From: an uncultured Candidatus Binatia bacterium
GTDB taxonomy: Bacteria; Desulfobacterota; Binatia; UBA9968; JAJDTQ01
DNA: 64,000 bases
Direction of reading: 5' to 3'
Assembly (NCBI GenBank): GCA_964291295.2
Contig: OZ219754.1
Coordinates: forward strand, 1,920,001 to 1,984,000
Below, in pieces: positions 1 to 64,000 of this stretch. Numbering within the stretch: position 1 is the first letter of the stretch; every line of letters begins with the position of its first letter. A model generated the notes under the pieces. That model ran no database searches. It was not told the DNA's origin and saw only the letters and a list, made by a program, of their open reading frames with translations. The translations under genes and the position numbers were made by a program.

Positions 1-1
1 G

Positions 2-811
2 ATGCGCATTGTCGTGATCAATCTCAAGCGTGCCTCGGAACGGCGCGCCCGGATAGCGCGGGAATTCGGCGCGGTCCGCCTTCCCTACGAGATAAAGGAA
101 GCCATTGACGGGCGGATGCTGACGAAAGCGCATCTCGCCCGGGTCGACTGGGAGAGTCTGCGGCGCCTCGGTCTCCCTCCGCCGGCGGATGGCGCCATCG
201 CCCTCTGGCTGACCCAACGGGAAGTATTGCAGGATCTCGTGAAGAGCGGGTCCGAGATCATGGCCATCTTCGAGGATGATGCGCGTCTCAAACCGGCTCT
301 GCCCGGTGTCCTGCGATCTCTCGAGGAAAGGCGTTTCGATTTCGGCGTCGTGGCGTTGAACCGGCACCATCCGAAGCGGCGCTTCTTTCCCTGCGTCCCG
401 CTGACCGACTGTCATGTCGCCGGCCGCGTGCGCTTCTCGGACAGCGGCGGCGAAGGATATGTCATCACACGGTCGGCGGCCCGGCACTTCCTGGAAGCGA
501 CACCCAGGATGATCTGGTCGGTGGATCACGCGATCCTGCGCCATTGGACCAACGGCCTCAACGTGTTCTACGTCGACCCGCCGCTGGTCCATCACGGCGG
601 CGTCCAGGATACGTCCATCGGCACGGACCGCACGGTCTCGCGCCGCCTTTGTGCCGAGGCCCGTTACACGGTCGGTTTCTGGAAGCGTGCGGTCACCGGC
701 GTTTCACGGGGCGTGCAAAAGCGCCTTGCCTTCAGGAGACTGCTGGTGGAGGATCGGCGCGACGTGTCGTTGCCGCTGGCTGGACGCCGGCGGTCCCGCG
801 CGAAGTCCTGA
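2..811 (+). CDS. Glycosyltransferase family 25 (Lex2B/LgtB-like)
   Basis: N-terminal 'VINLKRASERR', 'AIDG', 'IFEDDA' and 'GYVITRSAA' are GT25 motifs. Same length (269 aa) as its paralog at 5173. Confidence 0.88.
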   Translation: MRIVVINLKRASERRARIAREFGAVRLPYEIKEAIDGRMLTKAHLARVDWESLRRLGLPPPADGAIALWLTQREVLQDLVKSGSEIMAIFEDDARLKPALPGVLRSLEERRFDFGVVALNRHHPKRRFFPCVPLTDCHVAGRVRFSDSGGEGYVITRSAARHFLEATPRMIWSVDHAILRHWTNGLNVFYVDPPLVHHGGVQDTSIGTDRTVSRRLCAEARYTVGFWKRAVTGVSRGVQKRLAFRRLLVEDRRDVSLPLAGRRRSRAKS

Positions 812-895
812 GCCGCGAGACAGGACGAACGGGCACCGGCACGACGATGCGGTTTCGGAGGTTCGCGCCGCCGGGAAGGCCCCGGAAGGGATCCC

Positions 896-2167
896 ATGCA
901 CATAAGCCTGGTTATTCCGAATCTCCTGGCCGGCGGCGCGGAACGGATGGTGCTGAATCTGGCCCAGGGTCTGGTGGACCGTGGCCACCGGATCGATATC
1001 GTGCTGATCCATCCCTGGGTGCACTGGGTCAAGGAAGTGCCCGTTCACGCCAGGCTGCTGGTGGTCGAGAAGGCTCGGGCGCGGTTTTCGAACGGCAATG
1101 CGCTTGGCCTGCCTGATGGAGCCGTGCAACTGCCTGCGCCAACAGACAACTTTACCTGGCGGCAGATGGCGCGGGCATTCGATTGGGAGTTGCTGCGCTG
1201 CCGCCCCGACGTCAAGTTGCTGCGGCGGGCTCGCGTCCTGGCCGCCTACATGGCCCGCGAGAGACCCGACTGCGTCCTGCCCGGCCTTCCCAGAGCCAAG
1301 GCGGCGACACTCCTGGCCGGTCGTTTCCTCAAGAAGCATCCACCCATCATACCGATCGTTCACAACAACTACGAACGTCGGCGCGCACGCGACCGGCATA
1401 GACTGCGGCATCTGGCGGGGCAGGCCGCACACGTTGTCGGTGTCTCGAAGGGTGCCTGCGACGTTCTGGTTGCCGTCTTGGGATTGGCGCCCCGGAACCT
1501 CACGACGATATGCAATCCGGTGATCGGCGAAGCCCAGGTTGCGGCAATGGCGGAGCTTCCGGGCCATCCCTGGCTGCGGGACGACGGCGGTGTGCCGGTG
1601 GTGCTCGCGGCCGGACGGCTGCACCGGGTCAAGGATCATGCGACCCTCATCAAGGCCTTCGCCCGGCTCGCGTCGGGTCGCCCGTGCCGTCTGATCATTC
1701 TGGGTGAAGGCCGGGAGAGAAAAAAGCTCGAAGCGCTCGTTCACAGGCTCGGGCTCGATGGCCGGGTGTCGCTCCCCGGTTGGGTGGACAACCCATTTGC
1801 CTACATGTCCCGCGCTTCCCTCCTGGTGGTCTCGTCGATCTACGAGGGCCTCTCGATGGTCCTCGTGGAGGCCTTGGCGTGCGGCTGCCCCTGCGTCAGC
1901 ACGGATTGCCCCGTCGGTCCCGCGGAGGTGCTTCAGGACGGCAGGGTCGGGCCGCTGGTTTCGGTGGGTGACGAGTCGGGGCTGGCGGAGGCCATGGAAC
2001 GCGTCCTCGACCGGCCGCCGGACAAGGCAATGCTGCGGCGGCGGGCACAGGACTTTTCGATGAGTACGGCGGCCGCGGCCTACGAAGGGCTGATCCGCTC
2101 CGTGGTCGCCAACGGTGAAAACGGGTCCAAGGCGCTGGCGGATGACACCGGGGGGGTCCTGCGCTGA
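896..2167 (+). CDS. Glycosyltransferase family 4 (GT-B fold)
   Basis: 'GGAER' N-terminal motif, 'GRLHRVKD', and 'EGLSMVLVEALACG' (E-x7-E). Confidence 0.92.
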   Translation: MHISLVIPNLLAGGAERMVLNLAQGLVDRGHRIDIVLIHPWVHWVKEVPVHARLLVVEKARARFSNGNALGLPDGAVQLPAPTDNFTWRQMARAFDWELLRCRPDVKLLRRARVLAAYMARERPDCVLPGLPRAKAATLLAGRFLKKHPPIIPIVHNNYERRRARDRHRLRHLAGQAAHVVGVSKGACDVLVAVLGLAPRNLTTICNPVIGEAQVAAMAELPGHPWLRDDGGVPVVLAAGRLHRVKDHATLIKAFARLASGRPCRLIILGEGRERKKLEALVHRLGLDGRVSLPGWVDNPFAYMSRASLLVVSSIYEGLSMVLVEALACGCPCVSTDCPVGPAEVLQDGRVGPLVSVGDESGLAEAMERVLDRPPDKAMLRRRAQDFSMSTAAAAYEGLIRSVVANGENGSKALADDTGGVLR

Positions 2168-2341
2168 ATCTGGTGGACGATGGGAGTGGGGATCCCGTGC
2201 AGGATCCCGTGCCGTTGTGTCGTTATCGTGCGTCAACCGCGACTTTTGATCATCCCCGCGTATTGACTTTTGCCTCTCCCCGGCGTAGAGAGGCACGTTA
2301 TCGACAGAGGCATAGCCCGACTGACCAAGGGAGGAATCAAC

Positions 2342-4543
2342 ATGGCGACACCGACGGAGCATCTGGTTGGCAGCGAGGAGACAGTCGATCGGTCCGGCGA
2401 TAACAGCTCGAACCACTTCAAGGCAAGGGACGGTTACGGCGGACCGATGAGCGTCGTGGGAGGGCCACTCCAGGACACCTTCACCGGGGGCCCGGGCAAT
2501 GACTACTTCAAGGATTCCGGCGGCGGCAGCAATGCGCAAGGCGGCAGCGGGCGCGACTATCTTGAAGGCGGCAACGGCGTGAACATCCTGCGCGGAGGCT
2601 GGGGCGACGACATTCTGGTCGGGAACCAGCACGACCAGATCGCCGACCGCCTCTACGGCGGGTATGGAACCGACTATCTGGTTGCGGGCCGGCTCAAGGA
2701 CAGCAACCGGCAGGACGACGGCACCGGCGCGCTGACCGACGCGACGCTTGGCCAAGGGCCGACCTCCAGTGATGCCCCGGATCCGAAAGGAACCGTCCTC
2801 CATGGCGGTGCGTGGGGCGACTTCTTCATCCTGAACCCCGACAGCTATGCCTATATCGAGGACTGGCGGCCCGCATACGACATCATCTACGTGACCGGTA
2901 TCCGGGACGGGGCGGAGATCACCATCACCCACCATCCCGCCGGCCACTACGGGGGCGCCCACTTCCGGATCATGCTCGGCAACAAGGTGCTCGCCGAGGT
3001 CAATTACGGGTCGGATGTCGATCCCGATGACGCCGGTGCCGTCGCGGCGGCGATAGCGGCGATCAAGGAGTACACGCATACCGCGAGCGGGGACTGGATC
3101 AACGGCGACCACGAAGGCAACGCCATTCGGGGCGCCGAGCATGACGACCATCTCTACGGTCACGGCGGCGACGACACGCTCGACGGCGGCGCGGGGGACG
3201 ACGCTCTCACAGGCGGCAAAGGCAACGATGTCCTCCACGGCAGGGACGGTCACGATCGGCTGTTCGGCGGCCACGCCAACGACACGCTTCACGGCGGCGC
3301 GGGCTTCGACACTCTGGACGGCGATGGCGGCAACGACCTGCTCTACGGCGGCGCCGACGACGACGATCTCCACGGCGGTGACGGCCACGACCGGCTCGAC
3401 GGCGGTGCGGGCCGGGATGTGCTCAACGGCGGCGCGGGCCGGGACATCTTCGTGATGAGCGAGGGCAGGAGCAGCGACGGGGCCGCGGACATCATCCAGG
3501 ACTTCAATGTCGATGAGGACTTCATCCGGCTGCCGTTGAGCATCTCGTGGGACGATGTCCGGTTCGTCCGGAGCACGGACACGAGCGGGCCGACCACGCA
3601 TCTGGTCACGGGCACGGGCGGGGCGCAGAAGGTGCTGGCCCGGTTCCAGGGCTTCGAGGACTACACCGCCCAGCAGTTGCAGGAGCTCAAGGGCAAGGTC
3701 GAGTTCATCTGGGACTTCGACCCGAACGAGGTGCTGCCGGATCCGAACGCCGGGAAGACGCTCAAGGGCACGAACAAGAAGGACCTGCTCGTCGGCGGCA
3801 GCGGCAACGACACCATCAAGGGCTTGGGCGCGGCGGATGTGCTCTACGGCCGCGGCGGCAACGACAACCTGTACGGCGGCAACGGCAAGGACACGCTGTA
3901 TGGCGATGAGGGCAATGACCACCTCTTCGGGGATAGCAACAACGACATCCTCCACGGCGGCGCCGGCAACGACACGATCAACGGCGGGAAGAGCGACGAC
4001 CGGCTGTATGGCGAAGACGGCGACGACACGCTCAATGGTGACAACGGCGACGACACGCTGTATGGCGGCGCCGGCAGCGACGAGCTGGACGGCGGCGCCG
4101 GCAACGACCGGCTGGAAGGCGGCGAGGGCAATCTCGATTTTCTGGCCGGCGGCGCGGGCGAAGACCGGCTGTTCGGCAACGGCGGCAACGACCGGCTGGA
4201 GGGCGGAACGGGCGCCGACCGCCTGCATGGCGGCGAAGGCGCCGACGAGTTCATGTTCCGCCGGGGCGACGGCGTCGATGTCATCCTCGACTTCGATGAC
4301 GGGATCGACACCATCCTCTTCCTGGCCCAGACCCAGGCGAGTGCCGGGACCGAAACGAAGTTCCTTTCGTTCTCCAACCTGACGCTGACCGACAGCGAAG
4401 AGGCGGGCGGCGTGGTCATCACGTCGGCCAAGCTCGCAGGCAACGAGATTATCGTCAAGGGCGTGAATTCCGAGCAACTGACGGCCGAGGACTTCGGCTT
4501 CCTGACAGTCGATCAGTACAACGAATACCTCGATATCGGCTGA
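2342..4543 (+). CDS. RTX-type (hemolysin-like) calcium-binding repeat protein, probable T1SS substrate
   Basis: Three blocks of GGxGxDxL nonapeptide repeats, 'DIIQDF'/'DVILDF' motifs, and no N-terminal signal peptide. ATG at 2342 follows GGAGG; the ORF track starts at 2270. Confidence 0.9.
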   Translation: MATPTEHLVGSEETVDRSGDNSSNHFKARDGYGGPMSVVGGPLQDTFTGGPGNDYFKDSGGGSNAQGGSGRDYLEGGNGVNILRGGWGDDILVGNQHDQIADRLYGGYGTDYLVAGRLKDSNRQDDGTGALTDATLGQGPTSSDAPDPKGTVLHGGAWGDFFILNPDSYAYIEDWRPAYDIIYVTGIRDGAEITITHHPAGHYGGAHFRIMLGNKVLAEVNYGSDVDPDDAGAVAAAIAAIKEYTHTASGDWINGDHEGNAIRGAEHDDHLYGHGGDDTLDGGAGDDALTGGKGNDVLHGRDGHDRLFGGHANDTLHGGAGFDTLDGDGGNDLLYGGADDDDLHGGDGHDRLDGGAGRDVLNGGAGRDIFVMSEGRSSDGAADIIQDFNVDEDFIRLPLSISWDDVRFVRSTDTSGPTTHLVTGTGGAQKVLARFQGFEDYTAQQLQELKGKVEFIWDFDPNEVLPDPNAGKTLKGTNKKDLLVGGSGNDTIKGLGAADVLYGRGGNDNLYGGNGKDTLYGDEGNDHLFGDSNNDILHGGAGNDTINGGKSDDRLYGEDGDDTLNGDNGDDTLYGGAGSDELDGGAGNDRLEGGEGNLDFLAGGAGEDRLFGNGGNDRLEGGTGADRLHGGEGADEFMFRRGDGVDVILDFDDGIDTILFLAQTQASAGTETKFLSFSNLTLTDSEEAGGVVITSAKLAGNEIIVKGVNSEQLTAEDFGFLTVDQYNEYLDIG

Positions 4544-4565
4544 GAGCCGACCGGCCAACCGGAAC

Positions 4566-4600
4566 ACGGCGGCCGTTCCTCGACGAGGAACGGCCGCCGT
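4566..4600 (+). terminator. Perfect 16-bp hairpin after the RTX gene (terminator or mRNA-stabilising stem)
   Basis: acggcggccgttcctc-gac-gaggaacggccgccgt, 22 nt after the stop codon. No U-tract. Confidence 0.6.
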
Positions 4601-5172
4601 CAACCATCATCGTAGCCAGAAAGCAAGAGGCGGCGTTGCCGTCCGGCGCCGAAGATCCCGACAGCGGGTGTGATGCAAGGGCGGACAGGCGATACGGAGA
4701 GGGGTGCCTTCGTCCGGCGCGACTTTTCCGGGCCCTCTCCTCATCGCGAGAACCGTTTCCGTTGCGTTTGTCGGTCCGGTTCTCCGCAAGCCATGGAGGG
4801 CTTCGGTCACATGGCGGGCGGTCTCGGCACTCGCATCAAGACACCCGACTCCCGATAGCGGATGGAATCAGGGGGACGGCGCCGCTCCGACCCTCCCCTC
4901 CCACAGCAGCCACCCGGGGTGTCACTCGGATCCGCGCCACCCACCCCGCCCAAGGCACATCCCTCCTCCGCGTCCATGCCATTTGCCTTGTGCTACAGTC
5001 GCGCCCGTGAATCTGTTAACATTCGCCAGGAAGATCTGCCCGGCCGAGGCCGCCGGCCGCGTTCGTGTCGTGCGGCGGATGGCCGGCCGTTGGCCTCGCC
5101 GCGGGAACGGAAGGCCAATGTCGGAGCGGCACCTGAAGCACAGAACGCGCGTATTCAATTGGTGTAATCAAT

Positions 5173-5982
5173 ATGCGTATCTTCGTCATAAATCTGAGAC
5201 GGGCGGTTGAGCGCCGCCGGAGGATCGCCGAGGAGTTCGACCGTCTCGGACTTCCATGGGAACTGCACGATGCGGTGGACTGCGAAGCTCTCCAGCCGGA
5301 GCACCTTGCGCAGGTCGACCATGACTTTCACCGTCGCCTGGGCCACCGCCGGCAGGACCCTGGCTCGATTGCCTGCTGGTTCTCTCATCGGCAGGTGATG
5401 CAGAAGATCGTGGACGAGGGAGAGGACGTGGCCGCCATCTTCGAGGATGATGCCAGGCTTTCGTCCGATGTTCCGAGTGTTCTGCAAGTTCTGGAGCGTC
5501 GCGCTTTTCCCTTCGATATCGTGTCCCTGTATCGACAGAACAAGCACATGAAGCGCCCGTTTGTCGACGCATTCCCCTTGACCGGAACATGTACTCTGGG
5601 GCGGGTTCGTTTCTCCGACGATGGGCTGGTGGGCTATGTCATCACCCGGGAAGCGGCAGAGCACTTTCTGCGCACGGTCACGACCATGACACTGCCCATA
5701 GACAAAGCGGTTCTTTGTTTCTGGATCAGCGGCCTCAACGTTTTCTACGTGAAACACCCACTTGTCGTTCATGGTGGCTATGAGGACTCGTTCATTGAGC
5801 CGGGCCGCCGGGCCGCGCGCGAACTGCGCGCAAGACGGACAACCCGAGTCGCGTGGCGTCGGTTCCTGGATGAAATACACCGCTCCGTGCATCGTCGCGT
5901 TGCCTTTCACCGTTTGCGGCAAGGACAAATTGGTGCAACTGCGCGGGGAGTGAAGGAGTTGCCGGGAATTGAACCCGGATAG
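5173..5982 (+). CDS. Glycosyltransferase family 25, paralog of 2..811
   Basis: 'VINLRRAVERR', 'AVD', 'SIACWFSH', 'IFEDDA', 'GYVITREAA'. Confidence 0.88.
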   Translation: MRIFVINLRRAVERRRRIAEEFDRLGLPWELHDAVDCEALQPEHLAQVDHDFHRRLGHRRQDPGSIACWFSHRQVMQKIVDEGEDVAAIFEDDARLSSDVPSVLQVLERRAFPFDIVSLYRQNKHMKRPFVDAFPLTGTCTLGRVRFSDDGLVGYVITREAAEHFLRTVTTMTLPIDKAVLCFWISGLNVFYVKHPLVVHGGYEDSFIEPGRRAARELRARRTTRVAWRRFLDEIHRSVHRRVAFHRLRQGQIGATARGVKELPGIEPG

Positions 5983-6086
5983 CCGTGCTTCTGTCCGGTC
6001 CACGGGCGCCGCGGCTGCCCGGTCTCCGTGGGCGCCGGCGGCAAGAACAGGCTGGCGGGTGCCGGACGGACAGGGAAGGGTGTGCA

Positions 6087-6977
6087 GTGGCGGAATTCGT
6101 CGATGCGGCCTCGGGCTTGTTCTATCGCATTGCCGCAAGCGGAGCACTGCCGGCGGTATGGTTCCGCGACGTGAACCCGGCCCGCGTGACGCGGGCCAGA
6201 CGGACCGGCAGGCTGTCTCTCGAAATCGTCACGCACTGCTGGCGATACGGCCACTTTCTGACCTACCAGCTCAGCTCTCTCGTCAACCACCGCACCGACA
6301 AACTCGACGTCACCATGACCGTGTACCATGCGCCGGACGACGCCTCGGTCCTGCCGGTGCTGCGGTTCTTCGAAGGTATGGACGTACCGGGAGTTTCATG
6401 GTGCTGGCGGTCACTGACTCCGGAACGCCTGTTCCGCCGCAGCATCGGCCGCAACCTTGCCGCCCGCGCCACCAAGGCCGACTGGATCTGGTTTACCGAC
6501 GCCGACATCGTGTTTCACCAAGACTGTCTCGCCACGCTGGCGGACGTGTTGCAGGGAAGGGACGACGCACTGGTGCATCCCGGGACGATCCGCGCCACGT
6601 CGCTGTTGCCCGAGCACCACGAGATCCTGACCCACGGCCGCACCGCCCCGGCCGTGCGCGAAATCCCCATCCGGGAATTCCGCCCGTACAATGGAATCCA
6701 CCACAAGGCCAAGGGGCCTTTTCAGATCACCCATGGCGACATGGCGCGGGCTCTGGGCTACTGCGGTTCCATCGGCCTCTATCAGCGGCCTGCGCCGCGC
6801 TGGCGCAAGACCTACGAAGACCGGGCGTTCCGTTGGCTTCTGGGAACGGACGGTACGCCGCTGAACATTCCCGGCGTCTGCCAGATCCGCCACGCCGTCA
6901 AGGGCCGGTACCGGGAGGGCTCGACCGCCGGCAGGCTGCGATCCTTCATACGTCGAAGCCGGGACCGCCGGTGGTGA
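6087..6977 (+). CDS. Glycosyltransferase family 2-like (GT-A fold)
   Basis: 'RSIGRNLAA' and the DxD motif in 'WIWFTDADIVF'. Start uncertain (GTG 5985 or 6087). Confidence 0.75.
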   Translation: MAEFVDAASGLFYRIAASGALPAVWFRDVNPARVTRARRTGRLSLEIVTHCWRYGHFLTYQLSSLVNHRTDKLDVTMTVYHAPDDASVLPVLRFFEGMDVPGVSWCWRSLTPERLFRRSIGRNLAARATKADWIWFTDADIVFHQDCLATLADVLQGRDDALVHPGTIRATSLLPEHHEILTHGRTAPAVREIPIREFRPYNGIHHKAKGPFQITHGDMARALGYCGSIGLYQRPAPRWRKTYEDRAFRWLLGTDGTPLNIPGVCQIRHAVKGRYREGSTAGRLRSFIRRSRDRRW

Positions 6978-7237
6978 CTCCCGGGGAGTCCGCGCCGCAG
7001 AGAACTTCGGTGGGACAGGGATCCATCAGGATGGATCCACCAGAGCACCCACGGGTGTTGCCGCCCGATTCGTCTCCGCCAGCGGGACCAGGCGGCAAAC
7101 CGCGGACATTCCCGGACGAGTCTCCGGACATCTTCCGCCGCCAGCCGCCTCCCGAAGCGTTCCGCGCCGCGGCGGCTCCCGGCGAAAATGTGCCGGATTC
7201 CGTTGCATCGTGACCCGCCGATTCGGGCCGCCGGGCC

Positions 7238-8266
7238 TCAGCGCGCCTCCCGGTACAGATCCAGGGCCTTCATCACCGGGGCATCGCTCATGGAGAGAAG
7301 GAGTGCGTCGGTGTCCGAGGAGGTGTTGGCGTGGGCGTGCTGGCTCCACAGCGGCACCACGAAGGAGTCTCCCTGCCGCCACTCGAACACCTGGCCGCCG
7401 ATGATGGAGGTGCCGGCGCCCCGGTACGCATGGTAGAGGACGGTGCTGGTGTGCCGGTGCGGCAGGGTCTCGTATCCCGGCTCCAGGAGCTGGACGGCGC
7501 ACTGGATGGTGGGCATGGTGGGGCCGCCGGTGACGGGGTTCCGGAACTCCAGCAGATAGCCGTCGCAGGCATCGCGGCCCGATCCTGACCGTCTGAGCCG
7601 CTCAAGGCTGCGTTCGGTGTCGGCCCACTTGTAATGGAAGAACGGCCTGGGGGGCGCCAGCGCCGGTCGGGCGTGGCCGTAGAACCCCGCCACGTCGTCG
7701 CTGGTGGCCTCCACGGTCTGCCGCTCCCGGGGGCAGGATTCGAAGAAAAGCTGGTGCAGCGCCTGGGTCAGCGGGATGTCGAGTCCGTCGAGCCAGAGAA
7801 TGGGCTTGCCCGACTCGTTGACGTGGTCGTGCCACGCGAGTTGAGGCGTCAGGATGAGGTCGCCTTCCTCCATCACGCATTGCTGGCCGTTGACCCGGGT
7901 GTACGCATCCCGGCCCTCGAGCACGAAGCGGAAGGCCGCGGCCGTGTGCCTGTGGGTGCGCGCGTACTCTCCGTGCTTCACGTACTGGAACGAGAAATGG
8001 ATGGTGTGGGTGGTGCCGTGGCCACCGGGGATGCCGGGATTCAGGAGCCGCACGGTGCGGCGTTCCGCGTCTGCGAGATTCACGACCTCCCCGGCCCGGA
8101 GGAGGCTCTGGTGGACGTCCTCCCAGCGCCACAGGTGGGGCTGCACATGGGTGACGGGATAGGGGGGCAGATCCTCCAGACCCAGGCTCCAGTGGCCTTC
8201 GAGCCACTTCTCGCTCATGTCGCGGTCGAGTTGCTCAATGGAATCGACGATGCGCTGCTGTTTCAT
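7238..8266 (-). CDS. Gentisate 1,2-dioxygenase-like bicupin ring-cleavage dioxygenase
   Basis: 'AERRTVRLLNPG', 'HRHTAAAFRF', 'WHDH', 'WLDGLDIP', 'NPVTGGPTMPTI' and a second 'HRHT'. ATG at 8266 follows a purine-rich RBS. Confidence 0.85.
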   Translation of the reverse strand: MKQQRIVDSIEQLDRDMSEKWLEGHWSLGLEDLPPYPVTHVQPHLWRWEDVHQSLLRAGEVVNLADAERRTVRLLNPGIPGGHGTTHTIHFSFQYVKHGEYARTHRHTAAAFRFVLEGRDAYTRVNGQQCVMEEGDLILTPQLAWHDHVNESGKPILWLDGLDIPLTQALHQLFFESCPRERQTVEATSDDVAGFYGHARPALAPPRPFFHYKWADTERSLERLRRSGSGRDACDGYLLEFRNPVTGGPTMPTIQCAVQLLEPGYETLPHRHTSTVLYHAYRGAGTSIIGGQVFEWRQGDSFVVPLWSQHAHANTSSDTDALLLSMSDAPVMKALDLYREAR

Positions 8267-8372
8267 GCCTCTCCCCTTCCGTCCGTCCATGCGAACCGCG
8301 GGGACAGGATAGCGCACCGGCCGGACAAGTGAAATGGCTCCGCTGGCGGGCGGCGCCCCGGAATCGGCATGA

Positions 8373-8389
8373 CGGGCACGCTCGTTGCA
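8373..8389 (+). promoter_or_regulatory. Putative sigma-54 (-24/-12) promoter for the cyclodeaminase-M20 pair
   Basis: GGCACG-ctcg-TTGCA with exact GG-N10-GC spacing (GG 8375-8376, GC 8387-8388), about 60 nt upstream of ATG 8448. Confidence 0.5.
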
Positions 8390-8447
8390 ATTGCCGGCGC
8401 TGCCCGATATGTCATCCCTTTCGTCTCCGAACACGCGAGGAAGCCGC

Positions 8448-9425
8448 ATGCGGGTCATCTCCGGGGAACAGGTGCGGGGTCTTCTGGATCCGGACGAGCT
8501 GATCGCCGCGCTGGAGCGGGCACACATCCAGTTCTCGGCGGGCAGGGTGGTGATGCCGGTGCGCCTGGTGGTGCCGCTGCCGGAGATTCAGGGCCGGATC
8601 AGCAGCATGCCCGCGTTCATGAGCGAGGGAAGGGCGCTGGGCATCAAGACCATCTCCTATTTCCGGGACAATCCGAAGCAGGGGCTGCCGCCCATCCTGG
8701 CCACCATCTCGCTCTACAGCGCCGAGAGCGGCAAGCTGCTGGTGTTGATGGACGGCGTCCATGTCACGGCCCTCCGCACCGCGTGCGCGTCCGCCATGGC
8801 GACCCGGGCACTGGCGCGTCCCGAAACGCCGGTTCTGGGAGTGTTGGGCGCGGGCACACAGGCCCGCACCCACATCCGGGCGCTGAGCCGGGTACGTGCC
8901 ATTGAGCGGGTGCTCATCTGGAGCCCGTCGCGGGTCAGCGCGATTTACGTCAAGGAGGAGCTGGAGGACGAGCTGGGCTTCCCCATCAAGCCCCAGGAGT
9001 CCGCCGAGGCGGTGGTCCGCCAGGCCGATATCCTGACCACGGTGACGGACGCCTCCGAGCCGGTTCTCGAGGCCGCATGGCTGAAGCCGGGCGTTCATGT
9101 CAATGCCGTGGGTTCCCACCGGCCCGATGCCCGGGAGATGGGCGGCGACACGGTCCGGCGGGCGACGGTGGTGGTGGACTCCCTGGACGCCGTCCGCGCC
9201 GAGTGCGGCGACATCCTGCTGGCCCTCCAGGAGGGCGCCATCACCCCGGACCATGTGCGCGGCGAGATCGGCGACGTGCTGGCGGGCGCCAGGCCGGGAC
9301 GCACCCGCGACGACGAGATCACCCTGTACAAATCGGTGGGCATCGCGGCGCAGGACGTGGCCGCGGCCAGCCTGGTCTACCGGCGGGCGCTGGAGCAGGG
9401 CGTCGGCACCGAGGTGGAGATATAG
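8448..9425 (+). CDS. Ornithine cyclodeaminase / mu-crystallin family protein
   Basis: 'TALRTACAS', Rossmann motif 'GAGTQA', 'HVNAVGS', 'YKSVGIAAQD'. Confidence 0.92.
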   Translation: MRVISGEQVRGLLDPDELIAALERAHIQFSAGRVVMPVRLVVPLPEIQGRISSMPAFMSEGRALGIKTISYFRDNPKQGLPPILATISLYSAESGKLLVLMDGVHVTALRTACASAMATRALARPETPVLGVLGAGTQARTHIRALSRVRAIERVLIWSPSRVSAIYVKEELEDELGFPIKPQESAEAVVRQADILTTVTDASEPVLEAAWLKPGVHVNAVGSHRPDAREMGGDTVRRATVVVDSLDAVRAECGDILLALQEGAITPDHVRGEIGDVLAGARPGRTRDDEITLYKSVGIAAQDVAAASLVYRRALEQGVGTEVEI

Positions 9426-9471
9426 CGGCCGGGCGGTCCGTCCCGGGCATCACCCGCACGGCCGATTCCCC

Positions 9472-10659
9472 ATGAACGCCAACGAAGCGGCACAACGCAT
9501 TGAGGAAGCGCTGGACGACGGCGAACTCCGGCGTCTCCTGGTGAAGCTGCTGCAGACTCCCAGTCCCCAGACCGAGCTGCTGGAGAGGGAACCGCAGGTG
9601 CAGGCGCTCATCCGCGACGTGGTGCGGCCCGAACTCGAGGCCGATGGCGTGCAAGCCGCCATTGACGACATGGGCAATCTGACGGCGCGGTTGCCGGGCC
9701 AGGGCAAGGCGCCGGGTCTGGTGCTGGTGTCGTACGCCATGAACGCCGCACCCGGCACCATGCCCGATCCGTACTCCGGGAAGATCGTGGACGGCACGCC
9801 CTATGGACTCCAGGGGCCGTGCGGCTGGGGGCGCGGTGCGTGCGAGCAGAAGGGCAGCCTGGCGGCCATGCTGAGCGCGGTGAAGCTTGTCGCCCGGAGC
9901 GGATGGAAGCTGCCCGGCGACCTCTTCTTCGTCACCAGCACCGCCGGGGAAAGCGGCAAGCACGAATCCCTGGACTACGTGCTGTCGGGCGGCGTCATCG
10001 ACGCGGACTGGGGCCTCATCGACGGTCCGCCGGAGATCCAGTTGGGCAACAAGGGCCGCATCGACGTGCGCATTGTCGTGCGCGGCCGCGCCGCCCACAG
10101 CAGCCGCCCGTGGGACGGCGTCAACGCGGTGGACGGCGCGGTCAAGGTGCTGGAGAGGCTGGCGCCGATGATGCCCTTTCCCGAGGACAAGCGGCACCCG
10201 GAGCTGGGCCGGGCGTCGCTGACGCCCACGGCCATCGAAAGCTACCCCAAATCGACCCACACCATTCCCGGCGAGTGCCGTATCCGGATGGACCGCCGGC
10301 TGTTGCCCGGCGATGACGCCGATCGGGCGGTGGCGCAGATTGCGGACGCCATTGGCCGCATCGAGCCCTGCGAGGTGGCGCTGGAAAAGGAAGCGTTCAT
10401 GTATCCGTGCGAGGTGGGGAGGGACGCCGGCGTGGTGGTGGCCTTGGGCGGCGCGATCCGGACCATGCTGGGCCGGGAGCCGGAATATTGTTTTTCCACC
10501 GCCGCCAACGACACCGGACTGCTCAACGTCCGGGGCATCGAGACCGTCAACTATGGCTCCCGGGCGGTGCGATTCCAGCACACGGACGCCGACCTGGTTC
10601 CGCTCAGGAGCGTCATCGAAGCGGCCAAGGTGTTCCTGTTCATGGCGCTGCACCGTTGA
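9472..10659 (+). CDS. M20/ArgE/DapE-family metallopeptidase or deacylase with atypical metal ligands
   Basis: 'GRGACEQKG', 'GRAAHSSRPWDGVNAV', 'IPGECRIRMDRRLLPG' and a C-terminal 'QHT'. Confidence 0.8.
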   Translation: MNANEAAQRIEEALDDGELRRLLVKLLQTPSPQTELLEREPQVQALIRDVVRPELEADGVQAAIDDMGNLTARLPGQGKAPGLVLVSYAMNAAPGTMPDPYSGKIVDGTPYGLQGPCGWGRGACEQKGSLAAMLSAVKLVARSGWKLPGDLFFVTSTAGESGKHESLDYVLSGGVIDADWGLIDGPPEIQLGNKGRIDVRIVVRGRAAHSSRPWDGVNAVDGAVKVLERLAPMMPFPEDKRHPELGRASLTPTAIESYPKSTHTIPGECRIRMDRRLLPGDDADRAVAQIADAIGRIEPCEVALEKEAFMYPCEVGRDAGVVVALGGAIRTMLGREPEYCFSTAANDTGLLNVRGIETVNYGSRAVRFQHTDADLVPLRSVIEAAKVFLFMALHR

Positions 10660-10675
10660 CGCCGGCCCGGGCGCC

Positions 10676-10725
10676 GTCATTCCCGCACAAGCGGGGGTCC
10701 GGGGGTGGCAGGGCTTCGGAATGAC
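10676..10725. repeat. Degenerate REP-like palindromic element
   Basis: gtcattcc...ggaatgac outer arms around an inner cccgc-acaa-gcggg hairpin. Resembles the widespread GTCATTCCCGC..GCGGGAAT repeat family. Confidence 0.5.
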
Positions 10726-11032
10726 CGCAGCCGCTCTTGGGAAAGTCCGATCAGGGCGCTGGCGCGATATTCAACTGCTCGCAACCTGTTGATTTCATTG
10801 ATTCAGCCCCAGCGAACGCAGGGCTTTTCAGACCTTTCCTTGGGGTCGAGGGGGGGTCAACCGGCCCCGAGGCCCGACGTCGCCACCGCGGGGCTCTGCC
10901 CGATTATCCGTGTAAAGCGGGGCTATGGGGGTTACGATGCTTGGTGTACGGCTTCACGAATTGGGCATGGTCCGCGACCGTGCCGAACGCACCCCAAGCG
11001 GAGGTGATTTGACAAAGCGGTTCGGGAGGCCA

Positions 11033-11061
11033 TTGAATTTTTGTTCAGTTATATGTAAAGT
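11033..11061 (+). promoter_or_regulatory. Putative sigma-70 promoter of the TAC operon
   Basis: TTGAAT-N17-TAAAGT in an AT-rich stretch just before the toxin gene. A TTGACA also occurs at 11009. Confidence 0.4.
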
Positions 11062-11070
11062 GGTTGAGGT

Positions 11071-11451
11071 GTGGTTTCTCCAATTGCAGTTGAGTCGTAT
11101 TACAGCGTAGTTTGGGCGGTGGATGCGTCCAGAAAGAGTCCAGCCCGCAACTTCTTTTCGGGGTTGACCAGAGAGGAGCAAGCGAAGGTTCTGGCGCTTT
11201 TCAGACGATTGGCCGAGCACGGTCATATCAAGAATCGAGAGCGGTTCAAGAAACTCGAAGTGAATGGCGGGACGCTATGGGAGTTCAAGTCATTTCAGCT
11301 CAGGTTCATTGGGGACTTTCGTCCCGGAAAAGTGTTCGTCGTGGCCTATGGCCTTCGGAAGAAGTCTTCCAAGCATAAACCAAGGGATCTGAAGACGGCT
11401 GCGAGAATACTTGACGAAGACTGTGCAAGGAGGAAAGGAAATTATGGATGA
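11071..11451 (+). CDS. RelE/HigB-like (Gp49-type) toxin of a toxin-antitoxin-chaperone module
   Basis: 126 aa basic protein with 'SPARNFF..L', 'FKKL', 'LWEFK..QLRF', 'VVAYGLRKKS.K'. Overlaps the downstream HTH gene in toxin-first order. Confidence 0.85.
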   Translation: MVSPIAVESYYSVVWAVDASRKSPARNFFSGLTREEQAKVLALFRRLAEHGHIKNRERFKKLEVNGGTLWEFKSFQLRFIGDFRPGKVFVVAYGLRKKSSKHKPRDLKTAARILDEDCARRKGNYG

Positions 11452-11725
11452 CGAGAACCTCGTCCTGCTTCGACAGGAAGAGTTGATTCTGGATGTGACC
11501 GAAGCTCTGGTGGGGGCACTGCAAGACGCCAACGTAAGCCGAAAGGAACTGGCCGATCGTCTTGGCCGTACGCCCGGCTACGTGTCCCAAGTGTTGGGGG
11601 GTGGCAGGAATCTGACGCTCCGAACGGTGTCCGATATCGCACTCGCACTGGGGGTGAAGCCTGTCTTCGGGGTCTCTCTGGATGCGCGTCAGTCCTTTGA
11701 TGGGTTGCCGGATGCCTCTGAGTGA
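11444..11725 (+). CDS. XRE-family HTH antitoxin (HigA-like); reading frame continues past TGA to 11836
   Basis: HTH 'VSRKELADRLGRTPGYVSQVLGGGRNLTLRTVSDIALALG'. RBS AGGA before ATG 11444, overlapping the toxin stop. Confidence 0.85.
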   Translation: MDDENLVLLRQEELILDVTEALVGALQDANVSRKELADRLGRTPGYVSQVLGGGRNLTLRTVSDIALALGVKPVFGVSLDARQSFDGLPDASE

Positions 11726-11863
11726 CCGCTGGCGGCTCAGCAATGGCTGCGACAGGATCCTCGATGGGAGGCATCGTTCGCTGATGACCGATCCTGTACC
11801 CCCTGTTACGATCCCGGCCAGCTTTGCGCAGCTTAGCAACATTGGCAGGACTCTACGATTGAC

Positions 11864-12322
11864 ATGTCTGAACTACCGAAAGTCGCTTCGGTCGCACAGT
11901 TCCAGAGCGTGAGGCTCAGCGATGGCAGTTTCCGTTCGATAAGGATTTCCGAAGCTGCGGATGAGGTTACGATTAGTTTGTCGCATGATGCCGTAGTCCT
12001 GGCGGAGCCCCGAGACGGAGCCCCGTTTCTTGTGGAAGTACGCTTCAGGTTTGAAGCTCTGGGGAAGGACGACGGTAAAAGGAGCAAAAGCAACAGGAAA
12101 CAGGCAGAAATTCAGGGGACGTTTGAATTGACATATCGGCTCCCGGACGGCGAGGCCTTCTCAATGGATGACTTGACAGCCTTTGGTCAAGTCAACGCCG
12201 TGTTCAACGCGTGGCCTTATTGGCGTGAGTATGTTCAGTCTTCTTTGGCTCGAATGTCGATGCCCATTGTGACAATTCCACTCTTCCGAGTGGAAGCCAC
12301 CAAACCGGAATCCACCAAATAG
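11864..12322 (+). CDS. SecB-like chaperone (TAC chaperone)
   Basis: 152 aa. C-terminal 'NAVFNAWPYWREYVQSSLARMSMPIVTIP' parallels the SecB signature (N..aiLfPY.Re.i......g.Ppl.lp), preceded by alternating beta-strand segments. Confidence 0.8.
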   Translation: MSELPKVASVAQFQSVRLSDGSFRSIRISEAADEVTISLSHDAVVLAEPRDGAPFLVEVRFRFEALGKDDGKRSKSNRKQAEIQGTFELTYRLPDGEAFSMDDLTAFGQVNAVFNAWPYWREYVQSSLARMSMPIVTIPLFRVEATKPESTK

Positions 12323-12349
12323 CGCCAGCCGGTGACCTCTTCTGGATTC

Positions 12350-13099
12350 TCAGTTGTTCTTGTTCGCGATCAGGACGACGTCCGGGGACGGGGCGATGCG
12401 GGGCTGGATCTCCAGCCGCACGGCCTCCCTGAGAGCGATCCCCTGTACGGTCACGCGGGCCCGGTAGGGGTATATCTCCACCCCGGCGCGGGCCGCGCGG
12501 CGCAGCCAGCGGCCGTATGCCGCATCGATCTCGTCGGCGGGCCTGAAGGAGGCGCACGGTCCACGCTGGATGATGAACAGCAGCACGGCGCGATGGCCCC
12601 GCCGCCGCAGCCGGATGAGTTCCTTGAGGTGCCGGGTGCCGCGCTCGCTGACGGCGTCCGGGAAGAGGGCGACCCGGTCCACCATCAGCGTCACGTTCTT
12701 TACTTCCACGTAGCATAGCTGCGAGGGCTTCTCGAGAAGAAAGTCCAGCCGTGATCCCGGCCGGGTCGGCACCTCGGCACGGAGGCTCCGGTAGCCCTGC
12801 AACTCCCGGATCACGCCGGTCTCGATGCCCTCCCGCGCCAGTCGATTGGCCGCCAGGGTATTGATTCCCACCAGGCTGCGGCCCACCCGGATGAGTTCCC
12901 AGGTATAGGGAAGCCTGCGGTTCCTGCCGTGTTGTTCCGAGAGCCAGACCGGGCTGCCGGGCGCGCTGCAGCCCTTCATGCTGCCGGTGTTGGCGCAGTG
13001 GGCGGTCACCACCGTGCCGTCGTCGAGATGAACGTCCGCGAGAAATCGCTTGTAGCGCCGAATCAGGGTTCCGGGCACGAGCGGACGGGAAAAACGCAT
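12350..13099 (-). CDS. sfsA: Sugar fermentation stimulation protein / DNA-RNA nuclease SfsA
   Basis: 'RRYKRFLADV', 'HCANTGSM', 'SRLDFLL', 'YVEVKNVT', 'FPDAVSERGTRHL'. Confidence 0.95.
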   Translation of the reverse strand: MRFSRPLVPGTLIRRYKRFLADVHLDDGTVVTAHCANTGSMKGCSAPGSPVWLSEQHGRNRRLPYTWELIRVGRSLVGINTLAANRLAREGIETGVIRELQGYRSLRAEVPTRPGSRLDFLLEKPSQLCYVEVKNVTLMVDRVALFPDAVSERGTRHLKELIRLRRRGHRAVLLFIIQRGPCASFRPADEIDAAYGRWLRRAARAGVEIYPYRARVTVQGIALREAVRLEIQPRIAPSPDVVLIANKNN

Positions 13100-13110
13100 G
13101 GCGGGGGCCG

Positions 13111-13132
13111 CTTCACGAGGACTTCACGAGGA
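13111..13132. repeat. 11-bp tandem direct repeat upstream of sfsA
   Basis: cttcacgagga twice in tandem, 11 nt before the sfsA start codon. Confidence 0.6.
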
Positions 13133-13215
13133 CAAGGGGAAAGCGCACACGGCCGTGTCGCGCCCTCCGGCGCGCGTCCGTCGTTCCCGGGTATTCGGGA
13201 GTCGGGCGGCAACTC

Positions 13216-14085
13216 CTATCCGCCCTTGCCGGCGAGGCACTGCCTGGCCGCACGGCGCAGCAGTACGCCGATGAGGTGGCGTTTGTACTCCGCGCTGCCT
13301 TCGCGATCATCGGTGAGCGCGGCCTCGTCGGCGAGGGCGCCGGCGGCCTCCTGGAGCCGCGGGTCGAGGGCATCCGCCGGGCCGTCGAGGAGGGTTTCGG
13401 CTGTCGTGGAGCGACAGGGCGTGGGGCTGACGCAGCCCACGGCGCAACGGGCCTGGCGGATCTCCCCGTCGTTGTCGAGATCCAGGGACAGCGCCAGCCC
13501 CAGCAGCGGCCGCTCATGGACCTGGAACTTGAGGTAGGCGACGCGCTGCGACGGCCTCGGCACCGGCACGTCCACGCCGGTCAGGACCTCGTCCGGGGCC
13601 AGGGAATTCTCGTAGGCGCCCGCCAGAAGCTCCTCCACGGACAGGGTCCGTGCGCCCGCCCTGCCCTGTGCGTGGACGGTGGCGCACAGGGCGGACAGCA
13701 GCGTGGCGGGGTCGGAGTGGGGCTCGGCAAAGCAAAGATTCCCGCCCAGCGTGCCGGCGGCGCGCACCCGCACGTTGGCCACATTGGCTGCCATCTCGGC
13801 CATGACCGGCAGCCACTCGCGGACGACGGCGGAGCGCTCGATGGTCCGGTGCGTTGTGGCGGCGCCGATGTGCAGGTGCGAGTCGCGGCGCTCGATGCCG
13901 TCCAGGCCGGCCACGGCCTTGATGTCGATGAGGTGCGGATACCGCAGCAGGTCGTGCCGCATGGCCAGCAGAAGCTCGGTGCCGCCGGCATACCGCGTGC
14001 CGTTCTCGCCGTAGTGCGCGAGCATCTCCGTGGCTTCCCGCAGATGGGCCGGCCGGTGAATGACGAAACGGCGCAATGGCATCAT
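13216..14085 (-). CDS. Molybdenum hydroxylase FAD-binding subunit (CoxM/XdhB-like)
   Basis: 'AGGTELL', 'GTLGGNLCFAEPHSD', 'GSAEYKRHL'. Confidence 0.92.
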   Translation of the reverse strand: MMPLRRFVIHRPAHLREATEMLAHYGENGTRYAGGTELLLAMRHDLLRYPHLIDIKAVAGLDGIERRDSHLHIGAATTHRTIERSAVVREWLPVMAEMAANVANVRVRAAGTLGGNLCFAEPHSDPATLLSALCATVHAQGRAGARTLSVEELLAGAYENSLAPDEVLTGVDVPVPRPSQRVAYLKFQVHERPLLGLALSLDLDNDGEIRQARCAVGCVSPTPCRSTTAETLLDGPADALDPRLQEAAGALADEAALTDDREGSAEYKRHLIGVLLRRAARQCLAGKGG

Positions 14086-16382
14086 GGCTTGTGGTCTCCA
14101 CGGGCGCCGCGTGTTTCACGGATGGCGCGCCAGACCTTCTCCGGCGTAAGCGGCGCCCGGCGCACCCGCGCGCCCGTGGCGGCAAAGACCGCGTTGGCGA
14201 TGTTGGCGGGCAGCGAATTGAGCGACGCCTCGCCGCCGCCCTTGGCACCGTAGGGTCCCACCCCGTCGCGGTTTTCCACCAGTTCCAGTTTCACCGTCCG
14301 CGGCATGTCGGAAAAGCGCGGCAGGCGGTACTCGAGGAGGTTGCCGTTGAGAAGCTGGTTGCGGTCGAACTCCAGTTGCTCGAACATGCCGATGCCCATG
14401 CCGGTGACCGCGGCGCCGATGTCCTGACCCTCGGCCAGGGCCGGGTTGATGGCCAGGCCGACATCGCCGGCAGTGCCGAGCTTCTCCATCGTGACCTTGC
14501 CGGTCTCCTCGTCCACGGACACCTCGATGCCGGTGGATGCGGCTTCCCAGAACACCGGCAACTGGGCGAAATCGCCGTCCTTGCGGATGTAGGCGCGGCC
14601 GATGACCTCGCCGTCCGGGAGCCTGTAGTAGCGGGTCAGCACCTCGGACCAGTCGAGCCGTACCTCGCCGCAGGTGATGCCGCCGCGCACCGGCGTAATC
14701 TCCGACTCCTGGACTCCGAGCACGTCGGCCGCCATGCGGACCATCTGTTCCTTGGCCTCGCGGCTGGCCTCCTGCACGGCACGGCCCATGAGGGTGGTGG
14801 TGCGGCTGGCGCCGGTGGATCGGTCGTAGGGCGTGATGGCGGTGTCGGAAGCGACCACCCGGACCACGTCGAAGGGAACGCCGAGCTCTTCGGCGGCGAT
14901 CTGCGGCAGCACCGTGTGGCTGCCCTGACCCAGTTCGGTGCTGCCGATCATCAGCGACACCGAGCCGTCGGCGTGCACGCGCACGGCCGTGGAGGTGAGC
15001 GGGTAGGCGCCGGCATCGCTGGCGGAGCAGCCGATGCTGCGGCCGTGCCCCTCGGGCAGCGGTTCCTTCCAGCCCAGGTTGTCGGCGACGATCTTCAGAT
15101 CCTGGGTCAGGGTGCCGTCGAACGGACGCATGCCGGGAAAGAACGCTTGCCTGGGGCGCGCCACGTTGTCCAGGCGGAACTCGCAAGGATCCTTGCCGAT
15201 CCTGGCGGCCAGTTCGTCGATCTGCGACTCGCCTGCCATGGTCACCTGGGCGCAGCCGAAGCCTCGGAAGGAACTCGCCGGCACCGTGTTGGTGTACACC
15301 GAGTAGTTGTCGATGCGGACGTTGGGGATGGCATAGGGGCCGACGCAACGGTTGGACGACTTTTCGCACACCAGCGGGCTGTTCTCCGCGTAGGCGCCCG
15401 TGTTCATGTAGATCCTGGCCTGTCGCGCGATGATCTTGCCGTCGGCGTCCACCGCGGTGCGCATCCAGGTCAGCGCGTCGTCGCCGCGGGTGGTGAGCAT
15501 CGCCTCTTCCACGCTCAGTTGAAGCTTCACCGGCCGGCGCACCTTCCAGGCGCAGGCCGACACCAGCGGTTCGATCTTGGTGTACGATTTGCTGCCGTAG
15601 CCGCCGCCCACGAACGGCACGATGAGCCGGATCCGGCTCACCGGCATGTCGAAGACGGACTTGAGGTCGTGCCGCACCATGAAGGGGTGCTGGGCCGACG
15701 AGTAGAGGGTGACGCCGTTGTCGTCCACCTCGGCAATGGCCACGTAAGGTTCCATGGCGTAGGCGTAGGCCATGGGAAAGTAGTACTCGCCCTCCACCAC
15801 CGCGGCGGCCCTGGCGAACGCCGCGTCCACGTCGCCCCACTCCACATGGTGCTCCTGGCACAGGTTGGAGCCGCGGCCGGCGGTGACTTCGCCTTCGAAG
15901 CCGCGCAGCGCGCCGGCCTCGAACCGGCGTGCGTGCAACAGCGGCGCGTCCTTGTCCAAGGCCTCCCGGGGTTCCATCACCGCGGGCAGTTCCTGGTACT
16001 CCACGCGGATCGTCTCCAGCGCCTCGCAGGCGGTCAACTCATCCTCGGCGATGACGGCGGCCACCGGTTCGCCGGCATAGCGCACCTTGTCGATGGCAAT
16101 GAGCGGGTGGTCCTTGACGGCGTGACCGAAGTAGGGGTTCAGGCCCTCCAGGTCATCGCCCCGCAGCACGCCGAAGACTCCCGGTCGGGCCTCGGCCCGG
16201 GAGGTGTCCATGGAGACGATCCGGGCGTGGGCGTAGGGGCTCCGCAGCACCTTGGCCCAGGCCATGCCCGCGAGCCGGATGTCGCTCACGTAGAGCGCCC
16301 GCCCGGATACCTTGGCGCGGCCGTCGCGGCGCGGCACCGAGCGATTGACCACCTGGAAGTCGCCGCCCTTGTCGCCGCTCAT
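14082..16382 (-). CDS. Molybdenum hydroxylase molybdopterin-binding large subunit (xanthine dehydrogenase family)
   Basis: 'RSPYAHARI', 'GGGYGSK', 'SFRGFG', 'ELGQGSHT', 'GAKGGGE'. ATG at 16382 overlaps the small-subunit stop. Confidence 0.92.
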   Translation of the reverse strand: MSGDKGGDFQVVNRSVPRRDGRAKVSGRALYVSDIRLAGMAWAKVLRSPYAHARIVSMDTSRAEARPGVFGVLRGDDLEGLNPYFGHAVKDHPLIAIDKVRYAGEPVAAVIAEDELTACEALETIRVEYQELPAVMEPREALDKDAPLLHARRFEAGALRGFEGEVTAGRGSNLCQEHHVEWGDVDAAFARAAAVVEGEYYFPMAYAYAMEPYVAIAEVDDNGVTLYSSAQHPFMVRHDLKSVFDMPVSRIRLIVPFVGGGYGSKSYTKIEPLVSACAWKVRRPVKLQLSVEEAMLTTRGDDALTWMRTAVDADGKIIARQARIYMNTGAYAENSPLVCEKSSNRCVGPYAIPNVRIDNYSVYTNTVPASSFRGFGCAQVTMAGESQIDELAARIGKDPCEFRLDNVARPRQAFFPGMRPFDGTLTQDLKIVADNLGWKEPLPEGHGRSIGCSASDAGAYPLTSTAVRVHADGSVSLMIGSTELGQGSHTVLPQIAAEELGVPFDVVRVVASDTAITPYDRSTGASRTTTLMGRAVQEASREAKEQMVRMAADVLGVQESEITPVRGGITCGEVRLDWSEVLTRYYRLPDGEVIGRAYIRKDGDFAQLPVFWEAASTGIEVSVDEETGKVTMEKLGTAGDVGLAINPALAEGQDIGAAVTGMGIGMFEQLEFDRNQLLNGNLLEYRLPRFSDMPRTVKLELVENRDGVGPYGAKGGGEASLNSLPANIANAVFAATGARVRRAPLTPEKVWRAIRETRGARGDHKP

Positions 16383-16882
16383 GGGCGCGCCTCCTCCTTC
16401 ATAATCGCCGCCGCCTTGCGTATGGCCTTCAGGATCGGCAGGTATCCGGTGCAGCGGCAGAGGTTGCCGTCCATGTGGTGGATGATCTCGTCGTCGGTGG
16501 GGGCGGGGTTGTCGTCGAGCAGCGCCTTGGCGGAGAGGATCATGCCCGGCGTGCAGAAGCCGCACTGGAACGCGAACTCGTCGATGAAGCACTGCTGGAT
16601 GGGGTGCAGTGTGCGGTCGGCGTCCTCCAGCCCTTCGATGGTGGTGACGCTGCGTCCCCGGGCTTCATAGGCCAGGCAGGTGCAGGAACTCACCGGCAGG
16701 CCGTCCACCAGCACCGTGCACGCCCCGCACACCTGCACCTCGCAGGATATCTTGGTACCGGTGAGATTCAGACGGTTCCGGAGTACCTCCGACAGGGTCT
16801 GCTGCGGCTCGCACTCCACGGCCACGTCCTTGCCGTTGAGTTCGAAGCGCAGGTCCACGATGGTTGGTGACGGCTTAGACAT
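16379..16882 (-). CDS. Molybdenum hydroxylase [2Fe-2S] small subunit (CoxS-like)
   Basis: 'C-x4-CGAC', 'QCGFCTPG', 'GNLCRCTGY'. Confidence 0.95.
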   Translation of the reverse strand: MSKPSPTIVDLRFELNGKDVAVECEPQQTLSEVLRNRLNLTGTKISCEVQVCGACTVLVDGLPVSSCTCLAYEARGRSVTTIEGLEDADRTLHPIQQCFIDEFAFQCGFCTPGMILSAKALLDDNPAPTDDEIIHHMDGNLCRCTGYLPILKAIRKAAAIMKEEARP

Positions 16883-17897
16883 AGTGCGGCAGGATCTCCT
16901 CCGACCAGAGCAGCATTTCCTTGTGCAGGGTATCCATGTCCGGGTAGATGAGCTTGAGTTCGAAGTGCTGCACGCCGGCTTCGATGAACTCGTCGATGCG
17001 GCGCCGGACGTCGTCCACCGAGCCTATGATGTGGCGGTCCAGGGCGAACTGGATGTTGTCCACGTCGCGTTCGTAGGTGTGGGAACTCTCGCGGATGGTG
17101 GGCAGCGCCAAGGTCATGGCCTCGTCCCGGGTCCGGGCGATGGCGGCGAGCTTCTCCACCGCGATCCTGATGCCGGCGGGATCCCGGCCGGCGTCCTCGG
17201 CCGCGTTGCGAAGGAGTTCGCAGCCCCGGGCCATCTCCCCGGGTGAAAGCCACCCGGGGATCCAGCCCTCGCCGTAGCGTCCGGCCCGAACCGCAGCCTG
17301 GTCCATCCAGCCTCCCACCCACACCGGGGGATGAGGTTGCTGCACCGGCTTGGGGTGTATCTCGGCATTGTCGAACTTGAGGTATTTGCCCTGGTAGGAG
17401 GCCATGGGCTGGGTCCAGATGGCCTTCATGGCCTCGATGTACTCGTCGGTGCGGTGGCCCCGGCCCTTGACGGGTACCTCGAAGACGTCGAACTCGCTGG
17501 AGTCCCGCGTTGCCTTGGAGCCCAGACCTACGCCCACCAGCAGCCGCCCGTCGCACAGATGGTCCAGGGTGGCGCACTGCTTGGCGGCGTAGATGGGGTT
17601 GCGCAGCGGCATCACCAGGCAGGCCACGCCGATCCGGATGTTCCGGGTCTTGGCCGCCAGGTACGACATGGTGGTCATGCACTCGAAGAAGTTGGCATCC
17701 TGGGCGTCGGTGAGGGCCTCGGCGGCGCCCGAAGAGATGTGGTGCCGGTGCATCTCAGAGCTCCACACCACGTGGTCGTGGAGCCAGATGGTGTCGAAGC
17801 CCAATTCCTCGGAATCCTGCGCTGCCTTGACGATGTTCTCCTTGCTGGAGAGCGGACCCGAGTTGGGCACCCGGATTCCGAATTCGAACTTGTCCAT
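16875..17897 (-). CDS. Luciferase-like (LLM class) flavin/F420-dependent oxidoreductase
   Basis: 'GFDTIWLHDH', 'PLRNPIYAAKQCATLDHL..GRL', 'PKPVQQPHPPVWVGG'. Confidence 0.9.
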   Translation of the reverse strand: MDKFEFGIRVPNSGPLSSKENIVKAAQDSEELGFDTIWLHDHVVWSSEMHRHHISSGAAEALTDAQDANFFECMTTMSYLAAKTRNIRIGVACLVMPLRNPIYAAKQCATLDHLCDGRLLVGVGLGSKATRDSSEFDVFEVPVKGRGHRTDEYIEAMKAIWTQPMASYQGKYLKFDNAEIHPKPVQQPHPPVWVGGWMDQAAVRAGRYGEGWIPGWLSPGEMARGCELLRNAAEDAGRDPAGIRIAVEKLAAIARTRDEAMTLALPTIRESSHTYERDVDNIQFALDRHIIGSVDDVRRRIDEFIEAGVQHFELKLIYPDMDTLHKEMLLWSEEILPHYV

Positions 17898-17978
17898 GGT
17901 CGGATCCTCCAGGGTTTTCCTGGCTGCGCGAAGCCCGCCAAGGGCGTAGCGCGGTGAAATCGAGCGACGTCGAGAGTC

Positions 17979-18893
17979 CTATGGCTCGGTAATGCCGATG
18001 CGGTCGTACTTGAGGTGGCGGTTGTACCAGTCCACCACCGAGCCGGCGATCTGATCGAAGTAGTCGTTGTAGACGCCGTAGTGGGTGGTCTTCCTGAGCA
18101 TCACCAGCTTCTTGGGCTCTCCCGCCTTGTCGTACATGCGGATGGAATGCTCCTCGGGCGTGGTGGCGTCGTTCTCCACCGCGATAAACAGCACTCCCCG
18201 CGGCGAGATCCGGTGTACGACATCCTCCGGGCGGTAGTCCAGGATCGCGTCGGCGCACTGTAGCGGCATCTGGTTCGGAATCTTCGATGCCACCTCCTTC
18301 TTGATGCTGGTGGTCTTGCGTTCCGGCGTCTGGACCATGATCTCCTCGCGGGCCGCCACCTGTTCGCCGGCACCGGTGCGCACCCGCACCCGGCGGTCTT
18401 CCTCGATGCGTTTGAGGTAGTCGAGCCACTCGTATTCCCGGCGCATGGAATGCAGCCAGTCGCGCCCGTTGCAGACGCCGAGGTAGCACACCACGGCCTT
18501 GACCCGGTCGTCGGTGCCGCCCACCAGGACCGCGTTGCCTCCGCCGGTGCCGCCGGACCCGTAGGTGGCGATGCGGTCGGAGTCGACGTCGTCACGGGTT
18601 TCCATGTAGGTGATGGCGTTGCGGATGTCCTCCGCCTGCCACGCGGGCATGACCCAGCCCTTGTGGGGACCTTCGCTCTGCCCCCAGCCGCGGTAGTCGA
18701 AGCACAGGCAGGCATATCCCGCCTCGCACAGCCGCTCGAACATCAGGATGTAGTGTCTGGCGTCCTTGAGCCCCAGGAAACCCGGGCCCTGGACGATGCC
18801 GGGCCACGGCCTGCCCTGGTCGCCGTCCGGCAGATAGACGGTGCCGTGGACCTTGCAGCCCTCGCTGTAGAAGGTGATGTCCTCTGTTCGCAT
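17979..18893 (-). CDS. Alpha/beta-fold hydrolase with atypical nucleophile elbow
   Basis: 'FDYRGWGQSEG', 'YGSGGTGGG', acid 'END', His in 'THYGVY'. ATG at 18893 follows GGAG. Confidence 0.82.
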   Translation of the reverse strand: MRTEDITFYSEGCKVHGTVYLPDGDQGRPWPGIVQGPGFLGLKDARHYILMFERLCEAGYACLCFDYRGWGQSEGPHKGWVMPAWQAEDIRNAITYMETRDDVDSDRIATYGSGGTGGGNAVLVGGTDDRVKAVVCYLGVCNGRDWLHSMRREYEWLDYLKRIEEDRRVRVRTGAGEQVAAREEIMVQTPERKTTSIKKEVASKIPNQMPLQCADAILDYRPEDVVHRISPRGVLFIAVENDATTPEEHSIRMYDKAGEPKKLVMLRKTTHYGVYNDYFDQIAGSVVDWYNRHLKYDRIGITEP

Positions 18894-18982
18894 GTGGTTC
18901 TCCCCAGTGCTCCGGACCGGCGGCGACGTGCCCGTTCCCGGCCCGAGACCGCCGGCTTCGGGCTGTCGAATCCCGAGAGCGC

Positions 18983-19972
18983 CTAGGCGCGCACGGCGGG
19001 CAGGACTTCCCTGCCCAACAGCTCGATCTGCTCGTACCAGTCGGCGTAACGGAACCGGAGGTCGTAGACGATGTGGTTCAGACCGCCTTCCTCGTAGCGC
19101 CGCGTGTCCCGGACGATGTCTTCCGGCGTGCCCGCCAGCAGCAGTCCCTCGATGTCCTCGAGCTTCGAGAAGGTACCGGAAGCGGGCTTGACCCAGGTGG
19201 GTTTCTTGTTGCCTTCGTTGATGAGACCCGGCGCGTTGACCTTGCTCACGGCGGTGTCCTTGTCCCTGGCGATGCTGGTGATGGGGATGGCCCCGGTGGT
19301 CACCATGGGCTTGCCGGCCTTGTCGCAGAGGTCGTGCAGGTACTTGATGCACTTGTAAAAGGTCGCCAGCGGGATGCGTCCGGGCATCCACCCGTCGCAG
19401 TAGTCCACCGCGCGCCGGCACGAAGCCGGGGTGCCGCCGCCGTACCAGATGGGGATGGGCGCCAGCGGCGTGGGTTTGAGTTCGACATCCTTGAAGGAGA
19501 AGTACTCGTCTTCGTAGTCCACTTTCTCGCCGGCCCAGAGCCGCCGCACGATGTTGGCGTTGACCTTGGCCAGGTTGAAGCGGTCTTCCCGGGTGTTCTT
19601 CAGTCCGGCGGCCGCAAACTCGTGCTGGAACGTGCCGGCGCCGATGCCCATGATGACCTTGCCCCCGGAAAGGACGCTCAGGGCCGCCATGCACTGGGCC
19701 AGATGGATCGGGTGCCTGTGCGAGATCACGGTGCCGGTGCTCAGGGTCAGCTTCCTGCACACGGACGAGATCGCCGACAGGATGGCGACGCATTCAATAT
19801 GGGTATTGTCCGTGCCCTCCATGCCATGGGGCTCGAAGACCAGGTGATCACGGACCCAGACGGAGTCGAATCCCAACGATTCGGCCAGCTTCGATCCTTC
19901 GATGCACTTCTCGGCCGATCCCTGGTCTCCGAAATGGGGCAACAGCAGGCCGAACTTCAGATTGGTCGCCAT
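18983..19972 (-). CDS. Luciferase-like (LLM class) oxidoreductase
   Basis: 'GFDSVWVRDH', 'HRHPIHLA', 'PIPIWYGGG', 'DGWMPG'. RBS AAGGAGG. Confidence 0.9.
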   Translation of the reverse strand: MATNLKFGLLLPHFGDQGSAEKCIEGSKLAESLGFDSVWVRDHLVFEPHGMEGTDNTHIECVAILSAISSVCRKLTLSTGTVISHRHPIHLAQCMAALSVLSGGKVIMGIGAGTFQHEFAAAGLKNTREDRFNLAKVNANIVRRLWAGEKVDYEDEYFSFKDVELKPTPLAPIPIWYGGGTPASCRRAVDYCDGWMPGRIPLATFYKCIKYLHDLCDKAGKPMVTTGAIPITSIARDKDTAVSKVNAPGLINEGNKKPTWVKPASGTFSKLEDIEGLLLAGTPEDIVRDTRRYEEGGLNHIVYDLRFRYADWYEQIELLGREVLPAVRA

Positions 19973-20045
19973 GCGCAAACCTCCTTGTGGTCATTGGACT
20001 CGAAAGGGCCGCTACGCCTGTCAGGCGCGACTGCTCCAAGTGCTC

Positions 20046-20071
20046 GAAATGACGCCGTCAGGCGTCATTTC
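20046..20071. promoter_or_regulatory. 11-bp inverted repeat upstream of the LLM/Mo-hydroxylase operon (operator or terminator)
   Basis: gaaatgacgcc-gtca-ggcgtcatttc. Confidence 0.5.
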
Positions 20072-20236
20072 CGGGGGACTTCATGAACGGACCGTGAACC
20101 GATGCTGCCGTTGCCGAGGAGCGTGAGCCATGCGACAGGCTCCCGGGCGGAAGCCTTGCTGAATCGCACCGGGGCATTGACGTTCCGCATGATTTTCCGA
20201 GCGAGCCCCATTTATAGACCCCGCCGCCGACGGCTG

Positions 20237-21214
20237 TCAAGCGCGCCCCGAGCCCGGGTCGTCCTGAGCGCGGTGAGCGGCGTCGCCGCCGATGCGACGT
20301 CGCGCCAGCGCGGCGCGCACGTGGCTCAGGTAGGTACGGCTTACCGGCACCCGATGTTCGCCGGCAAGCCGCAACAGCGTGCGCTGGTTGCGTTTCTCCC
20401 AGCCCCGGACGTGAGGGTAGGCCACCCAGTAGGAGCGGTGTACACGGGTTCCCTGATCCTCCAGCTCGGTGACGGCATCGGCGAAGCGCATCAGGATGGC
20501 GCAGCGGCCCGCGGTGGTGACCACCTCCACGTAGTGGTCGCTCATTTTGAGGTAGATGATCTCCCGCCCGACCTCCGGCGACAGGCGGTCGAGGAACTTG
20601 GACGACGGTTCCGGCGCGGTGCGGTCCGTGCTTGTCGGGGAAGACGCGTTCCGGCCGGCGCTTCCGGGTGTCGCGCGTTGCGCCGCGGTGGCGCCCCGTC
20701 CGGCGGCACCGCCCTTGAGGCGCTGGCCAACGATGTAGTGAATGAAGGCGCTGCACAACAGTACGGATGAGGCGACGAGCAGATATATCCAGGGCAGGCC
20801 GTAGGAGGGAACCGCCGAGCGGACCAGGGTGTCCACGGCATAGACGATGGTGGTCGAAGGCAGCGACGCCAGCAACGTGCCGGTGGCGACGGCAAACGCG
20901 ATCTGGTGCGACGGGCAGGAACGGGTGAGGTAGAGCACCACCACGTACTGGGTATAGCAAAGGGGTGCGCACAGGAATGCCGCGATGCCGAAATAGGCCA
21001 ACCGCCGGACCCAGGTGAGGTCGTGGGTGTCCATGGGGGCCATGATGGTGAATGCGGCCAGACATGCGGCGATGGAAATCAGGACAGTCAGGAACGTCCG
21101 GGGGGCGAGCGCCTCACGATAGGCGAGCTGCCACTGCGGAGCGTCGGTGCCGGCGGTTTCCGTACAGGTCAGTACGGAGTCGGAGGAGTATGGACTTTCC
21201 GTGGTTTTACTCAT
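20237..21214 (-). CDS. Membrane-anchored LytTR-domain transcriptional regulator
   Basis: About four N-terminal hydrophobic helices, an Ala/Ser/Pro linker, then LytTR motifs 'DHYVEVVT', 'LMRFADAVTEL', 'GTRVHRSYWVA', 'VPVSRTY'. Confidence 0.88.
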   Translation of the reverse strand: MSKTTESPYSSDSVLTCTETAGTDAPQWQLAYREALAPRTFLTVLISIAACLAAFTIMAPMDTHDLTWVRRLAYFGIAAFLCAPLCYTQYVVVLYLTRSCPSHQIAFAVATGTLLASLPSTTIVYAVDTLVRSAVPSYGLPWIYLLVASSVLLCSAFIHYIVGQRLKGGAAGRGATAAQRATPGSAGRNASSPTSTDRTAPEPSSKFLDRLSPEVGREIIYLKMSDHYVEVVTTAGRCAILMRFADAVTELEDQGTRVHRSYWVAYPHVRGWEKRNQRTLLRLAGEHRVPVSRTYLSHVRAALARRRIGGDAAHRAQDDPGSGRA

Positions 21215-21249
21215 GGTTTCACCCGGAGCACGGGTGCCGGAGACACGGC

Positions 21250-21376
21250 AGGAAGAACACGACAACGAAATGACAACGAAACAAAACGGGACGACGAAAC
21301 AAAACGGGACGACGAAAACGGACGACGACTGCGAAACGAAAACGAGGCGAGAACAAAACGTGAAAGAAACGAAGGC
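21250..21376. repeat. T-depleted tandem repeat tract (ACGAAA-based units)
   Basis: gacaacgaaa at 21261 and 21272, acgaaacaaaacgggacg at 21276 and 21294, then degenerate copies. Only three T on the + strand in about 125 nt. Confidence 0.75.
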
Positions 21377-21582
21377 GCCCGCGTGAATAATTCTCCCGGC
21401 CGGTTGTTCTTATTGTGAAAACAAGCGTTCAAATACGGCCGTAAGGTAGCCGACACGGAATCCGTTGTCAACCCGGACGACGTGCCGTCGAACGGCTGCG
21501 GGCTGCTTGTAGTATCGCTGGAATTGGTCTAGGAATTCCACAGGATGTCGACCGCGCCATACTGCCGGTCGGGGAGGAACCC

Positions 21583-22539
21583 ATGAGCGCAATGAGCGAT
21601 TTCTACAGCGAGTGGTTGAACACGAGCCGGCGGAACGATGAGTTCGTCGAGGGCGCACCGCGGGTGGCCCGCCACAAGGAACTCGAGTGGGTCGAGACGC
21701 GGCAGGACGCCAGGGCGGCGTTGATGATCGCGCCCGAGCTGGGTTTTCCCACCGGCGGCAGCATGATGATGCGGGCCGAGATTCCCGTCGGATGGCATAC
21801 CGGGTGTCACAGCCACGGTGAGGAGGCCATCTACGTCGAGAGCGGCACCGGCTTCATGGTCCTGGACGGCAGGCGCTACGATTTCGGCCCGGGCACCGTC
21901 CTGCACGTCCCCTACCGGTGCCGGCACCAGTTGTTCAACACCGGAGATGTGCCGGTGGGCTATATCTCCGGGCTCGCCTGGCACCTGGAGGCGTCGGTCT
22001 ACATGGGCCGCATGGATCAGTTCGAGGACTGCGGCGCCAACGAACCGGCCGCGCTGGCCGCCGTCGGCCCGGAGGAGTCCCAGGACTGGCCGGAGGACGG
22101 GCGGCGCATCTCCATGCATCAGGACCAGCACGAGCTCTCCGCCGAGTCCAAGCACGGCGCCACCTATTTCCTCATGGGGCGCAGCGGCAGCCGCAACGGC
22201 TTCAAGGCCACGGCTGCGGCCATAAGCTCCATATTCGTCGAGTTGCCCCGTTCCAAGAGCCACAGCCACGCCCATCCGGAAGCCTACCTCTACGCGCTTC
22301 AGGGGTCGGGCTACTCGGAGATCGGCGGCCGGCGGTATACTTGGGAGCAGGGCGATGCGGTCCACGTTCCCCCCGGCATGATGCACCACCAGCACTTCAA
22401 CCCCGGCGACGGCGAGACCCGCGAACTCCGGTTCGAGTTCGGCATCCGCTACTGGCTGGTGAACCAGTGGAAGGGCTACACCACCATCGACAGGCACTTG
22501 AAGGCCATGTCGATGGACGAAGACGACGAGGACAAGTAG
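21583..22539 (+). CDS. Bicupin protein (putative dioxygenase)
   Basis: Two cupin metal motifs: 'HSHGEEAIY...HQLFN' and 'HSHAHPEAYLY...HQHFN'. Confidence 0.8.
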   Translation: MSAMSDFYSEWLNTSRRNDEFVEGAPRVARHKELEWVETRQDARAALMIAPELGFPTGGSMMMRAEIPVGWHTGCHSHGEEAIYVESGTGFMVLDGRRYDFGPGTVLHVPYRCRHQLFNTGDVPVGYISGLAWHLEASVYMGRMDQFEDCGANEPAALAAVGPEESQDWPEDGRRISMHQDQHELSAESKHGATYFLMGRSGSRNGFKATAAAISSIFVELPRSKSHSHAHPEAYLYALQGSGYSEIGGRRYTWEQGDAVHVPPGMMHHQHFNPGDGETRELRFEFGIRYWLVNQWKGYTTIDRHLKAMSMDEDDEDK

Positions 22540-22628
22540 GGACGACGCGCGGCCACGCGCCGATTCCGGCAAGGCCCGGAGGAGGCGCGCTCCGGGACGG
22601 CCGCGCGACAGCGTCCAGATGCGCTCCC

Positions 22629-22686
22629 GGTGTCCGTTGGTGTCTATCGGTGTTTCCATTCCATGTCTTGGTGTTTCCTTTCCATG
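22629..22686. repeat. Helically phased GGTGT direct repeats
   Basis: ggtgt at 22629, 22639, 22649 and 22670; ggtgtttcc(a/t)ttccatg twice, 21 bp apart. Confidence 0.65.
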
Positions 22687-22815
22687 CCGCTCTCGCACTC
22701 CACCGGCTGCTCCGTTCCGCGGCGGATGTACGATGGGGATGCGTGTGCGCGCACGGTGCGGCCGTGATCCTCGAGCGCAGTGACGCGAGTTGATGAACGA
22801 CGGAGGTCCGGACCC

Positions 22816-23730
22816 ATGATTCCGCAACACGATTCCTTCTACGACGTTTTCTCGAGGGCCGCGAAGCTCGACGTCCGCTGGCCCGGCGATGCCCGCATCG
22901 CGGTGGCGCTGGCCGGCAATCTGGAGGCCTGGACCGAGGCGCCGGACCCCCGCATGCGGCGCACGCGCCATGTGGGCGGCTCCAATCCCTTGACCGCGGA
23001 CGAAGTCCGTTGCCGGTACGATTTTCGTACCGCCAGTGAAAACGACTATGGCGGGCGGACCGGTGTCTGGCGCATTCTGCGGATACTCGAGAAGTACGGC
23101 GTCAAGGCGTCGTTCAATACCAATGCGCTCTGTGCCCTGCGCTACCCGGAAGCGGTGAGGAAGGTCCACGAGGACGGCCATGAACTGGTGGCCCACAGCT
23201 ATGCCGAGGACGTGCAACTGGTGCTGCTGACCAAGGACGAGGAACGGGAGGAGATCCAGGCCTGCGTGCGGACCTTCCAGGACCTCGCGGGAGTCCGGCC
23301 GTCCGGCTGGTTGTCGTCGGGAATGCGGCACACCGAGTTCACGCTTGAGCTCCTGGCGGAGGAGGGTTTCACCTGGCACGGCGACGCGGTCAACGACGAC
23401 GTCCCCTATCTCGTGGAGGCGGCCGGCAGGACCATGGTCGTGATCCCCTACAAGAACGCCATCAGCGGCCTCAACGACACCGGCATGTACCGGCGGAGCA
23501 TGAGCGCCCGAGATCTCCTGCAGGCCTTCCGGGACGAGTTCGACATCCTCTACGAGGAGTCCGCCGCGCACCCGAAGATGCTGACCCTGGCCATGCACTG
23601 CCAGATGGCTTTCCCGGCCACCGGAAAGCTCTATGATGAGGCCATCCGCTACGCCCGGTCTTTCCCGGACGTCTGGTTCGCCCGGCGCGACGAGATCGCG
23701 CAGTGGATTCTGAAGAACCACGCCCGGTAG
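22816..23730 (+). CDS. Polysaccharide deacetylase (CE4) family protein, PuuE-like
   Basis: 'RWPGDARIAV', 'YGGRTGVWRI', 'HELVAHSY', 'RPSGWLS', 'DDVPY', 'MLTLAMH'. Confidence 0.85.
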   Translation: MIPQHDSFYDVFSRAAKLDVRWPGDARIAVALAGNLEAWTEAPDPRMRRTRHVGGSNPLTADEVRCRYDFRTASENDYGGRTGVWRILRILEKYGVKASFNTNALCALRYPEAVRKVHEDGHELVAHSYAEDVQLVLLTKDEEREEIQACVRTFQDLAGVRPSGWLSSGMRHTEFTLELLAEEGFTWHGDAVNDDVPYLVEAAGRTMVVIPYKNAISGLNDTGMYRRSMSARDLLQAFRDEFDILYEESAAHPKMLTLAMHCQMAFPATGKLYDEAIRYARSFPDVWFARRDEIAQWILKNHAR

Positions 23731-23864
23731 GGAAGGGCGGCACGGAAGGTGTCCGCGAAAGAACAGGGCAGCGGGCGGGAGAACGTGCCAAGGGTGGTGA
23801 AGGCGGGCGGCCCGGCCCGGACCCGGCGGGACCGCGGACCCCGCCAAACTGGAAAGGAGCGGTC

Positions 23865-24320
23865 ATGAGCGACCACGCGCCCAGGAAGGCCCGGGCCATG
23901 GGCATCAACCACGTCGTGCTGGAAGTCGGCGACCTGGACCAGGCGCTGGGGTTCTACGGCGCCATCTTCGACTTCACCCTGCGCGGCCGGAGCGATCACA
24001 ACGCCTTCATCGACCTCGGCGACCAGTTCATCCAGTTGAGCCTGGGCAAGACCCAGGAAGCTGACGGCAAGCGCCACTTCGGGTTTGTGGTGGACGACCG
24101 GGCGCCGGTGCGGGAGGCGCTGGAACGGCTGGGCGTGGAGCCCCTGGACCCGCGGCTCAACTTCCGCGACCCGTGGGGCAACCGCATCGAGGTGGTGTCC
24201 TACGACGACGTGCAGTTTTCCAAGTCGCCCAATGTGCTCCACGGCATGGGTCTCGCCGGGCTTGAGAAGACCCCGGCCGCCGTCGCCGAATTGACGAAGA
24301 AGGGTATGGCGCCGGGGTGA
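23865..24320 (+). CDS. VOC/glyoxalase family protein
   Basis: 'GINHVVLEV', 'RHFGFVVD', 'FRDPWGNRIEVV'. RBS AAGGAG. Confidence 0.88.
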   Translation: MSDHAPRKARAMGINHVVLEVGDLDQALGFYGAIFDFTLRGRSDHNAFIDLGDQFIQLSLGKTQEADGKRHFGFVVDDRAPVREALERLGVEPLDPRLNFRDPWGNRIEVVSYDDVQFSKSPNVLHGMGLAGLEKTPAAVAELTKKGMAPG

Positions 24321-24420
24321 GGCGGCGGGGGAGGGCAGGCTGCCGGCGCCGCATCTCCCGGAGGCGCTGGCTGCCGGCCCTCCGTTCGTGTTCCGGTGCC
24401 TGTTCGGGCGCGTCTCCCGG

Positions 24421-25458
24421 TCACGCCTTGGGTTTCTTGAAGCCCGTCAGGACCTGAAGGTACTCCTTGATCCGGGGCGGCATGTTGTTGATGGCCTTCA
24501 ACGCATCCGCGATGTCCCGGGGCGATACATACGCGATGTTGAGTTTGGCCTTCTGCGTTTCCGCCAGGAAGGCCGGATCCTCCATCACCGCCTTGTAGGC
24601 CTTCCGGAGGATGGCCACGCGGTCCTTGGGAGTGCCCGGCGGCAGCGTGTAGACCCGCGTGATCCCGTTCTGCCCGTTCCAGGCGTTGAAGGCTGCGAGA
24701 TTCTCGCCCTTGAGGATCTCCGAAAAGAGCGGGACGTCCTTCACCTCCGGGTCGTCCGAGCGTTTGGTCGTGATGAAGGGTATCAGCCTCTTTTCCGGCG
24801 GGGCGTCGAGCAGCCCCCGGGCCGTGACCCTCATGGACTCCCAAGTCCAGCATGCGCCGTCCACCTCGCCCGATTCCATCGCCAGCCGTACCTTCGCCGT
24901 GCCGCCGTACCCCGGGATGCTCTTGAACCGGGTTCCCATCTCCCTGTTCAGGAACAGGAAGGGGTCGGTGGTGTTGCCCGGGGCGCGGGTGCCGCCCATG
25001 GTCACCTCCCGGCCCGACTTGACCACGTCCTCCAGCGTCCGGAGCCCCGAGGCGGCCATGAGAGCGCAGGTGACGGAGTCGGACGTCGGCGTCCCGATGT
25101 ACTCGTATCGGTTCGGGTCGATCCTCACCTTCTCGTCGCCCATGGCCTTGGCGAAGATCAGCGCCGGACTCCACACTCCCAGGGTCGTGCCGTCGGGCCT
25201 GGCCCGCTTGAAGATATAGTTGGCTGTGATCAGGCTCCCGGCACCGGGCATGTTCTGAACCACCGGCGTGGGCTTTCCGGGGATATACTTGCCAATGTGG
25301 CGGGCGATGTAGCGGGTGTAGGTGTCATAGCCGCCGCCGGGGGAGAAGCCCACCAGCATGCGCAACGTCTTGCCCTCGTAGAAGTCGCCGGCGTTTGCCG
25401 GTGTGAGGCCGGGCGCGAGGGCCAGCAACGCCCCGAGAATTGCGAGTCTGCGGAACAT
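24421..25458 (-). CDS. TctC/Bug tripartite tricarboxylate transporter substrate-binding protein (orphan)
   Basis: Signal peptide, then 'VGFSPGGGYD', 'NMPGAGS', 'PDGT', 'GYGGT..VRLAMESGEVDG'. Confidence 0.9.
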   Translation of the reverse strand: MFRRLAILGALLALAPGLTPANAGDFYEGKTLRMLVGFSPGGGYDTYTRYIARHIGKYIPGKPTPVVQNMPGAGSLITANYIFKRARPDGTTLGVWSPALIFAKAMGDEKVRIDPNRYEYIGTPTSDSVTCALMAASGLRTLEDVVKSGREVTMGGTRAPGNTTDPFLFLNREMGTRFKSIPGYGGTAKVRLAMESGEVDGACWTWESMRVTARGLLDAPPEKRLIPFITTKRSDDPEVKDVPLFSEILKGENLAAFNAWNGQNGITRVYTLPPGTPKDRVAILRKAYKAVMEDPAFLAETQKAKLNIAYVSPRDIADALKAINNMPPRIKEYLQVLTGFKKPKA

Positions 25459-25781
25459 GGTGCCACCTCCTGGTTCGTGTCCGGTCGAAGCGCCACCGCT
25501 ACCAGCAAGGCCCTGCCGTGTCAACAGAAAAGCGACGTGATTTCATCCGGCTCCACCCGTGACCGCGGCGCCCTCCGGAACCCGAACCGGCGTACGGCAG
25601 CCACCCTTGCAGGGGTTCCGGGCCGGGGGAGCACGGGAAGCGCGGTTTGCACGCGAAGCGCGGTCTTGTTAGGGTGCAGCCCTTTTACGGTGTTTCCACA
25701 CCGGGCACGGGTTCTCGACGGAGGAGCCCCGACATGGCGGCGCCGACGCATTCGCCGCGCTTGCCGGAAAGGGAGGAGAGC

Positions 25782-26654
25782 ATGATGCGCGTTCGAATAG
25801 GGGGACAGATGTTGTCAAAGGCGATCGTGGCCCTGGCAGTGGCGGCGGCGGGCATCGGCCTGTCGCTGGGCAGTGCCAGCGCCGCGTCGCTCCTGGAGAA
25901 GGCCAAGGCGGGTGAGACGATCCGGATCGGTTTCGCCAACGAGATTCCGTGGGCCTATCCGGGCGAGAACAACGCGCCCAAGGGATTCGTGAACGCCATC
26001 GCTGTCGGCGTTCTGAACGAGATGGGGATCACCAGGATCCAGCCGGTGGTGACCGAATGGGGCGGACTGATACCTGGCCTCAATGCCAACCGCTTCGACG
26101 TCATTACCGGCGGCATGTACATCCTCAAGAGTCGCTGCGAGAACATCAATTTCTCGAATCCCATCGGGATCTTCGGCGACGCCTTCATCGTGGCCAAGGG
26201 GAATCCGAAGAACCTGCAGGATTACCAGGATATAAAGAAGATGAACGCCGTTCTGGTGACCGGCGCCGGCTACAACATCGTCGAGGCAGCCAAAAAGGAG
26301 GGAGTCCCCGACGCGCAGGTCATGCAGGTGCCCGGTTCCAGCGAGATCCTGGCCGCGGTCACGTCCGGGCGTGCCGATGCCGGGGGCGTGACGTTCTTTA
26401 CGGCGAGGAAGCTGGCCGATCAGAGCGGCGGCGCCGTCGATGTCAGCGACCCGTCCCGGCTGCCGGAGTGGACCTACAACTGGGTCGGCATCGGCTTCCG
26501 CAAGACCGACACCGATTTCCTCAAGGCTTTCAACGAGGCGCTGGCGCGGCACATCGGCTCGGAAAAGATGATGGCCGCGGTCAAGGAGTACAACTACACC
26601 AGGGCGCAGCTTCCGGGTGACGGGACCACGGCCTTCGCCTGCGCCAATCGCTGA
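25782..26654 (+). CDS. ehuB: Ectoine/hydroxyectoine ABC transporter substrate-binding protein
   Basis: Signal peptide, 'IGFANEIPWAY', 'EWGGLIPGLNANRFD', 'MYILKSRC', and a C-terminal Cys. First gene of an ehuBCDA-like order. Confidence 0.82.
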   Translation: MMRVRIGGQMLSKAIVALAVAAAGIGLSLGSASAASLLEKAKAGETIRIGFANEIPWAYPGENNAPKGFVNAIAVGVLNEMGITRIQPVVTEWGGLIPGLNANRFDVITGGMYILKSRCENINFSNPIGIFGDAFIVAKGNPKNLQDYQDIKKMNAVLVTGAGYNIVEAAKKEGVPDAQVMQVPGSSEILAAVTSGRADAGGVTFFTARKLADQSGGAVDVSDPSRLPEWTYNWVGIGFRKTDTDFLKAFNEALARHIGSEKMMAAVKEYNYTRAQLPGDGTTAFACANR

Positions 26655-26798
26655 TCCGCGCCCAGGGAGGGTCTGCGCCGCAGGGGTACGGGAGTCGGGC
26701 GGCCGTCTTCCGGTGGTTCGCACCACGCATCCGGCTGGTGCGAACCGGCCCCGGCGCGCGGAACCGCAGCTTGCTCACGCCCGCGAGGGTGAGGCCCG

Positions 26799-27464
26799 GT
26801 GCCCTATTTCGATTTCCTTGCGACCCACGGCTCGCGTCTCGCGGGCGGCGTGGCGGTCACCGCACAGCAGGCCGTGCTGGCGGCGGCGCTGGCCGTTGCC
26901 ATCGCGCTGGTGGTGGGATTGATGCGGCTTTCCGGCAACGCCGCGACGCGCGGCGCCGCCACATGCTACATCGAGTTCTTTCGCGGCACGTCGCTGCTCA
27001 TTCAGCTCTACTGGATCTTCTTCGTCCTGCCCCTGTTCGGGCTCACCCTGGAGAAGTTCACGGCAGGTTTTCTCGCGGTGGGGATGAACCTCGGCGCCTA
27101 CGGCGCGGAGGTGGTGCGCGGTGCCATCCAGGCGGTGCCGCGGGGCCAGTATGAGGCGGCGCTGGCGCTCAACCTGTCGCCCTTCACGCGCATGCGCCGC
27201 ATCATCCTTCCGCAAGCCTTCCTGATCATGCTGCCGCCCTGGGGCAACCTGTTGATCGAGCTCCTCAAGGCGACCGCGCTGGTGGCCCTGATCTCGGTCA
27301 CCGACCTCATGTTTCACGCCAAGCAGATCAACGCCACGACCTTCCTCTCCATCGAGGCCTTCGGCACCGCGCTGGTGCTCTACTACGTCATGGCGCGGCT
27401 GTTGGTCTCGCCCTCCATACGCTGGCTGGAGGCTGCCATGGCGCGCCGGATGGGGCGCACCTGA
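26799..27464 (+). CDS. ehuC: Ectoine ABC transporter permease
   Basis: 'YIEFFRGTSLLIQLYW', 'GAYGAEVVRGAI', 'GNLLIELLKATALV'. Confidence 0.85.
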   Translation: MPYFDFLATHGSRLAGGVAVTAQQAVLAAALAVAIALVVGLMRLSGNAATRGAATCYIEFFRGTSLLIQLYWIFFVLPLFGLTLEKFTAGFLAVGMNLGAYGAEVVRGAIQAVPRGQYEAALALNLSPFTRMRRIILPQAFLIMLPPWGNLLIELLKATALVALISVTDLMFHAKQINATTFLSIEAFGTALVLYYVMARLLVSPSIRWLEAAMARRMGRT

Positions 27465-27472
27465 ACGGGGCC

Positions 27473-28147
27473 GTGATGTTCGACTGGCGTTGGGACTTTG
27501 CGTTCGAGATCCTGCCGCGGCTCCTGTGGGCGACCCTCAACACGCTGATGGCCGCCGGCATCGGCTACGGCATCGCCCTGGTGCTGGGGTTGGCCTTCTG
27601 CCTGGCCCAGCGTACCCGGCGGCGGGCCTTGACCCGGGTCGTGCGCGAGGTCGTCGAGTTCATCCGATCGACCCCTCTCGTGCTGCAGATATTCTTCGTC
27701 TTCTATGTGGGGCCGCAGTTCGGCATTCGGCTGTCACCGTGGACTTCGGGAATGATCGCCATCGGACTGCACTACGCCGCCTATCTTTCGGAGGTCTATC
27801 GGGGCGGGCTCGAGGCCGTGCCCCGGGGGCAATGGGAGGCCTGCCGGGCGCTCCATCTGAGCACCACCCGGACCTATTTCAGGATCATCATTCCGCAGGC
27901 GCTGCCCGCGGCCCTGCCCGGCATGGGCAACTATCTGGTGGGGATCTTCAAGGACACCCCCATGCTGTCGGTCATCGCCGTCACCGAGCTCCTGCAGGCC
28001 GCCAACGCCATCGGCTCGGAGACCTATCGTTTCCTGGAGCCCTATACCATGGTCGGCGTGATCTTCCTGGCGATCTCGCTGCCGGCGGCCGCGGGCCTGC
28101 GGCTGTTCGAGGCCCGGGTGCGCCGGGCCCTGGGGATGGGGCGGTGA
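27473..28147 (+). CDS. ehuD: Ectoine ABC transporter permease
   Basis: 'WRWDFA', 'EFIRSTPL', 'GLHYAAYLSEVYRGG', 'FKDTPMLS'. Confidence 0.85.
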   Translation: MMFDWRWDFAFEILPRLLWATLNTLMAAGIGYGIALVLGLAFCLAQRTRRRALTRVVREVVEFIRSTPLVLQIFFVFYVGPQFGIRLSPWTSGMIAIGLHYAAYLSEVYRGGLEAVPRGQWEACRALHLSTTRTYFRIIIPQALPAALPGMGNYLVGIFKDTPMLSVIAVTELLQAANAIGSETYRFLEPYTMVGVIFLAISLPAAAGLRLFEARVRRALGMGR

Positions 28148-28150
28148 TCG

Positions 28151-29008
28151 ATGACACCGTCTCGCACCGGGCTCCGGGTACCGGCACCGGGAGGCGCCGT
28201 GACTGAGTCCGCCGGTCCCGCGAGCCTCGGCCCCGATGGACCCATGGTGCGCTTCAGCAAGGTGACCAAGTGCTACGGTTCTCTCACCGTGCTGGATGCC
28301 CTGGACCTCGACGTCGAGGCCAACGAGATGGTGTCCATCATCGGGCCGTCCGGTGCGGGCAAGACCAGCGTGCTGCGCATGCTCATGACCCTGGAGGAGA
28401 TCGACGACGGAGTCATCTACGTGCACGGCGAGCCGCTGACGCACATGGAGCGGGACGGCGTCCTGGTAAAGGCCAACGCCGCGCATCTGCGCAAGCACCG
28501 CATCGACATCGGCATGGTGTTCCAGCACTTCAACCTCTTCCCGCACATGACCGCGCTGGAGAACTGCATGGAGGCGCCGGTGCAGGTGCTGGGCCTGCGC
28601 AGGGACGAGGCGGAAGCCAGGGCGGTGGAGTTGCTGGAGATGGTGGGGCTGGAGGACAAGAAGGACCAGCACCCCTCCCGCCTTTCGGGCGGCCAGCAGC
28701 AGCGGGTGGCCATCGCCCGGGCACTGGCCATGCGGCCCAAGGTCATGCTGCTGGACGAGGTGACCTCCGCCCTCGACCCGGAGGTCATCGGCGAGGTCCT
28801 GAACGTCATCCGCCAGCTCAACAGCGAGCACAATCTCACCATGCTGATGGTCACCCACCAGATGGGCTTCGCCCGGGAGATATCCGATCGGGTCTGTTTT
28901 CTCGACGAAGGGAAGATCGCCGAGCAGGGCACCCCCGACGAGATCTTCGGCAACCCGCGGAACGATCGCACCCGGCAGTTCCTCTCCGCCGTGCTCCAGG
29001 CGCGCTGA
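28151..29008 (+). CDS. ehuA: Ectoine ABC transporter ATP-binding protein
   Basis: Walker A 'GPSGAGKT', 'LMTLE', 'LSGGQQQRVAIARALAMRP', 'LDEVTSALDPE'. Start uncertain. Confidence 0.87.
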   Translation: MTPSRTGLRVPAPGGAVTESAGPASLGPDGPMVRFSKVTKCYGSLTVLDALDLDVEANEMVSIIGPSGAGKTSVLRMLMTLEEIDDGVIYVHGEPLTHMERDGVLVKANAAHLRKHRIDIGMVFQHFNLFPHMTALENCMEAPVQVLGLRRDEAEARAVELLEMVGLEDKKDQHPSRLSGGQQQRVAIARALAMRPKVMLLDEVTSALDPEVIGEVLNVIRQLNSEHNLTMLMVTHQMGFAREISDRVCFLDEGKIAEQGTPDEIFGNPRNDRTRQFLSAVLQAR

Positions 29009-29086
29009 GGAAGGCGTGGTCCGCGCCGCTCCCGGAAACCGCCGCGGGGGTCGCGCGGTGCGGACCGACCTGCCGCCGCCGTTGCC

Positions 29087-29911
29087 TCAGGTCCGTCTCT
29101 TCAGGTTCTCGTTGAGGGAGCCGGTGCGGTAGCCCTGCAGATCGAGGCTGATCCAGGTGAAGCCGGCTTCCTTGAAGCGCTTGAGGATCGCCTCGCGGAC
29201 GTTTGCCTGGAGCAGCCTGTGCATCTCCTCCGGAGCGACCTCGATGCGCGCCAGCTCGTCGTGATAGCGCACCCGGTACACCCGGAAGCCGAGTTCCCGC
29301 AGCACCCGTTCGCAACGGTGCACCTGGGCGAGCCTCTCCGGGGTGATGGCGGTGCCGTGGGGAAACCGGCTGGAGAGGCACGCCAGCGCCGGCTTGTTCC
29401 AGACCGGCAGGCCCCGGTGCCGGGCCGCCTCGCGAATGTCGGCCTTGGTGAAGCCCAGTTCGTCCAGCGGCGAGCGGACGCCGCGCTCGCGGGCGGCCTG
29501 GCGTCCGGGCCGGTGGTCGCCGCGGTCGTCGCGGTTGAAGCCGTCCAGCACGTTGGCCACGCCCAGGGCTGCGGCCTGTGCGATGGCCTTGCCGTAGAGT
29601 TCGGTCTTGCAGAAGTAGCAGCGGTTGACGGGATTGGCGGCGTAGCGGGGGTCGTCGAGTTCGCCGGTGTCCACCAGGAGATGCCGGGCGCCGATGCTCT
29701 CGGCCAGGCGCCGGGCGTCGGCGCCCTCCTCGGGCGCGAGGCTGGGAGAGACCGCGGTCAGCGCCAGGGCGTTGCCCCCGAGGACGTCCGCAGCCTCGGC
29801 CAGCAGGTAGCCCGAATCGACCCCGCCGGAGAAACAGACCACCACGTGTTCCATCTCCCTCAGCAGGGTCCGGAGTCCGGCCACCTTCCGGGTCAGCCCA
29901 ATGTGCGTCAC
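29087..29911 (-). CDS. larE: ATP-dependent sulfur insertase LarE
   Basis: PP-loop 'FSGGVDS', 'NRCYFCK', 'DDRGDHRPG', 'ACLSSRFP', 'RVRYH', 'DLQGYRTGSLN'. 274 aa from GTG 29911, which overlaps the GST stop (GTGA). Confidence 0.92.
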   Translation of the reverse strand: MTHIGLTRKVAGLRTLLREMEHVVVCFSGGVDSGYLLAEAADVLGGNALALTAVSPSLAPEEGADARRLAESIGARHLLVDTGELDDPRYAANPVNRCYFCKTELYGKAIAQAAALGVANVLDGFNRDDRGDHRPGRQAARERGVRSPLDELGFTKADIREAARHRGLPVWNKPALACLSSRFPHGTAITPERLAQVHRCERVLRELGFRVYRVRYHDELARIEVAPEEMHRLLQANVREAILKRFKEAGFTWISLDLQGYRTGSLNENLKRRT

Positions 29912-30471
29912 GGCGTCGCCTTGACCTTCGGGCGTTCCAGCAGCGAGTCCCGCCAGCGCTTCAGGTTCGGCAGGTCGTCGCTGATGGATGCCTGATAGGC
30001 GTTCTGCCGGGTAAAGAACGGGATATAGGTGATGTCCGCCAGCGAATAGTCGCCGACCATGAAGTCCCGGCCGGCCATCCGCCGGTCCAGTGTCTCCATG
30101 TGCTCCACCAGCCGCTTCTTGTTTTTCTCCACCTCGTGGTCGTGCCGGATGTTGCCGGCGGCGGCCTGGAGCCGGGTGTTGCAGAAGTCGATCCAGATAC
30201 GCACCTCGGCGCGCCGGGCGAAATCCCCTGGCATCAGCGGCACTTCGGGAAACTTCTCGTCCAGATACTCGTTGATGACGGCCGACTCGTAGATCACGGT
30301 GTCGCCGTCCACCAGCACCGGCACCTTGCCGTAGGGGTTGAGCGTGACAAGCTCCTCGGACTTGTTGCGGAGGTCGCACTCCACCAGCTCGTAGGGGATA
30401 TCCTTCTCTGCCAGGACAAGCCTTGTCCTGTGGGCATAGGGTCAAGGGCCGTAAGACAGCAGTCGCAGCAT
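29908..30471 (-). CDS. Selenocysteine-containing glutathione S-transferase (omega/SspA-like), 187 aa with Sec at codon 10
   Basis: RBS AAGGAGG then ATG 30471 reads MLRLLSYGP-TGA-PYAHRTRLVLAEKDIPYE, in frame with the GST body ('NPYGKVPVL', 'ESAVINEYLDE', 'YSLADI'). The TGA occupies the C of the CPYA/CPFA motif. Confidence 0.88.
30409..30436 (-). promoter_or_regulatory. Bacterial SECIS-like hairpin in the GST mRNA
   Basis: The mRNA reads UGA-CCCUAUGCCCA-CAGGACAA-GGC-UUGUCCUG-GCA: a perfect 8-bp stem with a G-first apical loop 19 nt after the UGA, plus a lower UGC/GCA pairing. Confidence 0.8.
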
Positions 30472-30546
30472 GTCGTCCTCCTTCCGAAACTGCCGGCGGA
30501 CGTCCCGGGCTCCGCGCGGCAAAATCCTGGGTCATGAGGGGCGGCC

Positions 30547-30933
30547 CTAAGCGATGAGGGGCGGCCTTACCGGCGTGTGGCTGGGCCGCTTCGGCACCCG
30601 CGTGCGCGGCTTGCCGTCAACCTGCGAGTTGCCCGCTCCGAACAGCAGCAGCCGCCCTTCTCCGGTGTTGCAAAGCTGATACGGCCTGCCGGATTCCAGC
30701 AGGATGGTGTCGTGGGGCTTCAGGACGTACGCATTCTCCGGGGTCCGCACCGTGCACTCCCCCTCGAGGACCATGAAGATGTGGTCGTCGTTCTCATGGT
30801 AGTGCATGTCGTCCTGCATGTTCTCTTCGCAGTTGATGGTCCAGAAATAGGTCAGGTCCGTGCGCCACAACGAAAGATGGCGAACATCCGGGTTCGCCTT
30901 GGCCTCCCTGATGGGATTTTTCACCTCGTACAT
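30547..30933 (-). CDS. Small cupin domain protein
   Basis: 'MHYHENDDHIFMVLEGEC' and 'LKPHDTILL...YQLCNTG'. RBS AGGAGG. Confidence 0.8.
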   Translation of the reverse strand: MYEVKNPIREAKANPDVRHLSLWRTDLTYFWTINCEENMQDDMHYHENDDHIFMVLEGECTVRTPENAYVLKPHDTILLESGRPYQLCNTGEGRLLLFGAGNSQVDGKPRTRVPKRPSHTPVRPPLIA

Positions 30934-30959
30934 GGACGTTCCCTCCTGGTGCCTGGCGG

Positions 30960-31202
30960 CTACGCCACCAGCTTTCCGTGAGTACCGTCGCACCAGGGCC
31001 GGGTCTTCGACCGCCAGCACGCGCAGATGGCCATGGTCCGGGGCTCGTCCACGGTGATCTCGCGGGGCGTGATGGACGTTGCCTTGTGCGACCCGTCGCA
31101 GAACGGAAAGTTCCCGGTCCGCCCGCACATGCAGTAGAACCGGCTCCGGGACTCCTGCCGCACGATCACCGGCTCGATCAGATCATCGTAAGCCAAGCCC
31201 AT
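30960..31202 (-). CDS. Tandem CDGSH iron-sulfur (NEET, MiNT-like) protein
   Basis: Two motifs in 80 aa: 'CMCGRTGNFPFCDGSH' and 'CACWRSKTRPWCDGTH'. Confidence 0.92.
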   Translation of the reverse strand: MGLAYDDLIEPVIVRQESRSRFYCMCGRTGNFPFCDGSHKATSITPREITVDEPRTMAICACWRSKTRPWCDGTHGKLVA

Positions 31203-31643
31203 TGGGAACTCCCTTCCGTGTCCCTTCTTCCCTTCGGTGTCTTCTCCGGGCGGGCCGGGGCGAGCGGGGCGGTGCCGTCCACCACCGGAATCCGCCGCAT
31301 CCGATGCTCCGGAATATACTCCAGTTGGCCGCTCATGGCCAGACGACGGCCCCGTTCGGTCCGCCGGGCGCCGCCGCGCAGACCGGCGATGTGAGGACGG
31401 CGGTGCTCTGCCTTGGGTCGAGCGGCTCATGGCGGACGATGGCGGCATTGGCAAGACCATCCAGGCCAGCCTTGTTGCGCAGGAAAGCCGGAACGACCAT
31501 GGGCGCCGCCCCGGCCTTCGCGTCGAAACGGCGGGAGACGGAGAGGGCGGGCCGCTTCGCCCCCCCCTTTGCATGGTCCTCGACCGCGCCTTCGACGTCG
31601 GCCCGCGGTGTCGCCCGTGGCCGCTTTCGTCCGCCCCGGTCAG

Positions 31644-31672
31644 TTGACACCCTCCGGTCCGTATACTAGGCT
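31644..31672 (+). promoter_or_regulatory. Putative sigma-70 promoter of the nuo operon
   Basis: TTGACA-N17-TAGGCT, 54 nt upstream of nuoA. Confidence 0.6.
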
Positions 31673-31726
31673 CCGCTTCCAGCCTCCGCATGACTCTCCT
31701 GACAAGAACGTGCGCGGCGATGCATC

Positions 31727-32128
31727 ATGGGTAGCGAGACGCTCTGGCCGCTGGGTCTGTATTTTCTGATTGCTCTGGTGGTGGCCGGAAGCATGATCGG
31801 ACTGTCGTTCGTCCTCGGGGAACGGCATTCGGACCGTGCCACCGGGCAACCTTACGAGTCGGGCATCGTCTCCACCGGTTCGGCCCGGGTGCGGCTGTCG
31901 GTCAAGTTCTACATCGTCGCGATGCTGTTCGTGATCTTCGATCTCGAAGCGGTCTTCATCTTCGCCTACGCCGTGGCCCACGAAGAGGTGGGGTGGGTCG
32001 GATACGCGGGTCTGGTGGTGTTCGTCGCGGTGCTGGGGGTGGCGCTGATCTACGAATACCGCATGGGCGCGTTGGACTGGGAGCCGGTCCGGCTCAGAAT
32101 GGCCAGGGCCGGCAGGGAGAAAGGATAG
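31727..32128 (+). CDS. nuoA: NADH-quinone oxidoreductase subunit A
   Basis: 'PYESGI', 'KFYIVAMLFVIFDLE', 'GALDW'. Confidence 0.96.
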   Translation: MGSETLWPLGLYFLIALVVAGSMIGLSFVLGERHSDRATGQPYESGIVSTGSARVRLSVKFYIVAMLFVIFDLEAVFIFAYAVAHEEVGWVGYAGLVVFVAVLGVALIYEYRMGALDWEPVRLRMARAGREKG

Positions 32129-32137
32129 AGGGTTCCC

Positions 32138-32767
32138 ATGCAATGGTCGTTGTCCACACCCCGGCAGGCCATGCCGGGAAAGGGCGGCTTCGAAGACGCC
32201 CTGCGGCGTCTTCTGGTCATGGCCCGCCTGGAGGATCTGGTCCGATGGGGGCGCAAGAACTCCATCTGGCCGTTCCATTTCGGGTTGTCCTGCTGTTTCG
32301 TGGAGATGGCCACAAGCCTCACCAGCAAGTTCGACGTGGCCCGCTTCGGTGCCGAAGTCATCCGCGGCACGCCCCGGGAGGCCGACGTCATCGTCATTGC
32401 CGGGACCCCTTTCATCAAGATGGCGCCCGTCGTGCGGCGGCTCTACGAGCAGATGATGGAGCCCCGCTGGGTCATCTCCATGGGGGCCTGTGCCAACTCC
32501 GGCGGCATGTACGACATCTACAGCGTGGTCCAGGGGGTGGACAAGATCCTGCCCGTGGACGTGTACGTCCCCGGCTGCCCGCCCAGTCCCTGGGCCTTTC
32601 TGGAGGCGTTGACGCTGCTCCAGAAGGCCGTGGGCAACGAGCGCCGGCCGCTGAGCTGGATGGTGGGTCCCCAGGGCGTGGAGAAGGGGCCGATGCCGGC
32701 GATGCGTGACGTGAAGCGGCCCGACCGCATTCGCGCCACCAGTCTGCGTTCCCCGGACGAAGTATAG
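32138..32767 (+). CDS. nuoB: NADH-quinone oxidoreductase subunit B
   Basis: 'GLSCCFVEM', 'GACANSGG', 'VPGCPP'. Confidence 0.97.
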
Positions 32768-32865
32768 CCTGGCGTCGCGATGAACGGAGCTTGTCGTCCT
32801 TCAGCCTGGATCCGCGCCTTGATGCGGCGCACCGTTGGACAGGAACGGCGCAACGGGTGCGGCTC

Positions 32866-34614
32866 ATGAGTGACCCGCCCGCGGTGGTGACCGAGCTCGA
32901 AGGCCGCTTCGGCGCCGCCGCCTTTCGGGCGCAGGAGACCCGGTGCGGTTTCCCGACCCTGTGGACGTCCAGGGAACATCTGCCCGCGGTGCTCCGGTTC
33001 CTCAAGGCCGAGGTGGACCGCCCCTTCGGCACGCTGTACGATCTCACGGCCATTGACGAACGCTTCCGCAGGCAGCGGGACGGCCAGCCCGACAGCGAAT
33101 TCACCGTTCTCTACCACCTGCTCTCCTACGGGCGGAACCAGGACATCTGCATCAAGGTGCCGGTGGATGACGGCAATGCCTCGCTGCCCACCGCCACCGG
33201 CCTGTGGCCTTCGGCCAACTGGTACGAGCGCGAGGTCTGGGACATGTTCGGCGTCCGCTTCGACGGCCATCCCTCGTTGCGCCGCATCCTCATGCCGCTC
33301 ACCTGGGAAGGCCATCCGCTCCGCAAGGAGCACCCCGCCCGGGCTACCGAGATGGGTCCGTTCCAGTTGCCCGACGACCGCCAGGACCGGGAGCAGGAGG
33401 CGCTCCGGTTCCGTCCCGAGGACTGGGGCCTGAAGCGCAGCCACGACGGCACGGACTTCATGTTCCTCAACGTCGGGCCCCAGCATCCCGGCACGCACGG
33501 CGTCATTCGCATCGTCCTGCAGCTCGACGGCGAGGAGATCGTCGATTGTCTGCCCGAGATCGGCTTCCACCACCGCGGCGCGGAAAAGATGGGGGAACGG
33601 CAGTCCTGGCACTCCTTCATTCCCTACACCGACCGCATCGACTACCTGGGCGGGGTCATGAACAATCTCGCCTATGTCCTCTCGGTGGAGCAGCTTGCCG
33701 GCATCCACGTGCCCGACCGCGCCCAGGTGATCCGGGTGATGATGTCCGAGTTTTTCCGCATCGCCAGCCACTTGGTGTGGTACGGCACTTTTGCCCAGGA
33801 CGTCGGTTCCCTGTCCACCGTCTTCTACACCTTCAACGACCGCGAGCGCATCTTCGACATCGTGCAGGCGGTGTGCGGCGGTCGCATGCATCCAAGCTGG
33901 TTCCGCATCGGCGGCGTGGCCCAGGATCTCCCCAAGGGCTGGCAGGCCATGGTGCGCGACTTCGTCGACTATCTGCCGGACCGGCTGGTGGAGTACGACA
34001 GGATCGTGATGCAGAACCGCCTGTTCAAGGCGCGTACCCAGGGCATCGGCGCCTACAGCCTGGAGGAGGCCATCGACTGGGGGGTGACCGGGCCGGGGCT
34101 CCGGGCCTGCGGTTTCGACTGGGACTTCCGCAAGAAGCGGCCGTACTCGGGATACGACCAGTTCGACTTCGACGTGCCGGTTGCCGGCAAGGGCGACTGC
34201 TACGACCGCGCGGTGGTGCGCATCGAGGAAATGCGCCAGAGCCTCCGGATCATTGACCAGTGCCTCAAGAACATGCCGCCGGGGCACTACAAGTCGGATC
34301 ATCCGCTGACCACGCCGCCGCGGAAGGAGCGCACGATGCACGACATCGAGACGCTCATCAACCATTTCCTGAGCGTGAGCTGGGGGCCGGTGATGCCGGC
34401 CGGGGAGTCCTTCATGGGCATCGAGGCCACCAAGGGCAACAACGGCTACCGGCTGGTGAGCGACGGCGGCACCATCCCCTATCGGGTGCGCATCCGGACG
34501 CCGTCCTTTGCCCACATGCAGATGGTGCCGCTCATGAGCCGGGGCGTCATGGTGCCGGACCTGCTGGCGATACTGGGAAGCATCGACTTCGTGCTGGCGG
34601 ACATCGATCGTTGA
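32866..34614 (+). CDS. nuoC: NADH-quinone oxidoreductase fused subunit C/D
   Basis: '[11 protein letters not shown]' and 'GHPLRK' (NuoC) followed in frame by '[11 protein letters not shown]', 'RIDYL', 'DFVLADIDR' (NuoD). Confidence 0.96.
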
Positions 34615-34645
34615 GAGGGCGGGCGCGGGTGACGACGAGGTTTCC

Positions 34646-35125
34646 ATGCTGACGGAACAGGAGCGCGACAGAATCAGCCGGGAGGCGGCTCACTACGACC
34701 ATCCGCAGGCCGCCTGCGTGGAGGCGCTGAAGATCGTCCAGGAGACGCACCGCTGGGTGTCGGACGAGCACCTGAAGGAGGTCGCCGAGCTGCTCGACAT
34801 GAGCCCGGCGGCCCTGGACAGCGTGGCCACGTTCTACAACCTCATCTTCCGCAAGCCGGTGGGTGAGAACGTCATTCTGCTGTGCGACAGCGTCAGTTGC
34901 TGGATCATGGGCTGCGACAGCATCTGCGCCCATCTCCGGACGCGTCTCGGGGTGGAACCGGGCGAGACCACCGCCGACGGCAGGTTCACCCTGCTTCCCA
35001 TGGCCTGTCTCGGCACCTGCGACCGGGCCCCGGCCATGATGGTGGGGGGCGACCTGCACCGCAACCTCGACAACGGCAAGGTGGACGAGATACTCGACCG
35101 CTACCGTCGCCCGCCGGAGGCTTGA
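34646..35125 (+). CDS. nuoE: NADH-quinone oxidoreductase subunit E
   Basis: 'VATFY', 'CDSVSC', 'CLGTC'. Confidence 0.96.
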   Translation: MLTEQERDRISREAAHYDHPQAACVEALKIVQETHRWVSDEHLKEVAELLDMSPAALDSVATFYNLIFRKPVGENVILLCDSVSCWIMGCDSICAHLRTRLGVEPGETTADGRFTLLPMACLGTCDRAPAMMVGGDLHRNLDNGKVDEILDRYRRPPEA

Positions 35126-35134
35126 GGCGGACTC

Positions 35135-36421
35135 ATGGCGAACGGATCCTCCATGGACAGACCCCTGACCGGGGATCTGCGGTCGGACGGCGGCGTGCTG
35201 GGGCTGGCGGACTACGAGAAGGTGGGCGGATACGCGGCGTTGCGCCGGGTGCTCAAGGAGATGAGTCCGGCGGATGTCCAGAAGGAGGTTACGGACTCCC
35301 GGCTGCGGGGTCGCGGCGGCGCCGGATTTCCCACCGGTCAGAAATGGAGCTTCGTGCCCATGGGCGACGACGCGCCGACGCCCAAGTATCTCGTGGCCAA
35401 CGCGGACGAGATGGAGCCCGGGACCTTCAAGGACCGCATGATCCTGGAAGGGAACCCGCATCTTCTCATTGAGGGGATGATTCTTTCGGCCTATGCCATC
35501 CAGGCCACCCACGGCTACATCTTCCTTCGCTGGGCCTACAAGGTGGCGGCCGAGCGCATCCAGCGGGCCCTGGACGAGGCTCGCGGCAAGGGCTGGCTGG
35601 GCCGGAACATCCTGGGTTCCGGCTTCAGCTTCGAACTGCACCTGCACACCAGCGCCGGCCGCTACATGTGCGGCGAGGAGACCGGTCTGCTCAACGCGCT
35701 GGAAGGCAGGCGCGCCAATCCCCGGGCCAAGCCGCCGTTTCCCCAGGTGAGCGGACTGTGGGGCAAGCCCACCATCGTCCAGAACGTCGAGACCCTGTGC
35801 AACGTCGCCCCGATCCTCCGCAACGGCGCCCAGTGGTACCTGGGGCTCAGCCGCAGCGAGGACGGCGGCACCAAGCTCTACGGTGCCAGCGGCCGGGTGC
35901 GGCGGCCCGGAGCCTGGGAACTGCCCCTGGGCACCACCATGCGGGAGATCCTGGAGCGGCGCGCCCGTGGCATGCAGGAGGGCTACCGGTTCCGCGGTGT
36001 CCTCCCCGGCGGCGCCTCCACCGACTTCCTGGTGGAGGCGCATCTGGACACGAAGATGGACTATGGCTCGGTGCAGGCGGCGGGCAGCCGGCTGGGCACC
36101 GGCCTGATGATCGTTCTGGACGACAGGACCTCGGTGGTGGGCATGGTGCTGAACCTGGAGCGTTTCTTTGCCCAGGAATCCTGCGGCTGGTGCACGCCCT
36201 GCCGCGACGGTCTGCCCTGGACGGCGCGGATTCTCCAGGGGCTGCTGGAGGGGCGGGGGCGCCCCGGCGACCTGGAGCGGCTGGAGATGCAGACCCGGAT
36301 GATGGGACCCGGCAATACCTTCTGCGCCCTGGCACCGGGCGCCATGGAGCCGTTGCAGAGCGCGCTCAAGTATTTCCGCGAAGATTTCGAAAAGCTCATA
36401 CCCAGGAGCGACGCAGCGTAA
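35135..36421 (+). CDS. nuoF: NADH-quinone oxidoreductase subunit F
   Basis: 'LRGRGGAGFPTG', 'NADEMEPG', 'CGEET', 'ESCGWCTPC'. Confidence 0.97.
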   Translation: MANGSSMDRPLTGDLRSDGGVLGLADYEKVGGYAALRRVLKEMSPADVQKEVTDSRLRGRGGAGFPTGQKWSFVPMGDDAPTPKYLVANADEMEPGTFKDRMILEGNPHLLIEGMILSAYAIQATHGYIFLRWAYKVAAERIQRALDEARGKGWLGRNILGSGFSFELHLHTSAGRYMCGEETGLLNALEGRRANPRAKPPFPQVSGLWGKPTIVQNVETLCNVAPILRNGAQWYLGLSRSEDGGTKLYGASGRVRRPGAWELPLGTTMREILERRARGMQEGYRFRGVLPGGASTDFLVEAHLDTKMDYGSVQAAGSRLGTGLMIVLDDRTSVVGMVLNLERFFAQESCGWCTPCRDGLPWTARILQGLLEGRGRPGDLERLEMQTRMMGPGNTFCALAPGAMEPLQSALKYFREDFEKLIPRSDAA

Positions 36422-36425
36422 CATC

Positions 36426-39122
36426 ATGGCCACCATCTACGTCGACGGGCGAGCCTGTGAGGCGGATCCGGGCCGGAATCTGCTGGAGGTCTGCCTCTCC
36501 AGGGGGCTGGATCTGCCCTACTTCTGCTGGCATCCGGCGCTGGGTTCGGTGGGCGCCTGCCGCCAGTGTGCGGTCAAGCAGTACCGGGACGAGCAGGACA
36601 CGCGCGGCCGCATCGTCATGGCGTGCATGACCCCGGCGGTGGACGGCGCGCGCATCTCCATCCGGGACGAGGACGCGGTACGGTTCCGCGCCGGCATCAT
36701 CGAGCTTCTGATGAGCAATCATCCCCACGATTGCCCGGTGTGCGACGAGGGCGGCGAGTGCCACCTCCAGGACATGACGGTGATGACCGGCCACAACTAC
36801 CGTGGCTACCGTTTCGGCAAGCGTACCTTCGACAACCAGCAACTGGGCCCGTTCATCAACCACGAGATGAACCGCTGCATCACCTGCTACCGTTGCGTGC
36901 GCTACTACCGGGACTACGCCGGCGGCAAGGATCTGGACGCCTTCGCCTCGCACAACCATGTCTATTTCGGCCGACATGAGGACGGCACGCTGGAGAACGA
37001 GTTCAGCGGCAATCTGGTGGAGATCTGCCCCACCGGCGTGTTCACCGACAAGACGCTCAAGCAGCACTATACGCGCAAGTGGGACCTGCAGACCGCTCCG
37101 TCGGTGTGCGCGCACTGCAGTCTCGGCTGCAACACCATCGCCGGCGAGCGCTACGGCCAGCTTCGACGCATCCTGAACCGCTACAATTCCGAGGTCAACG
37201 GCTATTTCCTGTGCGACCGGGGTCGGTTCGGCTATGACTTCGTCAACGGCCCCGGGCGTCTGCGCCAACCGCAGCTGCGCGCGAAAGGTGAAACCCGGCC
37301 GGCAAGCGCGCCGGAGGCGCTGAGCCGGGGGGCGGCGCTGCTCGGCCGTCAGTCCCGGGTCATCGGCATCGGCTCGCCACGGGCCTCGCTGGAGGCCAAC
37401 TTCGCGCTCCGCACGCTGGTGGGGGCCAGGAACTTCTTCAGCGGCATGGCGGCCGGAGAGGACCACCTGGTGGCCCGCATGCTGTGGGTGCTGCACGGCA
37501 GCCGTGTCCGGACCCCCTCGTTGCGTCAGGTGGAGTCCGCGGACGCGGTGTTCATCCTTGGCGAGGATCTCACCCAGACGGCCCCCATGCTGGCGCTGGC
37601 GGTGCGTCAGGCGGTGAAGCAGGCGCCGCGAGGGGAGGCCATGCGGTTGCGCATTCCCCGTTGGGACGACGCCGCCCTGCGGGAGGTGATGCAGCAGCAG
37701 AAGGGCCCCCTGTATATCGCCAGCGCCGGCGCCACCCGTCTGGACGAGGTGGCCACCGCGAGCCGCCGCGGCGCCCCCGACGACGTGGCGCGGCTGGGCT
37801 TCGCCGTGGCCCGGGCGCTGGACGCCGCGGCGCCGGAGGTGGAGGGGCTCTCGGACGACGACCGCACACTGGCCGAGGCCATCGCCGGCGCGTTGCGGGC
37901 GGCGGAGCGGCCGGTGGTGATATCGGGGTCGGGCAGCGGCAGCGAGGCGGTGATCGACGCCGCCGCGCAGGTGGCGCGGGCGCTGGGGCGGGAACGGACG
38001 ACGGACCTGTGCTTCACCGCCTCCGAGTGCAACAGCTTCGGCCTGGGCCTTCTGAACGCTCTGAATACTTCCGAGGCCGTCCAGAGGGTGGCCGACGGTC
38101 TGGTGGACACGGTGGTGGTGCTCGAGAACGACCTCTACCGCCGGGCCGCCGGTGCCGCGGTGGACGCGATGCTGTCGTCGGCCAATGTCATCGCCATCGA
38201 TCACTCCGCCCACGCCACCACCGCGGGCGCCGCCCTGGCGCTGCCGGCGGGCACTTTCGCCGAGAGCGCCGGCACCGTGGTGAACAACGAGGGCCGGGCG
38301 CAGCGCTTCTACCAGGTCTTTGTTCCCGAAGGGGACGTCAAGCCGGCCTGGCGCTGGCTGCGGGATCTGGCCCGGGCGGCCGGGCGCACCGAACTGGGCG
38401 CTCTGGCGTCGCCGGACGACCTTCTGGCCGCGCTGGCGCGGGCGGTGCCGGTTTTCTCTCCGCTGCCGGACAACCTGCCCACGGCCGCGTTCCGGGTGAA
38501 GGGGGAGAAGGTGCCGCGTCTCTCGCCGCGCGCAAGCGGCCGCACCGCCGTGCAGGCCCACCTGCGCGTCCACGAGCCCAAGCCGCCGGCGGATGCGGAT
38601 TCGCCGCTGGCGTTTTCCATGGAGGGCTATCCCTGGCAGCCGCCCGCGCCGCTCATCACGCGGTTCTGGGCGCCCGGGTGGAACTCGGTGCAGTCCCTGA
38701 ACAAGTTTCAGGCCGAAGTGGGCGGCGCGCTGACCGGCGGTGATCCCGGCATACGACTCCTGGAGCCCGGCGCCAATGGCGACGCGGCTTACAACGGGGA
38801 GATTCCGGCGCCGTTCGAGCCGCGGGAGGGGGAGGTGCTGGTGGTGCCGCTGCATCACATCTTCGGCTCCGATGAGTTGAGCGCGGCCGCGCCCGCGGTG
38901 GCCCAGCGCTGCCCCGAGCCGTATGTCGCGCTGAACCCGGAAGACGCGCGGCGACTGGATGTGGCTGAAGGAGACCTGGTGGAACTTCAACTCGACGGCG
39001 CCCTGTACCGGCTGCCGGCCCGGCTGTCCGGGGGCATGGCGGCAGGCGTCGCCGGCGTGCCCATGGGAATCGCGGTGAAGGGCGCCGACGTTCCCGCGCG
39101 GAGTCTGTGCCGCAAGGTGTGA
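36426..39122 (+). CDS. nuoG: NADH-quinone oxidoreductase subunit G (long form with extra N7 cluster motif)
   Basis: 'GACRQC', '[14 protein letters not shown]', 'CITCYRC', 'CAHCSLGC...LCDRG'. Confidence 0.97.
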
Positions 39123-39123
39123 C

Positions 39124-40083
39124 GTGAAGGACGTGCTGTTGCAGATCACGGTGGTCCTGGGGGTGCTCAACGCCCCCCTGATCCTGGCCGCCCTGCTCAT
39201 CTGGCTGGAGCGGCGGTTCCTGGCCCTTTTGCAGGACCGCCACGGCCCCAACCGGGTGGGGCCGTTCGGGCTCGGCATCGTGCTGGCCGACATGGTCAAG
39301 ATCTTCACCAAGGAAGACTGGGTGCCGCCGTTCGCGGACCGGGTGGTGTTCACCCTGGCACCGGCGGTCATCGTCATCACGGGCCTCCTGTCCGTGGCGG
39401 TGATTCCCATCACCGGGACCATCGGGGTCGCCGACCTCAACATCGGGCTGCTGTTCTTCCTTGCGATGTCGTCCATGGGCGTCTACAGCGTGGTGCTGGC
39501 GGGCTGGGCCTCCAACAACAAGTACGCCCTGCTGGGCGGGCTGCGGGCCTCGGCGCAGATGGTCAGCTACGAGGTCTTCATGGGCCTCTCGCTCATGGGA
39601 GTGGTGCTGCTGGCGGGCTCGTTCAGCCTGCGGGAGATCGTCGAGGCGCAGCGGAACCTGTGGTTCATCGTGCCGCAACTGCCGGGCTTCATCATCTTCT
39701 TCATCGCGGGTCTGGCCGAGACCCACCGCCTGCCCTTCGACCTCCCCGAGGCCGAGGCCGAGCTGGTGGCGGGTTTTCACTCCGAGTACTCGGGGATGAA
39801 GTTCGGCATGTTCTTCGTCGGCGAATACGTCGGCGTGATCGTGATCTCGGCCATGATCGTCACGCTGTTCTTCGGCGGCTGGATGGGGCCGGTGCTGCCG
39901 GGCATCGTGTGGTTCGGGCTCAAGCTGCTGTTCTTCATCCTGGTGTTCATCACGCTGCGGGCGGCGCTGCCGCGGCCGCGTTTCGACCAGCTCATGGCGT
40001 TTGGCTGGAAGGTGCTGCTGCCGCTGTCGCTGCTGAATGTCGTGGTGACGGCCGGGGTGTTGCTGCTGGTGTCGGGGAACTGA
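39124..40083 (+). CDS. nuoH: NADH-quinone oxidoreductase subunit H
   Basis: '[11 protein letters not shown]', '[10 protein letters not shown]', 'RPRFDQ'. Confidence 0.97.
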
Positions 40084-40104
40084 GGAAGGTTCGAGGAGTC
40101 GCCG

Positions 40105-40620
40105 ATGTGGAGCATGCTGAGGACCCTCTGGACGGTGCTGTTGCACCTCTTCCGGCGGCCGGTGACGGTCCAGTACCCGGATGAGAAGCCGTATCTGCCG
40201 CCGCGCTACCGCGGCCGGATCATCCTGTCGCGGGATCCGGACGGCGACGAACGCTGCGTGGGATGCTATCTCTGCTCCGCCGCCTGCCCGGTGGACTGCA
40301 TCGCCCTCCAGGCCGGCGAACGCCAGGACGGCCGGCGCTATCCGGAGTTCTTTCGCATCAATTTCTCGCGCTGCATCTTCTGCGGTCTGTGCGAGGAGGC
40401 GTGTCCCACCTACGCCATACAGCTCACTCCGGACTTCGAGCTTTGCGACTTCGACCGGCAGAGTCTGGTCTACGAGAAAAAGGACCTGCTGATCGACGGC
40501 ACCGGCAAGTACCCGGGATACAACTTCTACCGGGTCGCCGGCCTGGCCGTCAGCGGCAAGGACAAGGGGGAGTCGGAAAACGAGGACAAGCCCGTGGACG
40601 TGAAGAGCCTGCTCCCCTGA
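40105..40620 (+). CDS. nuoI: NADH-quinone oxidoreductase subunit I
   Basis: Two CxxCxxCxxxCP motifs. Confidence 0.97.
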
Positions 40621-40703
40621 CGGGCGGACGCGGCGGCCGCCAGGCCTCCGCACGCGCACCCGGAACGCGTATTCGGGCGTACTCGGAGTACCATGACAGT
40701 ATC

Positions 40704-41219
40704 ATGACGCTTATCTACTACATGGCGGCCGCCGTCGCGGTCTTCGCGACGGCCATGGTCATCACCCGGTCCAATGCGGTACACGCTCTGCTCTACATGA
40801 TCGTGTCGCTGCTGTCGCTGGCGTTGGTCTTCTTCACCTTGGGGGCGCCCTTCGTGGCGGCGCTGGAGGTGATCATCTATGCCGGGGCCATCGTGGTCCT
40901 GTTCGTGTTCGTCGTGATGATGCTCAATCTCGGCAGCGAGGCCACCGCCCGCGAGCAGCAATGGCTGCAACCCGAGGCGTGGCGCGGGCCGGCGATCCTC
41001 TGCGCGATACTGTTCGTCGAGTTCCTGGCGTTGCTGGTGATCGAGCCCGGCCCGGCGGGCGCCCCGGCGCCGGTGGGCGTCAAGCGCGTGGGCGCCGCCC
41101 TTTACGGCCCCTACGTGCTGGGGGTGGAACTGGCCGCCATGCTTCTGCTGGCGGGGCTGGTGGGAGCCTTTCATCTGGGCCGCCGGGTGCCGTCGGACGA
41201 CGAGGAGGGCGAGTCGTGA
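40704..41219 (+). CDS. nuoJ: NADH-quinone oxidoreductase subunit J
   Basis: 'NAVHALLY', '[16 protein letters not shown]'. Confidence 0.95.
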
Positions 41220-41527
41220 TGGCCGCGGTGCCTCTGGAACACGGCCTGGTGCTGGCGGCGGTGCTGTTCGGGCTGGGCCTGACGGGCGTCCTGGTGCGCC
41301 GCAACCTCATCTTCGTGCTGTTGTCCCTGGAGATCATGCTCAACGCCGCCGCCCTGGCTTTCGTGGTGGCGGGTGCGCACTGGGGCCAGGCGGACGGCCA
41401 GATCATGTTCTTTTTCATCCTGGCCATGGCTGCCGCCGAGGTCGCGGTGGGACTGGCGCTGGTGGTGCAGGTCTACCACCGATACCATTCCCTGGACGTC
41501 GATGCCCTGAGCCACATGAGAGGATGA
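41219..41527 (+). CDS. nuoK: NADH-quinone oxidoreductase subunit K
   Basis: '[16 protein letters not shown]', '[11 protein letters not shown]'. Confidence 0.96.
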
Positions 41528-41528
41528 C

Positions 41529-43436
41529 ATGCTCGATCTGCTGTGGCTGATACCCGCGCTGCCTCTTCTCGGGTTCCTGGCCCTGACACTGGCCGGATCG
41601 CGCCTGTCGCGCACCGAGGTGGCCTGGGTGGGCTGTGGCTCCGTCGGCCTGTCCGCGGTGATCACCCTGATCGTGGGACTGAGCTTCCTGGCCGCGCCGC
41701 CCCCGGAGGCGCGCTTTACCCAGACCCTGTGGGTGTGGCTCGACGTGGCCGGCTTCCGGCCCGCCTTCGCCCTTTACCTGGACGCCCTTTCGCTGACCAT
41801 GATCTTCGTGGTCACCTTCGTGGGTTTCCTCATTCACCTCTATTCGGTGGAGTACATGCGGGAGGAAGAGGGCTACAGCCGCTTCTTCGCCTACATGAAC
41901 CTGTTCGTCTGTGCCATGCTCACGCTGCTGCTGGCGGACAACCTGATGCTGCTGTTGCTGGGCTGGGAGGGCGTGGGCCTCTGCAGCTACCTGCTGATCG
42001 GCTTCTTCTACAGGGACGAGGCCAACGGCCGGGCCGCGAGCAAGGCGTTCATCGTCACCCGGGTCGGCGACACCGCCATGCTCTTGGCGCTGTTTCTCCT
42101 CTTTGCCGAGCTGGGGACCCTGGACATCCAGGAACTCCTGCAGCGTGCCGGCCAGCAGTTCCCGCCGGGCTCGGGCCTGGCGGTGGTGGTGGCGGTGCTG
42201 CTGCTGGGCGGGGCCGTGGGCAAGTCCGCGCAGCTTCCGCTCCAGACCTGGCTGCCCGACGCCATGGCGGGCCCCACGCCGGTGAGCGCTCTCATCCACG
42301 CCGCCACCATGGTGACCGCGGGCGTCTATCTCATCGCCCGCACACACGTGCTGTTCACCCTGGCGCCGGCGGTGCTGGCGCTGGTGGCGGTCATCGGCAC
42401 CCTGACGCTGCTCATGGCGGGCTTTGCGGCGCTGGTGCAGAGCGACATCAAGCGCGTGCTGGCCTATTCCACCATCAGTCAGATCGGCTACATGTTTCTG
42501 GCCTTGGGGGTGGGCGCATGGTCCGCGGCGCTGTTTCACTTCATGATCCACGCCTTCTTCAAGGCGCTGTTGTTCCTGGGCGCGGGCGCGGTCATCCTGT
42601 CCCTGCACCATGAGCAGGACATGTACCGCATGGGCGGCCTGCGCCGGCTTTTGCCCGTGACCTTCTGGTGCTTCCTCATCGGCAGCGGGGCGCTGGCGGC
42701 CATTCCCGTGGTCACCGCCGGCTTCTACAGCAAGGATCTGATCATCTGGAACGCCTACAACTCCCACATCGGCGGCGTCTGGCTCTGGGCCGGCGCCCTG
42801 GCGGGCGCGCTGCTGACCTCCATCTACACCTTCCGCATGGTGTTCCTGACCTTCTGCCGGCAAGCCGGCGAGGGGGTCAAGCCTCTGCTGCCGCTCCGCC
42901 AGCCCGGACCGTGCGTCCACGTGCCGCTGGTGGTGCTGGCGGTGTTGTCCCTTGCCGGCGGGTTCATCGAGTTGCCCCACACCATGGGCGAGCTCACGTT
43001 GTTCTCGGGTTTCCTGAACACGGCGTTGCCCGAGTTCCACGGCGCCCACGCGAGCTACGGCACGGAGCTCGCCTTCGAGCTGCTGGCGGCGGCCGCGTCC
43101 CTCGGCGGCGTGTACCTGGTGTGGTTCCGGGTGATGGGAGCGTCCGGTGCCCTGCAACGCATCGCGGCGCGGCCGTGGGCGGCCGCGGTGGAGCAGCTTT
43201 GGCGCTCCGGCTGGGGGTTCGACCGGCTCTATGACACGCTCTTCGTCCAACCCTGGCTGTGGTGTGCCCGCGTCAACAAGGACGACTTCATCGACGCCCT
43301 CTATCGCGCCGCGGCCTTCGTCACCGAGATGCTGCACTTCGTTGTCAGCCTGACCCAGACCGGCGCGGTGCGGTGGTATGCCACCGGCATTGCCGTGGGC
43401 GCGGTGGTCACCGTGGGACTGGTGATCCTGCTATGA
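41529..43436 (+). CDS. nuoL: NADH-quinone oxidoreductase subunit L
   Basis: 'GKSAQLPLQTWLPDAMAGPTPVSALIHAATMV', 'HAFFKALLFL'. Confidence 0.97.
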   Translation: MLDLLWLIPALPLLGFLALTLAGSRLSRTEVAWVGCGSVGLSAVITLIVGLSFLAAPPPEARFTQTLWVWLDVAGFRPAFALYLDALSLTMIFVVTFVGFLIHLYSVEYMREEEGYSRFFAYMNLFVCAMLTLLLADNLMLLLLGWEGVGLCSYLLIGFFYRDEANGRAASKAFIVTRVGDTAMLLALFLLFAELGTLDIQELLQRAGQQFPPGSGLAVVVAVLLLGGAVGKSAQLPLQTWLPDAMAGPTPVSALIHAATMVTAGVYLIARTHVLFTLAPAVLALVAVIGTLTLLMAGFAALVQSDIKRVLAYSTISQIGYMFLALGVGAWSAALFHFMIHAFFKALLFLGAGAVILSLHHEQDMYRMGGLRRLLPVTFWCFLIGSGALAAIPVVTAGFYSKDLIIWNAYNSHIGGVWLWAGALAGALLTSIYTFRMVFLTFCRQAGEGVKPLLPLRQPGPCVHVPLVVLAVLSLAGGFIELPHTMGELTLFSGFLNTALPEFHGAHASYGTELAFELLAAAASLGGVYLVWFRVMGASGALQRIAARPWAAAVEQLWRSGWGFDRLYDTLFVQPWLWCARVNKDDFIDALYRAAAFVTEMLHFVVSLTQTGAVRWYATGIAVGAVVTVGLVILL

Positions 43437-44995
43437 ACGTGACCTGGATTCTGCTGATGCCCCTGGCGGGCGGGCTGGCGGCGTGGCTCTCGGGCCGCTG
43501 GAGCGACCTGTGGCCGCGCTGGATTTCGCTGGCCACGGCACTGCTCCATCTGCTGTTCCTGCTGGTCACCTGGGGCGTCTTCTTCGCGGGCATCGAGACC
43601 GGGCAGGGCGGCTGGCTCATGGTCTACAAACAGCCGTGGATTCCGCAGTTGGGCATCAGCTTCCACCTGGCGGTGGACGGTCTCAGCCTGCTGCTGTTGC
43701 TGTTGGCGAGCTTTCTGACGGTGCTGGCGGTGCTGACCTCCTGGACCTCGGTCACGCACTCGGTGGGGTTCTTCCACCTCAATCTGTTGCTGGTCCTGAC
43801 CGCCCTTTCGGGCGTCTTCGTCGCCTTCGACCTGTTCCTTTTCTTCGTCTTCTGGGAGATATCCCTGCTGCCGCTGTACTTTCTCATCGGCATCTGGGGT
43901 TACGAGAACCGGGTGTATGCCACCACCAAGTTCTTCATCATCACCCAGGGGAGCGGGCTGCTGATGCTGCTGGCGATCCTGGGGCTGGTGGCGGTGCACT
44001 GGCAGTCCACGGGCGTCATGACCTTCGACTACCTGGAGCTGGTGGGGACGTCCATGTCGGAAGCGACGGCGTGGTGGCTCATGCTGGGCTTCTTCATCGC
44101 GTTCGCCGTCAAGCTGCCGGTGGTGCCGTTCCACACCTGGCTGCCGGACGCCCACACGCAGGCGCCCACCGCGGGCAGCGTGGCGCTGGCCGGCCTGCTG
44201 CTCAAGGTCGGCGCCTACGGCATGCTGCGGTTCGTCCTGCCGCTCTTTCCCCGGGCCGCTTCGGACTTCGCCCTCGCCGCCATGATCCTGGCGGTGGTGG
44301 GCATCCTCTACGGCGCGGTGCTGGCCTTGGGTCAGACCGACCTGAAGCGCATGGTGGCCTACACCAGCATCAGCCACATGGGCTTCGTGCTACTGGGCAT
44401 CTTCACGTGGAACGACCTGGCCCTCCAGGGGGCGGTGATCATCATGCTTTCCCACGGCTTCAGCGCCGCCGCCCTGTTCATGCTGGTGGGTGACCTTCAG
44501 CACCGCACCCATACGCGCGATCTTGGCCGCCTCGGCGGGCTGTGGGCCACCGCGCCGCGGATGGGCGGCGTCGGGCTGTTCTTCGCAATGGCGTCCCTGG
44601 GGCTGCCGGGCCTTGCCAGCTTCGTGGGTGAATTCCTGGTGCTCCTGGGGGCTTTCCAGGTCAACGCGCCGTTGACGGTGCTGGCCTCGGTGGGCCTCGT
44701 GGCCGCCACCATCTATTCGTTGTGGATGATGCAGAAAGTCTACTACGGCGCCAACACGGGAGCGTGGAAGCTCGACGACACCAGCGGCCGGGAGATGGCG
44801 GGCATGGCGTCCCTCATGGGTGCGACGCTCTGGCTGGGTCTCTATCCGCAACCGGTGCTGACAACCGCCGGCGACGCGCTGGCGCAGATGCGGCAGTTCG
44901 CGGAGAAGGCGCGGCCCGTGGCGTCCGGCACCGGGGAGCGTGACGCGCCGGATGGCGTCGCCGCCGCGCCGCCGCAAGGAGGGCGGCGGCCGTGA
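43433..44995 (+). CDS. nuoM: NADH-quinone oxidoreductase subunit M
   Basis: 'KLPVVPFHTWLPDAHTQAPT', 'AYTSISHMG', 'FVGEF'. Confidence 0.96.
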   Translation: MNVTWILLMPLAGGLAAWLSGRWSDLWPRWISLATALLHLLFLLVTWGVFFAGIETGQGGWLMVYKQPWIPQLGISFHLAVDGLSLLLLLLASFLTVLAVLTSWTSVTHSVGFFHLNLLLVLTALSGVFVAFDLFLFFVFWEISLLPLYFLIGIWGYENRVYATTKFFIITQGSGLLMLLAILGLVAVHWQSTGVMTFDYLELVGTSMSEATAWWLMLGFFIAFAVKLPVVPFHTWLPDAHTQAPTAGSVALAGLLLKVGAYGMLRFVLPLFPRAASDFALAAMILAVVGILYGAVLALGQTDLKRMVAYTSISHMGFVLLGIFTWNDLALQGAVIIMLSHGFSAAALFMLVGDLQHRTHTRDLGRLGGLWATAPRMGGVGLFFAMASLGLPGLASFVGEFLVLLGAFQVNAPLTVLASVGLVAATIYSLWMMQKVYYGANTGAWKLDDTSGREMAGMASLMGATLWLGLYPQPVLTTAGDALAQMRQFAEKARPVASGTGERDAPDGVAAAPPQGGRRP

Positions 44996-46425
44996 ACGTG
45001 TTCGGGGCGCTGACCCCCATCGTCATCCTGGGCCTGACCCCCCTGGTGCTCATGCTGGCGGTCTCGTTCCGCCGCAGCCACGGCCTCGCCGCGCTGCTCT
45101 CGCTGGCGGGTCTCGCGCTGACGCTGGCGGTGCTGCCCGGAGTCACCGGGAGCACGGTGGCGCCGCTCCTGGCCATGGACGCCTATGCGCTCTTCTACAT
45201 CGGGCTGCTTTCCGCCGCCACGATGGTGGTGGTGGTCCTGTCCTACGGCTACCTGGAGCGCACCTCGGGAAACCGCGAGGAGTTCTACCTGCTGCTCACG
45301 CTCGCCACCTTCGGCTGCGCCGTGCTCACCGCCAGCAACCACTTCGTGTCGTTTTTCCTGGGGCTGGAGATCCTGAGCGTCTCCCTCTACGGACTGGTGG
45401 CCTACCGCCGCACCACCCGGACGGCGCTGGAATCCGGCGTCAAGTACCTGATCCTGGCGGCCGCCTCGGCGGCCTTCCTGCTGTTCGGCATGGCGCTCAT
45501 CTACGCGGATCTGGGCACCATGGACTTCGCCGCCATGACATCGGTGCTGGCGGGCAAGGCATGGGAACCGACCCTGCTGCTGCTCGGGGGCTTTGCCATG
45601 GTGGTCATCGGTGCCGGCTTCAAGCTCGCCGTGGTCCCGTTCCACATGTGGGCGCCGGACGTTTACCAGGGCGCCCCCACGCCGGTCACCGCCTATCTGG
45701 CCACCGTGTCCAAGGGCGCCATGGTGGCCCTGCTGCTTCGTTACGGGCAGTACGGCGGACTGCTGGACTACGACTCGGTAGCCACCGTGCTGGCCATCAT
45801 CGCCGTGGCCTCCATGTTCCTCGGCAATCTCCTGGCGCTGCTGCAGGAGAACGTCAAGCGCCTGCTGGCCTGTTCGTCCATCGCCCATCTCGGCTATCTG
45901 CTGGTGGCGGTGGTGGCCGCCTCCCGGGAGGGTTCCCACGCGGTGACGTTCTACCTCGTGGCCTACTTCATCACCTCGCTGGGCATCTTCGGCATCGTCA
46001 CCGCGCTTTCGGACGAGCGCAAGGAGGCCGACGAGGTCAGCGACTACCGCGGTCTTTTCTGGCGCCGCCCGTGGGTGAGCGGCGCCTTGTCGCTCATGCT
46101 CTTCTCGCTGGCGGGGATTCCCCTCACCGCGGGGTTCGTTGGCAAGTTCTACGTCCTCACCGCGGCCGTGCTGTCCGATCTGTGGATCCTGGTGATCCTG
46201 CTGGTGGTGAGCAGCGTCATCGGACTCTGCTACTACCTGCGCATGATCATCACCCTGTACCAGTCCGCGCCTGACGCCGGCTCCTCGCCGCTGCCCGCCA
46301 CCCGCCGTTTCTCCCTGCCCGAGGGGCTTGTGTTCGCCGGACTCACGGTGCTGCTCATCTGGTTCGGCGTCCATCCCGCGCCGTTGCTGGGCGCGATCCA
46401 GGCGGCCATCGGCAGCCTGGCATAG
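44992..46425 (+). CDS. nuoN: NADH-quinone oxidoreductase subunit N
   Basis: 'FKLAVVPFHMWAPDVYQGAP', 'SLAGIPLTAGFVGK'. Confidence 0.96.
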   Translation: MNVFGALTPIVILGLTPLVLMLAVSFRRSHGLAALLSLAGLALTLAVLPGVTGSTVAPLLAMDAYALFYIGLLSAATMVVVVLSYGYLERTSGNREEFYLLLTLATFGCAVLTASNHFVSFFLGLEILSVSLYGLVAYRRTTRTALESGVKYLILAAASAAFLLFGMALIYADLGTMDFAAMTSVLAGKAWEPTLLLLGGFAMVVIGAGFKLAVVPFHMWAPDVYQGAPTPVTAYLATVSKGAMVALLLRYGQYGGLLDYDSVATVLAIIAVASMFLGNLLALLQENVKRLLACSSIAHLGYLLVAVVAASREGSHAVTFYLVAYFITSLGIFGIVTALSDERKEADEVSDYRGLFWRRPWVSGALSLMLFSLAGIPLTAGFVGKFYVLTAAVLSDLWILVILLVVSSVIGLCYYLRMIITLYQSAPDAGSSPLPATRRFSLPEGLVFAGLTVLLIWFGVHPAPLLGAIQAAIGSLA

Positions 46426-46596
46426 GAGCCTGCGCCACAGAAGACCCCCGTGGCAACGGGACCCGCCCAGTTCCAACGGGTGCCGGGTTCGTGTCCGATA
46501 ATGGCACGAGGCGGCAGGTTTCCGGCGGTGTGGACGAGAATCCGTACATCCCTCCCCGCCGGCCACGCGCCGGGGCTCGGCTCCCAGGTCAGGCCG

Positions 46597-47391
46597 TCAG
46601 GCGAGCAGTGCGCCGCGCAGAACCGTGACCGCCTGACCCGACAGGGTGACCCGGCTGCCGCGAACGGCGACCTTGACGAGGCCGCCGCGCTCCGACAGTT
46701 GCCGCGCGGTGAAGGCGCTTCGGCCCAGGCGGTGCTGCCAGTAGGGCCCGAGGCCGCAGTGGGCCGATCCGGTGACCGGGTCCTCGTCGATGCCGGTCCT
46801 GGGGGCGAAGAAGCGTGACACGAAGTCCACGTCCTTGAAGGAAGCCGGCGCCGTGACGATGATCCCGCGCGTGTCGATCTCCGCGAGGCGCGCGAAGTTC
46901 GGCTCGAGCCGTTCCACGGCCATGGGTGTGTCGACTTCGACGAGGTAGTCGAAGCGGTTCCGGCCGACATGGGTCGGCTCGGCGCCCAGGGCGCTGGCAA
47001 GTCCGACCGGAACAGGCGCCGGCGCGGCAGGTTCCGCCGGAAAGTCCATCTCGATCCAACCGCCGCGCAACGCCGCCGACAACCGGCCGGAGCGCGTGTG
47101 GAAGACGGCCGGCGCGTGCGCCGCCAAGTGCCCCTCCTCCCACAGCACGTGGGCGCTGGCCAGCGTGGCGTGGCCGCACAGGTCCACTTCCACCCGGGGC
47201 GTGAACCAGCGCAGGTCGAACACGCCGTTGTCCCGGCGAACAAGGAAAGCCGTTTCCGACAGGTTCATCTCCCGGGCCACCCCCTGCATCCATGCGGCGT
47301 CGGCCGGAACCGGCAGGAGGCACACCGCGGCCGGGTTGCCGCGGAACGGCTCGCTGGTGAAAGCGTCGACCTGAATGAGGGTGGGGGTCAT
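46597..47391 (-). CDS. PhzF-family isomerase/epimerase
   Basis: 'VDAFT..PFRGNPAAV', 'NLSETAF', 'EVDLCGHATLA', 'EDPVTGSAHC'. Confidence 0.93.
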   Translation of the reverse strand: MTPTLIQVDAFTSEPFRGNPAAVCLLPVPADAAWMQGVAREMNLSETAFLVRRDNGVFDLRWFTPRVEVDLCGHATLASAHVLWEEGHLAAHAPAVFHTRSGRLSAALRGGWIEMDFPAEPAAPAPVPVGLASALGAEPTHVGRNRFDYLVEVDTPMAVERLEPNFARLAEIDTRGIIVTAPASFKDVDFVSRFFAPRTGIDEDPVTGSAHCGLGPYWQHRLGRSAFTARQLSERGGLVKVAVRGSRVTLSGQAVTVLRGALLA

Positions 47392-47519
47392 CCGTGACAA
47401 CTCCGGTCCCCGTCCGGTCAAGGTCCGCCGCCCGGACCCCGGGTCCGACGTCGGCTCTCCCTTGCGGGAGCGGACAGAGATCACCCTGAACCCTACCACA
47501 AACCCCAGGCCAGGGCTGA

Positions 47520-47548
47520 TTGACAGGCGTGGCGGACCGGGATTAACT
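47520..47548 (+). promoter_or_regulatory. Possible sigma-70 promoter of the ThDP-frc-ligase operon
   Basis: TTGACA-N17-TTAACT, about 70 nt before the start. Confidence 0.4.
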
Positions 47549-47618
47549 AACGGAATTTTGCCGGCGCGGTGGCTGCACGGGGGGTCGCCGGCATACGTTC
47601 CCGCGAAGGACTGCAGAC

Positions 47619-49370
47619 ATGGCGAGGGTTTCAACGGACGGGCGCATTGCGGATACGGCCCGGGACACGCTGGTGCGGAAGAGCCGTGACGCGGACGTGG
47701 TCTCCGGCGGGCATCTGGTGGCCGCGGCCCTGAAGAACGAAGGCGTGGACACGATCTTCACCCTGTGCGGCGGTCATATCATCGATATCTATGACGGCTG
47801 TATCGACCATGGAATCCGCGTGGTGGATGTGCGTCACGAGCAGGTGGCGGCCCACGCGGCGGACGGCTATGCCCGGCAGACCGGGCGGCTGGGCTGTGTG
47901 GTGACCACCGCCGGGCCGGGTTTCACCAACGCGCTCACGGGCATCGCCACGGCGTTTCGGTCGGAGAGTCCGGTGCTTCACATCGGCGGACAGGGGGCGC
48001 TGACCCAACACAAGATGGGTTCGCTGCAGGATCTGCCGCACGTGGATGTCGCCGCCCCCATCACCAAGTTCTCGGCCAGCGTGCGTTCCACGGAGCGCAT
48101 CGCCGACATGGTGGCCATGGCGGCGCGCGAGTGCTTCGCGGGCGCGCGCGGTCCGAGCTACCTGGAGATCCCCCGGGACGTGCTCGACCGCGAGGTGCCG
48201 GCGCGCGACGTGGTGGTGCCGGCACGCGGCTGCTACCGCGCGTCCACCGGTTCCATCGGCGACCCCGCGGATGTCGAGAAGCTGGCGGCGTTGCTGATGA
48301 AGTCCGAGCGGCCCGCGGTGCTGCTGGGCACCCAGGTGTGGACCTGCCGGGGGCACGAGGCCGCGACCGCGCTGTTCAAGGTCCTCGACATTCCCTGCTA
48401 CATGAACGGCGCCGCCCGCGGCCTGCTGCCGCCCGGCGACCCCCACGGCTTCAATCGCACCCGCGGTGACGCCTTCCGCGAGGCCGATGTCATCGTCATC
48501 GTGGGCACACCCTTTGACTTCCGCATGGGTTACGGACGGCGGCTCCGCGCCGACGCCACCGTGGTCCACATCGATCTGGACTATCGCACGGTGGCGAAGA
48601 ACCGGGACGTGTCGCTCGGTCTGGTGGGCGACCCGGGGGCGATTCTCAAGGCGGTCCACGCCGCCATCGGAGAACGGCCGGACAACGGCGCCCGGGGCCG
48701 CGCTCGCTGGCTGGCGCATCTCCGCGCTCTGGAAGGCGAGCACGCCGCCCGGCTCATGCCCCTGTTCCGGTCCGACGCCAACCCCATCCATCCTTACCGG
48801 GTGGCCTGGGAACTCAACGAGTTCCTCACCGAAGACACCGTCTATATCGGCGACGGCGGCGATGTCGTCACCATCAGCGCCCAGGCGGTGGAGCCCCGGG
48901 CCCCCGGCAACTGGATGGACCCCGGCGCCCTCGGGTCGCTGGGTGTGGGCACGGGTTTCGCGCTCGCCGCCAAGCTGGTGAACCCGGAGAAGGAAGTGCT
49001 GTGCTACTACGGCGACGGCTCCTTCGGCATGACCGCCTTCGACATGGAGACCGCCAACCGGTTCGGCGCTCCTTACATCGCGGTCATCGGCAACAACTCG
49101 GCCATGAACCAGATCCGCTACGGCCAGCTCGCCAAGTACGGTGAAGAGCGCGGCAATGTCGGCAGCCTGCTCGGGGATGTGGATTTCTCGAAGTTTGCGG
49201 AAATGTTGGGTGGATACGGCGAGCGGGTCACCGATTGCCGCGAGATCGGGGCGGCGCTGCGGCGGGCGCGGGAGTCGGTGAAGACCTCCGGCAGGTCCGC
49301 CGTGGTCGATATCCGGGTGGACGCCGGCGAATGGGCGCCCGGCACCCGGCGCCAGACGATGTACAGGTAG
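47619..49370 (+). CDS. ThDP-dependent enzyme, oxalyl-CoA decarboxylase / 2-hydroxyacyl-CoA lyase-like
   Basis: 'RHEQVAAHAA', 'TAGPG', and the ThDP motif 'GDGSFG...GNNS'. Lies directly upstream of frc. Confidence 0.82.
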   Translation: MARVSTDGRIADTARDTLVRKSRDADVVSGGHLVAAALKNEGVDTIFTLCGGHIIDIYDGCIDHGIRVVDVRHEQVAAHAADGYARQTGRLGCVVTTAGPGFTNALTGIATAFRSESPVLHIGGQGALTQHKMGSLQDLPHVDVAAPITKFSASVRSTERIADMVAMAARECFAGARGPSYLEIPRDVLDREVPARDVVVPARGCYRASTGSIGDPADVEKLAALLMKSERPAVLLGTQVWTCRGHEAATALFKVLDIPCYMNGAARGLLPPGDPHGFNRTRGDAFREADVIVIVGTPFDFRMGYGRRLRADATVVHIDLDYRTVAKNRDVSLGLVGDPGAILKAVHAAIGERPDNGARGRARWLAHLRALEGEHAARLMPLFRSDANPIHPYRVAWELNEFLTEDTVYIGDGGDVVTISAQAVEPRAPGNWMDPGALGSLGVGTGFALAAKLVNPEKEVLCYYGDGSFGMTAFDMETANRFGAPYIAVIGNNSAMNQIRYGQLAKYGEERGNVGSLLGDVDFSKFAEMLGGYGERVTDCREIGAALRRARESVKTSGRSAVVDIRVDAGEWAPGTRRQTMYR

Positions 49371-49398
49371 CCCGGGATACCACCGGCCAGGGAACAAG

Positions 49399-50652
49399 AT
49401 GGACAAGGCACTCTCCGGCATCCGTATCCTGGACATGACCCACGTGCAGGCGGGGCCTGCGTCGAGCCAGCTCATGGGTTTCCTGGGCGCGGACGTGATC
49501 AAGCTCGAATCGCCCGCGGGCGATGCCACGCGCAGGCAACTCCGGGACATGCCCGGCGCCGACAGCCTCTACTTCACCATGCTGAACTGCAACAAGCGCT
49601 CCATCACGGTGAACCTCAAGAACCACCGCGGCAAGGAAGTGTTCACCCGGCTCGTCCAGAGCTGCGACGTGTTGCTGGAGAACTTCGGCCCGGGCGTGCT
49701 GGATCGTCTCGGGTTCGGCTGGGAGAAGGTGCACGAACTGAACCCCCGCCTGATCATGGGCTCCATCAAGGGGTTCGGCAGCCAGGGCCCCTACGCCGCC
49801 TTCAAGGCCTACGAGAACGTGGCCCAGGCCATGGGCGGCGCCATGAGCACCAGCGGCCTGTTCGATGGCCCGCCGGTGGTCACCGGCGCGCAGATCGGCG
49901 ACTCCGGAACCGGTGTCCACTTGCTGGCCGGCATCCTCGCGGCGCTGTTGCAGCGGGAACGCACCGGGCGCGGCCAGTACGTCGAGACCGCCATGATGGA
50001 CTGCGTCATGAATCTCTGCCGGGTGAAGTTTCGGGACCACCAGCGCATGGAGCGCGGTCCCCTGACCGAGTACTCGGTGCAGGAATTCGAGGACTTTACC
50101 CCCCGGGCCGGCAACGACTCCGGCGGCGGCCAGTTGGGCAACGCGATCCCGTGCAGGCCCGGCGGTGCCAACGACTACCTTTATGTGGTGGTGCAGGAAC
50201 ACGTGTGGGCCGCCCTGGCCAGACGTGTCGGCGGGGAGGTGCTGTCCGCGGACCCGCGGTTCGCCACCATCGACGCGCGGCGGGCCAACCAGGACGCCAT
50301 GTGGCGCCTGCTGGCGGAATTCGCCCGGAGCTACACCAAGTGGGAGCTGATGGACATCCTCAACGGCCTCGACGTTCCCTGCGGGCCGGTCATGAGCACC
50401 CGGGATCTGGCCGGTGACGCCCACGTCCGGCTCCGCGAGATGATGGTGGCGGTGGATCATCCCGAGCGCGGCACCTGGTACAACGTGGGGTGCCCCATCA
50501 AGCTTTCGGATTCGCCGGTGACGGTCCGGCGCTCGCCGCTGTTGGGCGAGCATACCGATGAGGTGCTGGGCGAAGTCCTGGGCTGTGGCAGGGACGAGAT
50601 CGCGCAGCTCCGGCGCGCCGGGGCGTTCACGCGTGAACCGCCGCCGGAGTGA
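49399..50652 (+). CDS. frc: Formyl-CoA transferase (class III CoA-transferase)
   Basis: 'THVQAGP', 'YFTMLNCNKRS', 'YENVAQ', catalytic Asp in 'IGDSGTG', glycine loop 'PRAGNDSGGGQ'. Confidence 0.93.
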   Translation: MDKALSGIRILDMTHVQAGPASSQLMGFLGADVIKLESPAGDATRRQLRDMPGADSLYFTMLNCNKRSITVNLKNHRGKEVFTRLVQSCDVLLENFGPGVLDRLGFGWEKVHELNPRLIMGSIKGFGSQGPYAAFKAYENVAQAMGGAMSTSGLFDGPPVVTGAQIGDSGTGVHLLAGILAALLQRERTGRGQYVETAMMDCVMNLCRVKFRDHQRMERGPLTEYSVQEFEDFTPRAGNDSGGGQLGNAIPCRPGGANDYLYVVVQEHVWAALARRVGGEVLSADPRFATIDARRANQDAMWRLLAEFARSYTKWELMDILNGLDVPCGPVMSTRDLAGDAHVRLREMMVAVDHPERGTWYNVGCPIKLSDSPVTVRRSPLLGEHTDEVLGEVLGCGRDEIAQLRRAGAFTREPPPE

Positions 50653-50690
50653 TTCCGGGACAACGGCAGCGCGGACGAGGAGGACAGGCC

Positions 50691-52835
50691 ATGCAGGCGG
50701 GAGCGAGTCGACAGGAGCAGGTGGGCGCGGTGCTGGATCGCGTGAAGTCCGCGGGCAGGACGGCGCTGTCCCTGGCGGAGTGCGGCGAGGTGCTGCGCGC
50801 CTACGGTGTGCCGCTGCCGCGGGAGGGCGTGGCCCACTCGGCTACGGAGGCCGCCGACCTGGCGGCGGACATCGGCTTTCCGGTGGTGATGAAGATCATC
50901 TCGGACGACATCCTGCACAAGACCGAGGCGGGCGGCGTGCGGTTGGGGGTGGCGGACCGGGAGCAGGCGGAGCGGGCGTATGGAACCCTGTTGAGCAACG
51001 CCCGTGCCTACAAGGCCGGCGCCGTCCTCGCCGGGGTCGAGGTGCAGGAGCAGGTCTCCCGCAAGGGCGTGGAGGTCATCGTCGGTGCGGTGACCGATCC
51101 GAGCTTCGGCAAGGTGGTGGCCTTCGGACTGGGGGGCGTGCTGGTGGAGGTCCTGCGCGACGTGACCTTCCGGCTGGCGCCGGCGGGTCGGGACGAGGCG
51201 CTTTCCATGCTGGACGGCGTCGCCGCGGCGGAAGTCCTTCGGGGCGTCCGGGGCGGTGCCGCGGTGAGCCGGGAGGCGGTTGCCGACATCATCGTCCGGG
51301 TGTCGGAACTGGCAAGCGACTTTCCCGAGATCCGCGAGGTGGACCTCAATCCGGTGCTGGCGGACGCCAGCGGCGCCACCGCGGTGGACAGCGTGATGAC
51401 CGTGGACTTCGCACCGCAACCGGCGCCTTGGCGTCCGTCCCGGGACGAGATCGTCTCGGCCATGCGGCGCATCATGAATCCCGGGGCGGTGGCGGTCATC
51501 GGCGCTTCGGAGGGCGAGGGGAAGATCGGCAACTCGGTGATGAAGAACATCCTCAACGGCGGTTACGACGGCGCCCTCTACCCCATCCATCCCAGGGCCG
51601 ACCAGATCCTGGGCCAGCGGTGTTACAAGAGCGTCAAGGACATCCCCGGCGATGTGGATGTGGCCATCTTCGCGGTGCCGGCCCGGTTGTGCGCCGCCGC
51701 CATGACCGAGGTGGGTGAGAAGGGCATCCCGGGCGCGGTGATGATCCCGTCGGGCTTTGCCGAGGTGGGCGAGAAGGAGTTGCAGGACGAACTGCTGGCC
51801 GAGGCGCGCAAGTACAACGTGCGCGTCATGGGTCCCAACATCTACGGCTTCTACTACACGCCGGCCAACCTCTGCGCCACGTTCTGCACGCCCTATGACG
51901 TCAAGGGCCCGGTGGCGCTGTCGTCCCAGAGCGGCGGCGTGGGCATGTCCATCATCGGCTTCAGCCGCTCCACCCGGCTGGGCGTCTCGGCCATCGTCGG
52001 TCTGGGCAACAAGGCGGACCTGGACGAGGACGACCTGCTCACCTACTTCGAGCAGGACGATCACACCCAGGTGGTGGCCATGCACGCCGAAGACCTGAAG
52101 GATGGCCGCAGCTTTTGCGAGGTGGCCCGCCGGGTGTCCCGGAAGAAGCCGGTGGTGATGCTCAAGGCGGGCCGCACGCGGCTCGGCGCCCGCGCCGCGG
52201 CGTCCCACACCGGCGCCTTGGCCGGCGACGACAAGGTCTACGACGACCTGCTGAAGGCCTGCGGCGTGGTCCGCGCCTATTCCCTCAACGACATGCTCCA
52301 GTTTGCCCGGGGTCTCTCGGTGCTGCCCGCTCCCAAGGGCGAGGAGGTCGTCATCATCACCGGCGCCGGCGGTTCCGGGGTGCTCCTGTCGGACGCGGTG
52401 GTGGCCAACGGGCTCTCTCTCATGAGGTTTCCCAAGGATCTGGATGAGGGTTTCAAGCAGTTCATTCCGCCCTTCGGCGCGTCGGGCAATCCCGTGGACA
52501 TCACCGGCGGCGAGCCCCCCGCCACCTACGAGCGGACCATCCGGTTCGGACTGGAGGACGAGCGCATCCACGCGCTGATCCTGGGCTACTGGCACACCAT
52601 CATCACGCCGCCGATGGTCTTCGCCGAGTTGTGTGCCCGGGTGGTGCAAGAGGGGCGCGACCGGGGCATCGACAAACCGGTGGTGGTGTCGCTGGTGGGC
52701 GACGTCCAGGTGGAGGAGGCCTCGGAGTACCTCTACGAAAGGGGCATCGTGGCTTGCCCGTACACCACCGAACTGCCGGTGGCGATCCTGGGGGCCAAGT
52801 ACCGCTGGGCCCGGGGCGCCGGGCTGCTGGGATAG
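50691..52835 (+). CDS. ADP-forming acyl-CoA synthetase (acetate-CoA ligase family, beta-alpha domain order)
   Basis: N-terminal ATP-grasp ('HKTEAGGV', 'DLNPV'), then CoA-binding ('VIGAS', 'GPN'), phospho-His 'ASHTGALAG', and 'NPVD'. Confidence 0.9.
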   Translation: MQAGASRQEQVGAVLDRVKSAGRTALSLAECGEVLRAYGVPLPREGVAHSATEAADLAADIGFPVVMKIISDDILHKTEAGGVRLGVADREQAERAYGTLLSNARAYKAGAVLAGVEVQEQVSRKGVEVIVGAVTDPSFGKVVAFGLGGVLVEVLRDVTFRLAPAGRDEALSMLDGVAAAEVLRGVRGGAAVSREAVADIIVRVSELASDFPEIREVDLNPVLADASGATAVDSVMTVDFAPQPAPWRPSRDEIVSAMRRIMNPGAVAVIGASEGEGKIGNSVMKNILNGGYDGALYPIHPRADQILGQRCYKSVKDIPGDVDVAIFAVPARLCAAAMTEVGEKGIPGAVMIPSGFAEVGEKELQDELLAEARKYNVRVMGPNIYGFYYTPANLCATFCTPYDVKGPVALSSQSGGVGMSIIGFSRSTRLGVSAIVGLGNKADLDEDDLLTYFEQDDHTQVVAMHAEDLKDGRSFCEVARRVSRKKPVVMLKAGRTRLGARAAASHTGALAGDDKVYDDLLKACGVVRAYSLNDMLQFARGLSVLPAPKGEEVVIITGAGGSGVLLSDAVVANGLSLMRFPKDLDEGFKQFIPPFGASGNPVDITGGEPPATYERTIRFGLEDERIHALILGYWHTIITPPMVFAELCARVVQEGRDRGIDKPVVVSLVGDVQVEEASEYLYERGIVACPYTTELPVAILGAKYRWARGAGLLG

Positions 52836-53059
52836 CACCGTGGCGGCCCGTGCTGGAACGGCCCGTCGCGCCGACGGGCGACGTCCTTTTGCGCCGGTTC
52901 CCGGAACGGTGCGGTCGCGTTTTCGAAGGCGTGCCCGAGCGCGTTGACGGCGTCGGGTCAGGCGGTGGACATAACGTTATCGGACAAGGGCCGCATCGTC
53001 TCCGGAGCCGTCTGCCGGGGAGGGCGGGCCGGACAGCCGCATCGGATCGGGGGTACACC

Positions 53060-54019
53060 ATGGAACGACTGCCGCGTGGGGCGAATTTTCAACGCAGCCT
53101 GATGTTATGGCAGATCGGGTTGCACATTGCCGGCGACCCGGATACGCCGTACTACGGCAACCGCGACATGTGCATCGCGGTGGGAAGCGGATCGGCGGAC
53201 AACTTCCGTCCCTGGCTGCGCATGTCCACGGGCTCACCCATCATCGCCCACGGCGTGGCCCGGGGAGACGTGGAGATGTCCATGGTCAACCCGTCGGCCT
53301 TTCTGACCCAGGCTTACCGGGGCACCGGGCTGTTCAAGGAGCCGCTGCCGCTTCGGGTGGTGGCGTGTTACCCGTCCTGGGACCGCTTCGTGTTCATGAT
53401 CCATCCGCGCACCGGCCTCACCGCGCTGTCGCAGATCAAGGAGCGGAAGTATCCGCTGCGGCTCTCCGTCCGTGAGGACGCCACCCACTCCACCCGGGTG
53501 TTGCTGGACCAGACCCTGGAGATCTACGGGTTCACGCTGGCCGACCTCGAATCCTGGGGCGGCAGCCTGCAACTCAACGGCGGCCCCGGCGACAAGCGCC
53601 GCATGGCGGCGCTCCGGGACGAGACGATCGACGCGGTCTTCGACGAAGGGCTGGTACTGTGGTTCGACGACGCGCTGTCGCGCGGCATGCGGCCCGTCAC
53701 GCCGGAAGCCTTCGCCATGGAGCGGCTCAACGCCCTGGGCTGGCGCACGGTGACCGTTCCGGCGGGGCGCTTCCCCCACCTGGAGGCGGATCACACCTGC
53801 CTCGACTATGGCGGCTGGCCCCTGTACACGCGCGCCTCGCTGCCGGATGAGGACGTCTACAAGGTGTGCGCGGCCTTGAAGGCGCGCCAGGACGCGATCT
53901 TCTGGGAGAGTTCGTTCACGGACATCGACCAGTTGTGGAAGGACACCGAGGCCACGCCCCTGGACGTGCCGCTGCACCCGGGAGCGGAGCGGTGGTGCAG
54001 GGAACAGGGCTACCGGTGA
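53060..54019 (+). CDS. TAXI/NMT1-like solute-binding-fold protein lacking an evident signal peptide
   Basis: 'GDVEMSMVNP', 'LRVVACYP..D', 'IDAVF', and C-terminal 'LPDEDVYKV' and 'PLHPGAERW', typical of TAXI receptors. Confidence 0.7.
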   Translation: MERLPRGANFQRSLMLWQIGLHIAGDPDTPYYGNRDMCIAVGSGSADNFRPWLRMSTGSPIIAHGVARGDVEMSMVNPSAFLTQAYRGTGLFKEPLPLRVVACYPSWDRFVFMIHPRTGLTALSQIKERKYPLRLSVREDATHSTRVLLDQTLEIYGFTLADLESWGGSLQLNGGPGDKRRMAALRDETIDAVFDEGLVLWFDDALSRGMRPVTPEAFAMERLNALGWRTVTVPAGRFPHLEADHTCLDYGGWPLYTRASLPDEDVYKVCAALKARQDAIFWESSFTDIDQLWKDTEATPLDVPLHPGAERWCREQGYR

Positions 54020-55506
54020 TGGATCTCCAGGCCCTCACCCTCGCCGAGGCGGCGCGGCGGATCGAGGCGCGGGAGCTCTCGCCGGTGGAGTTGACCCGGG
54101 CGCACCTGGAGCGGATCGACCGGCTGGACCCCGATCTCAACGCCTTCGTCACCCTGGCCCGGGAGACGGCCCTGGAGGAGGCGGCCCGGGCGGAGGCCGA
54201 CCTCGCCGCGGGCCGTTGGCGCGGCGCGCTGCACGGCATCCCGGTGGCCATCAAGGACAACCTTGCCACCGCCGGCGTGCGCACCACGGCCGGCTCGAAG
54301 CACCTGTCCGACTGGATCCCGAAGCAGGATGCGGCGGTGGTGGCGCGTCTCAGGCAGGCCGGGGCGGTGATCCTCGGCAAGACCAACATGCACGAATGGG
54401 CTGCCGGGTGCTCCACCATCAATCCGTTCTACGGCACCACCCGGAATCCCTGGGACAGGGACCGCGTCAGCGGCGGCTCCAGCGGCGGCTCGGCGGCCGC
54501 GGTGGCGGCGGGTCTGGCGCTGGGTTCCCTCGGCACCGACAACGCGGGCTCCGTGCGCAATCCGGCGTCCCTGTGCGGGGTGGTGGGCGTCAAGGCCACC
54601 TACGGCCGGGTGAGCCGGTTCGGCGGCGTCGCCGGCACCGGCGGCTATACGACGGATCACTTCGGCGTGTTTGCACGCACGGTGCGGGACAGCGCGCTGA
54701 TGCTGCAGGCCGTCGCCGGCTTCGACCGCAGGGACCCGCTGTCGAGTGACGAGGCGGTGCCGGACTTCGGTGCCCGCCTTGGCGAGGGGGTGGCGGGCCT
54801 TCGGATCGGCGTCGTCCGGGACTACTTCGACGCCTTGGCGGTGGACGAGGTCCGACAGGCGGCGGCCGCCGCGGTGGTGCTGCTGGAGTCCCTGGGAATG
54901 ACGGTACGGGAGTTGTCGGTGCCCGGCATCGAGCACATCCCCATGGTGCAACTGGTCACCGCGCGGGTGGAGAACCTCTCGCCGGCGGAGGAGCTCCTGC
55001 GCACCCGGCCGCGGGACTACAGCCCGGAGCTGCTGTACCGGCAGGTGCGCGCGCTGGCGCTTCCCGCCCACGCCTACGTCACCGCCCAACGCGTGCGCCG
55101 CCTCATCTGCGAGGCCTTCGACCAGGCCTTCGCGCAAGTGGATGTGATCGTGAGCCCGACGGTGAGCATGCCGGCGGAGACCATCGAGGAGTGCCGGCGG
55201 GGATACGTCGAAACCGCGGCGGGGCGGGTCGCGCTGTCGGATGCCCGCGGCACCCGCGGGACCCTCTGCACGATCCCGTTCAACGTGACCGGCGCACCCG
55301 CCGTCAGCCTGCCCTGCGGATTCTCGTCCCGGGGCCTCCCCATCGGGTTGCAGATCGCCGCCGCCCATTTCCAGGAGGCGGCGCTGTTTCAGGTGGCCCA
55401 CGCCTACGAGCAGGCGGCCGGATGGCATGGCCGGAGACCGCCCCTCGATGCGGCCCGGTCCCGCACGGTCGGGCCGTCCGACCGTGGTCACGCGGGCGCC
55501 GCCTGA
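54019..55506 (+). CDS. Amidase-signature family enzyme (GatA-like)
   Basis: 'IKDN', 'GKTNMHE', 'GGSSGGSAAAV', 'GTDNAGSVRNPAS': the Ser-cisSer-Lys triad is intact. Confidence 0.93.
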   Translation: MDLQALTLAEAARRIEARELSPVELTRAHLERIDRLDPDLNAFVTLARETALEEAARAEADLAAGRWRGALHGIPVAIKDNLATAGVRTTAGSKHLSDWIPKQDAAVVARLRQAGAVILGKTNMHEWAAGCSTINPFYGTTRNPWDRDRVSGGSSGGSAAAVAAGLALGSLGTDNAGSVRNPASLCGVVGVKATYGRVSRFGGVAGTGGYTTDHFGVFARTVRDSALMLQAVAGFDRRDPLSSDEAVPDFGARLGEGVAGLRIGVVRDYFDALAVDEVRQAAAAAVVLLESLGMTVRELSVPGIEHIPMVQLVTARVENLSPAEELLRTRPRDYSPELLYRQVRALALPAHAYVTAQRVRRLICEAFDQAFAQVDVIVSPTVSMPAETIEECRRGYVETAAGRVALSDARGTRGTLCTIPFNVTGAPAVSLPCGFSSRGLPIGLQIAAAHFQEAALFQVAHAYEQAAGWHGRRPPLDAARSRTVGPSDRGHAGAA

Positions 55507-55534
55507 TCGTCCGCGGTCACCGCCGGGAGGATTC

Positions 55535-56605
55535 GTGAGATATCGGGACGTCGGGGTGCTGGTCCACGACAGGGCGCGGGCGACCCCGGGCTACACGCTC
55601 ATCGTGCCGCAGTCGTCGCGCAAGGCCTACCTTGTCGGGATGCGTGGCGAGGTGCTGCACGAGTGGTCTTTCCCCCTGTGTCCGGGGAACTACGCCTACC
55701 TGCTGCCCAACGGCAATCTGCTCTGGTCGGGCCGCATGGACGAGGGGCCGCCCCTGCGGCGCGGCAAGGGCGGCCTGTTGCGGGAGTACACCTGGGACGG
55801 AGAGGTGGTCTGGGAGTACCGTGACCCGGCCCAGCACCACGACTTTCGACGGCGTCCCGACGGCAACACGATCTACATCGGCTGGGAGCCGGTGCCGGCG
55901 GAGGCCCGACACCGGATCAGGGGCGGCCAGCCCGGCAGCGAGCACGAGGGCGTCATCTACGGCGACTACGTGCGGGAAGTGTCACCCGCGGGCGACACGG
56001 TGTGGGAATGGCACGCCTGGCGGGAGCTGGACCTGGACCGATGGGAGCTCTGCCACTGCTGCGGCCGGGACGAGTTCGCTCATGCCAACGCCTGCTTCCC
56101 GCTGCCTGACGGCGGCGTGATGCTCAGCTTCCGGCGCCTGAACGCCATCATGATCATCGACCGCGAGACCTGCCAGGTGCGATGGTCCCATCAGGACGCC
56201 ACCTGGGGCCATCCACACGACTGCACGCTGCTGCCCAACGGCAACATCCTGCTTTTCGCCAACGGCGTCCACGGCCTGGACAATCCGTTCTCCCGCGTCA
56301 TCGAGCTCGATCCGAAGTCCGGCGAGACCGTCTGGCAGTACCGGGGCTCGCCCATCTGGACGTTCTTCAGCCCCAACATCAGCGGCGCCCAGCGTTTCGC
56401 CAACGGCAACACGCTTGTCTGCGAGGGCCAGATGGGACGGGCCTTCGAGGTCACCCGGGCGGGCGAGATCGTGTGGGAGTACATCTGCCCGTTCTTCGCG
56501 GACTACGAGGGCCGCGGCCCCGCCAACAGCATGTTCCGGGTCTACCGCTACGCGGCCGACTCACCGGAGATCGGCGGCCGGCTGGCGACCTCGGTGACCT
56601 GGTAG
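55535..56605 (+). CDS. Arylsulfate sulfotransferase (ASST)-like beta-propeller protein
   Basis: 'QHHDF', 'HANAC', 'HPHDC', repeated 'LPNGN.L', and 'SGAQRFANGNTLVCEG'. Confidence 0.78.
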   Translation: MRYRDVGVLVHDRARATPGYTLIVPQSSRKAYLVGMRGEVLHEWSFPLCPGNYAYLLPNGNLLWSGRMDEGPPLRRGKGGLLREYTWDGEVVWEYRDPAQHHDFRRRPDGNTIYIGWEPVPAEARHRIRGGQPGSEHEGVIYGDYVREVSPAGDTVWEWHAWRELDLDRWELCHCCGRDEFAHANACFPLPDGGVMLSFRRLNAIMIIDRETCQVRWSHQDATWGHPHDCTLLPNGNILLFANGVHGLDNPFSRVIELDPKSGETVWQYRGSPIWTFFSPNISGAQRFANGNTLVCEGQMGRAFEVTRAGEIVWEYICPFFADYEGRGPANSMFRVYRYAADSPEIGGRLATSVTW

Positions 56606-56910
56606 CGGTCACTTCCGACATCCTGAAGACCCGGTGAAGACTCGGCGTTCGTCACGCAGTCTCCCGGGGCGCGTGTGCCGCCCCATGACCGCCGTCCGTC
56701 CCTCCGGAAGTGCGGGAGCACGCCGCACGCGTACGCGGTCCCGGCCCGGATTCAGCCAGCGGCGCCTCTTGCCGGTCTCCCGGCGGGAAGGCGGGGGCGT
56801 GAGGTCCCGGGGCCGCGTTGTTTCCCGGTGAAGGGAGTGCTATAACGCGCCCACGATTTCGCGGGCGCGCCATTGCCCGCGGTCGTTCACTCGGAGAGGA
56901 ACCTTTCGCC

Positions 56911-58503
56911 ATGGCGCTTTTCGATACCGTACTCCACGGCGGGGCCATCATCGACGGGGCGGGCAACCCTTGGTACTACGGGGATCTGGCCATCAAGGAC
57001 GGCCGGATCGCGGCCATGGGACGGCTGGCCCCGGGCTCGGGGATCCGCTCCATCGACATCCGGGGCAAGATGGTGACGCCCGGCTACATCGACATGCATA
57101 CCCACAGCGACCAGCCGCTGGTGGCGGACGGCAACGGTGAGAGCAAGGTGCGGCAGGGGGTGACCCTGGACATCATCGGCGAAAGCCAGACCGTGGCGCC
57201 GCTGGCGGGGCCGGTGTTCGAGGAATATGTGGCCGAGCACCGGCACCGGAACGGCATCGAAGCGGACTGGACGACCTTCAGCGAATACTTTGACCGGCTC
57301 GCGGCGAGCGGGATCTCCATCAATGTGGCCTCGGGGGTCTCCCCGCAGCAGGTCAAGCGGGTGGTGGTGGGGTTTCAGGAACGGCCGGCCACCGCGGCGG
57401 AGCAGGAGCGGATGGACGGCCATGTGGCGCAGGCCATGGAGCAGGGGGCGTTGGGACTCACCGCGGCTTGGCATGCCAAGGGGCCGGAGTACCCGGACGA
57501 GGTGGTGTCCATGGCCCGGGTGGCGCGCCGGTACGGCGGCTACTATGGCGTGCACCTGGGCAGTGAGGGTTTCGACATCCAGGAGGAGCTGGAGAAGGCC
57601 CTCAGGGTGGGGCGGGAGGCGGCCATTCCCATCCATGTCTATCACCTGAAGATGCGCTCCAAGGAGAACTGGGGGCGGGTGATGCAGGTGGTGGCGCAGA
57701 TCGAGGAAGCCCGCCGTGAGGGCCTGGACGTCACGGCCAACCAGTATCCGTACACGGCCATGCAGCATCCGTGGCACCGCCTCTTCCCGCGCTGGGTGCA
57801 GGATGCCCCGGTGCGGGAGACCATCGGCGAGTTCATGCATCCTGGCTTCCGCCAGCGGGTCATGGACGATCCCGAGTTCACCCAGTACGTCAGCGAGCAC
57901 GGCGGTTGGGAAGGGATCGTGGCGGCCCGCCTCGACAAGCCCGAGTACCATGGGTGGGAGGGGAAGACCATCGCGGAGATCGCGGCGATACGCGGCCAGG
58001 ACCCTGCCGCCGCCTGCTTCGACCTGATCCACGGCGAGGGCATCTTCATCCACGGCATCCACCACACGCTGCGCGAGCAGGACGTGCAGGATGTCATGCG
58101 GGTGCCGTGGGTCTCGGTGGCTTCCGACGGCAGCGCCCTCAACCTCCGCTCCCGGGGCCGGCCGCACCCCCGCAGCTTCGGCACCCATGTGCGGGTGCTG
58201 GGCCGGTACGTGCGCGACGAGAAGGTGCTGGCCCTGCCCGACGCGGTGCGCAAGATGACGTCGCTGCCGGCCCAGGTGCTGGGGCTCAGGGACCGGGGGC
58301 TCCTCAGGGAAGGCTACTGGGCCGACGTGGTGGTGTTCGATCCCGATACGGTGGCGGACCGGGCCACCTTCGAGAACCCCAAGCAGTACCCCAAGGGTGT
58401 CGCGTACGTGTTCGTCAACGGAGAGATGGTGATCGAGGACGGCGACCATACCGGCGCCCGGCCCGGCCGGGTCGTCCATGGCCCGGGAAAGAAAGAGAGA
58501 TGA
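56911..58503 (+). CDS. N-acyl-D-amino-acid deacylase (D-aminoacylase) family amidohydrolase
   Basis: 'PGYIDMHTHSD', 'HVYHLK', 'QYPYTA', 'SDG', 'HPRSFGT', 'RKMTSLPA'. Confidence 0.9.
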   Translation: MALFDTVLHGGAIIDGAGNPWYYGDLAIKDGRIAAMGRLAPGSGIRSIDIRGKMVTPGYIDMHTHSDQPLVADGNGESKVRQGVTLDIIGESQTVAPLAGPVFEEYVAEHRHRNGIEADWTTFSEYFDRLAASGISINVASGVSPQQVKRVVVGFQERPATAAEQERMDGHVAQAMEQGALGLTAAWHAKGPEYPDEVVSMARVARRYGGYYGVHLGSEGFDIQEELEKALRVGREAAIPIHVYHLKMRSKENWGRVMQVVAQIEEARREGLDVTANQYPYTAMQHPWHRLFPRWVQDAPVRETIGEFMHPGFRQRVMDDPEFTQYVSEHGGWEGIVAARLDKPEYHGWEGKTIAEIAAIRGQDPAAACFDLIHGEGIFIHGIHHTLREQDVQDVMRVPWVSVASDGSALNLRSRGRPHPRSFGTHVRVLGRYVRDEKVLALPDAVRKMTSLPAQVLGLRDRGLLREGYWADVVVFDPDTVADRATFENPKQYPKGVAYVFVNGEMVIEDGDHTGARPGRVVHGPGKKER

Positions 58504-60176
58504 TGATGGCGCTGCCGGAGAGTCTCTACGCCGACACGATCCTGGTGAACGGCACCGTCATCACGGTGGACGATGCCCGTCCGGCGGCCGAGGCGGTGGC
58601 GCTCAAGGGCGACCGGATCCTGCACGTGGGAAGCAACGACGAGGTGCGCGCGTGTGCCGGCCGCACCACGCGTGTCATGGACTGCGGCGGAAAGACGGTG
58701 CTCCCGGGGTTCATCGAACCGCACACCCACTTCATGTCCTTCGGCGTCCGGCTGGGGATGGTGAATGTGCGCACGCCGCCGAACCATACCATCGGGGACG
58801 TGCTGGCGCGCATCCGCGAACGCGCGGCGACGACTCCCCGGGGGCAGTGGATCGAGGCTCAGGGCTACGAGCACACCGCGGTCGCGGAGAAGCGCTGGCC
58901 CACGCGGGCCGAGCTGGACGCCGCCGCCCCGGACCACCCGCTGGTCATCACCTACCGTTCGTCCCACGTGTGGATGGCCAACAGCGCGGCGCTGAAGCTG
59001 GCCGGCCTCGACGACGGCACGCCCCAGCCCGAGGGCGGCCACATGGACCGGGATCCGGACACCGGCAGGCTGACCGGCGTGCTGCGGGAAAAGGCCGCCA
59101 GCCGGCCGGTGACGAGTCTGGTGCCACATCCCACCTTGCAGCAGCTCAAGGACGGCGTGGAGCTGGCGGGCCGCGAATACAACGCCGTGGGCATCACCTC
59201 CACCCACGACGCCGGCACCGGGGACACCCCCGATTACTACCGGGCCTACCAGGAGACCATCGACGAAGGGCGGCTCAAGGTGCGGGTCTATCTCATGATT
59301 CACGACCTGCCCTACAAGCGCTTCTACCTGGAGCGAGACCTGGGGCTCCGCACCGGCTTCGGCAGCGACTGGCTCCGGCTGGGGGCGGTCAAGACCTGCA
59401 GCGACGGCTCCATCCAGGTGCACACCTGCGCCTTCTACGACCCCTACATCACCCGCGACACCGACGATCCCACCAAGGATCCCCGCGGCGTGCTGCAGTA
59501 CTCGCCCGAGAATCAGAAAGCGTTGGTCCTGGAAGCCCACGGCAAGGGTTACCAGGTGGCCATCCACGCCCAGGGCGACCGCGGCGTGGACGTGGCGCTG
59601 GATGCCGTCGAGAATGCCATGAACAAAGTGCCGCGGCCGGATCCGCGCCACCGCATCGAGCACTGCCAGGGAGTGACCCGGGAGGCGCTGCGGCGCATGA
59701 GCCGTCTGGGGGTCATCGCGTCGTTCTACCCGCACCACCTCTGGTACTGGGGCGACCGCCATATCCACGACTTCCTGGGGATGGAACGGGCGCGGCGGCT
59801 GGATCCCATGCGCACGGCCATCGACCTGGGCGTGGTCACCGTGGCCCACTCGGACACGCCTATCGCGCTGCCCAAGGATCCGCTCTTCGCCACCGACCCG
59901 CTCTTCGGCATCTGGTGCGCGGTCAACCGCAGGACGCGCGCCGGCGTGGTGCTGGGTGAAGACGAGCGCATCACCCCCATGGAGGGCATCCGCGCCTACA
60001 CCATCAACGCCGCCAGGGCGGCTTTCGAGGAGCGCATCAAGGGCTCCATCACCACCGGCAAGCTGGCGGACCTCGTGGTGCTGGGGGAGAATCCGCTGGC
60101 GGTGGATCCGTGGGAGATCCGCCACATCCCGGTGGAGCGGACCATCGTGGGGGGAGAGGTGGTCTACGAAGCCTGA
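58500..60176 (+). CDS. Amidohydrolase 3 family (YtcJ-like)
   Basis: 'PGFIEPHTH', 'K..SDGS', 'HAQGD', 'RHRIEH', 'HSDTP', 'GKLADLVVL'. Confidence 0.9.
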   Translation: MMMALPESLYADTILVNGTVITVDDARPAAEAVALKGDRILHVGSNDEVRACAGRTTRVMDCGGKTVLPGFIEPHTHFMSFGVRLGMVNVRTPPNHTIGDVLARIRERAATTPRGQWIEAQGYEHTAVAEKRWPTRAELDAAAPDHPLVITYRSSHVWMANSAALKLAGLDDGTPQPEGGHMDRDPDTGRLTGVLREKAASRPVTSLVPHPTLQQLKDGVELAGREYNAVGITSTHDAGTGDTPDYYRAYQETIDEGRLKVRVYLMIHDLPYKRFYLERDLGLRTGFGSDWLRLGAVKTCSDGSIQVHTCAFYDPYITRDTDDPTKDPRGVLQYSPENQKALVLEAHGKGYQVAIHAQGDRGVDVALDAVENAMNKVPRPDPRHRIEHCQGVTREALRRMSRLGVIASFYPHHLWYWGDRHIHDFLGMERARRLDPMRTAIDLGVVTVAHSDTPIALPKDPLFATDPLFGIWCAVNRRTRAGVVLGEDERITPMEGIRAYTINAARAAFEERIKGSITTGKLADLVVLGENPLAVDPWEIRHIPVERTIVGGEVVYEA

Positions 60177-60199
60177 CGGCTTCGCGCATTCCGAAAAGA

Positions 60200-60233
60200 G
60201 GACGGCCGCGCCGGAGTCCGGCCGCGGCCGTCC
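60200..60233. terminator. GC-rich hairpin between convergent genes
   Basis: ggacggccgcg-ccggagtccggc-cgcggccgtcc. Confidence 0.55.
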
Positions 60234-60267
60234 GGGAGTGCCCGGTGGCGCGTGACGGTTGCTCCCA

Positions 60268-61809
60268 TCACGCCTTGATCTTCATGTCTTCCAGCAGAAT
60301 CTTCTCGTCCGGCCGCGGGGTCCAGTCGAGCCCGCGAACCGCGCCGTAGTGATCGAAGAGCTGGTAGAGCGGGATCATCGGCGCCTCCTCCATGATGACC
60401 TCGCTCATCTTTCGTAGTATCGTCAACCGCTTGGCGTCGTCCGACTCGGCCTGCTCGGCATCCACCAGCGCGTCGAACCCCGCGTGGCTGAACTGGGTGC
60501 GCTTGGAGCCGCCGGTGCGGAAGTACTGGTACAGCGGGGTATCGGCGTCCAGCACGCTGCCCCGACCGATGTAGTAGAACGGCACCTTGCCACCATTGAC
60601 GCCGCTCCGGCCCCAGAAGACCACCCATTCCTGCGGCACGATCTCCACCCGGAACCCGCCCTTGGACATCTGGTTGGCCACCACCTGCACCAATTCCGTG
60701 TCCTTCTCGTACTTGCCGGGCGAGAAGTGCAGCTTGACGTCCACGCCGTCGGGATGTCCGGCCCTGGCCAGCAGTTCCTTCGCCTTCCCGGGGTCGTAGG
60801 GGTAGCGCCTGACCTCGGGGTTGTACCCGATGACCCGGGGTCCCACGGGTCCCTGAAGCACTTCGCCGTTGCCGTCGAAGATGTTCCTGACGATGGAGTC
60901 CGCGTCCACGCAATAGTTGGCGGCCTGGCGCACGAGCTTGTTGTCCCAGGGCTTGAAGTTGACGTTGAACGCGAAGAAGTAGATCCGCAGACCTGGAACG
61001 CTGCGCACCCCGACCCGCGGATGGCGGTTGACTCGCGCCACCTCATGCACCGGCACTCGGTCGATGACGTCGCACTGTCCCGCCTCCAGACCGGCCATGC
61101 GCGAGTTGACCTCCACCACCTTGCGCCACACGAGCTCCCTGATGGCGGGTCTGGCACCCCAGTAGTCGTCATTGCGGGTCAGCACCAAGTCGCCGTCGCG
61201 CCGGAAGCTCTTGAACCTGTACGGCCCCGTGCCCGTCGGGTGCTTGTCCACATCCTTGCCGTACTGGTCCGCCACCGTCTTGCTCATGATGAAGCGGTTG
61301 CGCACGCCCCGGGCAAGGAACGTGACCGAAGGCTTCCGGGTCACCACCACCACGGTGTGCGCGTCCGGTGTCTTCACCTCCTGGACGTTCCGGAACGACC
61401 GCCGTTGCAGGCTCCTCCTGTCGTTCTTCATCCGGTCGATGGAAAACGCCACGTCCGCAGAGGTCAGGGGGCTGCCGTCGTGGAACCGGATGCCCTTGCG
61501 CAGCTTGAACTCCCACTCCCGGCCCCGGTACTCCCAGGACTCTGCCAGGCGTCCGACGAACCTGGCCCGGGCGTAGTCGAACTCCACCAGCGGCTCCATC
61601 ATGTGCTGCCACAAGCCGTAAGTGGCGCCGCTGCTGTGGTCGTAGGGGTGAAGGTTGTCCATGCTGCTGGCGTTGTAGACGATCACCCGGTCCTCGGACG
61701 CCGCCCATGCCAACGGTCCCGGTGTGGGATGGATCAGGGCCGCAGCTCCCAGCACCGCACCTCCCTTCAGCAGATCGCGCCGGCTGATCCGTCGTCTGTC
61801 GTCGCTCAT
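60268..61809 (-). CDS. ABC transporter family-5 (peptide/nickel) substrate-binding protein, Tat-exported
   Basis: Tat motif 'SRRDLLKG', then 'LAESWE', 'LRKGIRFHDGSPLTSADV', 'GTGPY', 'VRQA'. Confidence 0.92.
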   Translation of the reverse strand: MSDDRRRISRRDLLKGGAVLGAAALIHPTPGPLAWAASEDRVIVYNASSMDNLHPYDHSSGATYGLWQHMMEPLVEFDYARARFVGRLAESWEYRGREWEFKLRKGIRFHDGSPLTSADVAFSIDRMKNDRRSLQRRSFRNVQEVKTPDAHTVVVVTRKPSVTFLARGVRNRFIMSKTVADQYGKDVDKHPTGTGPYRFKSFRRDGDLVLTRNDDYWGARPAIRELVWRKVVEVNSRMAGLEAGQCDVIDRVPVHEVARVNRHPRVGVRSVPGLRIYFFAFNVNFKPWDNKLVRQAANYCVDADSIVRNIFDGNGEVLQGPVGPRVIGYNPEVRRYPYDPGKAKELLARAGHPDGVDVKLHFSPGKYEKDTELVQVVANQMSKGGFRVEIVPQEWVVFWGRSGVNGGKVPFYYIGRGSVLDADTPLYQYFRTGGSKRTQFSHAGFDALVDAEQAESDDAKRLTILRKMSEVIMEEAPMIPLYQLFDHYGAVRGLDWTPRPDEKILLEDMKIKA

Positions 61810-62095
61810 GTCACAACTCCTTTCCCTTCGGGTCTCGGTCTGCGAGGTCCGAGGCTTCTTTCCGGGCGTCCATGGCATGGCGCCCCGGACAATCCATGAA
61901 GTGTGCGTTGGCGATGTCGGGCGGTCGGCGCAGGTGCCACCATGGCGGTTCCCTTCCAAGAGGCGTGATGTCCGGCCCCGGTAATGCCCTCGGCCAGTGC
62001 CCTGGATGCTTCCACGTAGCCGCGCCGGCGGTATCGCGGGCGCCGCGGATGGCCAGCGTGGGGCGCCGGCATCCGCGGCGGCGCGAGGGATCGAC

Positions 62096-63640
62096 TTACT
62101 CGGTGATGGTCATCTCCCAAGTGCGGATCCTCTCGTCGGAACGGGGCTGCCACTCGATATTGCTGGCGGTGCCGTAGATGTCCGCGAGATTCCACAGCGG
62201 CACCCACGGGGAATCCTCCTTCAGGATCCGGCCCGCCTGGTGCAGCAGCTTCGCCCGTTTCTCGGGATCGGCTTCCGCCATTTCCGCTTCGATGATCCTG
62301 TCGAGTTCGGGGTTGCTGTAGGCGATCCGGGGGCTTGAGCCGGTCTTGAAGTACTGCTCGATGTGTGTGTGGACGTCGATGACACCGCCCCGGCCGATGT
62401 AGTAGAAGGGCATCTTGCCGCCGTTGACCCCGGACTTGCCCCAGAATACCACCCACTCCTGGGTGATGATCTCGACGTCGAACCCGCCCTTCTTCATCTG
62501 GGCTGCGATGGCCTGCACCACCTCGGTGTCCTTGGGGTACCGTCCCGCCGAGTAGTAGAGCTTCACGGACACGCCGTCCGGGTAGCCGGCCTTGGCCAGC
62601 AGTTCGCGGGACTTCTCCGGGTCGTAGGGGTAGCGTTCGGCATTGGGGTCATGGCCGATGTACTGCGCCCCGCCCGCCCCTTCGACCACGAAGCCGGCCC
62701 CGTCGAAGATGTTCTCGACGATGGAGTAGGCGTCCACGGAGTAGTTGGCGGCCTGCCGCACGAGCTTGTTGTCCCAAGGCTTGAACCCGGGGTTGATGGC
62801 CAGGAAGTAGATGCGCGACCCTGGCACCGCCTTGATGCTGAGCCTGGGGTTCCGCTTCAGGCGTTCCACCTCGTGGGCCGGCACGGCGTTGATCACGTTC
62901 ACCTGCCCGGACTCCAGGGCCGCGACCCTTGCGGCCTCTTCCGTCACCTTGCGCCATACCAAGGTCTTGATCTGCGGTTTCGGGGAACCCCAGTAGTCGT
63001 CGTTGCGCTCCAGCACCAGGTCGCCGTCGCGCTTGAAGCTCACGAACTTGTACGGCCCGGTGCCGGTGGGATGCTTGTCCACGTCCTTGCCGTGCTTGTC
63101 GGCGGCCGCCTTGCTCATGATGAAGCGGCTCTGGAGGCTGTCGAGAAGCACGATGTTGGGTTTCCGGGTCACCAGGACGAAGGTGTGGTCGTCGATGACC
63201 CGCGTCTCCGTCACGTCGCGCAGTTGCCTCCGCTGGAGGCTCTTCTTGTCCGTCTTGATGCGGTTGAACGAGAACGCCACGTCGTGCGCGGTAAGGGGCG
63301 AGCCGTCGTGAAATCTGATGCCCTTCTTCAGCCTGAAGACCCACTCCTTGCCCTTGAACTCCCAAGACTCGGCGAGCTTGGGGACATACGTGCTGGTCTT
63401 CTGATCCACCTCCACCAGCGGCTCCAGGATGTGCTCCCAGATGCCGTAGGCCGGGCTCAGGCTGTGGTTGTAGGGATGGAGAGAATCGATGCTGCCGGCG
63501 TGGTAGATCACCACCTTGTCCTTGGAGGCGGCCACGGCGAATCCTGACGCGAGAACGCCCAAGGTGAACGCGAGTCCTGCCATCAAGGTCCAGGCCTGTC
63601 GCCACCGTCTGCCGTGAATACCTGTCTCGAGCTTGATCAT
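62096..63640 (-). CDS. ABC transporter family-5 substrate-binding protein, paralog of 60268..61809
   Basis: Signal peptide ending 'AVA', then 'LAESWE', 'FHDGSPLTAHDV', 'GTGPY'. Long identical blocks shared with its neighbour. Confidence 0.92.
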   Translation of the reverse strand: MIKLETGIHGRRWRQAWTLMAGLAFTLGVLASGFAVAASKDKVVIYHAGSIDSLHPYNHSLSPAYGIWEHILEPLVEVDQKTSTYVPKLAESWEFKGKEWVFRLKKGIRFHDGSPLTAHDVAFSFNRIKTDKKSLQRRQLRDVTETRVIDDHTFVLVTRKPNIVLLDSLQSRFIMSKAAADKHGKDVDKHPTGTGPYKFVSFKRDGDLVLERNDDYWGSPKPQIKTLVWRKVTEEAARVAALESGQVNVINAVPAHEVERLKRNPRLSIKAVPGSRIYFLAINPGFKPWDNKLVRQAANYSVDAYSIVENIFDGAGFVVEGAGGAQYIGHDPNAERYPYDPEKSRELLAKAGYPDGVSVKLYYSAGRYPKDTEVVQAIAAQMKKGGFDVEIITQEWVVFWGKSGVNGGKMPFYYIGRGGVIDVHTHIEQYFKTGSSPRIAYSNPELDRIIEAEMAEADPEKRAKLLHQAGRILKEDSPWVPLWNLADIYGTASNIEWQPRSDERIRTWEMTITE

Positions 63641-63776
63641 GCGGTTCCCCTTTCGGATGCGGTTCCGGCCGGTGCCGTACCCCGATACGTAACCGCGATA
63701 CATAGGTAATAGTCGCGTCGAAAGTCAACCCTGGAGAAGGGCGGCCCTGAACGGTCTGCAGGACGGCGTCCGACAT

Positions 63777-63806
63777 CCCTCCTCCGGAACCGGGTCCGGA
63801 GGAGGG
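63777..63806. other. 12-bp perfect inverted repeat upstream of the binding-protein pair
   Basis: ccctcctccgga-accggg-tccggaggaggg. Confidence 0.5.
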
Positions 63807-64000
63807 CGGCGGCGTTCGCCGGATGGACGTTGCCGCGCGGGAGCTGTATGCAGGGGAGACCGCTTCCGCGCAGGCGGCATTCACCACCGGAGGTTTCCAT
63901 GGCCGGCAATCGTCCGCTCTGTCCCGACACGGCGTTCTTCAACGGAACGGTCCACACGTTCGCACCCGGAGTCCCGCCGGTCCAGGCCGTGGCCTGCGCC

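Follow-up and report, generated by a model that had tools for sequence, protein, structure and literature searches.

The window, by which we mean the whole 64,000-nucleotide stretch of uncultured Candidatus Binatia DNA that was analysed, carries at 11071-12322 what sequence comparison and structural modelling identify as a toxin-antitoxin-chaperone (TAC) cassette. Its first gene encodes a HigB/Gp49-type toxin (11071..11451, + strand; 126 aa from a GTG start at 11071; Pfam PF05973 Gp49, E 5.1e-8), and the toxin frame overlaps by 8 nt the start of the second, an XRE/HigA-type antitoxin gene that as now terminated occupies 11444..11725 on the + strand (93 aa from ATG 11444; Pfam HTH_3, E 3e-7). 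The 93-aa antitoxin consists of a conserved N-terminal helix, the HTH and a tail of just 15 residues, and is closed by a putatively premature TGA at codon 94 (11723..11725, + strand; context GAG-TGA-C), which lies in a variable linker with a conserved Pro directly after it. Behind this TGA the same frame stays open for 36 codons until a TAG at 11834-11836, and the cryptic tail so delimited (11726..11836, + strand) resembles a chaperone-addiction sequence (ChAD) in that it holds W100-L-R102, P-R-W108 and a terminal Ala-Ala of the ClpX-degron type; its two Trp are accompanied by a Phe, a Tyr and a CTPC motif. The hidden tail contains no in-frame ATG, GTG or TTG and therefore has no start codon of its own. 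A 27-nt spacer (11837..11863, + strand) leads from the hidden TAG to the ATG at 11864 of a SecB-like TAC chaperone gene (11864..12322, + strand; 152 aa, apparently intact; phmmer against PDB 5mtw, Rv1957, E 5.2e-7), which thus begins 27 nt after the TAG as against 138 nt after the TGA. An earlier note on this DNA had given the same positions for the TGA and TAG, the same 36 open codons and 27- and 138-nt spacers, and the same peptide with its W, W, F, Y, CTPC and terminal Ala-Ala, with all of which the sequence agrees; its assignment of the locus to the TAC systems is supported by the locus census, the tail alignment and the literature described below.

Several of the features by which a TAC system is recognised are present at the locus: a toxin gene directly upstream, an antitoxin with an XRE HTH and a SecB-like third gene, all on the same strand. 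The translated antitoxin carries no ChAD extension, the ChAD-like sequence being found only behind the TGA. The 93-aa product likewise ends in Ser-Glu and not in the free C-terminal Ala-Ala or Val-Ala of an ssrA-like ClpX degron, since Ala-Ala is confined to the terminus of the untranslated tail. A promoter and terminator scan of 10600-12500 returned no match.

The identity of the third gene was examined by sequence and by fold. Compared with a profile of 32 SecB-like family members the chaperone scored E 2.6e-13, and it retains 5/5 invariant columns of 32 related chaperones; the window chaperone had no Pfam hit of any kind, and the Pfam SecB model gave weak matches in 7/32 relatives. The AlphaFold2 model of the 152-aa protein reached a pLDDT of 88.7, and a Foldseek search with this model returned 5mtw at the top (TM 0.76/0.83), followed by the SecB proteins of E. 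coli and H. influenzae. Rv1957 is accordingly the best match of the window chaperone in both sequence and fold, at only about 20% identity, and in a protein search with the chaperone the best relative among the matches listed was 52% identical. The antitoxin core is similarly preserved: among the 651 antitoxin homologues found, every invariant column falls inside residues 11-69, and all of these columns are retained in the window. The toxin retains 11/11 columns that reach at least 85% conservation across 49 related toxins, and it departs from the family majority at position 8 (E for G, the residue in 41/49), position 10 (Y for W, 31/49), position 93 (Y for H, 30/49) and position 100 (S for D, 31/49).

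The cassette (10660-12349) coincides with a trough in GC content, at 50-60% compared with about 65-73% in the surrounding DNA, and is flanked by a peptidase-like gene and an sfsA-like gene whose junction is variable in the genus. These two genes abut in one genus relative and lie 0.9-1.1 kb apart in five, one of which holds an alpha/beta-hydrolase-like ORF between them; in five further genus relatives sfsA was not within 1.5 kb of the peptidase-like gene. The cassette was absent from this junction in all relatives examined, and no tRNA was found near it. An exact 12-nt direct repeat joins 10701-10712, upstream of the cassette, with 11597-11608 in the antitoxin HTH, and is probably a chance match of G-rich DNA. 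The antitoxin locus is single-copy in its own genome.

The antitoxin can be compared with related sequences at three distances. Contigs from two sequencing runs of one study, X1 and X2, both contain the TGA at 11723-11725; the X1 contig equals the window exactly and is probably its source, while the X2 contig, from another sample collected in another year, differs from the window by a single base (11188) over 10900-12081. A more distant relative, about 93% identical and covering 10948-12400, comes from the public run X3, in a 6078-nt contig at a depth of about 560. It differs from the window by about 100 substitutions and by four indels: single bases are lost at 11032, 11602 and 11776, and a 25-nt unit is tandemly duplicated after 11819. 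The duplicated unit corresponds to window 11820-11844, which includes both the last codons of the hidden tail and the TAG, and the stop triplet becomes a sense triplet in the extra copy; together with the 1-bp deletion at 11776 the duplication gives a net gain of 24 nt. The deletion at 11602 adjoins a run of six G (11596-11602) inside the HTH, and is either a homopolymer error of the X3 contig or a frameshift of very recent origin. Among the first 40 differences listed between the window and X3, antitoxin codons 1-62 show 9 synonymous changes and 1 non-synonymous change, and the antitoxin core is therefore considered to be under purifying selection. The corresponding count for the toxin is 8 synonymous and 13 non-synonymous changed codons, from which the toxin looks relaxed or diversifying; this excess of non-synonymous change, taken with the minority residues at positions 8, 10, 93 and 100, suggests that the window toxin may be weakened. 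A close relative with a sense codon at position 94 was sought and found in none of 41 relatives and 28 genus genomes, where the best match had 68% DNA identity. An exact 40-mer scan of metagenome and genome contig collections gave 0 matches in each, and a protein search with residues 58-130 gave no candidate. The matches listed in the protein search with the chaperone included neither the window's own chaperone nor an X3-like protein, and that database is therefore uninformative about X3. None of these searches yielded a close relative with a sense codon, so which way codon 94 changed, and when, can only be inferred.

To place the window among its homologues we compiled a census of 71 non-duplicate loci (10 duplicate places removed) from same-genus genomes and 67 MAG records, comprising the window itself, 37 loci with a downstream same-strand SecB-like gene, 32 without one (including L075, which is cut by a contig end) and 1 with a chaperone remnant only. 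Antitoxin tails past query residue 78 measured at least 40 aa in 37/37 chaperone-linked loci (range 40-60, with the row for L023 mis-measured), compared with 2-67 aa in the loci lacking a chaperone. An Ala-Ala or Val-Ala ending occurred in 28/37 of the former and 1/32 of the latter, and a Trp in the tail in 33/37 and 5/31, respectively. The gap between the antitoxin stop and the chaperone had a median of 32 nt and was at most 88 nt in 32/37 chaperone-linked loci, these gaps depending on chaperone start codons that were chosen heuristically. In its annotated form, with a 15-aa tail and a 138-nt gap, the window antitoxin is the sole short-tailed chaperone-linked antitoxin in the census. Read through the TGA, it would have a 52-aa tail, an Ala-Ala end and a 27-nt gap, values typical of the chaperone-linked group, in which an in-frame stop within the tail was found in 0/37 loci. 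The Fisher test of chaperone presence against an [AV]A ending gave p 1.8e-10 on rows that are mutually related; since supported branches in a tree of the 78-aa cores yielded only 2 independent pairs (median p 0.5 in a sign test), this value is overstated. The family pattern is the strongest evidence on the hidden frame.

A complementary view of the tail was obtained from a HMMER search with the read-through protein, in which the TGA was rendered as Trp, against 1.84 billion representatives (3713 hits). Among the 149 non-self matches listed, about 16 alignments extend past query residue 100, and that of P0153 spans residues 8-129. Alignment of the hidden tail with the 16 homologues whose HMMER alignments reached into the tail revealed a common pattern of E-x-P-[VL]...W...(P/Q)-x-W...AA, in which W108 owes its invariance in part to the choice of members, these having been picked by alignments reaching the tail. 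Codon 94 aligns with N, F, L, E and S, and the conserved Pro follows immediately. Because the residues opposite codon 94 are variable, the ancestral codon cannot be named, and the guess in the earlier note that a TGG had become TGA cannot be shown. The idea that codon 94 was the first conserved Trp, with the spacing seen in P0025, was rejected when the wider alignment placed a variable residue there. The CTPC motif is judged incidental, as CxxC occurs in 0/68 relatives' tails, compared with 20/583 random post-stop peptides.

The consequences of separating a TAC antitoxin from its tail can be judged from characterised systems. In PMC5105189 the C-terminal extension of TAC antitoxins is described as the chaperone-addiction sequence, and deletion of the ChAD yields an active, chaperone-independent antitoxin; a study of E. 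coli HigBAC reports that ChAD deletion likewise gives a chaperone-independent antitoxin (bioRxiv 10.1101/2024.02.24.581848). The latter source identifies the C-terminal Ala-Ala of CmdA as a ClpX degron and describes a phage protein that rivals the ChAD for chaperone binding. For HigA1, PMC8165232 places a Val-Ala degron within the ChAD, and PMC6377645 gives the key contacts as a Trp and an Arg two residues on, in two repeats. The M. tuberculosis HigB1-HigA1-SecB(TA) system (Rv1955-Rv1957) shares with the window its gene order and its combination of a HigB/Gp49-type toxin, an XRE-HTH antitoxin and a SecB-like chaperone. The mycobacterial ChAD combines Trp-x-Arg motifs with a terminal aliphatic-Ala ClpX degron, to which the W-L-R and Ala-Ala of the hidden tail correspond. 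In the window, by contrast, the ChAD lies behind a stop codon, and the two tails are not alignable. With its ChAD behind a stop, the window product corresponds to the engineered C-terminal deletion of PMC5105189.

A similar comparison can be drawn with the E. coli NT1F31 HigBAC and CmdTAC antiphage TAC systems, in which the antitoxin is stabilised by the chaperone via an aromatic-rich disordered ChAD (bioRxiv 10.1101/2024.02.24.581848; PMC11618068). Removal of that ChAD is described as converting the system to a classical TA pair, whereas the window antitoxin is truncated naturally. The toxin family of CmdTAC differs from that of the window toxin. Two-gene HigBA relatives, represented by the 32 census loci without a chaperone, have tails that are mostly short and Trp-less, with 1/32 ending in [AV]A, and functionally the 93-aa product of the window would belong with these antitoxins. 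Since an intact chaperone gene and a tail remnant remain, the window looks intermediate between the three-gene and the two-gene states. In the portions of the literature on chaperone addiction, nonsense mutation and readthrough that our search covered, no description was found of an in-frame stop before a ChAD.

Taken together, we consider it likely that a lineage-specific nonsense mutation removed the ChAD and degron from a TAC antitoxin, leaving an in-frame remnant and an orphaned chaperone. This reading corresponds to the first of the options raised by the earlier note, a nonsense mutation cutting off the ChAD, and draws its support from the census, the tail alignment and the literature. 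It has to be set against explanations in which the stop is an artefact, the hidden tail is a coincidence, or the TGA is decoded. The genome is apparently metagenome-assembled, as the records of its relatives suggest, and such assemblies can carry errors, but an assembly or sequencing error at 11723-11725 is extremely improbable given that the X1 and X2 contigs agree at the TGA and that a base substitution is not typical of assembly mistakes. Coincidence would mean that residue 93 is the natural end of the antitoxin and that the tail-like frame is ordinary intergenic DNA. The open frame is no argument against this, because at least 36 open codons follow the stop in 60% of 4720 long ORFs of this genome, so that 36 open codons by themselves are uninformative; the same family also includes short-tailed antitoxins, such as some from loci that lack a chaperone. 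Three similarity tests of the tail were moreover not significant. A whole-protein profile scored the read-through frame at 140.7 bits compared with 139.0 for the core alone (+1.7), which 14/200 shuffles equalled, and in Smith-Waterman comparison with the first 105 tails the observed maximum was reached by 45/300 shuffles and 139/583 genomic null peptides. Against 217 homologue tails the top local alignment score was 47, to P0153, a score equalled by 15/583 genomic post-stop peptides and 10/500 shuffles (about 2-3%), and the general likeness of the hidden tail to homologue tails is thus weak. What tells against coincidence is the combination of specific features. Post-stop extensions ending in [AV]A were found in 31/1533 likely real genes, those that also had a length of 25-45 in 5/1533, and those that had at least 2 Trp in addition in 0/1533; W.R together with an [AV]A ending occurred in 1/583 genomic post-stop peptides. 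The P0153 alignment runs gapless over all 36 residues and reaches the end of P0153, all 37 chaperone-linked relatives have tails of at least 40 aa, and the hidden frame matches the family in length, Trp motifs, Ala-Ala end and spacer. We therefore regard coincidence as very unlikely.

Decoding of the TGA could take the form of functional leaky read-through, in which ribosomes decode UGA-94, most simply as Trp, often enough to yield both a short stable and a long chaperone-addicted, ClpXP-labile antitoxin, whose ratio tunes the trigger. Such a switch would account for a hidden tail that has kept its ChAD-like features and acquired no further stop or frameshift, and for a chaperone gene that is intact in its 5/5 invariant columns and its confidently predicted SecB fold. 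In E. coli, UGA terminates weakly when a C comes next, and the earlier note had cited UGA-C as a weak stop context; in the present genome TGAC ends more of the likely real genes than any other stop tetranucleotide (323/1534), and the context is for that reason not a special mark. The 71 nt that begin at the stop were no more stably folded than their shuffled versions (z 0.23) and gave no Rfam match, and chance alone accounts for 36 open codons in this genome. By extension from the ChAD deletions, the toxin would be expected to stay neutralised by surplus stable short antitoxin even with a minor long isoform present. The proposed check for homologues with a conserved TGA turned up an in-frame stop in 0/37 chaperone-linked relatives, and neither conservation of stop and frame among the relatives nor a stimulatory signal in the local RNA, by which programmed read-through is recognised, was found. 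A read-through switch, for which we obtained no positive evidence, is accordingly unlikely, and a more elaborate version, in which a UGA at the junction of core and ChAD is kept as a leaky stop whose termination efficiency tunes toxin release, for example through release-factor depletion by stress or phage, is decidedly unlikely. The remaining form of decoding, insertion of selenocysteine (Sec) at UGA-94 to create a Sec plus CxxC redox-sensing tail, has one correct premise, as the genome does decode Sec: it contains a canonical tRNA-Sec (C1:3122135-3122229) and a selB that scores above the curated cut-off (364.9 compared with 242.25 bits). A second ARAGORN tRNA-SeC call (C1:3566974-3567274, anticodon tca, 100 nt) has mismatch-filled stems and is probably false. 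Beyond this genomic capacity, a hairpin of 7 bp, which has a GCAA loop and a bulged U, begins 7 nt past the TGA, and CTPC lies 23 residues downstream of UGA-94. Of 200 shuffles of the hairpin region, 113 fold at least as well as the region itself, and no match to a SECIS family was found in Rfam at E up to 10. Cys is never opposite position 94 in the tail alignment, the site falls in a variable, disordered linker and not in a redox motif, and CxxC is absent from all 68 relatives' tails. The window resembles selenoprotein and programmed UGA read-through genes in that, within a genome that decodes Sec, an open frame continues behind an in-frame UGA, and differs from them in lacking a SECIS element, Cys or Sec homologues and a stop conserved in relatives. 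The Sec tail is largely refuted by these results and must be counted as exceedingly improbable.

Loss of the ChAD by nonsense mutation would have proceeded as follows. A low-GC TAC cassette comprising the HigB/Gp49-type toxin, the XRE/HigA-type antitoxin and the SecB-like chaperone would have arrived by horizontal transfer, and a point mutation would then have converted antitoxin codon 94 to TGA in the variable linker just ahead of the ChAD segment. Translation would stop after residue 93, so as to keep the N-terminal helix and HTH but lose the Trp/Arg chaperone-binding motifs and the Ala-Ala degron, which would survive as the untranslated in-frame remnant at 11726-11836. By analogy with ChAD deletions in two other TAC systems, both from other bacteria, from which we extrapolate the behaviour of the 93-aa form, the short antitoxin should be soluble, beyond the reach of ClpXP targeting and no longer in need of the chaperone. 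The toxin would then stay permanently neutralised, the module would no longer be triggerable and the chaperone gene would be redundant, and we regard the chaperone of the window as probably orphaned. The earlier note had described such a system as disarmed, which would hold in the sense that the module is likely silenced; because the published ChAD deletions give an active antitoxin, the predicted outcome is a locked toxin and not a lost antitoxin. The anatomy of the locus, the family pattern and the presence of the TGA in two samples are observed, and from them we infer that the tail was lost, that the loss was recent, and what it does to the antitoxin; an intact chaperone and purifying selection on the antitoxin core fit a recent mutation, and equally fit continued use of the chaperone.

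Three same-genus loci show other decay states of the same family and count toward loss of the ChAD at the window locus. At L002 the antitoxin departs from that of L003 after 'LPDSR', at the point where the first tail Trp of L003 follows, and no chaperone gene was found; L005 has a weak chaperone remnant only, which overlaps a tail without an [AV]A end; and at L003 the toxin is split across two frames. The locus does not reveal a new mechanism, and it carries a warning for annotation, since the 93-aa gene call conceals a recognisable remnant of the tail. If the proposed loss is correct, the window captures in nature a TAC module in the course of being 'de-addicted', in which one nonsense mutation mimics the laboratory ChAD deletions: a three-gene system that could be triggered becomes a locked two-gene one that still has an intact chaperone gene beside it. 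Considered with the decay states in the same genus, it would suggest frequent interconversion between TAC and TA systems in this antitoxin family, and that toxicity after horizontal transfer may be suppressed via loss of the ChAD.
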